In this document: in pieces, positions 1-64,000 of the stretch
Layout of the letters: every line of letters begins with the position of its first letter
Position numbering within the stretch: position 1 is the stretch's first letter
From: Candidatus Sericytochromatia bacterium
GTDB taxonomy: Bacteria; Cyanobacteriota; Sericytochromatia; S15B-MN24; UBA4093
Assembly: GCA_036676495.1 (NCBI GenBank)
Contig: JAKFCT010000046.1
Span: 1 to 64,000, forward strand
Length of the DNA stretch: 64,000 nt
Direction of reading: 5' to 3'
Made by a program: the position numbers and the translations under genes
Notes under the pieces: generated by a model
Told to the model about the DNA's origin: nothing
The model's database searches: none
Seen by the model: the letters and a program-made list of their open reading frames with translations, nothing else

Positions 1-200
1 TCGACATGGCCGTCGAGCACGGCATCGTCAACAAGTCCGGCTCCTGGTTCTCCTACGGCTCCGACAAGATCGGCCAGGGCCGCGAGGGAGCCAAGGAATA
101 CCTGCGCCAGAACCCCGAGCTCTTCGAGACCCTGGAAGCCGCCGTCCGCGGCAAGCTGCTCGCGGCCCCCGCCGCCGAAGCCGCTCCCGCGCTCACCTAA
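1..200 (+). CDS. recA: Recombinase A, C-terminal part (gene starts before the window)
   Basis: IVNKSGSWFSYGSDKIGQGREGAKEYL is the RecA C-terminal domain; recA-rny synteny. Confidence 0.95.
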   Translation, partial: DMAVEHGIVNKSGSWFSYGSDKIGQGREGAKEYLRQNPELFETLEAAVRGKLLAAPAAEAAPALT

Positions 201-419
201 GCGATAAACCGGCGTGTTCGGGCCCCTCCGCTTCGGCAGAGGGGCCCGCCGCCTTTTGGCGCCCCATAAGCCCGCCCGGGCCGGGGAATCTTTCCTTGAC
301 AGTGCTTCTCGAGGCTCTGTAGCATGGCAGAGGCGGGGTCTTGTCTTGATTTGCCTGCGTTCGGCAGGAATCGGTCGAACCCGTCCGGATTGCACCTCAA
401 CGTGAAAGTGATGGCGCGT

Positions 420-1970
420 ATGGATCTATGGCCGATCCTGGTAGGAATCGCTGCCGTCGCCGCGACCCTCGCGGCGGTATACCTCATCGTTCTCAACTAC
501 CGGCGCCAGGCCGTGGAGCAAACGCTCCAGGAGGCCCAGGGCAAGGCGCGCGACCTGGTCGCCAAGGCCGAAGCCGACGCCGATAACCGCAAGAAGGAAC
601 TCCTCCTCGAGGCCAAAGAGGCCTCTCATCAGCTCCGGCTCGAGGCCGAACGCGAGATCAAGGACCGTCAGGCCGAACTCGCCAAGCGCGAACGCCGCCT
701 GGAGCAAAAAGAAGAATCCCTCGACCAGAAGCTCGAGCTGCAATCCGCCAAGGAGCAACAACTGCTCCAGCAAGAACGCGAGCTCGACCAGCGCCACCGC
801 GAGGTCGAGACCCTCCACCACGCGCAAGCCAAGGAGCTGGAGCGCCTGAGCGGGCTTTCGGCCGACGAGGCCAAGAGCCTCATCCTCAAGCGGGTCGAGG
901 ACGAGATGCAGCTGGAGATCGCCAAGATCATCCGGCAGGCGGAGTCCGAAGCCCGCGAAACCGCCGAGAAGAAGGCCCGCGAGATCGTGACCACCGCGAT
1001 CCAGCGCTGTGCCGTCGACCACTGCGTCGAGAGCACCGTCTCGGTCGTGACCCTGCCCTCCGACGACATGAAGGGCCGGATCATCGGACGCGAAGGCCGC
1101 AACATCCGCGCCCTCGAACATGCCACGGGCATCGACCTCATCATCGACGACACGCCCGAGGCCGTGGTCCTCAGCTCCTTCGACCCCGTACGCCGCGAAG
1201 TCGCCCGCATCGCCCTCACCGCCCTGATCGCCGATGGCCGCATCACCCCGCAGCGCATCGAAGAGCAAGTGGAGAAGGCCCGCCGCGAAGTCGAGACCCG
1301 CATGAAGGAAGACGGCGAGGCCGCCATCCTCGAGCTGGGCATCCAAGGCGCCCATCCCGAGGTGATCCGCACCCTGGGACGCCTGCGCTACCGCACGTCC
1401 TACGGCCAGAACGTCCTGGCCCATTCCAAGGAAGTGGCCTTCATCGCCAGCATGATCGCCTCCGAGATCGGCGCCAACGTCGCCGTCGCCAAGCGCGCCG
1501 CCCTCTTCCACGACCTCGGCAAGGCCGTCTCCCACGAACAGGAAGGCTCGCACGCGGTGAACGGGGCGGAAATCGCCCGCAAGCACGGCGAGAACCCGGC
1601 CGTGGTCCACGCCATCGCCGCCCACCACAACGACGAGGAGCCCTCGACCGTCGAAGCGGTCATCGTGCTCCTGGCCGACGCCATCTCGGCCGCGCGCCCC
1701 GGCGCCCGCCGCGACAACCTCGACATCTACATCAAACGCCTCGAGAAGCTCGAGGAAATCGCCACCTCGTACCCCGGCATCGAGAAGAGCTTCGCCATCC
1801 AGGCGGGCCGCGAGATCCGGGTCATGGTCCAACCCGAGGTGGTGGACGACGCCATGTCCGCCATGATCGCCCGCGACATCGCCAAGCGCATCGAGACGGA
1901 AATGGAGTACCCGGGTATGATCAAGGTGACGGTGATCCGCGAGACCCGTTCCACCGAATTCGCCAAATAG
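420..1970 (+). CDS. rny: Ribonuclease Y
   Basis: N-terminal TM helix, coiled coil, KH motif ([14 protein letters not shown]), HD domain (HDLGK). Start probably ATG 411 or 420 rather than 324. Confidence 0.97.
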
Positions 1971-1991
1971 GCCTAGAAATGACCGTGCGCT

Positions 1992-2786
1992 TTGTCCAAA
2001 GACCCTAACACGGTCCACCTCCTGATGATCGGGGATGTCATGGGACACCCCGGTCTCCAGGCCGTCCGCGAGGGAGTCCCCCGCGTCCGCAAGTCCCTCC
2101 CGGTCGATCTCGTGATCGCCAACGGAGAGAACTCGGCCGGGGGCTTCGGCTTGTCCGAGCGCTGCTATCACGACCTCCGAGACTCCGGAGTCGACGTGAT
2201 CACCCTGGGCAACCACGCCTGGGACAAGAAGGAGATCTTCAACTTCATCGACGACGCCGATCGCGTCGTCCGCCCCGCCAACTACCCGCCGGGCACCCCG
2301 GGCCGCGGCACGACGATCGTCAAGGTCGCCGGCGTCTCCGTCGCCGTCATGCAGCTGATGGGACGGGCCTTCATGAACGCCCTCGACTGCCCCTTCCAGG
2401 CCGCCGATCGCGAGTTGAAGTCCCTGAAGAAGCAAACCCCCATCGTGATCGTGGACATGCACGCCGAGGCCACCTCGGAGAAGATGGGCATGGCGCACTA
2501 CTTGGACGGCCAGGTCAGCGCCATCCTCGGCACTCACACGCACGTTCAGACCGCCGACGAGCAGATCTTTCCGCGCGGAACGGGGTATATAACCGATGTA
2601 GGGATGTCCGGCCCCCGCCACTCCGTGGTCGGGATCAAACCCGAACTCGCCCTGCGCCGCATCCGTGAGCAGCTCCCGGTGCGCTTCGAGGTCGCCGACG
2701 GCCCCGCCATCTTCTGTGCGGTCTGGCTCGCGATCGACAAGACCACCGGGCGCACGACGCAGATTCAACGCATCCAATACAAGTAG
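1992..2786 (+). CDS. ymdB: YmdB-family metallophosphoesterase
   Basis: GDVMG, NGEN, TLGNH, DMHAEATSEK, GTHTHV motifs; lies downstream of rny. Confidence 0.95.
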   Translation: MSKDPNTVHLLMIGDVMGHPGLQAVREGVPRVRKSLPVDLVIANGENSAGGFGLSERCYHDLRDSGVDVITLGNHAWDKKEIFNFIDDADRVVRPANYPPGTPGRGTTIVKVAGVSVAVMQLMGRAFMNALDCPFQAADRELKSLKKQTPIVIVDMHAEATSEKMGMAHYLDGQVSAILGTHTHVQTADEQIFPRGTGYITDVGMSGPRHSVVGIKPELALRRIREQLPVRFEVADGPAIFCAVWLAIDKTTGRTTQIQRIQYK

Positions 2787-2803
2787 CTCGCAGGAGGTAC
2801 CCC

Positions 2804-3064
2804 GTGGACGTGTTCAAGGTCTCGGCCAAGTCGAACCCCAGCTCAGTCGCAGGCGCCCTGGCGGGCGTGCTCCGCGAACACGGGCGCGCCGAACTGCAGG
2901 CCATCGGCGCCGGAGCGATCAACCAGGCCGTCAAGGCGGTCGCCATCGCCCGCGGCTACGTCGCTCCCGGCGGCATGGACCTCATCTGCATCCCCGCCTT
3001 CATCGACATCACCATCGATGGCGAGGAACGGACGGCCATCAAGCTGATCATCGAACCGAGATAG
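2804..3064 (+). CDS. spoVS: SpoVS-family protein
   Basis: KVSAKSNPSSVAGALA...AIGAGAINQAVKAVAIARG is the SpoVS consensus; GGAGG RBS. Confidence 0.95.
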   Translation: MDVFKVSAKSNPSSVAGALAGVLREHGRAELQAIGAGAINQAVKAVAIARGYVAPGGMDLICIPAFIDITIDGEERTAIKLIIEPR

Positions 3065-3077
3065 GACAGGCTTCCCC

Positions 3078-3152
3078 CCGCCATTCCCACGGAAGCGGGA
3101 ACCGGTGGGTCCCCGTTTTCACGGGGATGACGGGGAGCGCACGGGAGTGACG
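3078..3152. repeat. REP/RPE-like palindromic element, copy 1
   Basis: CCATTCCCACGGAAGCGGGAA...TCCCCGTTTTCACGGGGATGACG; related copies at ~23963 and ~59345. Confidence 0.75.
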
Positions 3153-3223
3153 TTCGAGGGAAAGGCCCGCGCTACCCCAGGCCGGGCCTTTGGCCCCAGC
3201 GGGTTTCGTCGTAAGATGGCGGC

Positions 3224-4048
3224 ATGGCAACAGCAGACTTACACTTACACACCACGTTCTCCGATGGCCGCTTCACTCCGAGCGAGCTGGTGGATGCGGC
3301 TGCCCTCGCGGGACTCAGGGCGATCGCCGTCACCGACCATGACCACACCGGTGGCCTCCCCGAGGCGCGCCTCCGCGCCGAACGCTACCGCATGGAGATC
3401 CTCACCGGCGTCGAAATCAACACCATCTGGCAGGACCGCGAGCTGCACGTGCTCGGCTACTGCTTCGACGAGACGCTCGACTGGTGGAACGCCCTCATGA
3501 ACGAGCAGCGCGCCGCCCGCGAGCGCCGCATGGAACGCTTCGTCACCCGGCTTCAGGAACTCGGCCTCCCCGTCGCCATGGACGACGTGAGGCACTTCGC
3601 CGGCTCCGGAGCCCTGGGACGCCCGCATCTGGCCCAGGCCCTGGTCGCCAAGGGACTGGTCTCCAGCGAGCAGCAGGCCTTCGACCAGTGGCTCTCCTCG
3701 GGAACCGCCGGCTACGTGCCACGCGAAGGCATCTCCCCCGTCGCGGCCATCCATGCCATTCGCAAGGCCGGGGGAGTGGCCAGCATCGCCCACCCCCGGA
3801 GCGCCGGACTGGAGAGCGGAGATCTGCTCGGTGAGCTGGTTTCGGAGGGCCTGGGAGCCTTGGAGGTCGTCCATCCCTCGCACCCGCCCATGCTGAGGGA
3901 TTACTACCGATCCATGGCCGAGTACTACGGGTTACTCTGGACGGGAGGCACGGACGATCATGGGCCTAAGGGGGGACGCCCCGCCCGGATCGGCTCCGAC
4001 AGCGTCCCGTACTCCGTCGTCGAAGCACTCAAGGCCAGAGCCGGGTGA
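3224..4048 (+). CDS. PHP-domain phosphoesterase (TrpH/YciV-like)
   Basis: DLHLHTTFSDG, TDHD, GVEI, AHP, GGTDDHG motifs. Confidence 0.92.
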   Translation: MATADLHLHTTFSDGRFTPSELVDAAALAGLRAIAVTDHDHTGGLPEARLRAERYRMEILTGVEINTIWQDRELHVLGYCFDETLDWWNALMNEQRAARERRMERFVTRLQELGLPVAMDDVRHFAGSGALGRPHLAQALVAKGLVSSEQQAFDQWLSSGTAGYVPREGISPVAAIHAIRKAGGVASIAHPRSAGLESGDLLGELVSEGLGALEVVHPSHPPMLRDYYRSMAEYYGLLWTGGTDDHGPKGGRPARIGSDSVPYSVVEALKARAG

Positions 4049-4111
4049 AAAAGGGGGGCAGACGAGGGAATCCCGGGTCACGACTCGCTTTCATCTTACG
4101 GAAGGAAGGCC

Positions 4112-4117
4112 TATAAT
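4112..4117 (+). promoter_or_regulatory. Probable sigma70 -10 element of hpf
   Basis: Perfect TATAAT about 70 nt upstream of the hpf start in a GC-rich background. Confidence 0.55.
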
Positions 4118-4187
4118 GGGACCAACCGACCGTTCCGCCGAGCCCAAACGGGGCCGGCACGCTCAACATAGATAGGGGGATAGGCGT

Positions 4188-4751
4188 ATGGAACTCGTTA
4201 TCAAGGGCAAGAACCTCGACGTCACCGAATCGCTGCGTGACTATGCCCAGAAGAAGCTCAGCCGCGTCTTCAAGAACGTCGATGGAGTGATCAACACCGA
4301 ACTCGAGCTCTCCGTCATCAAGAACCCTAGCGTCCAGGCCAACCAGATCGCCGAAGTGACGCTGTTCGCCAGCGGCACGGTCATCCGCGGCGAAGAGTCC
4401 TCGGACAACATGTACGCGTCGATCGACCTCGTCGCCGACAAGATCGAACGCCAGATCCGCCGCTACAAGGCCAAGCTGCGCCACCGCGGCCACAGCCCCC
4501 TCAAGACCTCGCAGGTCGTCGCCACCGAGCTGGCCCCCCTCGAGGAGCTCGAAGAGGCGCCCAGCGCCGAGAAGGAGATCGTCCGCTCCAAGTCCTTCGC
4601 CATCAAGCCTCTCTCCCCGGAGGACGCCGCCCTGCAGATGGAGCTGCTCGGCCACGACTTCTTCGTCTTCCTCAACCAGCAAACCGAACAGGTCAACGTC
4701 ATCTACCACCGCAAGGATGGTAACTACGGCCTGATCGAGCCCACCGTCTAG
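4188..4751 (+). CDS. hpf: Ribosome hibernation promoting factor, long HPF/LrtA type
   Basis: IKGKNLDVTESLRDY, MYASIDLVADKIERQIRRYK, and C-terminal domain EDAALQMELLGHDFFVF...YHRKDGNYGLIEP. Confidence 0.95.
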   Translation: MELVIKGKNLDVTESLRDYAQKKLSRVFKNVDGVINTELELSVIKNPSVQANQIAEVTLFASGTVIRGEESSDNMYASIDLVADKIERQIRRYKAKLRHRGHSPLKTSQVVATELAPLEELEEAPSAEKEIVRSKSFAIKPLSPEDAALQMELLGHDFFVFLNQQTEQVNVIYHRKDGNYGLIEPTV

Positions 4752-4764
4752 CTAGGGAATCAAG

Positions 4765-5430
4765 GTGCTCGGATACGAGGTCGGCCAAGACGTCACCATC
4801 CAACTGGGTTCGTCGATGTACTGGGGGCGGATCACCGCCCTCAGTGCCAACTCGGCCGAGGTCACCTTCCCCGTGCAACTGGACCTCGGTGAATCCGAAG
4901 GCCTCCTGACCTGGCCCGACGGGCTGGGTCAGGAGGTCTCCCTTCCTGACCTCAACCACCACACCAACCTGGTCGTCCGGATCCCGCTCGCGCTGATCCC
5001 CCGCCCCAAGCCGGAAGAACCGGCCCCCCCGGCGGTGATCGCCCCCGAAGGGGTCGTCCTGCCCCAGATCCAGGCGGAAATGCGCCGCTCGGTCCGCGTC
5101 CCCCTCGAACTCGACGTCACCCTCACCGACCCCGCGTCGATGATCCAGGTGACCGGCCGCACCTTCGACCTCTCTGGAGGCGGAGCCAAGCTCTCCTCCC
5201 AGAGCATCCTCATGGTCGGCCGCGAGTACCTCGTCGGCCTCCCCCTCGAAGATCCCCCGATCGAGGTCCGCGCCCGCGTCCTCAGACGCCTCGGACACCA
5301 GATCTACGCCCTGAAGTTCCTCACCGGCCGTGAAACCGGACACCAGATCATGCGGGCCCTCTTCTCCCGGATCCGCGGCGACCAGCCCGCTTCGCGCCCC
5401 CGATCCATGAACTTCCGCAAGAACCCGTGA
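4765..5430 (+). CDS. PilZ-domain protein
   Basis: RRSVR and DLSGGG c-di-GMP-binding motifs. Confidence 0.8.
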   Translation: MLGYEVGQDVTIQLGSSMYWGRITALSANSAEVTFPVQLDLGESEGLLTWPDGLGQEVSLPDLNHHTNLVVRIPLALIPRPKPEEPAPPAVIAPEGVVLPQIQAEMRRSVRVPLELDVTLTDPASMIQVTGRTFDLSGGGAKLSSQSILMVGREYLVGLPLEDPPIEVRARVLRRLGHQIYALKFLTGRETGHQIMRALFSRIRGDQPASRPRSMNFRKNP

Positions 5431-6143
5431 GCGTCTCCCGGCACGACCCCAACCAAATGACCTTCCTCGAGCACCTCGAGGAGCTTCGCTGGCGCCTGCT
5501 CAAGACCGTCTCGGCGATCGCCGTCGGCACCCTCCTCGCCTTCGTCTTCCATCAGCACCTCGTCACGTGGCTGCTCAAGCCCGCCGAAGGCATCGAGCTC
5601 ATCTTCACCGCCCCCGCCGAGTACTTCATGGTCACCCTCCGGGTCGCCTTCTTCGCCGGCCTCTACCTCTCCCTGCCCGTCCTGCTCTACCAGGTCATCG
5701 CCTTCGTCGCCCCCGGCCTCACCCCCGGCGAGCGCCGCTGGACCCTCCCCATGCTCGTCGCGGCCTTCCTGCTCTTCACCACGGGCGCCCTCTTCAGCTA
5801 CTTCTTCCTGCTGCCGGTCGGACTCAAGTTCCTCGTCGGCTTCGCCCCCGAAGGCATCGACCCCCTGCTCTCCATCGGCAGCTACCTCAGCTTCGCCGCA
5901 AGCCTGGTCTTCGCCTCGGGCCTCTCCTTCGAGCTTCCCCTGGTCCTCTTCTTCCTCAGCCTCATGGGCCTGGTCACCTCCACCAAACTCAAGGAGTTCC
6001 GCCGCTACTTCCTGATCGTGGCCCTGGTCGTGGCCGCCGTCGTCACCCCCTCCCCCGACATCTTCACCCAGGGCATCCTGGCCGTGGCGCTCATGGGCCT
6101 CTACGAGCTGAGCATCCTCCTGGTCAAGGGAATCAAACGGTAA
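5427..6143 (+). CDS. tatC: Twin-arginine translocase subunit TatC
   Basis: MTFLEHLEELRWRL, FVAPGLTPGERR, FELP, VTPSPD; six TM helices. Confidence 0.96.
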   Translation: MSVSRHDPNQMTFLEHLEELRWRLLKTVSAIAVGTLLAFVFHQHLVTWLLKPAEGIELIFTAPAEYFMVTLRVAFFAGLYLSLPVLLYQVIAFVAPGLTPGERRWTLPMLVAAFLLFTTGALFSYFFLLPVGLKFLVGFAPEGIDPLLSIGSYLSFAASLVFASGLSFELPLVLFFLSLMGLVTSTKLKEFRRYFLIVALVVAAVVTPSPDIFTQGILAVALMGLYELSILLVKGIKR

Positions 6144-6905
6144 ATGACGACCGCCCTCCCGATCGCGGTCCTCACGGCGGGAGCCGGGCTCGCCCTCTGG
6201 AGCGGCTGGCGCTGCCACCAACCCCCACCTCATGACGCGCCCGGAAAGCTCCCCCTGCTCGCAGGATGGGCGCTCGGATTCTCCGTCATGCTCGCCGGCA
6301 TCGGCATGGAATTCCACCTCCAGGCCCTGCCGGATCACGCCGCCACCGCCTACGCCGCCGCGCTCTCCCTCGCTCTTGGCCATGCCGCCGGCCTCCTGCT
6401 GCTCTGGCTCTCGCCGGGACGCCCCGTGGCCTCCGCCGTCGGGCTCGCCATGGCGCTCGGCCTTCCCCCCTTCGGAGCCTTTGCCGGACTCTGGTTCGGC
6501 CTCCAGTCCATCCAGGCCGCCCTGCTCCTCTTGCCGGCCTGGCCTGCCCTCGCGCTCGCGGCCGGAGGACTCGCCGGACTCGCCGGCTGGACCTGGGCCT
6601 GGCAAGGTGGCCTGAGGGAACTGCGAAAGGCAAGCCCCTCTCGCCGCTTTGGTTGGCTCAGCGGCCTGCTCGTGGCCCTCGGCTTCCTCGCGGCCTTCCT
6701 GCCGTGGCTCTGGGTGCTTCCCGCTCAGGTGGCAGCCGCTGAGCTGACCGGAGAGCTCCCCATCCTGCTGGTGGCCCTCGGGATGATGCTGACCCCCGTG
6801 ATCCCCGGCCAAGCCAGCGTCATCCCCTTCGGCCTCCTCGCGATCGCCATGGCCCTCACCTCCGTGCTGCTGCTCGTCCTCCGCCTCACCCGGAGAACCC
6901 GATGA
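6144..6905 (+). CDS. Membrane protein resembling a truncated HyfB/antiporter-like subunit
   Basis: Multi-TM protein; GLPPFGAFAGLWFGLQS resembles the GLPPxxGFxSEW..QS motif of HyfB/NuoL-M-N family subunits. Confidence 0.45.
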   Translation: MTTALPIAVLTAGAGLALWSGWRCHQPPPHDAPGKLPLLAGWALGFSVMLAGIGMEFHLQALPDHAATAYAAALSLALGHAAGLLLLWLSPGRPVASAVGLAMALGLPPFGAFAGLWFGLQSIQAALLLLPAWPALALAAGGLAGLAGWTWAWQGGLRELRKASPSRRFGWLSGLLVALGFLAAFLPWLWVLPAQVAAAELTGELPILLVALGMMLTPVIPGQASVIPFGLLAIAMALTSVLLLVLRLTRRTR

Positions 6906-7705
6906 CCGCCCTCGCCGTCTTCCTTCATACCGCCATGATCGTCTCGCTGGGCCCTGTCCTGGCGGGCCTGATCCGTATGACGACCCAGGGAGGCGGGCTG
7001 AGGGCGTTGATGGAACCGGCGCGCACCATCAGCGCCGGACTGCGCGCTCCAGGTCAACCGAACGTCGGACAGCTGGCCATGCTAGCCCTCGCCGTCGTTG
7101 CGGGCCTCCTGATCCCCTTGTTCTCGAGTGATGCGGTGCTCGGCTTCCTCGGGGACGGCTTCACCGCGCTCTTGCTGCTTACCGCGCTGTCGATCCGCCT
7201 GCTGCCCGTACGTGCGAGCACCGTGCTCGCCGCCTCCTCCGCCCTCTGGGCCCTGGGCACGCTCTCCGGCACCACGGACCTGGCGCAGGCCTTTGCAAGC
7301 TGGCAGGCGAGCCTCTCGACCTTGCTGCTCTACCTGGGTCTCACCCTGGCGGTGGCGCCCCTCCTCACCGACACCCCCCGTGCGGAGGCCGATGGAGAGG
7401 CTGGCCCTCAACACCCAGGCGATACTCGGATTCACGAGGCAGGGCTTTCGACGGCCCTGACCGACTGGACCCGCAGCACCCTTCAACTCGGCTGGCTGGC
7501 GCTCGCCATGATGACCTACCCCATGACGGTTCCGCTCACCGGATGGGCCGGTTTCGCGGCAACCCTGGCCCTGTTCCTCCTCAAATTCAGTGTCTTTGGA
7601 AGCCTCCTGGCCGCCATCACCTCACGGTGGCCGAAATTGCCGCTCGCCCAATGGGGATTCGCCTTCTCGTTGCTGGGCCTGGGGCTCATGAAGCTTGGGA
7701 TTTAA
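6902..7705 (+). CDS. Membrane protein resembling degenerate HyfC/HycD (NuoH family)
   Basis: N-terminal LGPVLAGLIR and C-terminal FLLK...LAAI..RW...FAFSLL patterns; translationally coupled to the upstream gene. Confidence 0.45.
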   Translation: MTALAVFLHTAMIVSLGPVLAGLIRMTTQGGGLRALMEPARTISAGLRAPGQPNVGQLAMLALAVVAGLLIPLFSSDAVLGFLGDGFTALLLLTALSIRLLPVRASTVLAASSALWALGTLSGTTDLAQAFASWQASLSTLLLYLGLTLAVAPLLTDTPRAEADGEAGPQHPGDTRIHEAGLSTALTDWTRSTLQLGWLALAMMTYPMTVPLTGWAGFAATLALFLLKFSVFGSLLAAITSRWPKLPLAQWGFAFSLLGLGLMKLGI

Positions 7706-7732
7706 CCGCATCACCGCGGGTATACAGGGGAA

Positions 7733-9025
7733 ATGATGAACCAGAATCAACCTATCGGCGTCGGTTTGCTCGGGTGCGGCGTGGTCGGCGGCGGTGTCGC
7801 CGAACTCCTGCTGAAGAACCAGGACGCTTACGCCCACCGCGTGGGCAAGCCCCTCGCCCTCAAGGCCATCGCCGTCCGAAATCCCGCCCTCGACCGCGGC
7901 CTCCCCGCCCATCTCTTCGTCTCCGACCCCATGGCGGTCATTGATAACCCCGAAATCCAGCTCATCGTCGAGGTCATGGGAGGCGTGACCCCCGCCAAAG
8001 ACCTGATCCTCAGTGCCCTCGCCCATGGCAAGTCCGTGGTCACCGCCAACAAGGAAGTCCTGGCCAAGCACGGCCGGGAGATCTTCGATGCCGCCCAGAA
8101 GAACGGAGTGGCGGTTTACTTCGAGGGCGCCGTTGCAGGGGGAATCCCGCTCATCATGCCCTTGCAACGAGGCCTGGCGGCGAATTCCCTCTCGTCCGTC
8201 CAAGGAATCATCAACGGAACCACCAACTACATCCTGACGCGCATGGCCAAGGAAGGCAGCACCTTCGAAGCGGCCCTCGCCGACGCCCAGAAACTGGGCT
8301 ACGCCGAAGCGGACCCCACCTCGGACGTCGAAGGCCATGATGCCGCGTACAAGCTCTCCCTGCTGGCGAGCCTGCTCTTCGGAGAGCATGTCGAGACCGA
8401 GGACGTCCCGCGCGAAGGCATCTCCGGCGTCACCCCCCAGGATCTCACGTACGCCCATGAGCTGGGCTACGTCGTGAAGCTGCTGGGGATCGCCAAGCGC
8501 GAGGGCGATCGCCTCGAGGCCCGCGTGCATCCCACCATGATTCCCCAGAACCATCCGCTCGCCCGGATCGATGGCGTCACCAACGCCGTGACCGTCCGGG
8601 GAGACGCCGTCGGAGAAGTGACCTTCTCGGGCCCCGGGGCAGGCCGCGGGCCGACCGCCAGCGCCGTCGTCGGCGACCTCCTCAACGTCGCGAGCCTGCT
8701 CGATGCTCCCGACCGCATGATGGCGTGCCTCCAGACCCGCAGCGTCAGCCCCGTGCCGCTCGACGAGGTGGATTCGGCCTTCTTCCTCAGGCTTCAGGCC
8801 GAGGACGTCCCGGGAGTCCTGGGAGCGGTCGGCTCGTGCTTCGGCAAGCACCAGGTCTCGGTTCGCTCGTTCGTTCAACATGCCGCCGAAGGCGGCAATG
8901 CCGAGCTGGTGATCGTCACCCACCGGGTGCGCGAGGCGAGCTTCCGGGCCGCCGTCCGCGAGATCGCCGCCATGCCTGCCATCCGCGCGATTGCCAACGT
9001 CATCCACGTCGAGGAGGAAGCATGA
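7733..9025 (+). CDS. hom: Homoserine dehydrogenase with ACT domain
   Basis: GCGVVG, VVTANK, EGAVAGGIP, GIINGTTNYIL, GYAEADPTSD, GPGAG. Confidence 0.97.
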   Translation: MMNQNQPIGVGLLGCGVVGGGVAELLLKNQDAYAHRVGKPLALKAIAVRNPALDRGLPAHLFVSDPMAVIDNPEIQLIVEVMGGVTPAKDLILSALAHGKSVVTANKEVLAKHGREIFDAAQKNGVAVYFEGAVAGGIPLIMPLQRGLAANSLSSVQGIINGTTNYILTRMAKEGSTFEAALADAQKLGYAEADPTSDVEGHDAAYKLSLLASLLFGEHVETEDVPREGISGVTPQDLTYAHELGYVVKLLGIAKREGDRLEARVHPTMIPQNHPLARIDGVTNAVTVRGDAVGEVTFSGPGAGRGPTASAVVGDLLNVASLLDAPDRMMACLQTRSVSPVPLDEVDSAFFLRLQAEDVPGVLGAVGSCFGKHQVSVRSFVQHAAEGGNAELVIVTHRVREASFRAAVREIAAMPAIRAIANVIHVEEEA

Positions 9026-10101
9026 TCACCGCTGCTGCCCGCCGCTGGCGCGGGCTCATCCCCGAATACGCCCGTTTCCTTCCCGTCACCGACGCCACGC
9101 CCGTCGTGACCCTGGGAGAAGGCGGGACGCCCCTCGTCCGCCTGGAGCGCATCCCCGCCGCCCTCGGCCTGCCCGAGCTGGAGCTTCACGTCAAGCTGGA
9201 GGGCGCCAACCCCACCGGCTCCTTCAAGGACCGCGGCATGACCATGGCGGTCTCCAAGGCCAAGGAAGCGGGCTCCGAGGCGCTGATCTGCGCGTCGACC
9301 GGGAACACCTCGGCGGCGATGGCGGCCTATGCGGCCCGAGCCGGCATGCGCTCGTTCATGCTGGTGCCCGACGGCTACGTCGCGCTCGGCAAGCTCGCCC
9401 AGGGGATTCATTACGGGGCGAAGGTCATCCCCGTGCGAGGGAACTTCGATGCGGCCCTGAGCCTCGTGCGGGCGATCGCCGAGCGCTATCCCGTGACCCT
9501 GGTCAACTCGGTCAACCCCTTCCGGATCGACGGCCAGCAGACGGCGGCCTTCGAGGTCTGCGACCAGCTGGGCGGCGCCCCCGACGTGCTCGCCATCCCG
9601 GTGGGCAACGCCGGCAACATCACCGCCTACTGGAAGGGCTTCAACGCCTACCGGACGCATGGCGCCATCGACGCGCTTCCCCGGATGTTCGGATTTCAGG
9701 CGGCCGGCGCTGCCCCCATCGTCAACGGCAGTCCCGTGGCCAAGCCCGAGACCGTCGCCACCGCCATCCGGATCGGCAACCCCGCGAGCTGGCAGGGCGC
9801 TCTCGGAGCCATCCAGGACTCGCAAGGCCTGATCGAGGCCGTCACCGACGCCGAGATCCTCGAAGCCTACCGCATGCTGGGGCGCCTGGAAGGCATCTTC
9901 TGCGAGCCCGCCTCGGCGGCCTCCGTGGCGGGCATCGTCAAGCTCGCCCGTGCCGGCAAGCTCCAGAGCCGCGAGCGGATCGTCTGCGTGCTCACGGGCA
10001 ACGGCCTCAAGGATCCCGATACCGCCATGTCCGGCATCGACCAGGCTCCCGAGGTGGTGGACGCCGAGGAAGCCGACGTCCTGCGGGCCATGGGCTTTTA
10101 A
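9022..10101 (+). CDS. thrC: Threonine synthase
   Basis: NPTGSFKDRG (PLP lysine), ASTGNTS, PVGNAGN, EPASA, TGNGLKDP; ATG at 9022 overlaps the hom stop. Confidence 0.96.
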   Translation: MITAAARRWRGLIPEYARFLPVTDATPVVTLGEGGTPLVRLERIPAALGLPELELHVKLEGANPTGSFKDRGMTMAVSKAKEAGSEALICASTGNTSAAMAAYAARAGMRSFMLVPDGYVALGKLAQGIHYGAKVIPVRGNFDAALSLVRAIAERYPVTLVNSVNPFRIDGQQTAAFEVCDQLGGAPDVLAIPVGNAGNITAYWKGFNAYRTHGAIDALPRMFGFQAAGAAPIVNGSPVAKPETVATAIRIGNPASWQGALGAIQDSQGLIEAVTDAEILEAYRMLGRLEGIFCEPASAASVAGIVKLARAGKLQSRERIVCVLTGNGLKDPDTAMSGIDQAPEVVDAEEADVLRAMGF

Positions 10102-10114
10102 TCTTCCGAATATT

Positions 10115-10250
10115 GTCCCCCCTCGACGGGGGGACGGTCGGCGTAGCCGGCAGGGGGGTGTTTGCCGGCGCAGCCATGGCGTTCCTTCTAAGGAACCTGG
10201 GAGCAGTAACACCCCCCTGGCTTCGCCAGTCCCCCCGTCAAGGGGGGGCT
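10115..10250. repeat. Composite inverted palindromic element (BIME-like) between convergent genes
   Basis: 10115-10162 is an approximate reverse complement of 10208-10250; each half contains its own hairpin. Confidence 0.7.
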
Positions 10251-10252
10251 AT

Positions 10253-13200
10253 TCATTTGAGCAGGCGCTCGGCGTAATACACCGTTCCGAGCGCCTCGAA
10301 GCCCGCGCGGGCCTGCGCCAGGTGCAACTCGCGCTCGGCATCCGTCTCGTCCAGGTGTCGGCCGATCTCGGCATGCGCGAGGGCCCTTTCGAAGGGCATG
10401 TCCAGCTTCTCGCTGAGCGCCAAGGCCCGCCGCCACGCCTTCCGCGCCTGTGATTTCCGGCCCTGCCGCCAGAGCATGCGCCCCTGATAGAGGGAGGCCC
10501 GCGGCTGACCGATGGGGAAGATCGCCGCGTACTGCTGCAGCCCCCGGCACGCCTTGCGGGCGAGGCCTGCGAGTGCCGCGTCCTGAGGCGCCTGGTCCCA
10601 GAGGTCCAGGCAGACCTCCGCCGTGGCGGCGTAGCCATCGAAGCTGGAGACGATGGTGGGGCGGATCGCTGCCATCAGCTCAAGAGCCCGCTCGACCAAC
10701 TGCCGAGCGCGCTCAACGTCCCCTTTTCGCAGGTGCGCCTGGGCCAAGAGGGCAAAAGGACGCAGCTGGAGGGATGTGCCGAAGTCAGGCTGCGCCAAGG
10801 CATCCTCGAGGTAGGCGATCGCCTCGTCCCAGTTCCCCCGCATCAGCGTGCATTGCGCCTCGACCAGCCGCCCGATGCCGATCAGCTGCGAATCGTTCCG
10901 TCGCTGGGCTTCCGAAACCATCTGGGCGCTATCCTGCGCCACCACCTCGAAGTTGCCATGGAAGTATTCCACCAGCCCCATGAAGAACCGGATCTCGCTC
11001 GTGCGGCGGACGTCTCCCAGCTGGCTCGAAATCGAGAGCGCCTTCCCGTACGCCTCGCGGGCCGCCTCCCAGCGCCCCATGCCGATGTCGTAGGCGCCGG
11101 TGACGAAGTGGGCCCAGGCCAGCGCCGGCAGGTTCCCTTGCTCCGACGCGAGGTCGAGCGCCAGCGTCCGGTAGCGCTCGGCCACGCCATGCAGCCGTGC
11201 GATGCCCGCCGATAGCGCGAGGTTGGCGTAAATCCGGGCCTGATCCGGGGACGGCGCCGCCCGCTCGGCCAGGTTCAGGCCCCGCAGGGAGGCGTCGATC
11301 ATCGCCAGCGGGTCGTTCGACAGGTAGTGAATCAGCATCAAGCGCCCGTACGCCAGGGCCACGAGCGAGCGGACCGGATCCGGGGCCGAGAGCCCTTTGG
11401 GCGGCCGCATGCGATGCGCCGCTTGGCGCACGACCTGGCCCGCCAGTCCCAGCAAGAAGGCAAAGAGGTGGCGCGGGACCCGGAACCCGAGGCCGGCGAG
11501 GGTCTCCTCGAGGATCTGGCGGCAGTCCTCGGCTCTTCCGAGGCCGTAGTAAGCCTCGGCGAGCTCGCGCGACCAAGTCGCCTGCTGGAGCGCATCCTGC
11601 TTGGGGGCTTTTCGCGCGTAGGCCAGGGCATCCTGCAAGAACCGTGCGGCTTCTTCGTAGGCTCCGCTTTCCAACGCCTGCTCTCCCGCGCGGCCCAGGT
11701 AGATCACGGCCTTTTGAGGAAGCTCCGCACGGCGCCAGTGGTGGGCCAGCGCCGGATAATAAGGCGTCAAATCGGCGGCGTAGCGGCGCTCCAACCAGAT
11801 GGCCACTTCCTGGTGAAGCTGCTGGCGCTGGGAGAAGAGCATCAGGTTATAGACGACTTCCTGGGTGAGGGCGTGCTTGAACTGGCAGGCGCCGTCGGTG
11901 GTCACGACGAGGTCGAGGGCTTCCAGGGCGCGGAGGCATTCCGGCAGGGCGCGGCGGTCGGCCTCGATGGGGTGGACGGCGCGCAGGAGGTCGAGGGGGA
12001 AGGTGCGGCCGATGACGCTCGCGACCTTCAGGGTCAGTTGCTCGGAGGGCGAGAGCCGGTCGATCCGGCTGGTGATGACGCCCTGGACGGTGTCGGGAAG
12101 GTCGAGCGCGTCGAGATCGGGAGCGTCCGGGTCCAGGACGCAGGCGCCATCGGCGATCCGGAGGGTTCCCGAATCCCGCAGAGCGTAGGCGAGTTGCTCG
12201 CTGAAGAAGGGGTGGCCTTCCGCCTTGCGGGTGATGAGCTCGGCCACCCGTTCCGGGAGGGTTTCCACTCCGAGGCGCTGGCAGACGATCGTGCGGATCG
12301 CGTCGGGGGCCAGGCGCTCCAGGCGCATGCGGGAGGTCTTGGGGGCGTCGAGGATGCGGCGGTACTCGTCGTTGGGATCGTCGTCCAGGGGGCGGGAGGT
12401 CAAGAGGATCAAGGCATTGGGCAAGTACTGGCTCGTCCGGGCGACGAGCGCCCAGGAAGCCGAGTCCAGCCAGTGGGCGTCCTCGAGGACCAGCAGCATC
12501 GGGGCTCCGGCGGTGGCCATGTGAAGGACGCGGAAGAGGAGGTCGCGGGTATTGGAGATGCGCAGCTCGCCGGAGAGCTGCATGGTGATCTCGTTGTCGG
12601 GGAGGTCGAGCGGCAGGACCGAATTGAGAAGCGGCGCCAGGCGCATGGCCTCCGGGTCCGGCTGCAAACGGGAATAGACGCGCTTCCTCCAGGCTTCGGT
12701 GCGGGCGAGCGGCTGGGTCAGCGGGGCGCTCCCGCGGCTGCCGGCCTCGAGCTGGAAGAGCTGCGTGAAGATGGGCTGCCAGGCATGGTAGGGAGTGCCC
12801 TTTTCGATGGATTCTCCCAGGCCCATGTAAGCCGTGAGGCCGAGGGCTTGGGCTTCCCGGAGGGCAATCGCCGCCAGCTGGGATTTGCCCAGGCCCGCTT
12901 CGGCTTCGAGGACGAGCACTCCGCCCTCGCCGTGGGCATGCAGGGTCCTGAGGCGTTCGCGGATCGTCGCCTCTTCGGCGTCTCGGCCAACGAGGGCCGT
13001 GCGCTGAAGGGAGACGCGGCGGCGGAACTTCCCGACCGGGCGATAGACCTCGAGGGGAGCGGCGCGGCCCTTGAGCGTGAGCGTGGACGGCGGCCCGAAG
13101 GCGGTGCCGGCGCGGGCCTCGTGAAAGGTGGCCGCGTCGCAGAGGATGTCCTCGGGGGAGGCCTGCATCAGGCGGGCGGCGGTGTTCACGATATCCCCGA

Positions 13201-14302
13201 TGATGGTGTACTCACGGCGGCGGGCGTTGCCGATCTCTCCGCAGAAGGCCCGCCCCGTCGAGAGGCCGATCGCGCAGGAAAGCCCGCGTCCCGCGAGGCT
13301 CTCCTGGATCTCCAGGGCGGCGCGCACGCCGCGAAGGGCGTCGTCCTCGTGGGCCAGGGGGGGCAGTCCCAGGACGGCCACCAGTGAAACCCCCTTCTCG
13401 TCGAGGCTGAGCTTGTTGATGGTCCCCTCGTAGCGCTCCAGCACGGCCTGCAGCATCCCGGCCGTCTCCTGGGCATTGTCGAGGGTGGTGCCCCGGCTCA
13501 GTCCCGGCAGGTTGATGAAGAGCACGGTGACCTTGCGCAGCTCGGCGAGCCAGCCTCCTTGCTCGGCCCGGACCCGGTCGAGCACGGCCTCGGGAAGGAA
13601 GCCCTGGAGGGTCGCTTCGTCGGAAGGGAGGAGGGGCTGCGGGTTCAAGGGGCGCGGGGGAAGGCGGCGGCGCAGGGCCAAGAGCTGGATGGCCCCCTCC
13701 GGGAGGGGCTTGGCGACGACCTCGTCGGCAATGAGCTGCCAGGCCTGAGGGGCCAGGACGACCTCCCCGGGGCTTCCCTGGGGCAAGACGGCTCCGAGCT
13801 GCTCGACGGCGCTTCCGGCGAAGAGCACTTCCCAGCGGCGGTTCAGGCCGCCGACGCGCGCGAGCAAGACCTCGCCGGCTCCGACTCCGACGCGCAGCGA
13901 GAGGTGATCTCCGGCCTGCAGGGGGGATTGCCAGCGGGAGGCCTGGATGGCGAGGGCGCAAAGGGAGGCGCGCAGGCAAAGGGTGGCGAGATCCTCCTCG
14001 GCCGTATCGGCGGGCCAGACGGCGACCAGGGCATCGCCGGCGAACTTGATCACGTCGCCGCCGTGCGCCTCGACCAGGGCGATCAGGTGACCGAAGTAGG
14101 AATTGAGGATGCGGCTGAGGGCTTCTTCGCCGGACGGGTGCTGGGCCAGGGTTTCGGCGAGCCGGGTGAAGCCGGAGATGTCCGCCATGAGGACGGCCGC
14201 CTCGCCGCGGTGAAGCGAGGGCGCATGGGCCGGCCCGCTGCGCACATGATGCGAGACCCAGGCCGGGACGTAGCTAGAAATCGTGTCCAGGATCGTCGGC
14301 AT
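10253..14302 (-). CDS. Class III adenylate/guanylate cyclase (tandem cyclase domains) with AAA/STAND ATPase and TPR region
   Basis: ADISGFT, IKFAGDA, second cyclase domain (IGDIVNTAARLM), Walker A-like AEAGLGKS, Walker B LVLEDAHW, GHPFF, helical C-terminus. Start probably 14302. Confidence 0.9.
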   Translation of the reverse strand: MPTILDTISSYVPAWVSHHVRSGPAHAPSLHRGEAAVLMADISGFTRLAETLAQHPSGEEALSRILNSYFGHLIALVEAHGGDVIKFAGDALVAVWPADTAEEDLATLCLRASLCALAIQASRWQSPLQAGDHLSLRVGVGAGEVLLARVGGLNRRWEVLFAGSAVEQLGAVLPQGSPGEVVLAPQAWQLIADEVVAKPLPEGAIQLLALRRRLPPRPLNPQPLLPSDEATLQGFLPEAVLDRVRAEQGGWLAELRKVTVLFINLPGLSRGTTLDNAQETAGMLQAVLERYEGTINKLSLDEKGVSLVAVLGLPPLAHEDDALRGVRAALEIQESLAGRGLSCAIGLSTGRAFCGEIGNARRREYTIIGDIVNTAARLMQASPEDILCDAATFHEARAGTAFGPPSTLTLKGRAAPLEVYRPVGKFRRRVSLQRTALVGRDAEEATIRERLRTLHAHGEGGVLVLEAEAGLGKSQLAAIALREAQALGLTAYMGLGESIEKGTPYHAWQPIFTQLFQLEAGSRGSAPLTQPLARTEAWRKRVYSRLQPDPEAMRLAPLLNSVLPLDLPDNEITMQLSGELRISNTRDLLFRVLHMATAGAPMLLVLEDAHWLDSASWALVARTSQYLPNALILLTSRPLDDDPNDEYRRILDAPKTSRMRLERLAPDAIRTIVCQRLGVETLPERVAELITRKAEGHPFFSEQLAYALRDSGTLRIADGACVLDPDAPDLDALDLPDTVQGVITSRIDRLSPSEQLTLKVASVIGRTFPLDLLRAVHPIEADRRALPECLRALEALDLVVTTDGACQFKHALTQEVVYNLMLFSQRQQLHQEVAIWLERRYAADLTPYYPALAHHWRRAELPQKAVIYLGRAGEQALESGAYEEAARFLQDALAYARKAPKQDALQQATWSRELAEAYYGLGRAEDCRQILEETLAGLGFRVPRHLFAFLLGLAGQVVRQAAHRMRPPKGLSAPDPVRSLVALAYGRLMLIHYLSNDPLAMIDASLRGLNLAERAAPSPDQARIYANLALSAGIARLHGVAERYRTLALDLASEQGNLPALAWAHFVTGAYDIGMGRWEAAREAYGKALSISSQLGDVRRTSEIRFFMGLVEYFHGNFEVVAQDSAQMVSEAQRRNDSQLIGIGRLVEAQCTLMRGNWDEAIAYLEDALAQPDFGTSLQLRPFALLAQAHLRKGDVERARQLVERALELMAAIRPTIVSSFDGYAATAEVCLDLWDQAPQDAALAGLARKACRGLQQYAAIFPIGQPRASLYQGRMLWRQGRKSQARKAWRRALALSEKLDMPFERALAHAEIGRHLDETDAERELHLAQARAGFEALGTVYYAERLLK

Positions 14303-14548
14303 GGAGCCCTTGCGAATGGAAGACGGAACCTTTCCATTGTACCCGTCGCCCGGCAAGTCCTCTCGCTGCCTGGCCCTCGGCGGCCTGGCGCTTCACCGGG
14401 CGTAACAAAATTAAGGCTTTATTAAAAACATTAGCTCTCTGTTAAACAGGCGATAATTATTGCTTGCCGAGCTTGTCGCCCGCCTGCCGCTCCGTGTAAG
14501 GTTTAAATTAAGGTTAAGGTCCGCTTAGCCTGCTCCCCCCTGACCCAG

Positions 14549-15859
14549 ATGGAGGCGTCCATGGCATTTTCCCCGACGGTGAAGGCGGCCCTCGCGGCCA
14601 CGCTCGCAATCACGGCCCTGACGGCCTGCGGCAGCTCCTCGCCCTCGGGAACGGGCTCCTTGATGGCGCTCACGACCCGCACCGACGCGTCCGCGCAGGT
14701 CTACAGCGAGGCGGGGCAGGCTCAGGTGGTGATCAAGCGGCGGCCCGGCGTGGTCGGCGCCTTCAACGCCGCCTCCTACGGGCTCCAGTCCGTCCATCAT
14801 GTGAGCGGCCTGGGAGTGCAGGTGGCCAAGCTGCCGGCTTCCAAGCTGGACGCCACCCTCGAGCGGTTGCGGCGCGACGGCAGCATCCTCTACGCCGAGC
14901 CCGCCATGCGGGTGAAGGCCTACGACCTGCCGTCCGAGTCGCCCGTGGGCTCGACCGATGCCGTTCAGGCGGAGAACGTCCGGGTGAACGATCCGCTCTT
15001 CCGGCAGCAGTACGCTCCCCAGATCACCCGGGCTCCCGAGGCCTGGGCGCGCACGGCGGGTCGGGGCGTGGCGATCGCCATCGTGGACACGGGCATCGAC
15101 ACCGGTCACCCGGATCTCCGGGCGAACCTCGTGCCCGGCTACAACTCGCTGACGCGCAGCTCCAACGTCAAGGACGACAACGGCCACGGCACGCACTGTG
15201 CCGGCGTGGCCGCCGCGCAGGCCGGAAACAACGAGGGCATCACCGGCATCGCCCCCCAGGCCAAGCTGATGCCCATCAAGGTGCTCGCCGCCGACGGCGG
15301 TGGCTCGGATGCCAGCGTCGCCGAGGGCATCGTCTGGGCGGTCGACCACGGCGCCGAGGTCATCAGCCTCAGCCTGGGCGGCCCCGGCGAGAGCAAGGTC
15401 ATGCGTGACGCGATTGTCTACGCCCAGGCCAAGGGTGCGGTGGTCGTGGCCGCCATGGGCAACGACGGCACCAACGAGCGGAGCTACCCGGCGGCCTATC
15501 CCGGCGTGATCGCCGTCGGCGCCTCGGATGCCCGCGATGCGATCGCCGACTTCTCGCAGTGGGGCAACTGGATCACCGTCTCGGCCCCCGGCGTCCAGAT
15601 CATGTCGACGATGCCCACCTACAAGGTGGACGCCAACGACTACGGCTACCCGCTGCGCTACGCCAGCATGGACGGCACCTCCATGGCCACTCCGGCCGTC
15701 GCCGGCCTCGCCGCCCTGCTCAAGAGCACCCACCGGGCCGCGACGCCCGCCCAGGTGAAGGCCCGCATCGAGCAGACCGCCGACAAGGTCGGAGGCAAGA
15801 ACGCCTTCACGCCCACCTTCGGCCACGGCCGGATCAACGTCGCCGCCGCCCTGCGCTAA
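14549..15859 (+). CDS. S8 subtilisin-like serine protease, predicted lipoprotein
   Basis: Lipobox LTAC; catalytic motifs VDTG, HGTH, GTSMATP. Confidence 0.93.
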   Translation: MEASMAFSPTVKAALAATLAITALTACGSSSPSGTGSLMALTTRTDASAQVYSEAGQAQVVIKRRPGVVGAFNAASYGLQSVHHVSGLGVQVAKLPASKLDATLERLRRDGSILYAEPAMRVKAYDLPSESPVGSTDAVQAENVRVNDPLFRQQYAPQITRAPEAWARTAGRGVAIAIVDTGIDTGHPDLRANLVPGYNSLTRSSNVKDDNGHGTHCAGVAAAQAGNNEGITGIAPQAKLMPIKVLAADGGGSDASVAEGIVWAVDHGAEVISLSLGGPGESKVMRDAIVYAQAKGAVVVAAMGNDGTNERSYPAAYPGVIAVGASDARDAIADFSQWGNWITVSAPGVQIMSTMPTYKVDANDYGYPLRYASMDGTSMATPAVAGLAALLKSTHRAATPAQVKARIEQTADKVGGKNAFTPTFGHGRINVAAALR

Positions 15860-15866
15860 CTCCTCC

Positions 15867-16088
15867 TCAACGAAGCTCCCGCATGGTGGCCGTCAGGTCG
15901 GCCAGGGCCTCGTTCATGCGCTGAGGGCTCACCCACCCGCGCTCCAGCAGGACCCGCGGCAGGCTCGGGCCGGAGCCACTCCCCTCTTGGACGGCCTTCG
16001 ACGCCTGCTCGCGCGTGATGGCCCCCGATCGGATCAAGTCCTTGATGAGCAGCATGTGGGCGATCCGCAGGCGCAAGGGTCGGTCCAT
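15867..16088 (-). CDS. Small stand-alone MshEN-like protein
   Basis: LIRSGAITREQ...LPRVLLERGWVSPQRMNEAL resembles two MshEN repeats; GAGGAGG RBS. Confidence 0.55.
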   Translation of the reverse strand: MDRPLRLRIAHMLLIKDLIRSGAITREQASKAVQEGSGSGPSLPRVLLERGWVSPQRMNEALADLTATMRELR

Positions 16089-16115
16089 GCTCCCCTCCTC
16101 TCCCGATGCCGAAAA

Positions 16116-16925
16116 CTAGGCGGGCCGCGACGCGGCCAAGGGTGCCGTGAGGCGGGGTCGGCGCTCCGCCGAGGCCGCGCCCGCCAGCATTGCCGGCAAG
16201 GTGAACGTGAAGGTGGTTCCCTTGCCGAGCTCGCTGGAAACCTGTATCTGACCCCCGTGCGCCTCCACGAGCTGCTTGGAAATCATGAGGCCCAGTCCGG
16301 TTCCCCCTTGATTGGGGCGGACCTGGTAGAAGCCCTCGAAGAGGCGCGACAGGCTCTCGTGCGGGATCCCGATGCCGGAGTCCGATACCCGAAACACCAC
16401 CCGCTCACCCTGGGGATGCGCGCTCAAGTGGATCGTCCCCCCCTCGGGAGTGAACTTGAGGGCGTTGGAGACCAGGTTGTTGAAGATCTGCTTCAGGCGC
16501 TGGGGATCCGCATGGATCTTGGGCAAGGACGGAGAGGCATTGATCACGATCCGCACCTTGCGCTGATGGGCCAGGGCCGAGAACGAATCGGCGATCATCC
16601 GCATGGCCTCCTGGGGAGCCACCGGGCTCCGCTCCAGCTCCATGCGCCCCTCCCGGAGCTTGACGAAGTCGAGCACGTCGTTGACCAGGGTCTCGATCTG
16701 CTCGGCGCCCTCCCGAATTTGCCCCAGGTAATGGAACTGCTGAGACGTCAGGGGACCCGCGACCTCATCGGCCATCAGCTCGGAGAAGCCGGTGATGATG
16801 CATAGCGGCGTCCGGAGCTCGTGGACGATCGAGGCGAAGAGCGTCTCGGAGGAGAGCGCGGGAAGGCGAGGCTCGGGAGGGGAGACCTCGCGACGCGGCA
16901 GCAGCTGGGATAGGCGGTAGATCAT
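16116..16925 (-). CDS. Histidine kinase (HisKA plus HATPase_c) with no sensor domain
   Basis: [28 protein letters not shown]; likely start MIYRL at 16925. Confidence 0.88.
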
Positions 16926-17198
16926 CTCGTCCCTCCCGAAGCGACGATGGTTGCGCTGTATACGTTGCTTCATTAAGAATTGCAAACAAGCTTTTTTACA
17001 TGGTAGCGCCTCCCCGGTCGAAGTCAAACGGGCGATCGCGGGCGGGAAGGCCCTGACCATGCGGCGCGGCGGCCGGCGCGGGCGCCGGGGCGGCATGCGG
17101 CGCCCGGTTTCAGGCGAGAAGGCGAAAAGCGGCTTGGGAAGCGACTTCCAGGGCCTTGTGCAGAACGACTGAAAATGCTCTCGGTCGCCGGAAGCGGC

Positions 17199-17756
17199 TC
17201 AGGGCGTGCGCAGGTAGAAGCGCAGGGTCAGCGTCGCCCGGATCGCGTCGGCGTCCCCCTCCGCGGTCGCGATCTCGAAGACCTCGATCCCCCGCACGGG
17301 CTCAGGCGCCTCGAGCCCTCCGATGAAGGCCGAGACCGCCTCGTAGGCGCCGCTCACCTCGACGTCCACCGCATGGCTAGCCAGGCCGCCACGCGGCTCC
17401 GGCGTCGGCGCGATCGTCACCTGACCCAGGCGAACCCCGGTCTCGGAGGCCATCTGACCCAGCACCCTTTGGATGGCCACGGTGGCGCTCTCGCGCTGAC
17501 CCAGGCTCAACGGCGCGGGCTTCGCTTCCGTGGGCGCCGTCAGCGGCGCGCGCGGCTCCGGAAGCAGCGCCGCCGAAAGCTCCGCATGCGCGTGACGCGT
17601 GCTCTCCTCCAGGCTGCGCGCGCGCGCCAGCCGCGTGATCAGCGGATCCACCAGCCCCATGTACAGGATCACCGCCTCGGCGAAGAAGGCGAAGGCCAGG
17701 ATCAGCTTGCGGTCGCGCGCCGACATCCCCGCGCGGGGCAGCTTCGGCGTGCTCAT
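17199..17756 (-). CDS. PilO/GspM-like pilus assembly protein
   Basis: N-terminal TM, coiled coil, VEVSGAYEAVSAFIGGLE ferredoxin-like domain; follows the pilMN gene. Confidence 0.7.
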   Translation of the reverse strand: MSTPKLPRAGMSARDRKLILAFAFFAEAVILYMGLVDPLITRLARARSLEESTRHAHAELSAALLPEPRAPLTAPTEAKPAPLSLGQRESATVAIQRVLGQMASETGVRLGQVTIAPTPEPRGGLASHAVDVEVSGAYEAVSAFIGGLEAPEPVRGIEVFEIATAEGDADAIRATLTLRFYLRTP

Positions 17757-19171
17757 GGCCGGAACGTCCCTTGCGGCGCGAAGACCGCCTGCAACCGGAA
17801 CCGATAGACCGGCTCGCCCTGCCAGCGCTCTTCCGCGACCTCCGGCACCTCGATGCCCGTCAGCGAGCGGGACCGCCCCAGCGCCTCGGCCAGGAGCAAC
17901 GGAGCCTGCCGAGACAAGGCATACCCCTCGATCGTCAGGCCCGCCCCCTCCCGCAACGCCGTCCGCGACAGCCAGACGTCATGCGGCGTGTCGTCCTGGA
18001 AGCGCCGGAACAGGGCGACCACCGCCTCCGAGCGCGTCATGGCCTCGCGCAGCGCCTCCTCGGACTCCCGTCGCCCGTCCGGCGCGGTGAGCTGCGCCTG
18101 CAGGACCTGGATCTCGGATTGGAGGCGCTCCGCGGCGGCCTCGTGGGCCTTCACCCGATCCGAGAGCCAGACGTTCGCCCCCAAGGCGGCGATCAGCACC
18201 ATCGCGAACGCCAGCGGAATCAGCACGCCCCGCGTGACGCGAGGGCGCGGCGCCTTCAGGCGATCCGGGCGCAAGTCGAAGACGAACGGGCCTCGCTCCG
18301 GACCGTAGAGCAGCGCTCCGCGCAGCGCCACGCTTCCGCCCTCCGGCGTCGTCGACGGGAGCACCTGCGACGTCACGCCCTCCGGCATCGTGAGCGCGTC
18401 GCCCAGCGGCTCGGGCACGTCCACCAGGAAGCAGCGTCCCAGTGAGGCCGTGAGCAGGCTGCGCTGCAGTTCGAGCGTCGTCTCGGCGATCGCCAGAGGC
18501 TCGCCGTCCCGCAGCTCCGAGGCGCGAACGTAGAGGGTGCGCCAGCTATGAAGCGCCTCGCGCTCCCAGGAGCTGACATGGATCTGCTGCGGGAAGGCCG
18601 CGATCACCCCGCAGGACTGCGGAGCCTCGCCCCCGGCGGCCAAGCCCCGCAAGAGCGCCAGGGGAGCCGGCTCGACGCTGGAAACGGCAATCCCCGCCCC
18701 CTCGAAGACCTCCACCACGCGGTCGAGGTCGTCGCGCCGCGCCGCCGCCAAGAGGACCGTGAGCGCGCTCTCGTCCGAGTCCAGCAGGCTGAAGTCGGAG
18801 GCGACCTCCGCCCCGGCGAAGACCCGGTACCGCTCGGCTTCCGCGCGAACCGCCAGCTCCAGCTCCTCGCGAGGCGGCACGAACGGGATGGGCAAGGTCA
18901 CGGTTCGGATGAGCATGCCGTCGAGAGCCAGGTGAGCATGCCGCACGGGCCGCCCGACCTGCCGGAGGCAGGCCGCGAGGGCCTCCTGCAAAGCCTGCGG
19001 GTCGTGAAGCTGGAGGCTCGAGAGATCCCCGGACGCATCCGGGCCCAGGACGCCCGGAGGAAGGGGCACGCGGATGGGAGCGACGGCCGGATCGGGCGAG
19101 CCGAGCTCGAGGCCGTCCGAGGTCAGGACGAAACTGTAGCGCGCCTTGGAACCGAAGGGGTTGCGAAGCAT
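17753..19171 (-). CDS. PilM-PilN fusion protein
   Basis: PilM-like N-terminal part (IRTVTLP, AEAERY, LLAAARRD, VEPAPLALLRGL), then TM, coiled coil and PilN domain (TPHDVWL, LTIEGYA). Confidence 0.75.
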   Translation of the reverse strand: MLRNPFGSKARYSFVLTSDGLELGSPDPAVAPIRVPLPPGVLGPDASGDLSSLQLHDPQALQEALAACLRQVGRPVRHAHLALDGMLIRTVTLPIPFVPPREELELAVRAEAERYRVFAGAEVASDFSLLDSDESALTVLLAAARRDDLDRVVEVFEGAGIAVSSVEPAPLALLRGLAAGGEAPQSCGVIAAFPQQIHVSSWEREALHSWRTLYVRASELRDGEPLAIAETTLELQRSLLTASLGRCFLVDVPEPLGDALTMPEGVTSQVLPSTTPEGGSVALRGALLYGPERGPFVFDLRPDRLKAPRPRVTRGVLIPLAFAMVLIAALGANVWLSDRVKAHEAAAERLQSEIQVLQAQLTAPDGRRESEEALREAMTRSEAVVALFRRFQDDTPHDVWLSRTALREGAGLTIEGYALSRQAPLLLAEALGRSRSLTGIEVPEVAEERWQGEPVYRFRLQAVFAPQGTFRP

Positions 19172-19174
19172 GCG

Positions 19175-20107
19175 CTACCTTTCGTGCTTGGGGAGCACGT
19201 CGACGATGACGACGTAAGGGCGCCCGGGGCCGGACTCGGACGGCGCGCGCAGCGTCATGGTCAAGGTCGCCGGAAGGGACATCCGATCCACGTACTGGAA
19301 GGAGAACGCCATCGCGACCGTCTCGCCGGGCCGTACGACCACCACGCCGTCCAGCTTCCCGAGAGATTGCTTGGTCAGTCCACCGATGTCCATCGTCGTC
19401 CCCTTGCCCTTGTCCTCGGGAGCCGTCGGCGCCCAGGCGAGGCTCACGTAATCGAACGCCACGGGAGACTCGGACGCGTTGCGGAGGTTCAAGGTCAGCT
19501 TCGGGTTCTTCGTGCTCCCGTTCGAGAGGCGGATGCTCTCATCGGTCACCTCCAGGGCGCGGACCTGGGACGCCTCGCGCATGGTGGCCGAGATCGCCGG
19601 GATGTCCCGGATCTGCGCGCCCTCCACGCTCCGCACCTGCAGCTCGGTCACGTCGATCCGGCGCATCGCGTCCCGGGTCGACGTGGGCTCGCCTTCCACC
19701 GTGAAGTAGCGGAAACCGCCCCGCAGCACGTGGAAAGAGGCGGAGTCGACCACGTCGCTCCATGCGCTCGGTAGGGCGTCCGCCGTGGCGCTGAGGCCGC
19801 GTTGAAGTTTCTGGGCCGCGAAGCGGTAGGTCACGTAACGGTAGCTGCCCTCATGAGGCTGCTTGAGAACGAACTCCGAGCTGCTGGGAGACCTGGCGAT
19901 CCCGATGGCCTTGCGGACGTCCTCGCTGAACTGGCGCAGCGCGAAGGCCATGTCCTGCTGGTTCTGCATGCCGGTCCGGTTCTCCCGGTTCAGCGTGAAC
20001 ACGCGCGTCCCCACGGCGCCGATCAGGAGCGCGAGCATGCTGGCGATCGCCAGCGCGATCATCAGCTCGTAAAGGGTCATGCCCCGCGAACTCCGGCCCG
20101 TCATCAC
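19175..20107 (-). CDS. Minor pilin (PilW/GspJ-like)
   Basis: Class III signal peptide RG/MTLYELMIALAI. Confidence 0.8.
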   Translation of the reverse strand: MMTGRSSRGMTLYELMIALAIASMLALLIGAVGTRVFTLNRENRTGMQNQQDMAFALRQFSEDVRKAIGIARSPSSSEFVLKQPHEGSYRYVTYRFAAQKLQRGLSATADALPSAWSDVVDSASFHVLRGGFRYFTVEGEPTSTRDAMRRIDVTELQVRSVEGAQIRDIPAISATMREASQVRALEVTDESIRLSNGSTKNPKLTLNLRNASESPVAFDYVSLAWAPTAPEDKGKGTTMDIGGLTKQSLGKLDGVVVVRPGETVAMAFSFQYVDRMSLPATLTMTLRAPSESGPGRPYVVIVDVLPKHER

Positions 20108-20478
20108 ATCGTCTCCTTCGCCGTCATGGTCACCATCCGGATGAGCGGGGCAGGCTCGCCCGCCTGAAAGACCCTCACCTCGGCCCGCTTCATTCGGGTT
20201 CCTGAAGCCGAGCGCTCCAGCACGTAATCGAGCCCGGAGGTCGCATCGACTCCCGGGAAACTGCCCAACGGCTGGTCATCGTAGGCCTTGGAACGGACCT
20301 CCCGCTCCAGGACTTGCTGAGCGACCACCAGGGCTTGCGCCTTCTGGCCGATGGCCCGGTTCGCCTGCGAGATGCCAATCCACATCTGGGCGGTCGGCAC
20401 CAGCGCGATCGAGATGATGGCCAGGGCGATCGCCACCTCGATGAGCGAGAATCCCGCTTCTGCCCGACGCCCGCTCAT
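20104..20478 (-). CDS. Minor pilin (PilV/GspI-like)
   Basis: AG/FSLIEVAIALAI prepilin motif; start at MSGRR. Confidence 0.82.
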   Translation of the reverse strand: MSGRRAEAGFSLIEVAIALAIISIALVPTAQMWIGISQANRAIGQKAQALVVAQQVLEREVRSKAYDDQPLGSFPGVDATSGLDYVLERSASGTRMKRAEVRVFQAGEPAPLIRMVTMTAKETM

Positions 20479-20867
20479 TCGAACTCCCAAAGCAGAATGC
20501 TCCCCTCACTGACGAAGGCCCGCGCGCGCGCCTCGTACGTGAAGCCCGCCAGCGTGGCCCGGCCCGTGCTGGAGATCCAGAAGGGGGCGCCCTCGGGCTC
20601 GGGCGGCATCATGGTGGTCTCGTACGCGACCGTGGGCTCCCCGGCGGCCAAGACCGTGCGAGGCAAGCCAGCCGACGCGACGAAGGTCGCGAAGACGCCG
20701 GCCTCGGCGGCGTTGATCGCCTGAAGCTTGCCGTACTCCGCCGTCACCCGGTTCGCATGGGTGATCTGCGACGAGGCGAGCATCGTGGCCGCCGCCAGAA
20801 AGAAGAAGACCACGATGGCCAGCATCAGGAGCGTGGCGCCCCGTTCTTCGTTATGGCGCCCCGACAC
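20475..20867 (-). CDS. PilX/GspK-like minor pilin
   Basis: RG/ATLLMLAIV lacking Glu5, QAINAAEAG, ISSTG motifs. Confidence 0.72.
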   Translation of the reverse strand: MSGRHNEERGATLLMLAIVVFFFLAAATMLASSQITHANRVTAEYGKLQAINAAEAGVFATFVASAGLPRTVLAAGEPTVAYETTMMPPEPEGAPFWISSTGRATLAGFTYEARARAFVSEGSILLWEFE

Positions 20868-21007
20868 GGCTCACCTCCTCTAACGCTCAGGATAGCGCCT
20901 GCTTGCAGGAGGACCATCCGTTGAAATTACCGCATACCCCGGGTATGGTTGGGAAGTATGCTGGGCATGTTACCCGTATTCCCCAGTTTCACAGGATTTC
21001 ACGGCCG

Positions 21008-22744
21008 ATGATTGAACCCGAAACCCCGCGCGGCCCTCGTTTGCGCAAGTTGGGAGAGCTGCTCGTCGACGAGGGGCTCATCGCACCCGCCCAAGTGGAT
21101 CGGGCGCTCGTGGAGTCCAGGCAGACCGGCGAACCGCTCGGCAAAATCCTCCTGAAGCGCGGCTTCATCACCGAGGAGCAACTCGGAGGCGCCCTGAGCG
21201 CCCAGGCAGGGACGGATTACCTGCGGATCGGCTCATGGCACTTCGACCGGGAGCTGATCGACCTCTTCCCCCATGACTTCCTCCAGCGCCACCAGGTCCT
21301 GCCCATGCGGGTCCACGACGGGATGCTGCAGGTGGTCATGGTCCATCCCAACGACGTGGACACGCTCGACGAGATCCGGCTGTTGACGGGCCTCAAGCCC
21401 CAGCCGGTGGTGACCACGAGCAAGGAGTTCGACGACGCCTTCGCGGTCCTGCTGAGCTCACTGCAGGGGCAGGTCTCGGAGGCGATCGCCTCGCTGCGCC
21501 AGGAAGCGACCGAAACGGCGGGCTCGGAAGCCCAGCGCCTGGCCGACGAGGTGGCGGTCGAAGACCAGCCCATCGTGCGCCTTCTCAACTCGATCCTGGC
21601 CGACGCCATCTCCCGCGGCGCCTCCGACGTCCACCTGGAGCCCCGCGAGAAGCGCATGCGCGTCCGCCTGCGCATCGACGGCGTCATGACCGACGTGACC
21701 GAGGTCCCCAAGGACCTCGAGGCCGCCCTGGTCTCGCGCCTCAAGATCATGGCCAACATGGACATCGCCGAGCGGCGCCGCCCCCAGGACGGTCGCAGCC
21801 GCCTCGCCGTCGCCGGCAAGACCTACGACCTGCGCATCAACCTGATCCCCAGCATCTGGGGCGAAAAGGGCGTCATCCGGATCCTCAGGCCCGCCATGCT
21901 CTTCGGCGGCATCGAAAGCCTGGGCCTCGCTCCCGAGACCTTCGCCCAGCTCAAGGCCCTGATCGAGGCCCCGCATGGCATCGTCCTCGCGACGGGCCCC
22001 ACGGGCTCCGGCAAGACCACCTCGCTCTACTCCGCCCTCTACGAGCTGAACACCCCGGATCGCAACATCGTCACCATCGAGGATCCGGTGGAGTACCCCC
22101 TGGAAGGCATCACCCAGACCCAGGTGAACCCGAAGGCGGGCCTCTCCTTCGCCGATGCGCTGCGCTCCCTCTTGCGCCAGGATCCCGACGTGATCATGGT
22201 CGGCGAGATCCGCGACGAGGAAACCCTCCATGCCGCCGTCTTCGCCGCGCTGACCGGGCACCTGGTGCTCTCGACCATCCACACGAACGACGCGGCCAGC
22301 ACTCCCACGCGCATCCTCGAAATGGGCCTTCCCGCCTACCTCATGGCCTCCTCGATCCGCGGGGTGATCGCCCAGCGGTTGGTTCGCAAGCTCTGTCCGC
22401 ATTGCCGGGAAGCCTTCACGGCCGGGGACGGCTACCCGGAGATCCTGCGCCAAGCGCCCCTTTACCGGGGCCGAGGCTGCGGGCGTTGCCGCGAGACGGG
22501 CTTCAGCGGCCGGATCGGCCTCTTCGAGATCATGACCATGACCCCGCGCCTGCAGGAGCTGGTGGGCGAAGGCGCTCCCGCCTACCGGATCCGCGAGGCG
22601 GCCGCCCGAGAAGGCATGCTCGCGATGGCGGACGACGCCCTGCGCAAGGTCCACGAGGGGATCACCACCCCCGAGGAGGTCGCCCGGGCGCTGGGCCCCA
22701 ACTGGACGGAGCAACGATGCCAAGCTTTCTCTACCGAGCCGTAG
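21008..22744 (+). CDS. pilB: Type IV pilus/T2SS assembly ATPase (PilB/GspE) with MshEN domain
   Basis: KLGELL/PLGKILL MshEN, ASDVHLEP, GPTGSGKTT, EDPVE, LRQDPD, GEIRD, CxxC zinc motifs. Confidence 0.92.
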   Translation: MIEPETPRGPRLRKLGELLVDEGLIAPAQVDRALVESRQTGEPLGKILLKRGFITEEQLGGALSAQAGTDYLRIGSWHFDRELIDLFPHDFLQRHQVLPMRVHDGMLQVVMVHPNDVDTLDEIRLLTGLKPQPVVTTSKEFDDAFAVLLSSLQGQVSEAIASLRQEATETAGSEAQRLADEVAVEDQPIVRLLNSILADAISRGASDVHLEPREKRMRVRLRIDGVMTDVTEVPKDLEAALVSRLKIMANMDIAERRRPQDGRSRLAVAGKTYDLRINLIPSIWGEKGVIRILRPAMLFGGIESLGLAPETFAQLKALIEAPHGIVLATGPTGSGKTTSLYSALYELNTPDRNIVTIEDPVEYPLEGITQTQVNPKAGLSFADALRSLLRQDPDVIMVGEIRDEETLHAAVFAALTGHLVLSTIHTNDAASTPTRILEMGLPAYLMASSIRGVIAQRLVRKLCPHCREAFTAGDGYPEILRQAPLYRGRGCGRCRETGFSGRIGLFEIMTMTPRLQELVGEGAPAYRIREAAAREGMLAMADDALRKVHEGITTPEEVARALGPNWTEQRCQAFSTEP

Positions 22745-23955
22745 ATCTCGATAGCCGCCGGCAAGTCGACGGCTTGATCGAGGCCGACGACGAGCGCGCC
22801 GCCCGCACGCAGCTGCGCGCGCGCGGGGTCCTGCCCCTGGCCGTCTCCGCGATCGCGACCGACGCCGACACCGATCCCCGGCTCCAGGCCCTGATCGAGA
22901 CCCTGACCTTCCACCCCGTATCGATCAAGGATCTGGCCATCTTCACCCAGCAGCTCGCCGCCCTGGTGGAAGCCGGCATTCCCTTGATCGACGCCATGCA
23001 CTTACTCGATGAGCAGGTCTCCAACCCGTCGATCCGCAAAGCCCTGGCCGTGATCCGCAAGGATCTCTTCGGGGGGATCAGCCTGAGCGAAGCGCTCACG
23101 CGGCACCCGCGCATCTTCAACCCGCTCTTCATCAACCTGGTACAGGCCGGCGAGCTCAGCGGCTCGCTGGATACGATGCTCGTGCGCCTGGCCTCGATGA
23201 TCGAGGCCAGCGCCGAGCTCGAGCGCAAGGTCAAGGGCGCGCTCACCTATCCCGGCCTGCTCGCCGCCACCCTGAGCATCGTGATCATGGTGATCATGGT
23301 CTACGTGGTTCCCGGCTTCCAGGGCATCTACGCCAAGACCGGGAACGCCCTCCCGCTTCCGACCCAGGTGCTGCTGGGCATCAGCACTTTCATCCGCTCC
23401 ACGTACGTCGGCATCCTCGTGGGCGCGGCGGGCCTCTACGGGGCCTACCAGGTCTATCGCCGCAGCAAGGCGGGACGGCCCGTGATCGACAGCCTCTGGC
23501 TACGCGTGCCCCTCTTCGGTCGCCTGATCCTGGAGCAGCAGGCCAACACCTTCGCCCGGGCCTTCGGGACCGTCTACGGAGCGGGGGTGCCGATCGTCCC
23601 GGCGCTCGAAAGCTGCCGCAAGCTGATCACGAACTGGGCGATCGGCCATCAGATCGACCTCGCCCTGGACGGCGTGCGCCTGGGACGCCCCCTGACGGCG
23701 GGGCTTTCCAACAGCGAGCAGTTCCCGAAGATCTTGGCCCAGATGATGGCCATCGGCGAATCGTCCGGCCGGCTCGAAGAGATGTGCCAGAAGGCGGTGG
23801 CCTTCTCCGACAAGGAGCTCAACCACCGCATCCAGCAGATGACCGCCATGCTCGAGCCGATGCTCACCATCGTCATGGGGCTGATCGTGGCGGGAATCGC
23901 CCTCGCGCTCTACCTGCCGATGTTCGACCTGCCAAGCCTGCTCATCAAGGGGTAG
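22717..23955 (+). CDS. pilC: Pilus platform protein PilC/GspF
   Basis: FTQQLAALVEAGIPL, AGELSGSLD, ALTYP, IGESSGRL, LEP, LYLPMF. Confidence 0.92.
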   Translation: MPSFLYRAVDLDSRRQVDGLIEADDERAARTQLRARGVLPLAVSAIATDADTDPRLQALIETLTFHPVSIKDLAIFTQQLAALVEAGIPLIDAMHLLDEQVSNPSIRKALAVIRKDLFGGISLSEALTRHPRIFNPLFINLVQAGELSGSLDTMLVRLASMIEASAELERKVKGALTYPGLLAATLSIVIMVIMVYVVPGFQGIYAKTGNALPLPTQVLLGISTFIRSTYVGILVGAAGLYGAYQVYRRSKAGRPVIDSLWLRVPLFGRLILEQQANTFARAFGTVYGAGVPIVPALESCRKLITNWAIGHQIDLALDGVRLGRPLTAGLSNSEQFPKILAQMMAIGESSGRLEEMCQKAVAFSDKELNHRIQQMTAMLEPMLTIVMGLIVAGIALALYLPMFDLPSLLIKG

Positions 23956-23962
23956 CTGCCCG

Positions 23963-24030
23963 CGTCATTCCCGCGGAAGCGGGAATCCACCTGGACTCCC
24001 GCCGTCACCCCCGTGAAAACGGGGGGCGGG
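23963..24030. repeat. REP/RPE-like palindromic element, copy 2
   Basis: GTCATTCCCGCGGAAGCGGGAATCCA followed by GTCACCCCCGTGAAAACGGGG. Confidence 0.75.
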
Positions 24031-24041
24031 CGCGGCGTTCC

Positions 24042-25727
24042 TTACTCCGAGACGATCCGGGGCGTCATCATGATGACGAGCTCGGTTTGCCGGTCCTGGA
24101 CGCTCGATGAGCTGAAGAGCCAACCGAGAATCGGGATGTCGCCCAAGATCGGGAACTTGTTTCGGGTGGAGATCCGGGTGGTCTGGGTGAGGCCCGCGAG
24201 GCTGAGGGTCTTACCGCTCTCCACCGTGACCTGCTGGGCGATCAGCTCCCGCCGGCTCAACAGCGACAAGGGGTTGCCGAGGGAGTCCTTCTGGGTCTCG
24301 CGGATGGTGGAGACCGTGGGATGGAGGCGCAAGGTGACGGTGCCGTCGGCTCCGACCTTGGGAAGGATGTTGAGCGAGACGCCCGCCACGCCGTAGATGG
24401 GCTCCACCACGATGACCGTCTGGCCGTTGCCCAGGTTGAGCCCCTGGTTGGAGATGCGGGTGCCCTTGATGACCTCGTCGACGATGTTGATCTGGCTCTC
24501 GGTGTTGTCCGTCGCGATGATGGTGGGGCGGGCCAGGATCTTGGCCCGGCGGTCCTGGACCATGGCGGTGAGCTTGGCCCGCAGGGCCGTGGGGAAGAAC
24601 GTGGACGAGTCGTAGCCGATCGTCCAGCCGGGATTGGACGCAGCCCCGGGCTCGAAGGTCGTGCTGACGGAGTTCTGCGTGCCCCCGGCGGTGACGCCCA
24701 GGTCGAGCGCGTCCTGCGAGGCGATCTCGATGACCTCGACGTCGATGGCGACCTGCGCCAGCTTGCGATCGAGCTGCGGGATCAGGGCCTCGGCGGCGGC
24801 CAGCGATTCCGCGGATCCCATGACGATGACCGAGTTCGTGCGCGTATCGGGGATGGCCACGGATTGGCGGGCCTCGATCGGCATGCTCTGGGTCTGCAGC
24901 GCCCGCATGCGGACCTGAGTCTGAGTCGCGCCCATCTCCACTCCCGAGGACGTCGAGACCGCCCCGTTGCCTTCCTTGACCATCTCCTGATCCACCTGCA
25001 GGGGGACTGCTTCCGCCTTGTTGCCGTTGTTGAAGAGCGAGGCGTTGAGCAGGGAGGCGACCTGGGTGGCATGGGCGTGGCTGAGCTTGAAGATGCGATG
25101 CTCCTGGGGGCGATCCAGGGACTCGACGATCCGCTCGGCGATGGCGATCTCGCTGGCGGAGCCCATGACGAGCACGGTGTTGGTGCGGGGATCCGCCTTG
25201 GCGAGTTCGAGGCGCTGCTGGCTTTGAGACGACGAGGTGCCTCCGGTGAGTCCGGAGTAGGGGGCGGTGAGCGTGCTGGTGTTGAGGAACTCCGCGACCC
25301 GCGCGGAACTGGCGTGCTTCAGCTCGAAGAGGCGCACGTTGGAGGCGAGCAGGCCGCGTTCGAAGGCCTTCTTGCGGCTGATCACGGCGAAGACGTTGCC
25401 CTTCCAGTAGGCCTGGAGGCCGCCCATCGCGAAGAGGGTCTCCAGGGCGTCCCCGAGCCGGACGTCCCGGAAGTCGACGTTGACCGTCTCCTTGAGGTCA
25501 TCCTCGATGACCAGGCTGATGCGGCCCTTCTGGCCGACGAGGCGGATGGCCTCCCGGAGGGGGAGGTTGGTGATGGAGACGGAGATCTTGCGCTCGAAGT
25601 CTCCGCCCTTGAAGCTGGCCGCCGGGGAAGGAGAGACGGCCGGTGAGGAGGCCAGGGCGGCCGCGGGGGGCAATCCGAGGCTGAGGGCCAGCAGCAGCGC
25701 GAGACGCAGGCGGGAGGGCGAAAGCAT
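24042..25727 (-). CDS. Secretin (PilQ/GspD family)
   Basis: Signal peptide, N3 domains (ADPRTNTVLV, PDTRTNSVIV), QVAIDVEVIE, KFPILGDIPILGWLF, ELVIMMTPRIV. Confidence 0.93.
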   Translation of the reverse strand: MLSPSRLRLALLLALSLGLPPAAALASSPAVSPSPAASFKGGDFERKISVSITNLPLREAIRLVGQKGRISLVIEDDLKETVNVDFRDVRLGDALETLFAMGGLQAYWKGNVFAVISRKKAFERGLLASNVRLFELKHASSARVAEFLNTSTLTAPYSGLTGGTSSSQSQQRLELAKADPRTNTVLVMGSASEIAIAERIVESLDRPQEHRIFKLSHAHATQVASLLNASLFNNGNKAEAVPLQVDQEMVKEGNGAVSTSSGVEMGATQTQVRMRALQTQSMPIEARQSVAIPDTRTNSVIVMGSAESLAAAEALIPQLDRKLAQVAIDVEVIEIASQDALDLGVTAGGTQNSVSTTFEPGAASNPGWTIGYDSSTFFPTALRAKLTAMVQDRRAKILARPTIIATDNTESQINIVDEVIKGTRISNQGLNLGNGQTVIVVEPIYGVAGVSLNILPKVGADGTVTLRLHPTVSTIRETQKDSLGNPLSLLSRRELIAQQVTVESGKTLSLAGLTQTTRISTRNKFPILGDIPILGWLFSSSSVQDRQTELVIMMTPRIVSE

Positions 25728-25729
25728 GA

Positions 25730-26158
25730 TCAGAGGACTCCTTCGCGGCGGAGGTGCTTGACGATCAAGCGGCCCTTCCGGCTCCAGGTGAGCTTGTGGG
25801 GGGTAATCGCGGTGACGGCGGCGCCTTCGAGCCGATCGCCCACGCGCACGAACCAGGTGCGATCGCCATCCGAGACGGCGGCGATCGCCTCGGTCTCGTC
25901 GTAGACGATGCCGACGTAGGCGAGCCGGTCCAGGACCGTTTCCGGTGGCTTGGCAGGGATACGCGGCGCTTCTCCGAGCGACGTCCCTCCAGGCTCGGCC
26001 GGAAGCGCGGGAAGTCCGGCCGGCCCCCGGCGCGGCACGATCAACGGGCGGTAGGGATTGCGACGGCCCAAGGTCTCCTGCGGCGGCTCCGCCCGGACAT
26101 GGCCCGGCAGCCCCAGCAAGACGATCGCTCCGATGATCAGGACCGAGATCCCCCGCAT
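25730..26158 (-). CDS. PilP/GspC-like periplasmic protein
   Basis: Signal peptide, RRNPY, Pro-rich linker, YVGIV...VRVGD...VTAIT beta domain; directly upstream of the secretin. Confidence 0.65.
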   Translation of the reverse strand: MRGISVLIIGAIVLLGLPGHVRAEPPQETLGRRNPYRPLIVPRRGPAGLPALPAEPGGTSLGEAPRIPAKPPETVLDRLAYVGIVYDETEAIAAVSDGDRTWFVRVGDRLEGAAVTAITPHKLTWSRKGRLIVKHLRREGVL

Positions 26159-26347
26159 GGCTCCGTCAATCTCCTTTGAATCGCTCCTCTTTGATTATGC
26201 CCGAGCCGACAGGCAAGTATTCCGTAGTTTCCCGTGATCCCAAGGGTTTCAAGCCTTGCTAAGCTGAAAAGGGTCGTGATAGCCTGGCTACAGACCAACC
26301 GCAGGGCTGAACTTGGCTCGTAGAGCGAATTTTAAGGAGTCTCAAAA

Positions 26348-26698
26348 ATGAAGAAAACTCACAAGAAGGAAGCCGGCTTCACCCTGATCGAGCTGGCGCT
26401 CATCATCGCGGTGCTGGGCATCCTGGGCGCCGTGGGCGCCGTGAAGCTGGCCTCGATGACCGAGGAAGCCAAGACGGCCGCCGTGAGGACCACCCTCGCC
26501 AACGCGCGCTCGGCCTTCGCCATCGGCATCGCGAAGGAAACCGACGGCGGCGTCACCACCGCGGACATGGCCAAGTACATGACGGGCGCCGGCACCACGA
26601 CCGACACCACCATCGAGGTCGAAGGCAAGTACCTCGTCACCTTCGAGGTCGACGCGCAGAAGAACATCACCAACGTCGCCTCGGCCTCGGTCAAGTAG
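26348..26698 (+). CDS. pilA: Major type IV pilin
   Basis: AG/FTLIELALIIAVLGIL; strong RBS, monocistronic, own terminator. Confidence 0.85.
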   Translation: MKKTHKKEAGFTLIELALIIAVLGILGAVGAVKLASMTEEAKTAAVRTTLANARSAFAIGIAKETDGGVTTADMAKYMTGAGTTTDTTIEVEGKYLVTFEVDAQKNITNVASASVK

Positions 26699-26720
26699 TC
26701 AGCCCGCCGCCCCTAAAAGC

Positions 26721-26749
26721 AAGCTCCCGCCCTGAGGGCGGGAGCTTTT
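26721..26749 (+). terminator. Rho-independent terminator after the pilin
   Basis: AAGCTCCCGCCC-TGA-GGGCGGGAGCTTTT. Confidence 0.85.
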
Positions 26750-26773
26750 CTCATGGAGCGACGACGGGGCGGG

Positions 26774-27568
26774 TCAGGGCTGTCCCAGGACGGCCCGCTT
26801 CACGAAGGCCGCCTTGCGCGGAGCGTCCCGCAGCATCGTCTCTTGATGCAAGTGATAGCAGGCGAAGGCCTGGCCCAGGTCGGAGCGGGGGTCCTGCTTC
26901 TGGCGGTCATGGGTGAACTCCTCGCGCCAGTCCGAGACGTCCCGATGCTCATGGCGGTAGTCGAACGGCAGGTCGTACGCGTCGTTGACGCCATAGGGCG
27001 TCCGGCCTCCCGGTCCTTGGGCCTTCCACTCGCTGAGCGTGGCGAAGACCCCGACCTTCTCGAGATTTCGGCTCGCGCCGGGGCGATTCATGAGGGAGGA
27101 GGCACTCACTCCGGCCTGTCCGGTCGAGACCGTCTGCCGGAAGGTTTCGAGGTCGAGCGGGTTCGCGACCCAGGCGAGCGCCACCGCGTGCAGGGTCGCC
27201 ATGGCGATCGCCTCGTCGTTGTAGGCGCCGCCTCCGAGGTAGGCCCCGTCCTGGAGGCCGATTTCCTGCATGCTCGCGTCGTAGAACTCGGGGGCCTTCG
27301 GCGTGGCCTGCTGCACGCGCTTCAGGCGGCGGATGGGCTGCTTGGCGAGGAAGCCCCGGTCGACCTTGCGCAAGGCGTCCTGCACGGCGATGAGCTCGGA
27401 GCCCCAGCGCGCGCCGTCGGCCCCCTCGACCACTTGAAGACCGAACTCCCTCTGGATGTCCTGTTTGAGGACCGTGAGGTCGGTGTCCGAGATCTGGCGG
27501 AAAGTCGGCAGCCAGGCGCATCCCGAGAGGAACAGCATGCCGCTCATGACCGAAAATCGAAGCTTCAT
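26774..27568 (-). CDS. Lipoprotein with degenerate zincin-like domain
   Basis: Lipobox FLSGC; TLHAVALAW and PRSDLGQAFACY occupy the positions of HExxH and P-EDFAE-F-Y. Confidence 0.6.
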   Translation of the reverse strand: MKLRFSVMSGMLFLSGCAWLPTFRQISDTDLTVLKQDIQREFGLQVVEGADGARWGSELIAVQDALRKVDRGFLAKQPIRRLKRVQQATPKAPEFYDASMQEIGLQDGAYLGGGAYNDEAIAMATLHAVALAWVANPLDLETFRQTVSTGQAGVSASSLMNRPGASRNLEKVGVFATLSEWKAQGPGGRTPYGVNDAYDLPFDYRHEHRDVSDWREEFTHDRQKQDPRSDLGQAFACYHLHQETMLRDAPRKAAFVKRAVLGQP

Positions 27569-27742
27569 CGGAACACCCCGCTTTCCCCCGCCACCCGTTC
27601 AAGGGGGCGGGCACTCGGGATCCATTATGCCCCGAACGCCCCCGATCCAGAAAGCCCGCGGATCTGGAGGGTAGAAGATCGCTTGACTGGGGAATAAGCG
27701 AGTAAGACCGCCTTCACCTTTCATTCACATCAGGTTGTATCA

Positions 27743-28696
27743 ATGGCCAACGTCCTGATCGTCGATTCCTCCCAACTGATGCTGCGGAACATGTTGGCCC
27801 TGCTGAGCCCTCACGGCTTCAACCTCCAGCTGGCCACATCGCCGATGCAAGCCCTCTCCATGCTGACGCGGCAGCGCCCGGACGTGATCGTCCTGGACGC
27901 CTACCTGCCCGGCGTCAACGGAGGGGAGTTCACCCGGCTCCTGCGCTCGAACCCCTCCTCCGAGGACATCCCGGTGATCCTCACGGCCAGCGAGGACCGG
28001 CTCCCCAAGTCCTTCGCCGAGATCGGCGCTCAGGCCCTCCTGGTGAAACCGATCGACATGGAGGTTCTCGCCAAGCTCATAAAGGGCTTCGTCGACCCGA
28101 TGCCGAAGGAAAAGGAAGCGATCAAGTTCCTGCTGCTGGAGCATCCCGAGGACCTGAACGTCGAGGTGATCAAGGTCAAGACCCATGAGGTGCATATCCG
28201 GGGCGCGGAGTTGCCGAAGCTCCACGGCGGAGAGGCCGTGATCCTCAGCTACGGGGCGGATGCGGGGCTGGTGGCGCGAGACGCCACGGTCCAGACCTTC
28301 CAGGACGGGGTCGCCGTCCTGAGCCTGGGCGCCAAGGTCATCATCAAGCAGCAGCGCCGCTTCTTCCGGCGCGAGATCTCCCTGCCCCTGCGCTACCGCA
28401 TCCCCGGAGACTTCTTCCGGCTCGCTCGCACCCTGGACATCTCCGCGGGGGGCATTCGCGCCATCGGCATGGGCGGAGCCCTGGAGATCGGGATGGCTCT
28501 CGACTTCCAGCTGGTCATCGATCCCGCGATGCAACTGAGCATCCGAGGCGTGATCCGGCGCCTGGAGCCCGAAGCGGAGGGCGTGATGGCCGGGATCGAG
28601 TTCCAGGACATGGATCCCCGGGTCCAGGCCGAACTGACCATGTTCCTCTTCAACGGATCTCGCCTGGTGGCTTCAGTCCCCCAAGCGGCCCCCTGA
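27743..28696 (+). CDS. Response regulator receiver plus PilZ domain protein
   Basis: VLIVDSS, VIVLD, KP; C-terminal QRRFFR and DISAGG. Confidence 0.85.
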   Translation: MANVLIVDSSQLMLRNMLALLSPHGFNLQLATSPMQALSMLTRQRPDVIVLDAYLPGVNGGEFTRLLRSNPSSEDIPVILTASEDRLPKSFAEIGAQALLVKPIDMEVLAKLIKGFVDPMPKEKEAIKFLLLEHPEDLNVEVIKVKTHEVHIRGAELPKLHGGEAVILSYGADAGLVARDATVQTFQDGVAVLSLGAKVIIKQQRRFFRREISLPLRYRIPGDFFRLARTLDISAGGIRAIGMGGALEIGMALDFQLVIDPAMQLSIRGVIRRLEPEAEGVMAGIEFQDMDPRVQAELTMFLFNGSRLVASVPQAAP

Positions 28697-28791
28697 GCGA
28701 GACGCTCCCCCCCACCCCATGCCCCCGTCGGTCCTCCGAACCGGGGGCATTTCCTCGTTGACAGGCTTGATTGGCGCGTGTTACGCTCTTT

Positions 28792-28808
28792 TTGACAATT
28801 ATTCTCAA
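28792..28808. promoter_or_regulatory. Fur-type box upstream of feoA
   Basis: TTGACAAT-T-ATTCTCAA inverted repeat just downstream of a TTGACA(28758)-18 nt-TACGCT promoter. Confidence 0.8.
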
Positions 28809-28821
28809 TAGGAGAGAAACC

Positions 28822-29064
28822 ATGCCGCCAAGCCCCTCCATCACGCTCGATCAGGCGCGCAAGGGTGATCGCCTGCTCATCCAGGCCATCCCCGACGCGA
28901 CCGTGAGGGTCCAGGTGGTCCGCTTCGGACTCGCGATCGGCGCGACGGTCACCTGCCAGTCGGTCATGCCCGGCGGCCCGGTGATCCTGCGCCGGGGTTT
29001 CCAGGAGATCGCCATCGGCCGCGACCTCGCCCGCACCATTCAGGTGGAGAGGCAAGCCTCATGA
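28822..29064 (+). CDS. feoA: Ferrous iron transport protein A
   Basis: RFGLAIGATV...PGGPVIL...EIAIGRDLA SH3-like pattern; directly upstream of feoB. Confidence 0.9.
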   Translation: MPPSPSITLDQARKGDRLLIQAIPDATVRVQVVRFGLAIGATVTCQSVMPGGPVILRRGFQEIAIGRDLARTIQVERQAS

Positions 29065-30917
29065 GAAGCCCGATCAACACCCACCACCACGCCAAGACCA
29101 TGCCCACGCAAGGCCGCCGGATCGTCCTCGCTGGCAACCCCAACGTCGGCAAGTCGGTCTTCTTCAACGCCCTGACGGGCCTCTACGTCGACGTCTCCAA
29201 CTACCCCGGCACCACCATCGAGATCTCGCGCGCCGCCTACGGCGACGACACCCTCATGGACACCCCCGGGGTCTACGGCGTCTCCAGCTTCAACGACGAG
29301 GAGCGGATCGCCCGCGACATCATCCTCGACGCCGACGTCGTCCTCAACGTCGTCTCCAGCCTCTCGCTCGAGCGCGACCTCTTCCTCACCCAGCAGCTTC
29401 TCGACATGGGCAAGCGCGTCGTGGTGGCCCTCAACCAGATCGACGAGGCCCGCGCCAACGGCCTCGCCATCGACGCCGATCGCCTGAGCGCGCTCCTGGG
29501 CGTCCCGGTCATCCCGACCGTGGCGACCAAGGGCCAGGGCGTCTCCGAGGTCCGCGCGGCCCTCGCCCGCGCCTTCGACGCAGCCCCCCCTCGGCTCGAT
29601 CCCGATCTCCAGCGGCTCTGCGATCGCCTGGATGCCGGCACCCCCGCCGAGCGCCTCATGATCCTCGAAGGCGACGAAACCGTCGCCGAACGCCTGGGCC
29701 TGCTCCCCGGGACCGAGCGCGAGGCGCTCTACGCCCTGCGCCGGACGCGGGTCAACGCCCTGGTCGCCGACGTCGTGAAGGAGTCCGTCCAAGGCGCCAC
29801 CTTCTCCACCCGGCTCGGCCGCTTGATGCTGCACCCCGTCGCGGGCCTCGCCGCCGCCGCCGTGATCCTGGCCGGCCTCTACTACTTCGTCGGAGACCTG
29901 ATCGCCCAGCAGCTGGTCGGCATCACCGAAGAAACGATCATGCTCGGCATGTACGAGCCTGCCGTCCGGGGCCTGGTGGAGCGCGTCTTCGCCGAAGGCA
30001 CCCACCTTCACACCATCCTGGTCGGCGAGTTCGGCCTCCTCACCATGACGGTGACCTACATCCTCGGGCTGCTCCTGCCGTTGGCGGTCGGGTTCTACTT
30101 CTTCCTGGCCGTTCTTGAGGATTCCGGCTACCTGCCGCGGCTCGCCGTGCTGGTGGATCGCGGCCTCTCCAAAATGGGCCTGAACGGCCGCGCGGTCATC
30201 CCGCTGATCATCGGCTTCGGCTGCGTCACGATGGCGACCATCACCACGCGCCTGCTGGGAACCCAGCGCGAGCGCACCATCGCCACCGCCATCCTGGGCC
30301 TCACCATCCCGTGCTCGGCCCAGGTCGGCGTCATCCTCGGCATGCTGGCCACGGTCGGCGGCTGGCAGGCATGGGCCATCTACGGCGGCACCATGTTCAC
30401 CGTCCTGGTCGCGGTCGGCACCATCCTGGACAAGGTCGTGCCCGGCAAGTCCTCGTCCCTGCTCATCGACCTGCCGCCCATGCGCCTTCCCAACTGGAAG
30501 AACGTCTTCAAGAAGACCGGCGTCAAGAGCTGGGGCTTCCTGACCGAAGCCTCCCCGCTCTTCATGCTGGGCGCGCTCATCGTCACCCTGCTTCAGATCT
30601 CGGGCGGCCTCGAGGTCATCCAGCGCGCCCTGGCCCCCGCCACGGTCGGCTTGCTGCACCTGCCTCCCCAGGCGGCGACCGCCTTCATCATGGGCCTGAT
30701 CCGGCGCGACTTCGGCGCCGCGGGGCTCACCAGCCTGCCGCTCAGCCCCGATCAGGTGATCGTCTCGCTGGTGGTCATCACGCTCTTCGTTCCCTGCATC
30801 GCGACCGTGACCGTGCTCTTCAAGGAGCGGGGCTGGCGCGAAGCCCTCACCCTCTGGCTCGGCTCCTGGGTGATCGCCTTCGCCGTCGGCGGCGTGCTCG
30901 CGGCCATCCTGATGTAG
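29061..30917 (+). CDS. feoB: Ferrous iron transport protein B
   Basis: GNPNVGKS, NYPGTT, DTPG, LEDSGYLPR, GFGC, IPCSA, PCIAT. Confidence 0.96.
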   Translation: MRSPINTHHHAKTMPTQGRRIVLAGNPNVGKSVFFNALTGLYVDVSNYPGTTIEISRAAYGDDTLMDTPGVYGVSSFNDEERIARDIILDADVVLNVVSSLSLERDLFLTQQLLDMGKRVVVALNQIDEARANGLAIDADRLSALLGVPVIPTVATKGQGVSEVRAALARAFDAAPPRLDPDLQRLCDRLDAGTPAERLMILEGDETVAERLGLLPGTEREALYALRRTRVNALVADVVKESVQGATFSTRLGRLMLHPVAGLAAAAVILAGLYYFVGDLIAQQLVGITEETIMLGMYEPAVRGLVERVFAEGTHLHTILVGEFGLLTMTVTYILGLLLPLAVGFYFFLAVLEDSGYLPRLAVLVDRGLSKMGLNGRAVIPLIIGFGCVTMATITTRLLGTQRERTIATAILGLTIPCSAQVGVILGMLATVGGWQAWAIYGGTMFTVLVAVGTILDKVVPGKSSSLLIDLPPMRLPNWKNVFKKTGVKSWGFLTEASPLFMLGALIVTLLQISGGLEVIQRALAPATVGLLHLPPQAATAFIMGLIRRDFGAAGLTSLPLSPDQVIVSLVVITLFVPCIATVTVLFKERGWREALTLWLGSWVIAFAVGGVLAAILM

Positions 30918-30940
30918 GGCGGTTTCGAAAGGAGTTCGCC

Positions 30941-31096
30941 ATGCAACGCGTCGGATGCCCCACCTGCTGCTACGTCGTCGAGGTCGAAGGGACCGAGGCC
31001 CGTTGCCCGCGCTGCATGGCCGTCGTGAGAGCCGTCATGGCCTGCGCCATGGCCAACAGCAAATGCGGCGCCTGCCCGTCGAACCATACAGCCTGA
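30941..31096 (+). CDS. Small Cys-rich protein (51 aa)
   Basis: MQRVGCPTCC...CPRC...CAMANSKCGACP; AAAGGAG RBS immediately after feoB. Confidence 0.7.
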   Translation: MQRVGCPTCCYVVEVEGTEARCPRCMAVVRAVMACAMANSKCGACPSNHTA

Positions 31097-31133
31097 CCTT
31101 TTCGAGCCGCCGGGACGATGGTCTAATGAACCC

Positions 31134-31481
31134 ATGATTCAAAACGTTCTGAGTTACCTGATCCAACACGACGGAGCCCCCGTCACCGAGATTCAACGGG
31201 TCTTCAAGCTCTCCGCGGACATGGCCGCCAACATCCTGATCCAGCTGGAGGATGCGGGCCTGCTTTACGAGCAGAAGCTCGAAGCCTGTCACCACATGGA
31301 CTCCGACGGTCAGATGCTGACGCATGCCCATACGGGAGGCTGCGGCTCCGGCAACTGCGCCTCGGCGGAAGGCGCATGCGGCATCACCGAGTCCTTCGAG
31401 CGCGGCTGCTGCGGCATGAACGCGCCCTATCGCATCACCCCCGCCGGCCGCTCCTTCCTGGAGCGCTTCGCCGCCAGCTGA
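31134..31481 (+). CDS. FeoC-like winged-helix protein with His/Cys-rich insert
   Basis: wHTH pattern (VLSYLIQH...EIQRVF...LEDAGLL...YRITPAG) with an insert CHH...HAHTGGCGSGNC...C...CC. Confidence 0.6.
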   Translation: MIQNVLSYLIQHDGAPVTEIQRVFKLSADMAANILIQLEDAGLLYEQKLEACHHMDSDGQMLTHAHTGGCGSGNCASAEGACGITESFERGCCGMNAPYRITPAGRSFLERFAAS

Positions 31482-31500
31482 TGCCCCCTCGATAGCAAAA

Positions 31501-31535
31501 CGCGCGGGCCGCTCCGGATTCGGAGCGGCCCGCGC
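31501..31535. terminator. GC hairpin between convergent genes
   Basis: CGCGCGGGCCGCTCCG-GATT-CGGAGCGGCCCGCGCG. Confidence 0.7.
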
Positions 31536-31572
31536 GGCTTGTGAGGACCTCGCGAAACGCGGAGGCCGGGGT

Positions 31573-33879
31573 TCAAGGCCTTCCGTAGAGCGCCTGATAG
31601 CTCCAGAGGTTGCCGAAGACCTTCTTGACGTAGTGGCGGGTCTCCGAATACGGGACCGCCTCCACCCAGGCATCCATGTCCCCGCCCCCGTTGCCGCGCC
31701 ACTTGCGCACGGCTCCGGGGCCGGCGTTGTAGGCCGCGACGGCGTACGGGGAAATCCCCTCGAACTCGCCGTGCGTGTACCTCAGGTACCAGGCTCCCAG
31801 CTTGAGGTTCCAGAAGGGATCCGTCAGCTCCCGCTCGGGGCCGGGCACTTGCTTGCGCACCCAGTCCGCGGTGTAAGGCATCAGCTGAGCCAGGCCCATC
31901 GCCCCCACCCAGGAGCGGGAAGTCGGGTCGAAGAGGCTCTCCTGCTTGACCAAGGAGGTCAAGAGCAAGGGATCGATCCCATTGAGGGCGGCAGCCCGCT
32001 CCACCAGGGGACGGTACCCGAGCGGGAAGAGCAGGCGCGCGTCCTTGCCGGTCGCGACCGCGATGGTCCGGCGGTACTGCCCCGCCTGCAGGTGCAGCCA
32101 GGCCCGAAGGTCGGCATCCGCCTTCACCTTCTGGGAGTAGCGCAGGGCCGGCTCGGTCATGCCCAGGTAGACCCACTCCCGGACGGAGGCGGGCCAGTCG
32201 GCCATCTGCGCGAGGTAACGGGAGGCCGGGTTGGCCGGGTCGATCGCGCCGCCGTCCACGAGGGGCCTCAGGTCGTCCTGAGGCGCCGTGAGGGCCACGG
32301 GCTTGACGACGTAGCCGGGATCGGCCTCGCGCCCTTCCAGCGCGTCCAGGCGGTGCTTGGAGCGCCAGGAGTAGTAGGAGTTGGGGCGATGGGTCGAAGC
32401 CTTCCGATAGACGGCGATCGCCTCGGCCTTCCGGCCCTCGCGCTCGAGGATCTTACCCAGCCAGAAGGCTCCCCCGGGACCGTTCACCGTCTGAAGCGAA
32501 TGGTAGCCCAGCTCCGTGGCCCAACGCTTGGCTGCTTTGAGGTTTCCGGCCGCATAGGCCTTCTGCATGAAGCGCCAGCGCACTTCGATAGCCTCCGAAG
32601 AATTGGGGAAGCGCTTGACGAGCGCCTGCTCGAAGGGAACGGCCTGAGCGTCGAGGTCCTGCTTGCGATAGACGAGCGCGAGGCGGTTGAGGCCTTGAAG
32701 GCCCCATTCGTCGTTCAGCGCCGAGGCCTTCTTGAAGAACTCCGCGGCCGCCGGGTAGCGCTTGCGCTGATCCTCGAGGCGTCCCAGCGCGACCAGGGAC
32801 CGCCCGCGCAGCTCGGCATGGCCGGCCGAGCGGTGCAGGAGCTGATTGGCCTCGTAGTAGTTGCCGAGTTGCCAGTGGCAGACGCCCCGGCGGTAGATGC
32901 CCCAGGGCGAGTCATTGCCCTCGAGCAGCTGAAGCGCGAGCTTGTAGTCGCCGCGATCCATCAGGTCCAGCGCGACGTTGTAACGCTCCTTGGGAGGAAG
33001 GTCGTGGGTGGCCAGCGCGCGGGCCACGTCCTTGAGATGAGGTCCCGAGGGATGAGCTTCCCGGTAGCGGCGCAGCCACGTGAGCGGGTCCTCGCTGCTG
33101 CGGGTTCCCAGCAGGTACAGCGCCTCCTCGGCTTCCGCGGAGTCGGGGGACTCGGTGGCGATCGCCTCCCAGTGCTCCTCGGCCCGGTCCTCGTCGAGCT
33201 TCGAGAGGGCCATGTGCGCGCTCGAGACCAGCGGGCTCTTGGGATAGCGCGCGACCATGCTGTCGAGAAGGGTCTTGGCGGCCCCCGGATCGGTCTCGGC
33301 GCGCAGCAAGCCTTCGCGCCAAAGCGACCACTCGCTGAGGTCCGGGAACGTCAAGCGCAGGTCGCGGCAGCGATCCGCGGCTTCCTGCGTCCGGCCTTCC
33401 CGGATCAGGCATTCGGTGACGATCAGGCCGGAGCGCCGTGCGAAGGGATTGCCGGCCTGCGACTCCGCCAGCGCCTCGAAGCGCTCCCGCAAGGGCGTCC
33501 AGTCGTCCTCGTCGCCGGAAGCCACCTTCACGCGGTAATCCGCCATCAAGGCCTCGAAAGCGGCGCCGTGCTGCGCGTCGCGCTCCAGCTCCTCGCGCGC
33601 CGCGTTCGCGACCGAGCGGACCTGAGCCGCTTGCTGCCAGGCGGCGAGCGCCTTCTCGCGGTTCCCGAGACGGTAATAGGCGCGTCCGAGATCCAGGGTG
33701 AGCGCGGGATCCCGGGTGGCGGCACTTTCCCAGTGGCGCACGGCCTCGGTGTAATTCTTGAACTGATAGGCCAGCCGTCCTTGCAGGGCAGGGACGTCCG
33801 GGCGGGCCATGCCCACGGTGAGGGAAGCGGAGAGCAAGAGGGTGCCAGCCAGCAAAAAGCGGGGGAGTCGACGTCTCAC
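31573..33879 (-). CDS. Soluble lytic transglycosylase with TPR repeats (Slt70-like)
   Basis: Signal peptide, TPRs, KQES, GAMGLAQLMP, AAYNAGPG, PYSETRHYVKKV. Confidence 0.92.
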   Translation of the reverse strand: MRRRLPRFLLAGTLLLSASLTVGMARPDVPALQGRLAYQFKNYTEAVRHWESAATRDPALTLDLGRAYYRLGNREKALAAWQQAAQVRSVANAAREELERDAQHGAAFEALMADYRVKVASGDEDDWTPLRERFEALAESQAGNPFARRSGLIVTECLIREGRTQEAADRCRDLRLTFPDLSEWSLWREGLLRAETDPGAAKTLLDSMVARYPKSPLVSSAHMALSKLDEDRAEEHWEAIATESPDSAEAEEALYLLGTRSSEDPLTWLRRYREAHPSGPHLKDVARALATHDLPPKERYNVALDLMDRGDYKLALQLLEGNDSPWGIYRRGVCHWQLGNYYEANQLLHRSAGHAELRGRSLVALGRLEDQRKRYPAAAEFFKKASALNDEWGLQGLNRLALVYRKQDLDAQAVPFEQALVKRFPNSSEAIEVRWRFMQKAYAAGNLKAAKRWATELGYHSLQTVNGPGGAFWLGKILEREGRKAEAIAVYRKASTHRPNSYYSWRSKHRLDALEGREADPGYVVKPVALTAPQDDLRPLVDGGAIDPANPASRYLAQMADWPASVREWVYLGMTEPALRYSQKVKADADLRAWLHLQAGQYRRTIAVATGKDARLLFPLGYRPLVERAAALNGIDPLLLTSLVKQESLFDPTSRSWVGAMGLAQLMPYTADWVRKQVPGPERELTDPFWNLKLGAWYLRYTHGEFEGISPYAVAAYNAGPGAVRKWRGNGGGDMDAWVEAVPYSETRHYVKKVFGNLWSYQALYGRP

Positions 33880-34020
33880 AGGTCCTACCTTCCTACTTCC
33901 CCCCGGCTGGATGCGGCATCCGCCGAGGGACGCTCCCGCAACCGCCGCACGATCATGCGACGGGGGGACGCTCGGGGGGAGATGAGGGATCCCAGGTTCC
34001 TTACCCGGCCAGCCCCGACC

Positions 34021-34791
34021 CTACACCTGGGCGAAAACCGCTTGAATCGCGGAATGCAGGCGGGTGTTGCTGGCCAAGATCTCGCGGGCGTACGGATCGA
34101 AGGGGTTACCTTGGTAATCGGTGACCATGCCTCCGGCCTCCTGGACGATCAAGGCGCCTGCCGCGACGTCCCAGGCCGAGAGGCCCGGTTCCCAGAAGGC
34201 CTCGTAGCGGCCGCAGGCCACCTGACAGAGGTCAAGCGCCGCAGACCCGGCGCGCCGGACGCCCTGGGAGTGATGGAGCATGGCTTTGAAGCGATCGTAG
34301 TTGCTGCCGGATTGAATGACGTCGTAGGGGAAACCCGTGGAGAGGAGTGCCCGCTTGAGTTCTTCGACCGGGGAAACCTGGATCGGGTTCCCGTTGAGCG
34401 TGGCCCCGAAGCCCCGAGCCGCCGAGAACATCTCGTCCCAGATGGGGTGATAGACGGCCCCGGCCACGATCGCGCCGTCGATGGAAAGCGCGATCGAGAC
34501 GCAGTAGTAAGGGAAGCCATGGGCGTAGTTGGTCGTCCCGTCGACCGGATCGACGATCCAGCGATAGGCGGACGCGCTGGACGCGAGGCCTTCCTCTTCG
34601 CCCAGGACGTCGTGATCAGGGTAGCGTCGGGCGATCTCCTCGCGGATGAGGGTCTCGGCCATGCGGTCGACCTCGGTCACGATGTCGATGTCGCCCTTGT
34701 ACTCGATGCGTTGAATCTTGCCGCGATGCTCGCGCAGGATGACCCCGGCCTTGCGGGCGACCTCCTCGGCGAAGTGACGGTATGCTTGCAC
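34021..34791 (-). CDS. suhB: Inositol monophosphatase family protein
   Basis: VTEVD, GEE, WIVDPVDGTTNY, RRAGSAALD, WDVAAG; GTG start with AAGGAGG RBS. Confidence 0.92.
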   Translation of the reverse strand: MQAYRHFAEEVARKAGVILREHRGKIQRIEYKGDIDIVTEVDRMAETLIREEIARRYPDHDVLGEEEGLASSASAYRWIVDPVDGTTNYAHGFPYYCVSIALSIDGAIVAGAVYHPIWDEMFSAARGFGATLNGNPIQVSPVEELKRALLSTGFPYDVIQSGSNYDRFKAMLHHSQGVRRAGSAALDLCQVACGRYEAFWEPGLSAWDVAAGALIVQEAGGMVTDYQGNPFDPYAREILASNTRLHSAIQAVFAQV

Positions 34792-34961
34792 GGATCTGCC
34801 TCCTTGAGCGGCTCGCCTCATGGCCCCCCTCACGCGAGGACTCCGGGCCATGGCCGCGGCCCCATGATAGCACTCCCCCCTCCGGGCGATCCGGTTCAGC
34901 TCCGGGATCGAGCCGGGTATAAACCAAGCATCAGGACGATCGATCGGGCAAGGAGGCGAAA

Positions 34962-35846
34962 ATGGCCATTCAGCGTTGGGCGCTAGCTCTGGGAGCCACC
35001 CTGCTCCTCAGCGCGCCCTCCTGGGCTGCCGCCAAAACCGCCGAAAACCTGGACTTCCGGCTGGAGGTGGAATCGATTTCCTGGACGGCAACAGGCTTCG
35101 TGGTGAAGGCGCAGATCGAGAACCGCACGGGCAGCCCCGACCTCTTCCTGCACCATGAGGCGAACCGTGACGATCCGGACGGCTTCACGTACACGCCGAC
35201 GGAGCCCGGCGCCGCGGCGGCGCAACGCCGGACCTTCACCCTCAAGGGGCTGACGCAGGCGCGCAGTGCGGCCTCGCTGGCCTTCGGAGTGGCGGCCAAC
35301 GAGAACGCCGGCCTCCTGATCGTGGGAGAGGCGCGTCCGCCGTACCGGCAAGTGGCGATCGCCCTCCAGCCCCTGCTTCCCGAGCGCCCCTCATCCCCCC
35401 CTCCGACCGCCAAGGCGCCTGCTGCCGGCGTTTCCGGGGACGCCCAGCCGATACGTTCGAAGTCGGAGGGGCTTGCGGAGGGGAGTTCCGGCCAGAGTAA
35501 CGGGCCCATCAAGCGCTTCATGCCGCCGCACCCGTCCCTGGGTGACAGCATCGCGCTTTGGGAGGGGAAAGCGGGCCCACAGGGAGACGGTTGGACGCGG
35601 CTTTACACGGAGCTTCCCGAGATCACCCTGGACGAGCTCGCACGCGTGCTGGAAAGCCCCGCGCAGATCTGGCATGGCCGCGAGGGGTATCTCTACTTGC
35701 GCAACGTGGGGGGACAGCGCGCGCTGGCGGTCTCTGTCCGGGACGCGCAGGTGATCTCCGCGCGCTACGTCACTCCCCAGACCTTGGGGCAGGTCCTCGG
35801 CCCCAAGACGCGTTACCCGAAGCGGATCTACATGGGGCGGCCGTAG
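34962..35846 (+). CDS. Secreted hypothetical protein, possible PBECR-like C-terminal domain
   Basis: AAGGAGG RBS, signal peptide, beta-rich N-domain, Pro-rich linker, small C-terminal alpha/beta domain. Confidence 0.6.
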   Translation: MAIQRWALALGATLLLSAPSWAAAKTAENLDFRLEVESISWTATGFVVKAQIENRTGSPDLFLHHEANRDDPDGFTYTPTEPGAAAAQRRTFTLKGLTQARSAASLAFGVAANENAGLLIVGEARPPYRQVAIALQPLLPERPSSPPPTAKAPAAGVSGDAQPIRSKSEGLAEGSSGQSNGPIKRFMPPHPSLGDSIALWEGKAGPQGDGWTRLYTELPEITLDELARVLESPAQIWHGREGYLYLRNVGGQRALAVSVRDAQVISARYVTPQTLGQVLGPKTRYPKRIYMGRP

Positions 35847-35880
35847 CGGCCGCCGCGACCGAGCGCGGCGGCGAGACGGC

Positions 35881-36924
35881 TTATTTGCCGGCCGGCAGCA
35901 ACCCGGCGGTCAGGGGTTTGCCCATGACGTCCGCGATCCGCTGGAGCTCGCTCATCATGGAGCGGAACTGCTCGGGGTAGAGGCTCTGGGGGCCGTCGGA
36001 CTTGGCCTGGGTCGGATCCCGGTGCACCTCGACCATGATGCCGTCGGCGCCGGCCGCCGTGGCGGCCCGGGCGATAGGGATCACCAGCTCGCGGCGCCCG
36101 GTCCCGTGGGAGGGGTCGGCCACGATGGGCAGGTGGGAGAGCTGCTTGATGACCGGGATGGCGTTGATGTCGACCATGTTCCGGGTGTAGGTCTCGAAGG
36201 AGCGCACGCCGCGCTCGCAGAGGATGACCTGTTCGTTGCCTTCCGCGAGGATGTACTCGGCGGCGAGCAACCACTCCTTGAGGGTGGCCGAGAGGCCGCG
36301 CTTGAGCATGACGGGCTTGGCAGCGCGCCCCGCGCGGCGCAGGAGCGAGAAGTTCTGCATGTTGCGCGCGCCGATCTGGATGATGTCGGCGTATTCCTCG
36401 ACGGCGTCGAGGCTTTCCAGGTCGATGGCCTCGGTGATCACCGCGAGGCCGTAGCGCTCGCGGGCCTTGGCGAGAAGCTTGAGCCCTTCGACGCCCATGC
36501 CCTGGTACGAGTAGGGGCTGGTGCGCGGCTTGAAGGCGCCGCCCCGCAGGACGGTGGCGCCCGCCATGGCGACGGCCTCCGCGGTCTCCAGGAGTTGGGC
36601 TTCGCTTTCGACCCCGCAGGGGCCCGCCATCACGACGGTCCGCGGGCCGCCGATCACCGTGCCGTTGAAGAGCGTGATCGTGGTATCCGTCTTCTTCCAC
36701 TCGCGGCTGACCAGCTTGTACGGGGAAGAGACGCTGATGACCTCCTGGACGCCGGGCAAGCCCTCGACCCGCGAGCTGTCGACCGGACCGTCGTTGCCGA
36801 CGACGCCGATCGCCATGCGCTGCTCCCCGGGAATGGGTCGCGCCTGGTAGCCCATCTCCTCGATGACCCCCACCACGCGTTGAATCTCTTCCGAACCGGC
36901 ATCATACTGCATGACCACGAGCAT
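35881..36924 (-). CDS. aroF: DAHP synthase class I-beta with N-terminal regulatory domain
   Basis: AGPC, RGGAFKPRTSPY, QIGARNMQN, KRG, CERG, DPSH. Confidence 0.95.
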   Translation of the reverse strand: MLVVMQYDAGSEEIQRVVGVIEEMGYQARPIPGEQRMAIGVVGNDGPVDSSRVEGLPGVQEVISVSSPYKLVSREWKKTDTTITLFNGTVIGGPRTVVMAGPCGVESEAQLLETAEAVAMAGATVLRGGAFKPRTSPYSYQGMGVEGLKLLAKARERYGLAVITEAIDLESLDAVEEYADIIQIGARNMQNFSLLRRAGRAAKPVMLKRGLSATLKEWLLAAEYILAEGNEQVILCERGVRSFETYTRNMVDINAIPVIKQLSHLPIVADPSHGTGRRELVIPIARAATAAGADGIMVEVHRDPTQAKSDGPQSLYPEQFRSMMSELQRIADVMGKPLTAGLLPAGK

Positions 36925-37135
36925 CCCATCTCTCCTATAGGCCGTAACCAACGGTTGTTCTCTAGTATACCCCTAGACGGCGCTCATACGGCCAAATTGG
37001 CCGAATCCACTTAGTTGACCTGACGATGTTCTCACGAATTCCTTACGGAATATTGCTGGTTATTAATCATCAAGTTAGGTAAACTACGCCTTCGACAGGC
37101 GAGCGATCGGGCTCCGGCCTGCCTCGGAGGTCGCG

Positions 37136-39376
37136 ATGCGTATTCACGTCGGCATGCCCCGCAGCCCCTACGAAGCCTTCGCCCTCATGACCCGCCAGGG
37201 CGCCATGGGCGAGGATCGTGGCCCCTTGGCGCGTCGCGCCATGCCCGGCCTCGCGCAATCCGCACCGGTGCTCCGCAGCCAGCTTCTCGCCCGCGCCGAG
37301 CGCTACGAGGGCTTGAGCGAAAAGCTCCAGGCCCTGCGCACCTCCTTGCAGCAGTTCACTCCCCCGGCCGTGACGGGGGCGCTCAGCCTCCCCACCGGCA
37401 TGACGCCGGCCCGTTCGGGGGCAGCGACAGGTCCCGCAAGCGCATCGACCGGTTCGGCCGGCTCCTCGGGCGCCCCGTCGGGCGCCGTGTCGTCCGGCGG
37501 GGGATCCTCACGGACGGATCACCCCGCCGTGCTTCTCGCCTCGCATGCCATCTTTCTCGCCCCCGGGACCTCCGGCACGGACGGCAAGGCTCCGACGCAG
37601 GCCCGGCTCGAGACCGAAGCGGTCGAACTCATCCAGACGACGGCCACCCTGCGGGGGGACAAGATCCAGCTCAACAACAAGGGGGGCCAGACCGATTTCG
37701 GCAGCGTGACGATCAATGGGGTCGAGACCGTGATCGGCACGTTCACGGGCACCTCGGTCGAGGAGGCGGCGCGCCACATCGCCGCCCAACTGAACCAGAA
37801 CGCGGAGAACACGGTCGTCGCCTCGGTGGACGCGCAGAGCCGGGACCGGGTGATTCTGACGTCCAAGGTCGCGGGCAGCGCCGGGGGGATCTCGATCGAT
37901 CAGGTCGAGCGCGACCGCACCACCAAGGGCGCGATCGGGTTTCTGGAGCATGATTTCGCGCAGGGAGCGACCCTCGAGACCGACCTCGGGGAAGTCACGA
38001 TCAACGGCGTCACGACGCGCTTCGGCAAGCAGAAGTACTCCACCGTGCAGGACGCGGTCAAGGCCATGGCCGCGCTCCTGAATGCCGCTCACGGCGGCAG
38101 CCTGGAGGCAACGGTCGGGGGGACCGCTCAGGACCGCCTCGTCCTCACGTCCGCCGCTTCGGGTCCCGCGAGCGTCATCGCCGTCTCGGCCGTCATTCAA
38201 GGAACCGACAAGAGGGCCTCCAACGACGGCAACAACGGGTTCACGGCCGGGATCTTGGCCCGTGGGGGCGATTCCGAGCCCGGGACCCCGGGGGATCCGG
38301 GCTTCACAGACTTCGGCGGGATCACCATCAACGGGATCTCGACGGTCTTCGGGCGGCTCGACAACCGCGACTACACGGCCGAGACGGCGGCCCTCTTCCT
38401 CGCCGAGCGGATCAACGAGACCAATGCGAGCGTTCGCGCCACCGTCGAAGAGGGGCGTCTCAAGCTCAGTTCGACGGAGACGGGGTCGAACGCCCGGATC
38501 CAGGTGGAGGCGATCGCCCCCGATTCCGACGGCAACCGGGACAATGACCGCGCCTTGGGGTTCGTCCTGGGATCGGCCAGCGGCAGCACCACGACACAAC
38601 CTTCGCCCTCCCCGTCGCCCCTTTCGACCGCGACGATCTATGCCCCGGCGAGCTCCGACGGAGCCAGCTCAGCCGATGGCGCGGATCCCGGCAAGTCGAG
38701 CGACATGGCTTCCGCGCGAGCCGACGCGTTTCAGGCCCAAGCCCAGGAGTGGCTGAGCATGACCAACGCATACCTCTCCGCCCTGGACGCGCGTTCCCAG
38801 GAGCATCCCCATGGCGAGTTCCGGGCCTTCGGCCACACGATCCAGGCCATGCTGCAGCAGGATTCCCGGCTTTCCGCCGTGGGACTCCAGGTCGAAGGCG
38901 GGAGGCTTTCCCTGGACGAAAAAGCGTTCATGCAGGCTTTCGAGACGGATCCGCAGGCGGCGCTCGGCGCCATGCAAGGGTTCCGCGAGACGCTCGATCC
39001 GTTGCTGGCTTCCCAGGCGTACGCCATGGACTTCATGCGCGGGGTGGCGGAGGCCACCCGCGACCGCGTCCCCGAGATCAGCCAGGCCATGACCATGCGG
39101 TTCCGGCTGGAGCAGCGCAGCAAGGAGGTCTCCCTCTGGCTGGAATCCCTGGATAAGATGGCTCCCCAGCTCGAGGACCAGGGCGCACGACTCCGCAAGC
39201 TGGAAGAAAGCGAAACGGAGAAGGCGGAGCGCGAAGACCGCGAAGCCCCATCCCGAGCGAATGCGCCGACGGCATCGGAAGCGCCACGGGGGAATCCGCT
39301 GGAAGGATGGCGTGAAACGCAGCTGGCGGCAGCGCCGCGATGGACCTCACGCGAGTTTCAATCGCGCCTCATGTAG
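37136..39376 (+). CDS. FliD-like (flagellar cap) protein with three flagellin-IN-type repeats
   Basis: Three (F/L)G-x-(V/I)TING repeats each followed by a helix and an LxL(T/S)S motif; C-terminal LSAVGL...GRLSLDEKAF...DP typical of FliD_C. Confidence 0.65.
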   Translation: MRIHVGMPRSPYEAFALMTRQGAMGEDRGPLARRAMPGLAQSAPVLRSQLLARAERYEGLSEKLQALRTSLQQFTPPAVTGALSLPTGMTPARSGAATGPASASTGSAGSSGAPSGAVSSGGGSSRTDHPAVLLASHAIFLAPGTSGTDGKAPTQARLETEAVELIQTTATLRGDKIQLNNKGGQTDFGSVTINGVETVIGTFTGTSVEEAARHIAAQLNQNAENTVVASVDAQSRDRVILTSKVAGSAGGISIDQVERDRTTKGAIGFLEHDFAQGATLETDLGEVTINGVTTRFGKQKYSTVQDAVKAMAALLNAAHGGSLEATVGGTAQDRLVLTSAASGPASVIAVSAVIQGTDKRASNDGNNGFTAGILARGGDSEPGTPGDPGFTDFGGITINGISTVFGRLDNRDYTAETAALFLAERINETNASVRATVEEGRLKLSSTETGSNARIQVEAIAPDSDGNRDNDRALGFVLGSASGSTTTQPSPSPSPLSTATIYAPASSDGASSADGADPGKSSDMASARADAFQAQAQEWLSMTNAYLSALDARSQEHPHGEFRAFGHTIQAMLQQDSRLSAVGLQVEGGRLSLDEKAFMQAFETDPQAALGAMQGFRETLDPLLASQAYAMDFMRGVAEATRDRVPEISQAMTMRFRLEQRSKEVSLWLESLDKMAPQLEDQGARLRKLEESETEKAEREDREAPSRANAPTASEAPRGNPLEGWRETQLAAAPRWTSREFQSRLM

Positions 39377-39412
39377 AAAGCGGGCCGCCCCCATGGGGGC
39401 GGCCCGCTTTCT
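39375..39412. terminator. Bidirectional terminator
   Basis: AGAAAGCGGGCCGCCCCCATGGGGGCGGCCCGCTTTCT perfect inverted repeat between convergent genes. Confidence 0.85.
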
Positions 39413-39419
39413 CACTATT

Positions 39420-39875
39420 TTAGGAACCGCAGGCTCCGCCAGAGCAGCAACCGCTGCTGGCAGGGGGCTCCTCTTTCTTGGGCTCGGGGGCCGAACCGCA
39501 GCCGCCGGATCCGCAGCCGCAACCGCCATGCGACTTCGCATGAGCTTCCTCGTCCTTGGGACGGAACGAGGAGCCGCAGCCGCAGCCCGAGGACGCGTTG
39601 GGGTTGGAGATGGTGAAGCCACCGCCCATCAACTCGTTCTTGAAGCCAATCTCGGCGCCCTCGAGGTACTGCGCGCTGTAGGGGTCGATGACAACCTTCA
39701 GGCCATCGACGTCGTACTCCTGATCGTTCGACTTGGCCTCGTCGAGGCCCATGCCGTAGCTGAAACCGGAGCAGCCGCCGGGCTTCACGTAGACCCGCAG
39801 GGCGAGATCTTTGCGCATCTGGCCCGCCAGGGCCTCTTGAAGCTTGTCCTTCGCTTCAGGGGAAACAATGACCAT
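39420..39875 (-). CDS. A-type Fe-S carrier (IscA/HesB) with Cys-Gly-rich C-terminal tail
   Basis: GGCSGFSY, NPNA, CGCGSSF; extra tail GGCGCGSGGCGS...GCCSGGACGS. Confidence 0.92.
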   Translation of the reverse strand: MVIVSPEAKDKLQEALAGQMRKDLALRVYVKPGGCSGFSYGMGLDEAKSNDQEYDVDGLKVVIDPYSAQYLEGAEIGFKNELMGGGFTISNPNASSGCGCGSSFRPKDEEAHAKSHGGCGCGSGGCGSAPEPKKEEPPASSGCCSGGACGS

Positions 39876-40098
39876 GAACCGGACCTCCGCGATCGAAATG
39901 GATAACCAGGTTTCATTATACCCGCTCAACCGCCGCTCCCTCAAGGGAAATCCTCGAATCGGATCGCTGCGGCAGGAGCGCTTCGCGGCCGGCCGGGGAT
40001 CCGGACGCAAGGATCGCGAAAAAGGATAAGATAAGGTAAAAAGGATTGCCGGGTGCGTGAGGCGCCCTTGCCGTACTCCCCCTGTGATGGAGGTGAAG

Positions 40099-41292
40099 AT
40101 GTTCGATCGACTCGCGTCCCGAAAGCCCGTCGCCCTGGCCCTCGGAGTCTCGCTGCTCCTCTTGGGCGGGTGTCAGAGCCTCTCGGGGAGCGGAGGCCGC
40201 CTCGCCACCGAGGCGGAATCGGCCGAAGCAACCGCGCTTCCCTCGAACGCCGAGATCCGCCCTTATCTCCAGAACGTCACGGTCGACGGCATCACCATTC
40301 TTTGGCGCAGCGCCAAGAAGGGCCTCGGGGAGGTCACGATCACCGGGCCCGACGGCCGCGCGCAGCGCTTCCCCGAAGCCGGCGCGACCCAGGACCACCG
40401 GATTCGCCTCACCAACCTGCACCCGGCCACCACGTACCGCTACTCCGTCACGCAGGATGGCCGCCCCGTCTGGACCAGCGAGTTCAAGACGGCCCGGCCG
40501 CGCGGCCAGAACGGCTTCACCTTCGGCGTCATGGGAGATATGGGCAAAGGCACCCCCGAGCAGTTCGCGATCGCCAAGCAGCTCGCCCAGTACGACCCCG
40601 AATTCACCCTCCTCACCGGGGACATCGTCTACTTCCGCGGGGCCGAGGGCGACTACCTTCCCAAGTACTTCAAGCCCTACCAGGATCTCATCGACGACCA
40701 GGTCTTCTTTCCCACGCTCGGCAACCACGACATCCTGACCTGGCTGGGCAAGCCCTACTTCCGCTTCTTCGAGCTGCCCACCGGCAACGTCGAGGCGGCG
40801 GGGCGCTACTACCAGTTCTCGTACGGGGACGTGGACTTCTTCGGCCTGGATTCGAACCAGGCGTTCACCAAGCTCCTGCCGCAGTACCGCTGGGTGAAGG
40901 CCGCCCTCGAGGGCTCCACGGCCAAGTGGAAGGTCGTCTTCTTCCACCACCCTCCCTACTCCGCGGGCAAGCACGGGGATGACAAGGGGGTCAAGGAGCA
41001 CCTGGTCCCCCTCTTCGAGAAGTACGGGGTGGACGTGGTCTTCGCGGGCCACGAGCACAACTACGAGCGCATCAAGCCCATGCGCGAGTTCGAGAGCAGC
41101 GGACGCCCCATCACCTACATCGTGACCGGCGGCGGCGGCACGGATCTGCGGCCGGTCGGCAAGAACGCCCGCACCGCGTACTCCGAGAGCATCCACCACT
41201 TCATGGGCGTCACGGTCGACGACCAGCGCATCTCCATCCAGGCCATCGATCAAGGCGGCCGGGTCTTCGATTCGACCGTCGTCACCAAGTAA
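40099..41292 (+). CDS. Purple acid phosphatase-like metallophosphoesterase lipoprotein (FN3 N-domain)
   Basis: Lipobox LGGC, GDMG, GDIVY, GNHD, HHPPY, GHEHNYER. Confidence 0.9.
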   Translation: MFDRLASRKPVALALGVSLLLLGGCQSLSGSGGRLATEAESAEATALPSNAEIRPYLQNVTVDGITILWRSAKKGLGEVTITGPDGRAQRFPEAGATQDHRIRLTNLHPATTYRYSVTQDGRPVWTSEFKTARPRGQNGFTFGVMGDMGKGTPEQFAIAKQLAQYDPEFTLLTGDIVYFRGAEGDYLPKYFKPYQDLIDDQVFFPTLGNHDILTWLGKPYFRFFELPTGNVEAAGRYYQFSYGDVDFFGLDSNQAFTKLLPQYRWVKAALEGSTAKWKVVFFHHPPYSAGKHGDDKGVKEHLVPLFEKYGVDVVFAGHEHNYERIKPMREFESSGRPITYIVTGGGGTDLRPVGKNARTAYSESIHHFMGVTVDDQRISIQAIDQGGRVFDSTVVTK

Positions 41293-41303
41293 GCTTCATG
41301 AGA

Positions 41304-41344
41304 GAGTCCCCCTTGCGCCGACGGCGCAAGGGGGACTCGTTTTG
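41304..41344. terminator. Terminator hairpin
   Basis: GAGTCCCCCTTGCGCC-GAC-GGCGCAAGGGGGACTC followed by a T run. Confidence 0.8.
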
Positions 41345-41349
41345 GACGC

Positions 41350-42306
41350 TTAGCGGGGGAGGCGCTTCACCGCGGCCTCGTACTCGGCCAGCATGGAGCG
41401 AAGCACCTCGCCGGCCGGGCGGATATCGCGGATGAGGCCGCTGACCTGCCCGATCTCGATCTCGCCCTCGTCGAGGTTGCCCTCGTGGATGGCCTGGCGG
41501 GCACGGCCCGAGCCGAGCAGGTCGACGAGCTCCTCCTTGCTGGCGCCGCGGGCCTCCGCCTCCATGACCTGCCGGGCGAACGGATTCACCAGCAGGCGAA
41601 CCGGAATGACCTTCTTCAGCAGCAGGCGGGTCTGGCCCTCTTCGGCGCCCACGATCGCCTCCTTGAAGGCCTGATGCGCCGACGACTCGGTCGTGGCGGC
41701 GAAGCGCGTTCCGACCTGGACCCCCTCGGCTCCCAGCGCGAAGCAGGCCGCCATGGCGCGGCCGTCCCCGACGCCTCCCGCGGCGATCACCGGGATGGAG
41801 ACGGCGTCTGCCACCTGCGGCACCAGCACCATGGTGGTGGTCTCCTCGGGGCTGTTGTGGCCGCCGGCCTCGAAGCCCTCCGCCACCACCGCGTCACAAC
41901 CGGCCGCCTCGGACTTGAGGGCGTGCTTGGCGGTCCCGACCACCTGCACCACCGTGCAGCCGCGCTCCTTGAGCATCGGGGTGAACTTGCTGGGGCTGCC
42001 GCCGGACATGAAGAAGATCCGGACTCCCTCCTCGAGGGCGATCGCCACCCAGTCCTCAGAGTACTTGTAGAAGAGCGGCATGTTCACGCCGAAGGGCAAT
42101 TCCGTGAGGGACTTGGCCTTGCGGACCTGCTCGCGGAAGATCTCGGGGCGCATCGAACCCGCTCCCACCAGGCCCAATCCGCCGGCGTTGGAGACGGCCG
42201 CCGCGAGCTTTCCTCCCGAGACCCAGATCATGCCGGCCTGGACGATGGGATAGCGAATGCCGAAGAGATCGGTGAGGCGCGTACGAAGAGTCGTGGGTTC
42301 AGTCAT
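41350..42306 (-). CDS. Nitronate monooxygenase / FabK-like flavoprotein
   Basis: PIVQAGM, AAVSNAGGLG, EGFEAGGH, PVIAAGG, GVQVGTRF. Confidence 0.9.
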   Translation of the reverse strand: MTEPTTLRTRLTDLFGIRYPIVQAGMIWVSGGKLAAAVSNAGGLGLVGAGSMRPEIFREQVRKAKSLTELPFGVNMPLFYKYSEDWVAIALEEGVRIFFMSGGSPSKFTPMLKERGCTVVQVVGTAKHALKSEAAGCDAVVAEGFEAGGHNSPEETTTMVLVPQVADAVSIPVIAAGGVGDGRAMAACFALGAEGVQVGTRFAATTESSAHQAFKEAIVGAEEGQTRLLLKKVIPVRLLVNPFARQVMEAEARGASKEELVDLLGSGRARQAIHEGNLDEGEIEIGQVSGLIRDIRPAGEVLRSMLAEYEAAVKRLPR

Positions 42307-42524
42307 GAGGGGCTCCTGAAAGCGCGTCGCAAGCGCTGACGCCCGCGGCAGGACGGCCGCGAGGTCCTCGGGTCGCAAAACGGCGCGCGGGTCGCGGGGA
42401 AACGCCCTCATGGTAGCACAGCGCGGCGCGCCGGCGACCTGCGCGCCCCGCAGAGCCTCAGAGCGAACATCGTTTCGACCGGTCGCTACGCTTTACGGCA
42501 AAAGCCGCGGGCGCCAGGCGCGCA

Positions 42525-42724
42525 AGAAAATACCGGTGATCCGTGAAGATCACCGGTCGGCTTGAGAGCAGGCGAAAAGCGTGGCGACGAAGAAGCGGCG
42601 ATGCGGAGAAGGGCTCTCAAGGGCAGAAGGGGGGCGGCGACTGAACGAAGATCCCCTTCATGCACGTCATAACGGCGTTGATCCGCCCTGCGCCTGGGTT
42701 TGCAGGGCTGGTTGCCTGTTCCAG
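42525..42724 (-). ncRNA. Candidate small non-coding RNA (family not recognised)
   Basis: TATAGT -10 at 42730-42735, two internal stems, terminator hairpin 42532-42557 with U-tract, no convincing ORF. Confidence 0.5.
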
Positions 42725-42768
42725 AACCCACTATACCGCGAAACTCCCGCGCGAAGGTTAAGACCAGA

Positions 42769-43146
42769 TTAAGAATTCACTGCCTCGTCGGAAGGCCGGG
42801 CCGCGGCAGCGGGTTTCGGGAAGGCCTCCTCCGCCTCGGGCGGCATGCGCAGCCGCTCCAGCACCCGGCCCTCGAGCGTGGCATCCAGGATCGCATCGAC
42901 GTCCGCGATCGTCACGCCGGAGTACCAGGTGCCTTCCGGATAAAGCACGACGTTGGGGCCCCACTGACAGGGCTTCAGGCAGCTCGAGGAGTTGATCTGC
43001 ACCGTGCCATGCAGGTTCCGCGCATGGATCCGCGCTTTGAAGGCGGTGAAGATGTCCGAGGCCCCCTGCTCTCCGCAGGATCCCTTGGGGTTTCCGGGAG
43101 GGCGGGTATTGGTGCAGATGAAGAGATGGTGCTTGGGCGTGGGCAT
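42769..43146 (-). CDS. Thioredoxin-like [2Fe-2S] ferredoxin
   Basis: HLFICTN...KGSC...SSCLKPC..GP.V.LYPEGTWY. Confidence 0.9.
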   Translation of the reverse strand: MPTPKHHLFICTNTRPPGNPKGSCGEQGASDIFTAFKARIHARNLHGTVQINSSSCLKPCQWGPNVVLYPEGTWYSGVTIADVDAILDATLEGRVLERLRMPPEAEEAFPKPAAAARPSDEAVNS

Positions 43147-43192
43147 GAGAGTCCCTTTCTAGCAGGTGTTCTTGCCAAGCCGGCTCGCGGGG

Positions 43193-44623
43193 CTACGAGG
43201 GGGTCAGCCGGAAGCGATCGCCCTCGGCCAGGTTGGCGGCGAAATCGAGCAGCTCCGCGGCCAAGGGGTTCAGGTGCTCGACCCGAACCGCGTAGAGCGT
43301 GCGGCGGTCCTTGAGGATCAGCTGCGTATGGTCGTTGACCACGACTCCGCGCATGCTGTCCCCGAAGAGCAGGATCATCAGGCTCTCGAGCTCGTCGATG
43401 GCCCGTTGCCCCTCTTCCCCCATCGTGCCGGTCATCAGGCGGTCCAGCGACAAGGCGGCCTCATGGTAGGTCGCGAGGCGATGTACCGAGTAACCGAGGT
43501 GGCGCTCCAAGAACGCCCGGTGTCCCGCGGCGTCCTCACCCCAGAGCATCACCAGGCCCGCGTCGATCATCAGGGTCCCGCCGACCCGCCCGAGCAGATG
43601 CGACGCCGCCTTGCGAACGGGGCGCTCCGGATGGCGCATCGCCTCGGCCAACGGCGCGATCATCTCACGCCCGTAGACCGGGGCGAGGGTCTCCAGGGCC
43701 GCCACCACCCCGCTGCGGAAGCGGGGATTGCCGAGGTGGCGGCAAAGCGGAACGATCGCTTCGGGGTTGTGGAGCTTGACGAAGCTCTGGATCACCAGAT
43801 CATGCGACGGGTAATCGGGAACGTCCAGCAGCCGGGCGAGCAGGGAAACCAGCCCCGGATGCTGGCTCCTCACGAGGATCTGGAGCGCCTCCGTGCTCGC
43901 CAGGGAATGGCGCATGTCCGGAAGCACCCGGGCAATCGCACGGCTCGCGAGCTCCCGGTCCAGGTGGGTCATGACCCGGATCAACGCCGGAGCCGCCGCT
44001 CCGACCTCGGGCAGCATGGCCCCTAGGCGCTCGATGACCGGGATCCCGAACGGCAGGAGCGCCTCCTGGGCATGGCGCACGACATCCTTGTCCTGGCTCG
44101 CCAGCGCATGGGCGATCGCCTCGATCGTCTCCGGTTCCTGGGCCACCTTGAGGCCATGGATGGCGGCGATCTGAACGGCCGGGACCGTATCGGTCAGACG
44201 CTTGACGAGAGTCTCGATGGCCGCGGGAGTCTGATAGCGTCCCAGGGCGGAGACCGCCGCCCGGCGAACGACCGCGTGCGGGTCCCCTGCCAGCTTGATG
44301 AGGGCCTCCTGCACCACGGCGTCGGAAAACCGCCGCATGCCGTCGATGGCCGCGAGGCGGTTGTTGGGTTCGGAGTCCGAGACGGCCTGCAGCAGGAACT
44401 CCAAGGCCATGGCATCGCCCCGGGTGGCCAGCGCGCGGATCACCCCGGCGCGCACCGCGGGGTTCGGATCGTGGATGCGGGCCTGGAAGTAGAAACGGGT
44501 CCCCTTGAGGCCCCCGCTGACGACGAAGTAGGCGACTTGCAAGGCCGCCAGGATCACCATCACGGTGATCAAGACACTGAAGCCGGAGGTGGCAATGTTC
44601 AAAAGAAAGGGACCGGTGCTCAC
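43193..44623 (-). CDS. Membrane-anchored HEAT-repeat protein
   Basis: N-terminal TM; repeats such as DPNPAVRAGVIRAL and DPHAVVRRAAVSALG. Confidence 0.8.
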   Translation of the reverse strand: MSTGPFLLNIATSGFSVLITVMVILAALQVAYFVVSGGLKGTRFYFQARIHDPNPAVRAGVIRALATRGDAMALEFLLQAVSDSEPNNRLAAIDGMRRFSDAVVQEALIKLAGDPHAVVRRAAVSALGRYQTPAAIETLVKRLTDTVPAVQIAAIHGLKVAQEPETIEAIAHALASQDKDVVRHAQEALLPFGIPVIERLGAMLPEVGAAAPALIRVMTHLDRELASRAIARVLPDMRHSLASTEALQILVRSQHPGLVSLLARLLDVPDYPSHDLVIQSFVKLHNPEAIVPLCRHLGNPRFRSGVVAALETLAPVYGREMIAPLAEAMRHPERPVRKAASHLLGRVGGTLMIDAGLVMLWGEDAAGHRAFLERHLGYSVHRLATYHEAALSLDRLMTGTMGEEGQRAIDELESLMILLFGDSMRGVVVNDHTQLILKDRRTLYAVRVEHLNPLAAELLDFAANLAEGDRFRLTPS

Positions 44624-44822
44624 GACGGACTCCTCAGTAGGCGCAGCGCCCGCAGCTGCAATCCTGCAATTATCCCGTCATGCCGCCCTGAGCGCAAGGG
44701 CGGACGTCACGTCCCAGAAAAGGCCGATTCCTGTCCGAAAGCGTAGTATAATGGCGGCGAGCGCCCCGTTGGGCCAGCGGGCCCAGATGTGCTTCGCTTT
44801 CGCAAAAAGGAAATCCGAATCC

Positions 44823-45185
44823 ATGGCAAACGCTCCCGAAAACAAAAAGATGCTCGTGGGTCTGCGCTGCGGCTGCAAGGCCGAACTGGAGACCAACATC
44901 GCGGACGGGCTCGACCTCGTGGCCTACGACGCCGCCGCCTGCTCCAAGGGTCATTCCAAGCCGACCCTGCCCCTTCCCATCGTCGGCTTCGGCCCTCTCT
45001 GGGGCTGGGACGACAACCGGGCCGACCGTCGCGCCCTGCCCTCGATCAAGGTGGCGCAGTTCGAGCCCGAGCACGTCTACAAGCTGCTCGAGGGCTATTT
45101 CTTCGCCAACGAGCCCGGCAAGGGATATCCCGCCTTCGGCCCCATCTCCACGATCCGCTGGGCCGAAACGGCCAAGCACCACTAG
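44823..45185 (+). CDS. Hypothetical protein (120 aa) with CxC...CxxxH motif
   Basis: AAAGGA RBS, upstream TATAAT (44747-44752), strong codon bias. Confidence 0.7.
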   Translation: MANAPENKKMLVGLRCGCKAELETNIADGLDLVAYDAAACSKGHSKPTLPLPIVGFGPLWGWDDNRADRRALPSIKVAQFEPEHVYKLLEGYFFANEPGKGYPAFGPISTIRWAETAKHH

Positions 45186-45242
45186 GGCGTCAGGCTCCCG
45201 AGTTCGCTCGGGAGCCTTCTTCCTAGAGCAGCCATCAGGCCG

Positions 45243-45878
45243 TCAATAGAGCCGCCGCTTGAGGCAGAGCAGGATCGCCTGCACGCGATTGCCCACCCGC
45301 AGCTTCTCGTAGAGCTGCGTGAGATTGTTGCGGACGGTCTTCTCGCTCAAGGCCAGGTGATCGGCGATCACCCGGGTCTCATGGCCCTGGACCAGCAGCC
45401 GCGCGAGCTGAAGTTCCCGAGCGGAGAGGCTCTCGACCGGAACCTGCATGGGCGGAGCGTCGACGAGCGCTCTACCAGGATAAGCGGCTTCACGACTCAG
45501 CAGCGCCTTCTCGATGACCAGGTTCAGCTGGCGCAGCTCGCGCAGAGGCTTCTGGATGAAATCATAGGCCCGCCCCTCGCGTAGGGCGGTGATCGCATCC
45601 TCCATCGTCCCCCGCCCGCTCAGAAAGATGACGATCACCTTGGGGCAGAGGTCCTTGATCAGGCTGAGCAGTTGCAGCCCGTCCAGGCCCGGCAACTTGA
45701 GATCCATGATGATGACGTCGAACGCATGCTGCTGGACCCGCTCCATGGCCTCGAGGCCGTCCTTGGCACTCATGATCGCGTAGCCCGAATCGTGCAGCCA
45801 CTTCTCGAGGATCTCGCGCTGATCGCTATCATCCTCGACCAGCAAGACCCTGACCTTCTGAGGTGGAACCTGGTGCAT
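45243..45878 (-). CDS. Response regulator, receiver plus LuxR HTH
   Basis: LLVEDD, IMDLKLPG, KP; LSARE...LSEKTVRN...IxxKL-like HTH. Confidence 0.9.
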   Translation of the reverse strand: MHQVPPQKVRVLLVEDDSDQREILEKWLHDSGYAIMSAKDGLEAMERVQQHAFDVIIMDLKLPGLDGLQLLSLIKDLCPKVIVIFLSGRGTMEDAITALREGRAYDFIQKPLRELRQLNLVIEKALLSREAAYPGRALVDAPPMQVPVESLSARELQLARLLVQGHETRVIADHLALSEKTVRNNLTQLYEKLRVGNRVQAILLCLKRRLY

Positions 45879-46025
45879 CAGGCACCGGCCTCGACGCGCA
45901 TGGCGTATCGTTCTTCCTTGGCTGAGCGGACGCCGTTCCGCCCCTCGCGGGGATTCTCGCTATAATAATTGAGCATGTCGTGAGGTTGAAACTGCAACGC
46001 CCCTCCAAGATGGCCGGTAACTAGC

Positions 46026-46886
46026 ATGACATGGCACTTCCTCATCACACTCCTCCTCGGCTTCGCCCTCGGCATGCACCTCGGCTCGGCCCGCCGGCGA
46101 TCCGCGCATTTCCGATCGGCACGCCGAGCCACGCCCGAGCCGCCCCCGTGGGCCACTCCCCCGGAAGCGGACCCGCTCGACGTCCAGTTCCTCGACATCC
46201 TCTCGCATGAGCTCCGGACTCCGCTCTCCAGCATCCTCGGAGCCGCCGATCTCTTGCAGCAAGGCCTGGCGGGCTCCTTGACCCTCGAACAGCACTACTT
46301 CCTCGACAAGATCCTGCGCCAAGCCGACGACATGCAAGGCTTGCTCAACGACCTCATCGACATGCGCCGGGCCCACCTTGGCAAGCTACACCTCATTCCC
46401 GGCCGGGTCCACCTCTCCCCCTTCCTCGAGGAAGCGCTCTCCGATCTCGCTCCGCTCGCCGTTCGAGCCTCGTTGCGCATGGTGATCCGGGTGCCGCCCG
46501 ACCTTCCAGCCATCTGGGGAGACCCCGCGCGGCTGCGTCAGGTGCTCGGCAACCTGATCTCGAACGCCATCAAGTTCACGCCGGCGAGCGGGACGATCGC
46601 GGTTCGCGCCTGGGAAGCGGGAGCGCACGTCCACATCGAGGTTCGCGACAGCGGCATCGGCATCGCCCAGCCGGATCACGCGAAGATTTTCGCACGATTC
46701 TGGCAACCCGAAGCGGGGCATGCCCAGGGAGGGCTCGGTCTTGGGCTCCCCCTCTGCAAAGCGCTCGTCGAGGCGCATGGAGGGCGTATCGAGGTGCGCA
46801 GCGAGCTCGGGAAAGGGAGCGCCTTCACGATCAGCCTGCCCCAGGCGGAAGCTCGCCAGCCGCAGGCGGGATCACGGGCAAGGTGA
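46026..46886 (+). CDS. Histidine kinase with a single N-terminal TM and no sensor domain
   Basis: [29 protein letters not shown]. Confidence 0.88.
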
Positions 46887-47598
46887 ACCAGAAGGTGCTT
46901 CCCTGGCCCTGCCGGCTTTCAACCCCGATCGCTCCCCCGTGCGCCTCGATGAAGGCCTTGCAGATCGCGAGACCCAGTCCAAGCCCGCCGGTTCGATCCG
47001 GGTGGATCTGCCCGAAAGCCTGAAAGAGCATGGCTTGCTCCTCCTCCGAAAGGCCCAAGCCCGTATCGGAGATCGTGACGAGCAAGTTGGCGCCGCGGCT
47101 CTCGGCAGCCACCCGGATATGGCCTCCGCCATGGGTGAACTTCACGGCATTCCCGATCAAGTTGGTAAGGACTTTGCTGAGCTTCTGGGCATCGCCCATG
47201 AAGACGGGAAGCGCGGGTGGGACCTCGTTCACGAGGACCTGGGAATTCGCCTCGGCCAGCGGATCCAGCGTCCGGATCGCATGGCCGACGAGCTCGGGAA
47301 AGTCGACCGGCTGCAAGACGAGCTGCAAGCGACCGGCTTGCAGCTCGCTCATGAGGAGCAGGTCGTTCACCATGATCGACAGGGACTGCGCGGAGACCGA
47401 GAGGCTGCGCATGAAGCCGAGCTGCTTTTCGTTCAACGGGCCGAGGATCTGCTCGGAGAAGAGCGGGATCGTCCCGATGATGACACTCAAGGGAGTGCGC
47501 AGCTCATGCGTGAGGTTGCTCAGGAAGGCCTCCGCCAGGTGACCGGTGCGGGGGGACGTCTCCGTGAGCGGCAAACGCTCGAACATGGAGGCCTCCAT
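46831..47598 (-). CDS. Cytoplasmic class I histidine kinase without sensor domain, downstream of cheW
   Basis: [29 protein letters not shown]. Confidence 0.88.
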
Positions 47599-47600
47599 CC

Positions 47601-48056
47601 TTACGCGACCTCCAGGGCCCGGACCTCCTCCTGATTGAGGATGAGATCCAGGTCCAGGAGGATGAGCAACCGCCCTTCGAGCTTGGCGATGCCCCGGATG
47701 AAGCTGGCGTCGATCGCGCTGGTGACCAGCTCGGGGGCGGCCTCGACGGCGTCCGTCCCGAGGCGGAGGACCTCGCTCACCCCGTCGACGATCATGCCGA
47801 CCGTCCGCCCGCCGATCGTCACGATGATGATCCGGGTGCTCTTGGTCGACGGGTTCACCGCGAGGCCGAAGCGCTTTCGCAGATCGACCACGGGAATGAT
47901 CTTGCCGCGCAGGTTGACCACCCCTTCGACGAACGCGGCCGAGCGCGGCACCTTGGTGATCTCGGGCATGCGCACGATCTCCTGGACCGCCGCGATGTCG
48001 ACCGCGAACTCCTCGGTGCCCAGGTTGAAGCTGACGAGCTGAAGAACGTCGGCCAT
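47601..48056 (-). CDS. cheW: Chemotaxis coupling protein CheW
   Basis: VQEIVR, ITKVP, GVVNLRGKIIPVVDLR, GMIVDGVSEV. Confidence 0.95.
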   Translation of the reverse strand: MADVLQLVSFNLGTEEFAVDIAAVQEIVRMPEITKVPRSAAFVEGVVNLRGKIIPVVDLRKRFGLAVNPSTKSTRIIIVTIGGRTVGMIVDGVSEVLRLGTDAVEAAPELVTSAIDASFIRGIAKLEGRLLILLDLDLILNQEEVRALEVA

Positions 48057-48057
48057 G

Positions 48058-50079
48058 TTACTTCCTCCCTCCGGTCAGCATGGGAGCCGGAGCCTGGGCG
48101 ACGGCGCGCTTGAGTTCGCGGGAGGCCTGGCCGTCCTTGAAGAAGGCGATCGCCTCCATGAGCGCCTGGGCCTGAGATTGCAAGTCCACGGCCGCACGGG
48201 CGACGAAGCCCGTGGAGGTGGAGGTCTCGTGCGCCGCGCGGTTGATGGTCTCGACCGCCATGACGACCTGGTCTCCGCCCTTCTTCTGCTCGGTGGTGGC
48301 CACGGAGACCTGCTGGGTCATGCGGTTCATGGTCTCGACGGCCTTGGTAATCTGCTCGGAGCCCTTGGCTTGCTCGCGCGTGGCGGACATGACCTCGTGC
48401 GTGAGGCGATTCATGGCGGCGACGGCCTCGGTGATCTGGCTGGCGGCCCGGCTCTGTTCCTGGGTGGCCTGACCGATCTGCGCGCCGACGATGGCGGATT
48501 GCTCGGCGGCTCCGACGATCACGCGGATGGCCTCCCCGGCGCCTTGCGCCAGCTGGGTGCCTTCCTGGATGGCCGCCTCTCCATGCTGGGTGCTCGCGAC
48601 GGCCTGCTCGGTCTCCTTCTGGATCCCCTTGATGAGGGTCGCGATCTCGCCGGTGGCCTTGGCGGAACGCTCGGCGAGCTTGCGGACCTCGTCGGCGACC
48701 ACCGCGAAGCCCCGGCCGTGCTCGCCGGCCCGCGCCGCCTCGATCGCCGCGTTGAGGGCAAGCAAATTGGTCTGCTCGGCGATGTCGTCGATCACCGCGA
48801 TGATCGCGCCGATCTCCTCGGAGGACTGCCCCAAGCGCTCGATGACGGTGACGACCTCGTCCATGACGTCATGGATCCGCTGCATACCGGTGATGGTCTG
48901 CTCCACGGCCTTGCTGCCCTCGCTCGCGGCCGTCGCGGTCCGCTGGGCGTTCTCATTGGCTTGCTTGGCGTTGCCCGCCACCTGCTGGACCGACGCGGCC
49001 ATCTCCTCGATGCTGGCCGAGGTCTGGTTCACCGCCGCACCCAGGGCGTCGGCGTTGCTCGCCACTTGCTGGATGCTGGCGGCCATCTCCTCGATGCTGC
49101 TGGAGGTCTCCTCGACCGCCGCCGAGAGCGAGTGAACGTTGCCCGAGACCTGGGTGATGCTGGCTGCCATCTCCTCCATCGAGCTGGAAGTCTCCTCGAC
49201 GGCCGAGGCCTGGTTCTGGGCCGCGTGGGCCATCTGCTCGGAGCTGGAGGAAATCTGGTCGGCTCCCGCCGCCACCGAGCTGGCCACCCCGCGCACCTGA
49301 CCCACGATCTGCCGGAGGTTGTCGATCATCGTCTGGAAACTGCGGGCCATGTCCCCCAGCTCGTCGTTCGTCTTGATCATGACCCGCTGATCCAGGTTCC
49401 CCTCGGCGAGACCCTCAGCAGCCCGCGACACGGCCTGAAGTCCCGTCGAGATCTGGCGCGACAGGAAGAGGGCAATGCCCAACCCGAGCGCCAGGGCCAA
49501 GACCAAGAGGGCAAGGGTCAACATGCGGACCTGCTCGTAGGTCGCCTTGCCGTTCTCGCTCTCCTCCTTGGCGCCCGCCTCGCGGCGCTGGGCGAAACCG
49601 GCCATGACCTCGTCGAGATCGTTGACGAGCACGCGGGCCTTGGCGGCCACCTCGATCGCCTGGGCATCCTCGTTGCGGCGCGCATGGGCGAGGATCCGCT
49701 CCTGCAGGGGGACGAACTCCGCCCAGAGCGCTTGATAGCGGCGGAAGTCCTGCTGGCCCTGCTCTCCGTAGATCAGCGGCTTGAACTTCTCCATCTGCTC
49801 CGTGAAGGCTCCCGCATACTTGACGACGGCCCGCGCGTGCTGATCGATCTCGCTGGGATCGCTCGCGAGGATCAGGTTCTTCTCGGCCCGCCCCCGGTAG
49901 ATCAAGTTGAGGTTCGCTTCCTTGACGGTGCTGATGCCCATGGTCTGGTTCAGGTACATGGCGTCGAGCATGGCGCTGAATTCACCGAGCTTGACGATCG
50001 AAAATATCCCGATGATCGCCATGAGCACGAGCACGCTGGCGAATCCCGTGAGCAACTTGGTTCCGATGGTGAGCCGCAT
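48058..50079 (-). CDS. Methyl-accepting chemotaxis protein (four-helix-bundle sensor, HAMP, long signalling domain)
   Basis: Two TMs, DELG HAMP motif, [38 protein letters not shown]; start MRLTIG with AGGAGG RBS. Confidence 0.95.
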
Positions 50080-50491
50080 CCTTCCTCCTTGGTAAGCCTG
50101 CTGAATCGTCTCTTTCCAAGCAGCCAAAACCCAGACCGGAAGGCGGTTATCGAGACCCGATCCGCCGGAGTTAGCCTGGCTTGCTGCGCTTAGAGAACGG
50201 TTGGGCCCAATCATAGGCACCGCGCCCCAGCTTCGAACAGAGCCGCTTGTCCTGACCTCTGGGACGTGAGGATCGCGCGGGATCGCGCCGCCTCAAAGCC
50301 AGTTTTCGCGCGAACCAGGAGGATATCAAAGCAAAAACGCCGCGTCGTCAGCGCCACCGAACCTGGACGACATGCTTCCTCAAGCCAGGATATTTGTCCC
50401 GGCGTTGCAAACGCAAACCGCCCCCCAAGTCAAAGTCCTTGGGCAGCGGCTCACGAAGTCTTTGGATTCGGCGGTCGATCCGACGGGAGGT

Positions 50492-52516
50492 TTACCCCTG
50501 CCGCGGACCGTTCAGCATGGGCAAGGCTTCCCGCTGGTTATCGAGGGCGGGGGCAGCGCTGGCCTGGGCGTCCTTGAAGAAGGCGATCGCCTCCGTCAAC
50601 GACCGCGCCTGCGCTTGAAGGCCGGTGGCCGCCTGCGCGACGAGCCCGGTCGCGTTGGAGGTCTCCTGCGCCGAGCGGTTGATGCTCTCGACGGCCAGGA
50701 CGACCTGGTCTCCGCCCTTCTTCTGCTCGGTGGTGGCCACCGCGACCTGCTGGGTCATGCGGTTCATGGACTCGACCGCCTTGATGATCTGTTCGGAGCC
50801 CTTGGCCTGCTCGCGGGTCGCCGCCAGAACCGACTGGGTCAGGCGGCTCATGGAGTTGACCGCCTCGACGATCTGCTCGGCCGCGCGCTTCTGCTCCTGG
50901 GTGGCCTGCTCGATCTGAGCGCCGACGACCGCACTCTGGCCGGCTTCCTTGACGATCGACTGGATGGCCTCGCCGGCGACCTGGGCGAGCTGGGTGCCCT
51001 CGGCGATCGCCGCCTCCCCTTGCTGCGAGGTCTTGATGGCCGCCTCGGTCTCCTTCTGGATGCCCTTGATCAGCCCCGCGATCTCGCCGGTGGCCTTGGC
51101 GGAGCGCTCGGCGAGCTTGCGGACCTCGTCCGCGACCACCGCGAAGCCCCGGCCGTGCTCGCCGGCCCGCGCCGCCTCGATGGCCGCGTTGAGGGCAAGC
51201 AAATTGGTCTGCTCGGCGATGTCGTCGATCACCGCGATGATCGCGCCGATCTCCTCCGACGACTTGCCCAGGGTCTGGATGACCGTGGACACCTGGTTGG
51301 TGGCGGCGCTAATGCGCTGCATGCCCGCGATGGTCTGCTCCACCGCGAGGCTGCCGCGATCGCAGGCCGCCTTCCCGGCCTGGGCGTTATGGTTCGAGAT
51401 CTCGGCGTTATGGGCCACCTGCTGGATGCTGGCGGCCATCTCCTCGATGCTGGCCGAGGTCTGGTTCACCGCCGCGCCCAGGGTCTCGGCGTTGCCGGCC
51501 ACTTGCTGGATGCTGGCCACCATCTCCTCGATGCTGCTGGACGTCTCCTCGACCGCTGCCGACAAGGCATGGGCGTTGCCCGAAACCTGGGTGATGCTGG
51601 CCGCCATCTCCTCCATCGAGCTGGAGGTTTCCTCGACCGCCGCCGCCTGGGTCTGAGCCGCTTGCGCCATCCGCTCCGAGCTTCCCGAAAGCTGCTCGGC
51701 GCTGACAGAGACCGCGCGGGAGGCCCCGCGCACCTGAGCGACGATCTGGCGGAGGCTATCGATCATTCGCTGGACGCTCTTGGCCATGTCTCCCAGCTCG
51801 TCGTCCGATTTCACGTCGACCTGCTGATCCAGGTGGCCGTACGCTAGAGCTTCGGCCGCATGGACGACCGCCCGGAGGCCCCGCGTGATCTGCTTCGACA
51901 GGAGCATGGCGAAGGCCGCCCCCATGAGCGCCGCGAGGATCATCAGGGCGATGGACCATGCCCGGGCCACCATGAAGCGGGCCTTGCCGGCGTCGCTTGC
52001 CGCCTTGGCATGCGCCTCCGCTCCTTGAGCCAAGCCGTTGAGCGCCGTGTTCAGGCGCATGCGCAGATCATAGGTCTGCGCCTGGAGCGCCAGGGCCTGG
52101 GCGTCCTCGTTGCGGCGCGCATGCGCCAGGGTTCGCTCTTGGAGCGGCACGATCTGCGCCCAGGTCTCCTGGTAATCGCGGAAGAGTTGCTTGCCCTTCT
52201 CGCTTTCGATCAAGGGCTCGAGCTTGTCCAGGTACTCCAGCGCCAGGCCCTCAAAGGTGGCGATGGCCTTGGCCTGCTCCTCGATGGCGGCGGCGTCGTC
52301 CGCATGGATCACGGCCAGCTCGCTGTAGGCCCGGTAGATCATGTTGAGGTTGGCTTCCTTGCTGAAGCTGATCGCCATGGCCTCGCGCGCGTACATCTCG
52401 TCGAGGCGATCGCTGAAATCCCCGATCTGGGTGACGGCATAGACGCCGTTGCCCAGGAAGACGAGAATGGTGGCGGCAAACGCGAGCTGGAGCTTTCGCC
52501 CGATGGTGAAACGCAT
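50492..52516 (-). CDS. Methyl-accepting chemotaxis protein, tandem paralogue
   Basis: Same architecture and near-identical signalling domain as the adjacent MCP. Confidence 0.95.
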
Positions 52517-52701
52517 ACTTCCTCCTAAGTCGGTCGCGCGCCCTTATTCCCCCTGATCTCTTGGAAACACCCGGATCAGAAGGAGGAAGAGGACTGGAAA
52601 CGACCGCACCTACGGCGTTTCAGCGCGAGAGGCACCCTCAATCATAGGCAATTGCTGGCTCGCGCGCGTAAGTAGTTAGAAGGTATTTTTGGAAACGACG
52701 C

Positions 52702-53940
52702 CTAGTCGTAGAGCAGGTAGGGCTTGCGGGTCTCCAGGAATGCCGCTTCGTCTCGCTGCCAGGCCTTCACGATCGACTCGACGGGCGAGCCCGTCGTCAG
52801 TGCCTGGCGAAGCGAGGCGTTTCCGGCCATCTGGTCGAAGCCCTTGGGCTCCAGCCTGAGCTTTCCGGGGTGCAGGCGCTGGATTTCCTCGAGCATGACG
52901 GCTCCGGTCCGCACCGCCTGGAAGCGATCGCGATCCGTGAGACGGATCTCCACGCCCCGCTTCTCCCCGACCTGGGTGGCCAGGAAGGTCACGCCCGGCA
53001 GTTGTCGGGCGTTGAGGGCCTTCGCCAGCTTCTCCCCATCGATCCAGGGGGCGCCGACGCGTTCGAAGGGGCGATCGCCCATCCGGCAATCGACGTTGCT
53101 CGCCTCGAAGAGGCAGATGCCGGGGTAGAGTGCCGCCGTCGTCGGGCTGAGCATGGCGGGGCTGGGCTTGGACCAGGGCAGCCCGGTCGCCTCGAACCAC
53201 ATCCCGCGCTTCCAGCCCTTCATCGGCAAGACCGTGAGCTCGCAGCCGATGCCATACGCCTCGTTGAACAAGCGCGCCATCTCTCCCATGGTCATGCCGT
53301 GCCGCACGGGAATCGGGTAATACCCCACGAAGGACGCGAGCTTGGGGTCGAGCCGGAAACCCTCCACTCCAACGCCGTTGATGGGGTTGGGGCGATCCAG
53401 GACGACGAAGGGCAAGCCGGCGTCTCGAGCGGCCTGCATGGCGAGCGCCATGGTCGAGGCATAGGTGTAGAAGCGCGCTCCGACGTCCGGCAAATCGATG
53501 ACCAGGACGTCCAGTCCCTTCAGCATCTCGGGCGTGGGCTTCTTGGTGGGGCCGTAGAGCGAGTGAATGGGGATTTCGCTCTCATGCGTGCCGGACGCGA
53601 TGTTGCCCTGGCGATCCGCCTTGAGACCATGCTCGGGAGTGAGGATGGCCTCCACGCGCATGCGCGGATCGGCCAGCAAGCGGTCCAGCACTGGGACGCC
53701 CTCTCCATCGACGGCGGCGCGGTTGGTGATGAGCCCGATGCGCTTGCCCGCGAGCAGGCTCGCCCGCTCTTTGAGCAAGAGGTCGACCCCGAGGGTCACC
53801 GGGGCGGCTTCCTGGGGGGTTCCCGCCGCTCCCCGGAGTGGCGTCGAGGGACGTGGGGCGACGGCCTGCGCGGAGGACCAGAGGGTAGGCGTGGCAAGGG
53901 GGACGGCGGCGAGGGCGGCGACGAGGACGAGGCGCTTCAC
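52702..53940 (-). CDS. Exo-beta-N-acetylmuramidase NamZ (DUF1343) family
   Basis: Signal peptide, GLITN, PEHG, SLYG, DVGARFYTY, LDRPNP, RHGMTMGE. Confidence 0.9.
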   Translation of the reverse strand: MKRLVLVAALAAVPLATPTLWSSAQAVAPRPSTPLRGAAGTPQEAAPVTLGVDLLLKERASLLAGKRIGLITNRAAVDGEGVPVLDRLLADPRMRVEAILTPEHGLKADRQGNIASGTHESEIPIHSLYGPTKKPTPEMLKGLDVLVIDLPDVGARFYTYASTMALAMQAARDAGLPFVVLDRPNPINGVGVEGFRLDPKLASFVGYYPIPVRHGMTMGEMARLFNEAYGIGCELTVLPMKGWKRGMWFEATGLPWSKPSPAMLSPTTAALYPGICLFEASNVDCRMGDRPFERVGAPWIDGEKLAKALNARQLPGVTFLATQVGEKRGVEIRLTDRDRFQAVRTGAVMLEEIQRLHPGKLRLEPKGFDQMAGNASLRQALTTGSPVESIVKAWQRDEAAFLETRKPYLLYD

Positions 53941-53941
53941 G

Positions 53942-54847
53942 TTACGGCCTCGGCTGCCGGCGCTCGGGGCGCTGGCCGTCCATCAGGCTGCGGGCGTCGA
54001 GGAAGGCGTTTTCGGGGACGATCATGAGGTTGGGGGACTGCTTGATGGCATCCGTCTTCATCTTGGCGATCTCGATCTGGGTGTACTGCTCGGGGGAGAT
54101 GCCCAGGGCGGCGCGGGCCTTGGCGCGGCCTTGCGCCTCGATCAGGGCGGCATCGGCCTTCCCCTGGGCCTCGATGCGCATGCGCTCGGACTCCATGCGC
54201 GACTTCTCCAGGGCTTGCTTGGCAGCAAGCGTCTCCTGCTCGATCTGGGCCTTGGTCTCGACCGACTTCTTGATGGCCTCCGGCAAGGCGATGTCCGAGA
54301 TGGCCACGGTCTCGATCCGCACGAAGTCGTCACCGATCCCGTCGATGTCCACGATGGCGTCCTTGAGGCCGGACTGCAGCACCTGCTTCATGAGGGAGGC
54401 GACGCGGGCGCCGCGGGTCTGGTAGACCTCGATGACGCCGGACTGGCTGAAGGCGTAGCCGGCCGCTTGCTGGATCACGGGCTCCCAGCGGGAGGCGACC
54501 AGGCCGCTATGGCCGTCGAAGGGCTTCTTGTAGCGCTCGTAAAGCTTCACGACGTTGTCGTTGCTCGTCGAGAAGTCCGGCTTGTACTGGACCCGCACGT
54601 CCACCGTGATCTCCTGGCCTTCCTTGGTGTTGACCCGGAAGTTGTCGAGGTTGATGTTGTCGACCACGGTCGGGAACTCGAAGACGCGGGTCCCGATCCC
54701 CACGAAGTGGAAGCCGGCGGCCAGCGGCTTTGGCGTGATCGCTCCACTGTAGACGTTGGTCTTGACGCCGACGGCGCCCGGTTCGATGGTCGCGCAACCG
54801 GTCAGGGAGAGGGCCAAGAGGGCGAGGAGAGCGGGCATGCGTTTCAC
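53942..54847 (-). CDS. SPFH/prohibitin-family lipoprotein
   Basis: Lipobox LTGC, IEPGAVGV, GFHF, TKEGQ.I.VD, C-terminal Ala/Glu coiled coil (EAQGKA). Confidence 0.85.
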   Translation of the reverse strand: MKRMPALLALLALSLTGCATIEPGAVGVKTNVYSGAITPKPLAAGFHFVGIGTRVFEFPTVVDNINLDNFRVNTKEGQEITVDVRVQYKPDFSTSNDNVVKLYERYKKPFDGHSGLVASRWEPVIQQAAGYAFSQSGVIEVYQTRGARVASLMKQVLQSGLKDAIVDIDGIGDDFVRIETVAISDIALPEAIKKSVETKAQIEQETLAAKQALEKSRMESERMRIEAQGKADAALIEAQGRAKARAALGISPEQYTQIEIAKMKTDAIKQSPNLMIVPENAFLDARSLMDGQRPERRQPRP

Positions 54848-55051
54848 GGGGGATCCTCCTTGTCGGGCCGCGCGGGGGTGGAAGGGCAGGGGCGAACGGA
54901 GACGGCCATCTTGGTTATACCCCGGCCCGAAGCGCCCTACCGGGGGGATCATGGTAGGATCGAGGCAGCGCCGACGACGGGCGTCACGTGCCTGCGGCCG
55001 CCCCGGCCCACATCATGGGTGAACGCTTTCACCACCTGTGAGGATGAGAAC

Positions 55052-56092
55052 TTGGAACTATTTGAACGCTGCCGATCCGTTTCCGCCCTGGCCATCGTCG
55101 GGACGGCCAAGAACGTCGGCAAGACCACCACCATGAACTGGCTGATCGAGCGCTTCGAGGCGCAGGGGATTCGCCTGGGACTGACCTCGGTGGGGCGCGA
55201 CGGGGAGGACCTCGACATGGTCACCGATCGCCCCAAGCCGCGCATCACCCCGCCTCCGGGCACGCTGGTGGCGACCGCCCATCTTTCGGCTAAGCGCTCG
55301 TCGGCGCGCCTCAAGGAGGTCCGGCCGACTCCCTTCCGGACGGCGATCGGACCGGTCTCCATCTACGAGGTCCAGACCTTGGGCACCGTCGAGGTGGCGG
55401 GGCCGGTCTCGATGGCCGATACGCGCCGGCTGGTGGAGATGCTCCGCGCGCTGGGAGCGCGCCAGGTGATCGTGGACGGCGCCATCGATCGCCGGGCGTC
55501 GGCCGCGTCGGACGTGGCCGAGGGCGTGATCCTGGCGACCGGCCTGGCCCTCTCGGAGGATCCCGAGGAGGTCGTGCAGCGCACCATGGCGCATGTTCGC
55601 TGGCTACAGTTGCCGATCGCCCCCTTCGCGGTCCCGGATCAGGCCGGCGCGCTCCGCGCGGACGGCCGTTTCCATCCGTGGCCGGGCAAGAGCCTGCTCG
55701 AGCAAGGCTCGGAGCTGGCCCAGTGGCTTCCGTCCGATGCCAAGGCCCTGGTCATGCCCGGAGCCTTCACCGAAGCCATGGCGCGCGGCCTGCTGACACG
55801 GAAGGGATCCGCGCGGGAGCTGGCCGTGGTGGTTCCCGACGGGACGCATGTCCTGATGGAAGGCGAAGTCTTCGGGCTCCTCGAGGAGCAAGGGGTGACG
55901 GTCTACGCGTCGCGCCCGATCCAGTTGGTCGCGGTGACCCTGAACCCCACCAGCCCGCAAGGGGCGTCGACCGATCCGGTGACGTTCCTGGAGCGGATGC
56001 AAGCGGAACTGCCGGACGTGCCGGTTTTCGACCTGGTGCTGGAACGAGAGCGCGCGGCCTCAGGAGCGATCGATGGAGCGATCCGGAGGTAA
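55052..56092 (+). CDS. kamB: Lysine 5,6-aminomutase reactivase subunit KamB-like P-loop protein
   Basis: IVGTAKNVGKTT, LGLTSVGRDGE..D.VT...KP.I, VDGAIDR, ILATG; close to kamDE. Start uncertain (TTG 55052 or GTG 55019). Confidence 0.7.
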   Translation: MELFERCRSVSALAIVGTAKNVGKTTTMNWLIERFEAQGIRLGLTSVGRDGEDLDMVTDRPKPRITPPPGTLVATAHLSAKRSSARLKEVRPTPFRTAIGPVSIYEVQTLGTVEVAGPVSMADTRRLVEMLRALGARQVIVDGAIDRRASAASDVAEGVILATGLALSEDPEEVVQRTMAHVRWLQLPIAPFAVPDQAGALRADGRFHPWPGKSLLEQGSELAQWLPSDAKALVMPGAFTEAMARGLLTRKGSARELAVVVPDGTHVLMEGEVFGLLEEQGVTVYASRPIQLVAVTLNPTSPQGASTDPVTFLERMQAELPDVPVFDLVLERERAASGAIDGAIRR

Positions 56093-56557
56093 GGTTCCGG
56101 CGCGCTGGAGGACGGCGTCGATGGTCGCGATCAGCTCGCGGCGCCGGAAGGGCTTGACGACGTAGCCATCGGCGCCGGCTTCCAGCGCCTTGTCCTGGTC
56201 CTCGGGGCGGGCATGCGCCGAGATGCAGATCACGGGGAGATCCCGGGTGCCGGGAGCCTCGCGTAGCCGCGCGAGCACGGCATAGCCATCCATGTGGGCC
56301 ATGTGAAGATCGAGCAGCATGGCGTCGATGGCCGGACCTTGATCCAGGAAGGCCAGGGCCTCGAGCCCGTTGGCCGCCTCGAAGGCCTGATGCCCCAGGT
56401 GGCTGAAGATAGCGAGCAAGAGTTGCCGATTGAGGGCTTCGTCCTCGACGATGAGAAAATTGAGAATGGACGGATCTCCTGATGCGAGCGGCGCTCCCGC
56501 GGCCGCGTTCGAAGGGCTGTAAAGAAAATTCCACCGGGCGATATCCGTTGCTATCAA
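56060..56557 (-). CDS. Single-domain response regulator
   Basis: LIVEDE, LLDLHM, ISA, VKPF; start position uncertain. Confidence 0.85.
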   Translation of the reverse strand: MIATDIARWNFLYSPSNAAAGAPLASGDPSILNFLIVEDEALNRQLLLAIFSHLGHQAFEAANGLEALAFLDQGPAIDAMLLDLHMAHMDGYAVLARLREAPGTRDLPVICISAHARPEDQDKALEAGADGYVVKPFRRRELIATIDAVLQRAGTLPPDRSIDRS

Positions 56558-56631
56558 TATCTTACTGTCTCATCTTGTCTCACGCTACCCGAAAAACCTG
56601 AAATCGTCCCTGCGGGCGTGTTAACAGCTTG

Positions 56632-56661
56632 TTGACACCTTGGAAGCCTTGCGGCTACTAT
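56632..56661 (+). promoter_or_regulatory. Sigma70-type promoter of the HTH gene
   Basis: TTGACA-18 nt-TACTAT, followed by a GGAGG RBS. Confidence 0.65.
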
Positions 56662-56682
56662 GGCTGGCGGAGGCTTGTTTGC

Positions 56683-56877
56683 ATGATCAATTCCCTGCTG
56701 ACGATCAAAGACGTGATGACCCGGCTCCAGGTAAGTCGCGCCACGATTTATCGGCTGATCGCGCGGGGCGAGCTCAAGCCCTTCAAGATCGGACGTTCGC
56801 TCCGATTCGACGAACATGACCTCGACACCTTCATCGCCCGCAAGAAGGACGCTCCGCCTCCCAGGTCCCTCGAGTAG
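56683..56877 (+). CDS. Excisionase/BldC-family (HTH_17) DNA-binding protein
   Basis: LLTIKDVMTRLQVSRATIYRLIARGELKPFKIGRSLRF. Confidence 0.88.
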   Translation: MINSLLTIKDVMTRLQVSRATIYRLIARGELKPFKIGRSLRFDEHDLDTFIARKKDAPPPRSLE

Positions 56878-57012
56878 CCTCCCGCGCCCGACTTTCCGGG
56901 ACGCGACGGACGTGAGATAATGGGCGCGGGCCGCTGGCCCTTGCCTGTTGACTTTTCCCCGCGCCGCGGGGTGCCGTCAACGCCGCCCCATTTCGACTAA
57001 GGGACCCTGACG

Positions 57013-58572
57013 ATGCATATTACGATCGATACCGCGAAGGTCGCCTACGGGCGCGAGCTCGCGCAACGTATCGCCAAGCCGATGCTTGAATACTTCCGCA
57101 GCCACTCGACGCTCGCCACCGAGCGCGCCGTGCTGCGGCTCTACGGCGTGGACGGAGTGGACGAGGCCGGCGTGCCCTGGCCGAACCGGGTGGTCGACGC
57201 CCTGGCCGCCCAGGACAAGCTCGCCCGGGGAGCCTCGTACTGGCTCGCGCATGCGGCGCTGTCGACCGGCAAGTCCATTCAAGAGGCGGCGATCGCCCTG
57301 GCCGAAGGCCAGGTCGACCTCGATGCCCCCATCCCCGACCGGGAGGTCACGGCCTGGGCCGACGATACCGCCGGACGCCTCCTCGACGACCTGCTTGCCA
57401 AGCGTCGTGAGCGCCAGGCCACCCGCGCGCGGCTGGGGCAAGGCCCGAAGCCCTGGCGCTACCTGATCGTCGCCACCGGCAACATCTACGAGGACGTGCC
57501 CCAGGCCGTCGCCGCCGCGCGCGCCGGAGCGGACATCATCGCCGTCATCCGCTCCACCGGGCAATCGCTGATCGACTTCGTCCCCTACGGCCACACCACC
57601 GAGGGCACCGGCGGCACCTACGCCACCGGCGCCAACTTCAAGCTGATGCGCGAAGCCCTCGACGAGGTCGGCGAGGAGTTGGGACGCTACATCCAGCTCA
57701 CCAACTACGCCTCCGGCCTCTGCATGCCCGAGATCACCGCCCTGGCCGCCCAGGAAGGGCTCGACATGCTGCTCAACGACGCCATGTACGGGATCCTCTT
57801 CCGGGACATCAACATCTTCCGGACGCTTTGCGACCAGTACTTCTCGCGCCTGATCTGCGGAGCGACCGACATCATCATCAACACCGGTGAGGACAACTAC
57901 CTCACCACCTCGGACGCCTTCGAGCAGGGCCACACGGTCCTGGCCAGCCAGTTCATCAACGAGAACTTCGCGCTGACGGCCGGCATGCCCCAGCGCCTGA
58001 TGGGCCTCGGCCATGCCTTCGAGATGAACCCCCGCACCCCCAACGGCCTCATGTACGAAATCGCCATGGCCCAGCTGGTGCGGCAGGTCTTCCCGGAGGC
58101 CCCGCTCAAGTACATGCCGCCGACCAAGCACATCACCGGCGACATCTTCCAGGCCCACGCCCATAACGCCCTCTTCAACCTGGTCTCGGTGCTGACCCAC
58201 CAGGAAATCCACCTGATCGGCATCCTGACCGAGGCCATCCACACCCCGTTCGCCTCGGATCGCTTCATGGCGCTCACCAACACCAACTACGTCTTCAACT
58301 ACGCCCAGGACATGGGCGCCGAGCTCGAGTTCAAGGAAGACGGGATCGTCGCCAACCGGGCCCGCGAGGTCCTGGACAAGTCCATCGAACTGCTCGAGGA
58401 AGTCGAGCGCATGGGCATGGTGGAAGCCATCGGCAAGGGCGTCTTCGCCGACGTCAAGCGCGCTCCCGACGGCGGCAAGGGCTACCTCGGCGTCTTCGCG
58501 CGCGCGGCCGATTACATGAATCCCTTTATGACCCGCCTGGAGCGGCTGAATCACGTGGAGGCGCTGCGGTGA
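57013..58572 (+). CDS. kamD: D-lysine/beta-lysine 5,6-aminomutase alpha subunit
   Basis: IVATGNIYED, IAVIRSTGQSL, GGTYAT, NYASGLCMPE, NDAMYGILFRDIN, KYMPPTK. Confidence 0.95.
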   Translation: MHITIDTAKVAYGRELAQRIAKPMLEYFRSHSTLATERAVLRLYGVDGVDEAGVPWPNRVVDALAAQDKLARGASYWLAHAALSTGKSIQEAAIALAEGQVDLDAPIPDREVTAWADDTAGRLLDDLLAKRRERQATRARLGQGPKPWRYLIVATGNIYEDVPQAVAAARAGADIIAVIRSTGQSLIDFVPYGHTTEGTGGTYATGANFKLMREALDEVGEELGRYIQLTNYASGLCMPEITALAAQEGLDMLLNDAMYGILFRDINIFRTLCDQYFSRLICGATDIIINTGEDNYLTTSDAFEQGHTVLASQFINENFALTAGMPQRLMGLGHAFEMNPRTPNGLMYEIAMAQLVRQVFPEAPLKYMPPTKHITGDIFQAHAHNALFNLVSVLTHQEIHLIGILTEAIHTPFASDRFMALTNTNYVFNYAQDMGAELEFKEDGIVANRAREVLDKSIELLEEVERMGMVEAIGKGVFADVKRAPDGGKGYLGVFARAADYMNPFMTRLERLNHVEALR

Positions 58573-59339
58573 GCAACCCAACCTACCCCCGGAAACCCGA
58601 CCTCACCAAGATCCGTCCCTACGGCGACACGCTCGACGACGGGAAGGTCCAGCTGAGCTTCACCCTGCCGGTGCCGGCAGGCCCGGAAGCCTACGAGGCC
58701 GCCAAGCGGCTCGTGCTCATGATGGGCCTCGAGGATCCGTCGATCGTCTCGATGCAGGCGGTCGACCCCACGCTGACCTACTTCATCGTCTACGGCGCCT
58801 GCACCAAGACCGTCGACTTCACCAGCATCTACGTGCCCCGCTCCGAGTTCACCGTCATGGACATGGGTGAAGTGGACGACCTCATCGAGAAGGAATTCGG
58901 GCGCGAGCTGACGATCGTCGGCGCCTGCACCGGCACCGACGCCCATACCGTGGGCATCGACGCCATCATGAACATGAAGGGCTTCAACGGCCACTACGGC
59001 CTGGAGCGCTACCGGATGATCAACGCCATCAACATGGGCGCCCAGGTGCCCAACGAGACGCTGGTGGCTCGGGCGATCGCCGAAAAGGCCGACGCCATCT
59101 TGGTCTCCCAGGTGGTCACCCAGAAGAACCTCCACATCATGACCCTCACGAACCTGATCGAGATCCTCGAGGCCGAAGGCCTGCGCGGCAAGATGGTGGT
59201 GGCGGTCGGCGGCCCCCGGATCACCCACGACCTCGCGACCGAGCTGGGCTTCGACGCGGGCTTCAGCGTGGGCTCCTACGCCGAGGACGTCGCCAGCTTC
59301 GTGGTCCAGGAGCTGATTCGGCGCCGGGACGCCCAGTAA
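58569..59339 (+). CDS. kamE: Lysine 5,6-aminomutase beta subunit (B12-binding)
   Basis: IRPYGDTLDDGKVQLSFTLP, GTDAHTVGIDAIMNMKG, SQVVTQK, GGPRI. Confidence 0.95.
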   Translation: MSNPTYPRKPDLTKIRPYGDTLDDGKVQLSFTLPVPAGPEAYEAAKRLVLMMGLEDPSIVSMQAVDPTLTYFIVYGACTKTVDFTSIYVPRSEFTVMDMGEVDDLIEKEFGRELTIVGACTGTDAHTVGIDAIMNMKGFNGHYGLERYRMINAINMGAQVPNETLVARAIAEKADAILVSQVVTQKNLHIMTLTNLIEILEAEGLRGKMVVAVGGPRITHDLATELGFDAGFSVGSYAEDVASFVVQELIRRRDAQ

Positions 59340-59344
59340 GCCGT

Positions 59345-59422
59345 CCGTCATTCCCGCGAAAGCGGGAATCCAGTAGGCTCCCGCTTTCACGGGAGTGACG
59401 GGGGTTGGGAGCGGGAGTGACG
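59345..59422. repeat. REP/RPE-like palindromic element, copy 3
   Basis: CGTCATTCCCGCGAAAGCGGGAATCCAGTAGGCTCCCGCTTTCACGGGAGTGACG. Confidence 0.8.
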
Positions 59423-59559
59423 GGTGACGGACACTCCCCCGCTCCCGCAACGCGGGAGCGGGGGATTCCTTTTTGAAAAACGCCCCGTCGCCGGTTTGTG
59501 CGCGTTGCGGGAGGTGCTAGATTGGCCTCGGGAACTCCCGCCCCCGAAAGGAGAGGGCC

Positions 59560-60441
59560 ATGCGCGTGCATCACCTCAACTGCGGAACCTGGTGCCCTCC
59601 CGCCGCCCGCCTCTTCAACGGCACCGACGGCTACGCCTCGCCCGGAAAGCTCGTTTGCCACTGCCTGCTCATCGAATCGGACGAGGGCCTCGTCCTCGTC
59701 GACACCGGCCTGGGCGTCCAGGACCTGGAGGACCCGAGCTCCCGCATCGGAGCCGGCTGGACCGCCCTGATGCGCCCCGAGGCCGACCCGGAACAGAGCG
59801 CCCTGCGGCAAGTCGAAGAGCTCGGCTTCTACCACGACGACGTCCGGCACATCATCGTCACCCACCTGGACTTCGACCATGCCGGCGGCATCCCGGACTT
59901 CCCCGAGGCCAAGGTCCACGTCTTCGAACCCGAGTACGAGGCCGCGATGCACCCCGACACCTTCCGGGAGCGCTTCCGCTACAAGCCCAACCAGCTCAAG
60001 CGGGCGCATGAGTGGGTCCGCTACGAACTCGAGGGCGATCGCTGGTTCGGCTTCGACGCGGTCCGCACCCTGGGAGACCTCAACCTCGACATCCTGCTGA
60101 TCCCGCTGGCCGGCCATACCCGCGGCCACTGCGGAGTCGCCGTTCGGACGCCGGAGGGCTGGCTGCTGAACGCCGGAGACGCCTACTTCCATCACGACGA
60201 GCTCTGGAGCAAGGGAGAAGAGCCCCCCCTGGGCCTGAAGCTCTACCAGAGCGTCATGCACATGAACAAGCACAAGCGCCAGGCCAACATGGACCGCCTC
60301 CGTGCGCTCGCCCGGGAGCAATCCCGCCAGGTGAAAATCTTCAGCTCTCATGATCCGTCCGAGCTCGCGGCCTTCCACGAGCCGGAGCTGGTCTACCCGC
60401 CGATCGGGACCGAACCCCGCTTCGGGCGCAGGCCCCGATAG
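59560..60441 (+). CDS. Metallo-beta-lactamase-fold hydrolase
   Basis: VDTG, THLDFDHAGG, GHTRGH, AGDA, terminal HD. Confidence 0.9.
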   Translation: MRVHHLNCGTWCPPAARLFNGTDGYASPGKLVCHCLLIESDEGLVLVDTGLGVQDLEDPSSRIGAGWTALMRPEADPEQSALRQVEELGFYHDDVRHIIVTHLDFDHAGGIPDFPEAKVHVFEPEYEAAMHPDTFRERFRYKPNQLKRAHEWVRYELEGDRWFGFDAVRTLGDLNLDILLIPLAGHTRGHCGVAVRTPEGWLLNAGDAYFHHDELWSKGEEPPLGLKLYQSVMHMNKHKRQANMDRLRALAREQSRQVKIFSSHDPSELAAFHEPELVYPPIGTEPRFGRRPR

Positions 60442-61343
60442 GCCTCGGAGCGCCAGATCCACCAGGGCTCGCGCGTCTCCGTGACGATGGTCTCCGGAGG
60501 GAAGAGCTTGCGCACCGCCCGGTTGAGATCGCACCACATGAAGCGGATGCCCGAGCACGCCCGCGCCCGGGTCCGCTCCTGCAGCCTCCGGATCAGCATC
60601 GGCGCGAGTCCGCCTCCCTGCACGTCCCGGCTGAGCGCCAGCTCGTAGAGGAAGACCTCGTCGGGAGCGGAAAGCGTGGCGATGAGTACCCCCACGAGCC
60701 GCTCCCCGTCCAGCACCATGGCGCTCACGTCCGGCAAGAAAGTCCCGAAACGGCCTTCCCGGATCTCAGCGAGCCGCGTCATGCAGGCCTCGGGGGTGGG
60801 CAGCTCGGGAAAACACAGGAACAAGCCGTCGATCGTGCCCTGGGTGCTGGCTGAAAGCAGGCTGGCCGCCTCCGGGTCGCGGGCCGGATCCCAGTCGATC
60901 AGCCGGAAGGGCTCGGGGACGTCCAGGGGCGCCGGAGGCACGCGGCAGAGCTCCTGGACCATGTCGATCCGCTCGATGCGCTGAAAGCCGTGCCGCTTCA
61001 GGCCAGGGGCCAGCACGGCCTCTCCGAAGCGCTCGGGAGCCATGAGCGCGAGGGTGCCGGCGGCTTGAAGGGGGGCGATCGCCGCCTCCAGGAGCGCTTC
61101 GCGCGCTTGCGGGTCCCGCGCGTAGAGGCCGCCCAGGATCCGGACCTCCTGACCCGGCAGGAAGGCGAAGCCACGGGGTCCCTGAGGCATGGCCCAGATT
61201 CGCAGGTGCTCGGGAGTCGCGAAGACGGCGTCGCGGAGGCCCACCACCTCGGGGGCCTCCGCGGCGAACTCCGCGAGCAAGGTTTCGACGGCCAGGAAAT
61301 CCAGCGGGTGAAACGCTCGGAGCAAGCTACTTCCGATCGGCAA
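60393..61343 (-). CDS. GNAT-family acyltransferase, probably two GNAT domains
   Basis: C-terminal FLYELALSRDVQGGGLA (motif A); N-terminal half ends in LKRHGF; overlaps the upstream gene by 17 nt. Confidence 0.75.
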   Translation of the reverse strand: MPIGSSLLRAFHPLDFLAVETLLAEFAAEAPEVVGLRDAVFATPEHLRIWAMPQGPRGFAFLPGQEVRILGGLYARDPQAREALLEAAIAPLQAAGTLALMAPERFGEAVLAPGLKRHGFQRIERIDMVQELCRVPPAPLDVPEPFRLIDWDPARDPEAASLLSASTQGTIDGLFLCFPELPTPEACMTRLAEIREGRFGTFLPDVSAMVLDGERLVGVLIATLSAPDEVFLYELALSRDVQGGGLAPMLIRRLQERTRARACSGIRFMWCDLNRAVRKLFPPETIVTETREPWWIWRSEAYRGLRPKRGSVPIGG

Positions 61344-62289
61344 AGGGATTGGTCCCCGGCATCATGCGCCGGGTCTGCTTACCCAGGGGCTGGGTGGACT
61401 TCGCAGGCGAGGTGAGGGAGCCGGACTTGCCGGGAGTGGCGGACTGCTTGAAGGGCGGCTCGGCGGCCGGGGCCGCGTTGGCGAAGAGCTCCGCCAGCTC
61501 GGGATAAGGAGCGAGTTGCTCGGCCAGGCGCTCGAGGTAGAACATCTTGCCGCGAAGCTTGTAGAAAGCGCTCGTGTTTCCCAGGAGATGGGAGAGCTCC
61601 CAGTCGTACTCTCCGACTCCCTTGAGGGCCCGGTAGGCCTCCTTGAGCAAGGCCTGGGTATCCTGGAAATGCGTGATCGCCAGGGAGAGGACGGGCTTGA
61701 TCTCGGGGGCGTTCGCGACGGCGGTGGCGGCCCGGGAAACGCGGATCGGATCGACCGTCGTGTCCGGCAGCAACGGCTGCTCGGGGTTCAGGATGCGCTG
61801 CACGATCAGGACGGGCTCTTGGACATCCGCCAGCAGCAAACGCGCAGCCGCCGCATCCACCTGGGCTTTGGCCAGGAGGTACGGCTTGCTCTGGGTCGAG
61901 TCGGAGAACTGGACGTCCTGGGGGGCGGCCGCCGCGAGGCCGGCCCGGATGGATTCCAGGTTGGCCCGGTAATCATGGCTTTGGATCGCGACCATGGCCT
62001 TGCTTGCCTGGTAAAGCTCCTGGCTGGCCCGAAGCTTCTCGAGGAGCGGCCCATCACCCGGCGCCGGAGGCCCCGCCTCGACCTCCGCGATGAAGGGGGT
62101 CAGCTGGGAGATCATCCGGTCGTAGTAGGCAACGCGCTCGAGGTTCTGCTTCAGCAGGCCGTCGAGCTGAGCCAGACGGGCACGGGAGTCCCGCTGCACC
62201 TGCTCCTGGAGCTCCGTGAATTGCTTGCGCAGCGCCTCTTCCTCGGCGATCTCCGCGGGGCTCCGGGGCTGGGGGTTAGGGTTGGCCAT
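61327..62289 (-). CDS. Hypothetical helical protein, large subunit of module copy 2
   Basis: Paralogue of 62584-63567 (shared EKLxAS, ANLE, YLLAKA, DWxL, KLxGK). Confidence 0.8.
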   Translation of the reverse strand: MANPNPQPRSPAEIAEEEALRKQFTELQEQVQRDSRARLAQLDGLLKQNLERVAYYDRMISQLTPFIAEVEAGPPAPGDGPLLEKLRASQELYQASKAMVAIQSHDYRANLESIRAGLAAAAPQDVQFSDSTQSKPYLLAKAQVDAAAARLLLADVQEPVLIVQRILNPEQPLLPDTTVDPIRVSRAATAVANAPEIKPVLSLAITHFQDTQALLKEAYRALKGVGEYDWELSHLLGNTSAFYKLRGKMFYLERLAEQLAPYPELAELFANAAPAAEPPFKQSATPGKSGSLTSPAKSTQPLGKQTRRMMPGTNPFADRK

Positions 62290-62301
62290 GTCGCTTCAGG
62301 C

Positions 62302-62556
62302 TCAGCTCCGCTGCAAGGTCAGCGAGCGCTGCTGGCGCATCCGCTCGAGCGCTTGATCGTCCACGGCCCGCTGGGCGGCGGCATCCGCACGCTGATTGTC
62401 TTGCTGATTGCCCCGCATGGCCTGGCTCATGGAGTTCAGGCCGCTCTGGATGCCTTGCAGCATTTGAATGCCCTGCTGAAGGACCCGTGAGACCTGGTTG
62501 ACGATGTTGCTGACCTGATTGACGACGTTGCCGATGGCTTTGACTGCACCGCCCAT
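62302..62556 (-). CDS. Small MGGAV heptad-repeat protein, module copy 2
   Basis: TAAGGAGG RBS; MGGAVKAIGNVVNQVSNIVNQVS. Confidence 0.8.
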   Translation of the reverse strand: MGGAVKAIGNVVNQVSNIVNQVSRVLQQGIQMLQGIQSGLNSMSQAMRGNQQDNQRADAAAQRAVDDQALERMRQQRSLTLQRS

Positions 62557-62583
62557 GACGGACCTCCTTATCGGTTTAGGAGC

Positions 62584-63567
62584 TTATCCCTGCTTGTTGA
62601 GGAGCCGGCCCGTGCCGCCCAGGTTGCCGGTCTGACCGGGCTTGGATGGCCCCAGCTTGCCCGTCTGGTTGAGGCGGCCGGTGCCGGCGCCGGTCACCGG
62701 AGCGGGGGTCATCCAGGCATGCTCGCGCTGGTAGGGAGGGGGCTCGACGGGCTCGGGCTTCAGGAAGATCTCGGCGAGCGGCGTGCCTTCCACCTGCTCC
62801 GGCAGGCGGTCCAGCTGGAGGAGCTTGCCCTTGAGCTTGCCCCAGACCTTGTCGCCGAACTCGTGGATCAGATCGAGGGACCAGTCGAACTTCCGGATGC
62901 CGCGGACGACCTTCTTGCCTTCCTCGACGAGGTCGCGGGACTCCTTGAAGGTCGAGAGCGCGAGGTTCATCTCGATCTTGAGCTTGGAATCCTTGTCGAG
63001 GCAATCCTTGATCTGCAGGACCAGCGGATTGTCGACGTCCTTGCGCTGAGGGGCGAAGTACCATTCGAGGATGGACATCGGCAGGCCGTGGCCGGCCAGC
63101 TTCAGCCGCGCTCCCGCGACGTCGGTCTCGGCCTTGGCCAGCAGGTACTCGGGAGCCTCGCTGATATCCGTGAACTTGGCCTCCGGGTTGAGCTCGCCCG
63201 AGGCGATCTCGAGGTTGGCCTTCATCTCCCCCATCTGCAGCTCGACGAGGCGGATGCCCGCTTCGTAGAGGTCCAGGCTGGCCTGGAGCTTCTCGCCGAT
63301 CATCTCGGCGTAAGGGGAGGGAGGAACGGACTCCATTTCCTTGAGAAGCGGCCGCAGCTCGGCCAGCTGCGCCTGCAGGAAGGCCAGGCGAGCCTGGTTC
63401 TCCTGGATCATGTCGGTCAAGGCGTTGCGGGTCTGGCCGGAGATCTGCGTCACTTTCGCGGTGATCTGCTCCAGCTCCCCGCGAAGACGCTCGGCTTCGG
63501 CCTGAAGGCGCGCCTCCTCGGCGGCTTCCTCGGGGGTCTGGATGGGGCCCGTTCCTCGGTTCTGCAT
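62584..63567 (-). CDS. Hypothetical helical protein, large subunit of module copy 1
   Basis: AAAAAGGA RBS; coiled-coil N-terminus; C-terminal TGxL repeats. Confidence 0.8.
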   Translation of the reverse strand: MQNRGTGPIQTPEEAAEEARLQAEAERLRGELEQITAKVTQISGQTRNALTDMIQENQARLAFLQAQLAELRPLLKEMESVPPSPYAEMIGEKLQASLDLYEAGIRLVELQMGEMKANLEIASGELNPEAKFTDISEAPEYLLAKAETDVAGARLKLAGHGLPMSILEWYFAPQRKDVDNPLVLQIKDCLDKDSKLKIEMNLALSTFKESRDLVEEGKKVVRGIRKFDWSLDLIHEFGDKVWGKLKGKLLQLDRLPEQVEGTPLAEIFLKPEPVEPPPYQREHAWMTPAPVTGAGTGRLNQTGKLGPSKPGQTGNLGGTGRLLNKQG

Positions 63568-63599
63568 GATGTGTTTTTCCTTTTTAGGTTACCAGCGCC

Positions 63600-63929
63600 T
63601 TAGAACGCCTGGCGAACGGCCTGAACGGCTGAGTTGAGCTGTTGGAAGGGTTGGGCGATGTTCTGAACCTGACCGGAGGCCCGCTGGAGGAAGCCGCCCA
63701 CTTCGTTGCCGGCCGAGCGAGCGACGTTCGCCCAATCGTCCACCGAGCGCGCTTCCTGAGCCCGCTGCCGGATGCCGTCGAAGATCTTGCCGAAGTCCCC
63801 GAACATGTTGCTGAAGCTCGAGATGGCCCCCGAGATGTTGTTGACGATGTTGCCGATCGAGCTGATGGCGTTGCCGATCCCCTGGACCGCGTTGGCGACG
63901 TTGCTGATGGCGTTGACTGCTCCACCCAT
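63600..63929 (-). CDS. Small MGGAV heptad-repeat protein, module copy 1 (109 aa)
   Basis: GAGAGGAGG RBS before ATG 63929; MGGAVNAISNVANAVQGIGNAISSIGN. Confidence 0.8.
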   Translation of the reverse strand: MGGAVNAISNVANAVQGIGNAISSIGNIVNNISGAISSFSNMFGDFGKIFDGIRQRAQEARSVDDWANVARSAGNEVGGFLQRASGQVQNIAQPFQQLNSAVQAVRQAF

Positions 63930-64000
63930 GGTTGGCCTCCTCTCAACTTTCCCTGTTACATCAGGACGAGAATCGCGTTGCTGCTCCTCTTGTACCAAGT

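What the first reader, a model, noticed from the sequence alone, without database searches (positions are those of the whole stretch)
60393..63929. Duplicated two-gene module (small MGGAV protein plus ~320-aa helical protein) coupled to a GNAT: candidate undescribed system
Seen: five co-oriented, tightly spaced genes in the order small1-large1-small2-large2-GNAT. The two large proteins are diverged paralogues sharing P.E.AEE, PP.P....EKL.AS..LY.A, ANLE, F.D......YLLAKA..D.A.ARL.LA, DW.L, KL.GK...L.RL.EQ and LAE.F. The two small proteins share the N-terminus MGGAV(N/K)AI(S/G)NV(A/V)N(A/Q)V and have strong RBSs. None of the four has a signal peptide or a family I recognise. Inference: each small protein is paired with a cognate partner (chaperone, immunity or assembly factor), as in secreted substrate/chaperone pairs or polymer-forming systems, and the pair was duplicated as a unit.
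Basis: partly seen in the sequence, partly recalled or inferred. Interest (0 to 1): 0.85.

Follow-up and report, generated by a model that had tools for sequence, protein, structure and literature searches.

The report
Small protein, helical partner, acetyltransferase module
An unannotated three-part gene module found only in one order of non-photosynthetic relatives of cyanobacteria pairs small helical proteins that always start Met-Gly-Gly with a coiled-coil partner and a dedicated acetyltransferase; what it does in the cell is unknown.

Summary
The five co-oriented genes are real (small1, large1, small2, large2, tandem GNAT). The large proteins are clear paralogues (32% identity, E 9e-28).

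The unit is small(s), then large, then GNAT. In 17 of 18 GNAT loci fetched from other genomes of the order, a large-family gene lies directly upstream of the GNAT on the same strand; 15 of those 17 also have detectable small genes. Flanking genes differ between families.

The large family was found in 27 of 251 sampled genomes of the phylum, all in one order of Sericytochromatia.

All 29 distinct small proteins begin Met-Gly-Gly, each behind a Shine-Dalgarno site.

A complex model supports small1 binding large1: ipSAE median 0.63, best control 0.00.

The GNAT has a tandem-GNAT fold (MshD Z 19.3). Its catalytic half is nearest RimI/Ard1-type N-terminal acetyltransferases.

No known family fits the small or large proteins.

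Best reading, inferred and not shown: the large protein holds the amphipathic small protein, and the GNAT caps its Gly N-terminus.

Secretion, membrane action and lipidation remain open.

The parts
63600..63929 (-). small1: 109-aa helical protein starting Met-Gly-Gly. No charged residue before position 45. Amphipathic heptad-like N-terminal half.
   Evidence: ORF; composition and hydrophobic moment; orthologues; profile A3.
63936..63942 (-). Shine-Dalgarno site GAGGAGG, 6 nt before the small1 ATG.
   Evidence: Upstream sequence printed.
62584..63567 (-). large1: 327-aa all-helical protein. Long coiled-coil hairpin (helices 12-78 and 85-123), helical C-terminal domain, disordered tail 286-327.
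   Evidence: ORF; AlphaFold2 model, pLDDT 80.1; family alignment A1; predicted to bind small1.
62563..62569 (-). Shine-Dalgarno site AAGGAGG, 6 nt before the small2 ATG, inside the 27-nt gap after large1.
62302..62556 (-). small2: 84-aa paralogue of small1, starting Met-Gly-Gly.
61327..62289 (-). large2: 320-aa paralogue of large1.
   Evidence: E 9e-28; tree.
60393..61343 (-). Tandem-GNAT acyltransferase, 316 aa. N-terminal GNAT-like half without a CoA P-loop. C-terminal catalytic half with Q-G-G-G-L-A (family consensus R-G-x-G-L-A). Its start overlaps the end of large2 by 17 nt.
   Evidence: Pfam; alignment A4; model pLDDT 85.8; fold matches; PDB profile search.

Best explanation
This is a self-contained three-component module restricted to one lineage. 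(1) One or more highly translated small alpha-helical proteins carry an invariant Met-Gly-Gly N-terminus followed by an amphipathic, small-residue-rich helix. (2) A dedicated all-helical coiled-coil protein binds the middle and C-terminal helices of the small protein along its long hairpin and leaves the first 20 or so residues free. It most likely acts as a holder or scaffold that keeps the small protein soluble or unassembled. (3) A tandem-GNAT protein acyltransferase most likely modifies the exposed N-terminus: Met is removed (Gly at position 2 favours this), and the alpha-amino group of Gly is acetylated or acylated. The capped helix would then pack into a helical bundle or against a membrane. 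In this genus the small-large pair was duplicated in tandem, and both pairs share one GNAT. Shown here: conserved gene order, the invariant MGG, the predicted small-large complex, and the tandem-GNAT fold with a catalytic half like N-terminal acetyltransferases. Inferred: the GNAT's substrate, Met removal, the holder role, and the final assembly or location.
For: Gene order. In 17 of 18 GNAT loci fetched from other genomes, a large-family gene lies directly upstream of the GNAT on the same strand. In 15 of those 17 one to five small genes precede it. Flanks differ: lysine fermentation genes here, MutS in genus g7, a NERD-kinase in family f3.

Presence and absence. The GNAT is found in 18 of 27 genomes of the order and the small profile in 19 of 27. 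Both are lacking in six of the seven genomes of genera g2, g3 and g4; the seventh, G009, has only a weak hit (E 0.0046) inside a 404-aa frame.

The N-terminus. The only invariant columns of the small-protein alignment are M1, G2 and G3. All 29 distinct small proteins start MGG, followed by [AVI][AVI], each behind a purine-rich ribosome-binding site. No Lys is conserved in them.

Type-B relatives. These large-family genes are preceded by small helical proteins that do not start MGG, and they have no GNAT beside them.

Complex model. ipSAE was 0.87, 0.02 and 0.63 in three runs, median 0.63, best of 3 controls 0.00. That mark was reached by 58 of 80 solved complexes and 2 of 110 mismatched pairs. 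The runs agree in at least 3% of their contacts and the partner's pLDDT is at least 53. The interface uses small1 residues 21-109 and large1 residues 14-186 and 266-285.

The GNAT. It aligns over its whole length to the tandem GNATs MshD (Z 19.3, 272 residues aligned, rmsd 5.9) and MAB_4324 (Z 19.2) (Foldseek E 9e-13). The catalytic half aligns at low rmsd to RimI (Z 14.6, rmsd 2.0) and Ard1 (Z 14.6-14.8, rmsd 2.3-2.6). The best sequence-profile hits among solved structures are RimI (E 4e-8 and 9e-8).

Translation signals. Strong Shine-Dalgarno sites stand before the small genes and weak ones before the large genes. The large2 and GNAT genes overlap.
Against: No experiment or proteomic datum shows acetylation. 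GNAT substrates cannot be read from the fold. Polyamine and aminoglycoside acetyltransferases score as high in Z as the N-terminal acetyltransferases, and the whole-length matches are small-molecule enzymes (MshD, a glucosamine N-acetyltransferase).

One module with a GNAT (G015) has a small-like gene that starts Met-Phe-Gly behind a good ribosome-binding site.

Three small-large pairs have no GNAT beside them: G021 C392, G023 C52 and G017 C40. In G021 no GNAT was found with this query at all (93% complete).

One of the three complex runs scored 0.02, and the alignments used were my own.

The MGG starts were located by looking for MGG inside the longest frames. In 12 of 26 it is the first possible start; in the rest the ribosome-binding site is the support.

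The biological role is not known.
Confidence: 0.4

Rival explanations
1. Export substrate plus chaperone of the flagellar-type type III pathway. The small proteins are secreted filament, needle-like or regulatory subunits. The large protein is their cytoplasmic export chaperone, docking through its disordered tail. The GNAT tunes the N-terminal secretion signal.
For: The genome is flagellated and has two full FlhA and two FlhB genes. A partial relative of the large family lies next to the second flhB here and in genus g2. The type-B branch of the large family is preceded by 73-81-aa helical proteins whose best Pfam match is T3SS_needle_F (E 0.0054, 17.3 bits, cut-off 29.4). It sits near a YjfB motility gene (27.5 bits, cut-off 27) and before VWD-domain proteins without signal peptides. 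The first 20 residues of small1 are free in the complex model.
Against: Nothing reaches a curated cut-off. PF09392 finds nothing in this genome at E up to 1. A profile of the needle-like proteins finds no needle among solved structures. Type-A modules are never next to flagellar or secretion genes in the 20 loci examined. No chaperone family matched.
Confidence: 0.2
2. Intracellular membrane-shaping or cytoskeleton-like scaffold. The large family is a peripheral membrane coiled-coil protein that works like a BAR or ESCRT-III protein, and the small proteins are co-polymers or membrane-inserting partners.
For: The best structural neighbours of large1 include many BAR domains (srGAP2 F-BARx Z 9.9, FAM92A1 Z 9.9, SNX-BAR Z 9.5) and ESCRT-III proteins (CHMP1B/IST1 Z 8.9). 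Several paralogues per genome (up to 10 matches) share the C-terminal domain. Some end in a short amphipathic stretch that resembles the MinD membrane-targeting helix; that resemblance is recalled, not tested.
Against: Z values of 8 to 11 lie within the tool's stated noise for helical bundles. Foldseek found nothing at E 0.001 or below. There is no PspA, BAR or Snf7 Pfam match. The tails of large1 and large2 themselves are not clearly amphipathic.
Confidence: 0.15
3. Membrane-active peptide toxin or bacteriocin with immunity. The small proteins are pore-forming helices, the large protein neutralises them, and the GNAT matures or detoxifies them.
For: Arrays of 3 to 5 diverged small genes stand before one large gene in genus g7. 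The small proteins have long amphipathic helices. The best hits of the small-protein profile among solved structures are designed antiparallel coiled-coil barrels (E 5e-4).
Against: There is no transporter, peptidase or leader, and no mobile-element context. The large-protein tree follows taxonomy, which indicates vertical descent. PADLOC finds nothing significant. The small proteins are long (78-156 aa), with polar C-terminal halves that form the predicted interface.
Confidence: 0.1
4. Ribosomal peptide pathway. The small genes are precursors and the tandem GNAT acylates a side chain, as in lipidated cyanobacterial lanthipeptides.
For: Tandem GNATs do acylate Lys of ribosomal peptides in Nostoc (NpuN, PMC13060382; passages read). 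Some genomes have multi-copy small genes with a conserved N-terminal part and a variable C-terminal part.
Against: No other maturase, protease or exporter is in any locus. No Lys is conserved in the small proteins. The small proteins are predicted to form a stable helical complex with the large protein.
Confidence: 0.05
5. The GNAT belongs to the neighbouring lysine pathway (a beta-lysine acetyltransferase) and is next to the small and large genes by chance.
For: In this genus the module sits between lysine 5,6-aminomutase and the kal-kce-kdd-kamA genes. That beta-lysine acetyltransferases are GNATs encoded next to lysine 2,3-aminomutase is recalled knowledge.
Against: The GNAT keeps its place after the large gene in 17 loci whose flanks hold no lysine genes outside genus g1. 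It is on the opposite strand to the lysine genes. NCBIfam gives no beta-lysine acetyltransferase match.
Confidence: 0.03

Closest known systems
EsxA/EsxB (WXG100) pairs and the N-terminal acetyltransferase Emp1 of mycobacteria
   Same: Small helical proteins of about 100 aa are encoded with a binding partner, and one of them is N-terminally acetylated by a dedicated GNAT (PMC10653941; search listing and abstract seen).
   Different: There is no WXG motif: small2 has no Trp and small1 has W-A-N. There is no PF06013 match. The partner here is three times larger. The GNAT here is tandem and sits in the same operon.
PE/PPE pairs, and type III or flagellar subunit-chaperone pairs (YscF with YscE/YscG, EspA with CesA, FliC with FliS); recalled knowledge, not from a call
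   Same: A small helical subunit is kept in a helical bundle by a co-encoded partner. Gene pairs are duplicated in tandem.
   Different: No family match. No secretion system lies next to the module. The large protein is far longer than those chaperones.
Tandem-GNAT enzymes: MshD, MAB_4324, VipF, Eis, NpuN
   Same: A two-domain GNAT fold with a catalytic C-terminal half: MshD Z 19.3, MAB_4324 Z 19.2, VipF Z 15.9; Foldseek E 9e-13 to 1e-9. VipF, Eis and NpuN act on proteins or peptides (titles; passages).
   Different: Sequence identity is 9-15%. None of these is known to be encoded with a cognate small substrate and a holder protein.
RimI, Ard1 and Naa10/30-type N-terminal acetyltransferases
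   Same: They are the best sequence-profile hits of the catalytic half among solved structures (RimI E 4e-8) and the lowest-rmsd structural matches (RimI rmsd 2.0 over 129 residues).
   Different: It is not a RimI equivalog: TIGR01575 scores 14.1 bits against a cut-off of 86.4. It has an extra N-terminal GNAT-like domain.
Eukaryotic N-myristoyltransferase acting on Met-Gly N-terminal amphipathic helices such as Arf; recalled knowledge
   Same: One chain holds two GNAT-fold halves. The substrates begin Met-Gly and continue as an amphipathic helix.
   Different: No NMT Pfam match at E up to 1. NMT is not among the 50 rows shown by either fold search. The acyl donor is unknown.

Membership tests
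GNAT superfamily (PF00583) | Pfam match above the gathering score, and the CoA-binding P-loop Q/R-x-x-G-x-G/A | tested here: met
   27.0 bits against a cut-off of 20.7 at residues 204-280. Q-G-G-G-L-A in the window protein and R-G-x-G-L-A in the family consensus.
Tandem-GNAT proteins (MshD, MAB_4324, VipF type) | Two GNAT-fold domains in one chain, aligned over the whole length to solved tandem GNATs | tested here: met
   Model pLDDT 85.8. 1ozp Z 19.3 with 272 residues aligned, 7q3a Z 19.2 with 274 aligned. Foldseek E 9e-13.
RimI (ribosomal protein S18 alanine acetyltransferase) | NCBIfam equivalog TIGR01575 above its cut-off | tested here: not met
   14.1 bits against a cut-off of 86.4. Only the catalytic core resembles RimI.
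N-myristoyltransferase | NMT N- and C-terminal Pfam domains, and a fold match to solved NMTs | tested here: inconclusive
   No NMT family at E up to 1 in the Pfam scan. NMT is not among the 50 rows shown, which does not exclude it.
WXG100 / ESX substrates | PF06013 match and a central W-x-G motif in a hairpin of about 100 aa | tested here: not met
   No Pfam match at E up to 1. small2 has no Trp, and the only Trp of small1 is followed by A-N.
Type III secretion needle (PF09392) | Pfam match above 29.4 bits | tested here: not met
   No match for small1 or small2, and none in the whole genome at E up to 1. The separate type-B small protein of a relative scores 17.3 bits, below the cut-off.
Type III translocon or tip proteins, and flagellar chaperones (FliS, FlgN, FliT) | Family match by sequence or a clear fold match | tested here: inconclusive
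   No Pfam or NCBIfam match. The IpaB N-terminal region scores Z 8.4, within helical noise.
BAR domain, ESCRT-III, PspA | Family match by sequence, or a fold match standing above unrelated helical proteins | tested here: inconclusive
   No Pfam match. Foldseek's best hit is an F-BAR at E 0.023. VIA Z values of 8.9-9.9 lie below the tool's noise mark of about 13 for helical bundles.
Beta-lysine N-acetyltransferase (AblB) | NCBIfam match and linkage to lysine 2,3-aminomutase across genomes | tested here: not met
   No such NCBIfam match. Linkage to lysine genes is seen only in genus g1.
Known anti-phage defence systems (PADLOC) | Match to a PADLOC model | tested here: not met
   The best match is E 0.0025 to a coiled-coil part of LeoB. 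There is none for small2, large2 or the GNAT.

The most novel reading that the evidence does not exclude
A bacterial, operon-encoded system for acylating N-terminal glycine. The tandem GNAT attaches an acetyl or a longer acyl group to Gly2 of small amphipathic-helix proteins, as N-myristoyltransferase does to Arf-type proteins in eukaryotes. This switches them from a soluble complex with the coiled-coil holder to a membrane-bound or barrel-like assembly. It would be a dedicated enzyme-substrate-holder triad not described in bacteria.
Probability: 0.15. Interest if true: 0.85.

Novelty: categorically new. Interest (0 to 1): 0.6.

Why it matters
Dedicated protein N-terminal acetyltransferases encoded next to their substrate are hardly known in bacteria. 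Here an invariant Met-Gly-Gly start, a predicted holder protein and a tandem GNAT travel together through a whole order, which gives a directly testable enzyme-substrate pair.

The lineage (Sericytochromatia) is uncultured and its specific biology is almost unknown. The large family is an order-specific, multi-copy invention, so it probably marks a cell-biological trait of the group.

If the modification controls assembly or membrane binding of the small helices, it would be a new bacterial example of N-terminal capping used as a switch.

If the reading is wrong, the module still defines three unannotated families with a clear co-occurrence rule.

The caveat is that the folds are ordinary (coiled coil, GNAT) and the range is narrow. 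The rating 'categorically new' applies to the module as a system, not to its folds.

Tried and rejected
Sequence family searches of the four small and large proteins gave only sub-threshold coiled-coil or low-complexity matches: Pfam, NCBIfam, PADLOC and PHROGs. small1 weakly resembles phage tape-measure segments (E 3e-4 to 2e-3), which I read as compositional.

ESM Atlas gave no usable hit for large1 and only generic GNAT clusters for the GNAT.

Fold searches with large1 found nothing at E 0.001 or below (Foldseek). VIA's best was Z 11.3 to an Orai channel, which is helical noise.

With the narrower A2 it returned one locus.

Searching the 5.8-billion-cluster protein database with the A1 profile added nothing beyond the single-protein search.

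Needle hypothesis for the type-B small proteins: Pfam E 0.0054, below cut-off, and no needle among solved structures.

No Rfam family, consensus promoter or intrinsic terminator was found in or around the five genes.

Expression: contigs of one RNA library, from a relative 85-99% alike, cover small1, the 5' part of large1, small2 and parts of large2, but no part of the GNAT. By the tool's own caution this shows neither transcription nor silence.

A genome-wide scan for other MGG-starting ORFs gave 137 mostly spurious frames and no further clear member.

Papers: no description of this module was found with the searches.

Full report
THE OBSERVATION

The five genes exist as described. One search lists, on the minus strand:
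- small1, 63600-63929 (109 aa counted from the Met-Gly-Gly start);
- large1, 62584-63567 (327 aa);
- small2, 62302-62556 (84 aa);
- large2, 61327-62289 (320 aa);
- a GNAT, 60393-61343 (316 aa).

The gaps between them are 32, 27, 12 and -17 nt. Both small genes have a strong Shine-Dalgarno site 6 nt before the ATG; the large genes do not. No consensus terminator or promoter and no Rfam family lies inside the region.

The two small proteins are only weakly alike by BLAST. They share 34% identity in a family alignment.

Pfam and NCBIfam give nothing above cut-off for the four small and large proteins. The fifth protein passes the GNAT model PF00583 in its C-terminal half.

WHERE IT COMES FROM, AND ITS SURROUNDINGS

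The window is the first 64 kb of an 81-kb contig of a 4.1-Mb draft genome, 92% complete. A same-genus public record with the same gene order is labelled Candidatus Sericytochromatia bacterium (locus L015).

Beyond base 64000 there are no further copies and no export apparatus. The module is flanked by lysine-fermentation genes on the opposite strand:
- on one side, lysine 5,6-aminomutase alpha and beta and a metallo-beta-lactamase-fold lactonase-like gene;
- on the other, 3-aminobutyryl-CoA ammonia lyase, the 3-keto-5-aminohexanoate cleavage enzyme, 3,5-diaminohexanoate dehydrogenase and a KamA-family aminomutase.

THE LARGE FAMILY IS RARE AND RESTRICTED TO ONE ORDER

- A word-indexed search of 5.8 billion protein clusters found 12 proteins, none named beyond 'hypothetical'.
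- An exhaustive phmmer search of 1.84 billion representatives with large2 found 7.
- A profile of 19 members (A1) matched 27 of 47 genomes of the class. These were all 26 other genomes of one order (families f1 9/9, f2 1/1, f3 8/8, f4 8/8) and none of 20 genomes of the other orders.
- The same profile matched 27 of 251 genomes sampled across the phylum, with 0 of 224 outside that order.
- Most genomes hold several members or partial relatives that share the C-terminal domain.
- A maximum-likelihood tree of 23 full-length module-linked members follows the taxonomy. It places the large1 clade, the large2 clade and the single copy of genome G010 in one starred clade (97/95). The tandem duplication is therefore specific to this lineage.

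THE UNIT IS SMALL(S), THEN LARGE, THEN GNAT

The window's GNAT has relatives in 18 of 27 genomes of the order, 19 matches in all. A profile of nine small proteins (A3) matches 19 of 27. Both are lacking in six of the seven genomes of genera g2, g3 and g4; in the seventh there is only one weak match, inside a 404-aa frame.

I fetched 20 loci and scored their ORFs with the three profiles.
- In 17 of the 18 loci that hold a GNAT, a large-family gene lies directly upstream of the GNAT on the same strand.
- In 15 of those 17, one to five small genes precede the large gene.
- Of the other two, one is cut by the contig end and one has a small-like gene that starts Met-Phe-Gly.
- One GNAT stands alone (L070).
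- Three small-large pairs have no GNAT beside them: G021 C392, G023 C52 and G017 C40. Two of these three genomes hold a full module elsewhere.

The flanks differ between families: a NERD plus double Ser/Thr kinase gene and UvrB in f3, MutS in genus g7, lysine genes in g1. The three genes therefore travel as a self-contained unit.

THE SMALL PROTEINS

The only invariant columns of their alignment are M1, G2 and G3.

Of 28 small ORFs detected in the fetched loci, 26 contain a Met-Gly-Gly start behind a GGAGG-like site. In 12 of the 26 it is the first possible start. One of the other two is cut by a contig end and one starts Met-Gln-Gly.

With the window's two and one more from G021, this gives 29 distinct proteins of 78-156 aa. 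All read M-G-G-[AVI]-[AVI]-x-x-[IV].

I located these starts by searching for MGG, so the independent support is the ribosome-binding site and the conservation.

The N-terminal half is an amphipathic helix rich in Gly, Ala, Ser, Asn and Ile/Val. In small1 the first charged residue is at position 45. Hydrophobicity is too low for a membrane span.

The best hits of the A3 profile among solved structures are designed antiparallel coiled-coil barrels (E 5e-4 and 9e-4) and a chemoreceptor coiled coil. This says the heptads carry small residues on the flanks. It says nothing more.

A database search with the profile found 16 proteins, all 'hypothetical' or unnamed; the four that carry an organism label come from Sericytochromatia or cyanobacterial metagenome bins.

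THE LARGE PROTEIN AND THE COMPLEX

The AlphaFold2 model of large1 (pLDDT 80.1) is all-helical. It has a long hairpin (helices 12-78 and 85-123), further helices to residue 266, and a disordered tail from 286.

Foldseek finds nothing at E 0.001 or below. The exhaustive aligner gives Z 11.3 at best, with many BAR and ESCRT-III entries at Z 8-10, which the tool itself rates as noise for helical bundles.

A complex prediction of large1 (residues 1-285) with small1, each with its alignment, scored ipSAE 0.87, 0.02 and 0.63. The median is 0.63 and the best of three controls is 0.00. That mark was reached by 58 of 80 solved complexes and 2 of 110 mismatched pairs. The runs agree in at least 3% of contacts, and the partner's pLDDT is at least 53.

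The confident interface runs along the hairpin of large1 (residues 14-186, plus 266-285) and uses residues 21-109 of small1. The first 20 residues of small1 are not in it. This supports binding but does not show it. No like complex is known, so recall from memorised structures is unlikely. One run failed.

THE GNAT

The model (pLDDT 85.8) is a tandem GNAT.
- Foldseek gives MAB_4324 at E 9e-13, then VipF, a glucosamine N-acetyltransferase, MshD and the clavulanate-pathway tandem GNAT.
- The exhaustive aligner gives MshD Z 19.3 (272 residues aligned), MAB_4324 Z 19.2 and VipF Z 15.9.
- Only the C-terminal half has the CoA P-loop.
- That half alone aligns best, at low rmsd, to N-terminal acetyltransferases: RimI Z 14.6 at rmsd 2.0, archaeal Ard1 Z 14.6-14.8, Naa30 Z 14.2. 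Polyamine and aminoglycoside acetyltransferases are tied in Z.
- The family profile's best hits among solved-structure sequences are RimI (E 4e-8, 9e-8), then YycN and YpeA; Naa30, Naa10 and Naa40 rank lower.
- It is not a RimI equivalog.
- N-myristoyltransferase is not among the rows shown.

HOW IT MOST LIKELY WORKS

The only feature of the small proteins that is conserved as strictly as an enzyme's target would be is the Met-Gly-Gly start. No Lys is conserved in them.

The one invariant Lys of the large family (K248) is also kept in type-B members, which have no GNAT. Type-B members are preceded by small helical proteins that do not start MGG, and they lack a GNAT neighbour.

From this and from the N-terminal-acetyltransferase-like catalytic half, I infer three steps:
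1. Met is removed. Gly at position 2 favours methionine aminopeptidase; this is established knowledge and was not tested here.
2. The GNAT acetylates or acylates the new Gly N-terminus.
3. The large protein holds the rest of the small protein meanwhile.

Capping would remove the only charge at the start of an amphipathic helix. N-terminal acetylation is known to promote coiled-coil assembly of tropomyosin and membrane binding of N-terminal amphipathic helices. Both points are recalled, not from a call.

Precedent for a GNAT dedicated to a small helical substrate is Emp1 acting on EsxA (PMC10653941, listing and abstract). Tandem GNATs acting on peptides include NpuN (PMC13060382, passages).

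I give the full chain a probability of 0.4. That the module is a functional unit with a small-large complex I rate near 0.8.

RIVALS

Export through the flagellar-type pathway is the most attractive alternative, and it is compatible with the above.
- For it: the genome has two FlhA and two FlhB genes. A partial relative of the large family lies beside the second flhB in two genera. The type-B branch sits with a YjfB gene, with small proteins whose best Pfam match is the needle family (below cut-off), and with VWD proteins that lack signal peptides.
- Against it: nothing reaches a threshold, and type-A modules are never next to such genes.

A membrane-scaffold role, a toxin-immunity pair and a ribosomal-peptide pathway are each weakly suggested and lack their expected companions. 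A link to lysine metabolism is contradicted by synteny.

NOVELTY AND VERDICT

No family, structure or paper that I could search describes the small or large proteins or the triad.

The folds are ordinary and the range is one uncultured order, which limits breadth. The invariant N-terminus, together with a dedicated tandem GNAT and a predicted holder, makes a precise and testable hypothesis.

I rate the finding as a real, undescribed module with interest 0.6.

Noticed in passing
L073 (G001:C41) 2593-6005; own genome C40:543-1379; L028/L029: A second ('type-B') branch of the large family is preceded by 73-81-aa helical proteins that do not start MGG. In the same-genus genome there are two identical copies. 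The branch is followed by VWD-domain proteins without signal peptides (PF00094, E 1e-6). In genus g4 it sits after a YjfB motility gene. The 81-aa protein's best Pfam match is the type III needle family, at E 0.0054, below the cut-off.
   Followed up: partly
own genome C38:27385-30543, C45:57945-60059, C42:5944-7188: The genome has two full FlhA and two FlhB genes plus two FlhA C-terminal fragments, alongside otherwise single flagellar genes. A 313-aa protein that shares the C-terminal domain of the large family (C42:4990-5931) lies convergent to the second flhB. The same arrangement is seen in genome G006 (L039).
   Followed up: partly
window 57013-60441 and L003 3157-7378 (contig 64185-68406): A complete-looking lysine fermentation gene set (lysine 5,6-aminomutase alpha and beta, KAL, KCE, KDD, KamA) is split by the module in this genus. 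An MBL-fold lactonase-like gene overlaps the GNAT's 3' end convergently by about 49 nt.
   Followed up: yes
alignment A1, C-terminal tails (large1 residues 286-327; large2 tail): The disordered tails of the large family carry a recurring T-x-P-L-x-G short motif. In large2 and a paralogue there is also an N-P-F-[AG]-D motif. Some paralogues end in a short amphipathic G-L-L-G-K-L-K-G-F-F-K-like stretch. The meaning of these is unknown.
   Followed up: no
L063, L064, L065 (genus g7): Three to five diverged tandem small genes precede one large gene and one GNAT. The large protein must therefore serve several small paralogues there.
   Followed up: partly
L059-L062, L067-L069 (family f3): In seven family f3 loci a gene of about 850-950 aa with two Ser/Thr kinase domains (a NERD domain was also matched in five of them) is convergent to the GNAT. 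In four of these loci an AMIN/CarboxypepD_reg gene lies upstream of the small gene. This is family-level synteny of unknown relevance.
   Followed up: no
L059 (G015:C2) 5113-5562: This is the one module whose small-like gene starts Met-Phe-Gly instead of Met-Gly-Gly, behind a GAGGAGG site, although a GNAT is present.
   Followed up: partly
window 63012-63871 and 61478-62431: Contigs of one RNA-labelled library, from a relative 85-99% alike, cover small1, the 5' part of large1, small2 and parts of large2. The highest contig depth is over small1. By the tool's cautions this is no proof of transcription.
   Followed up: partly
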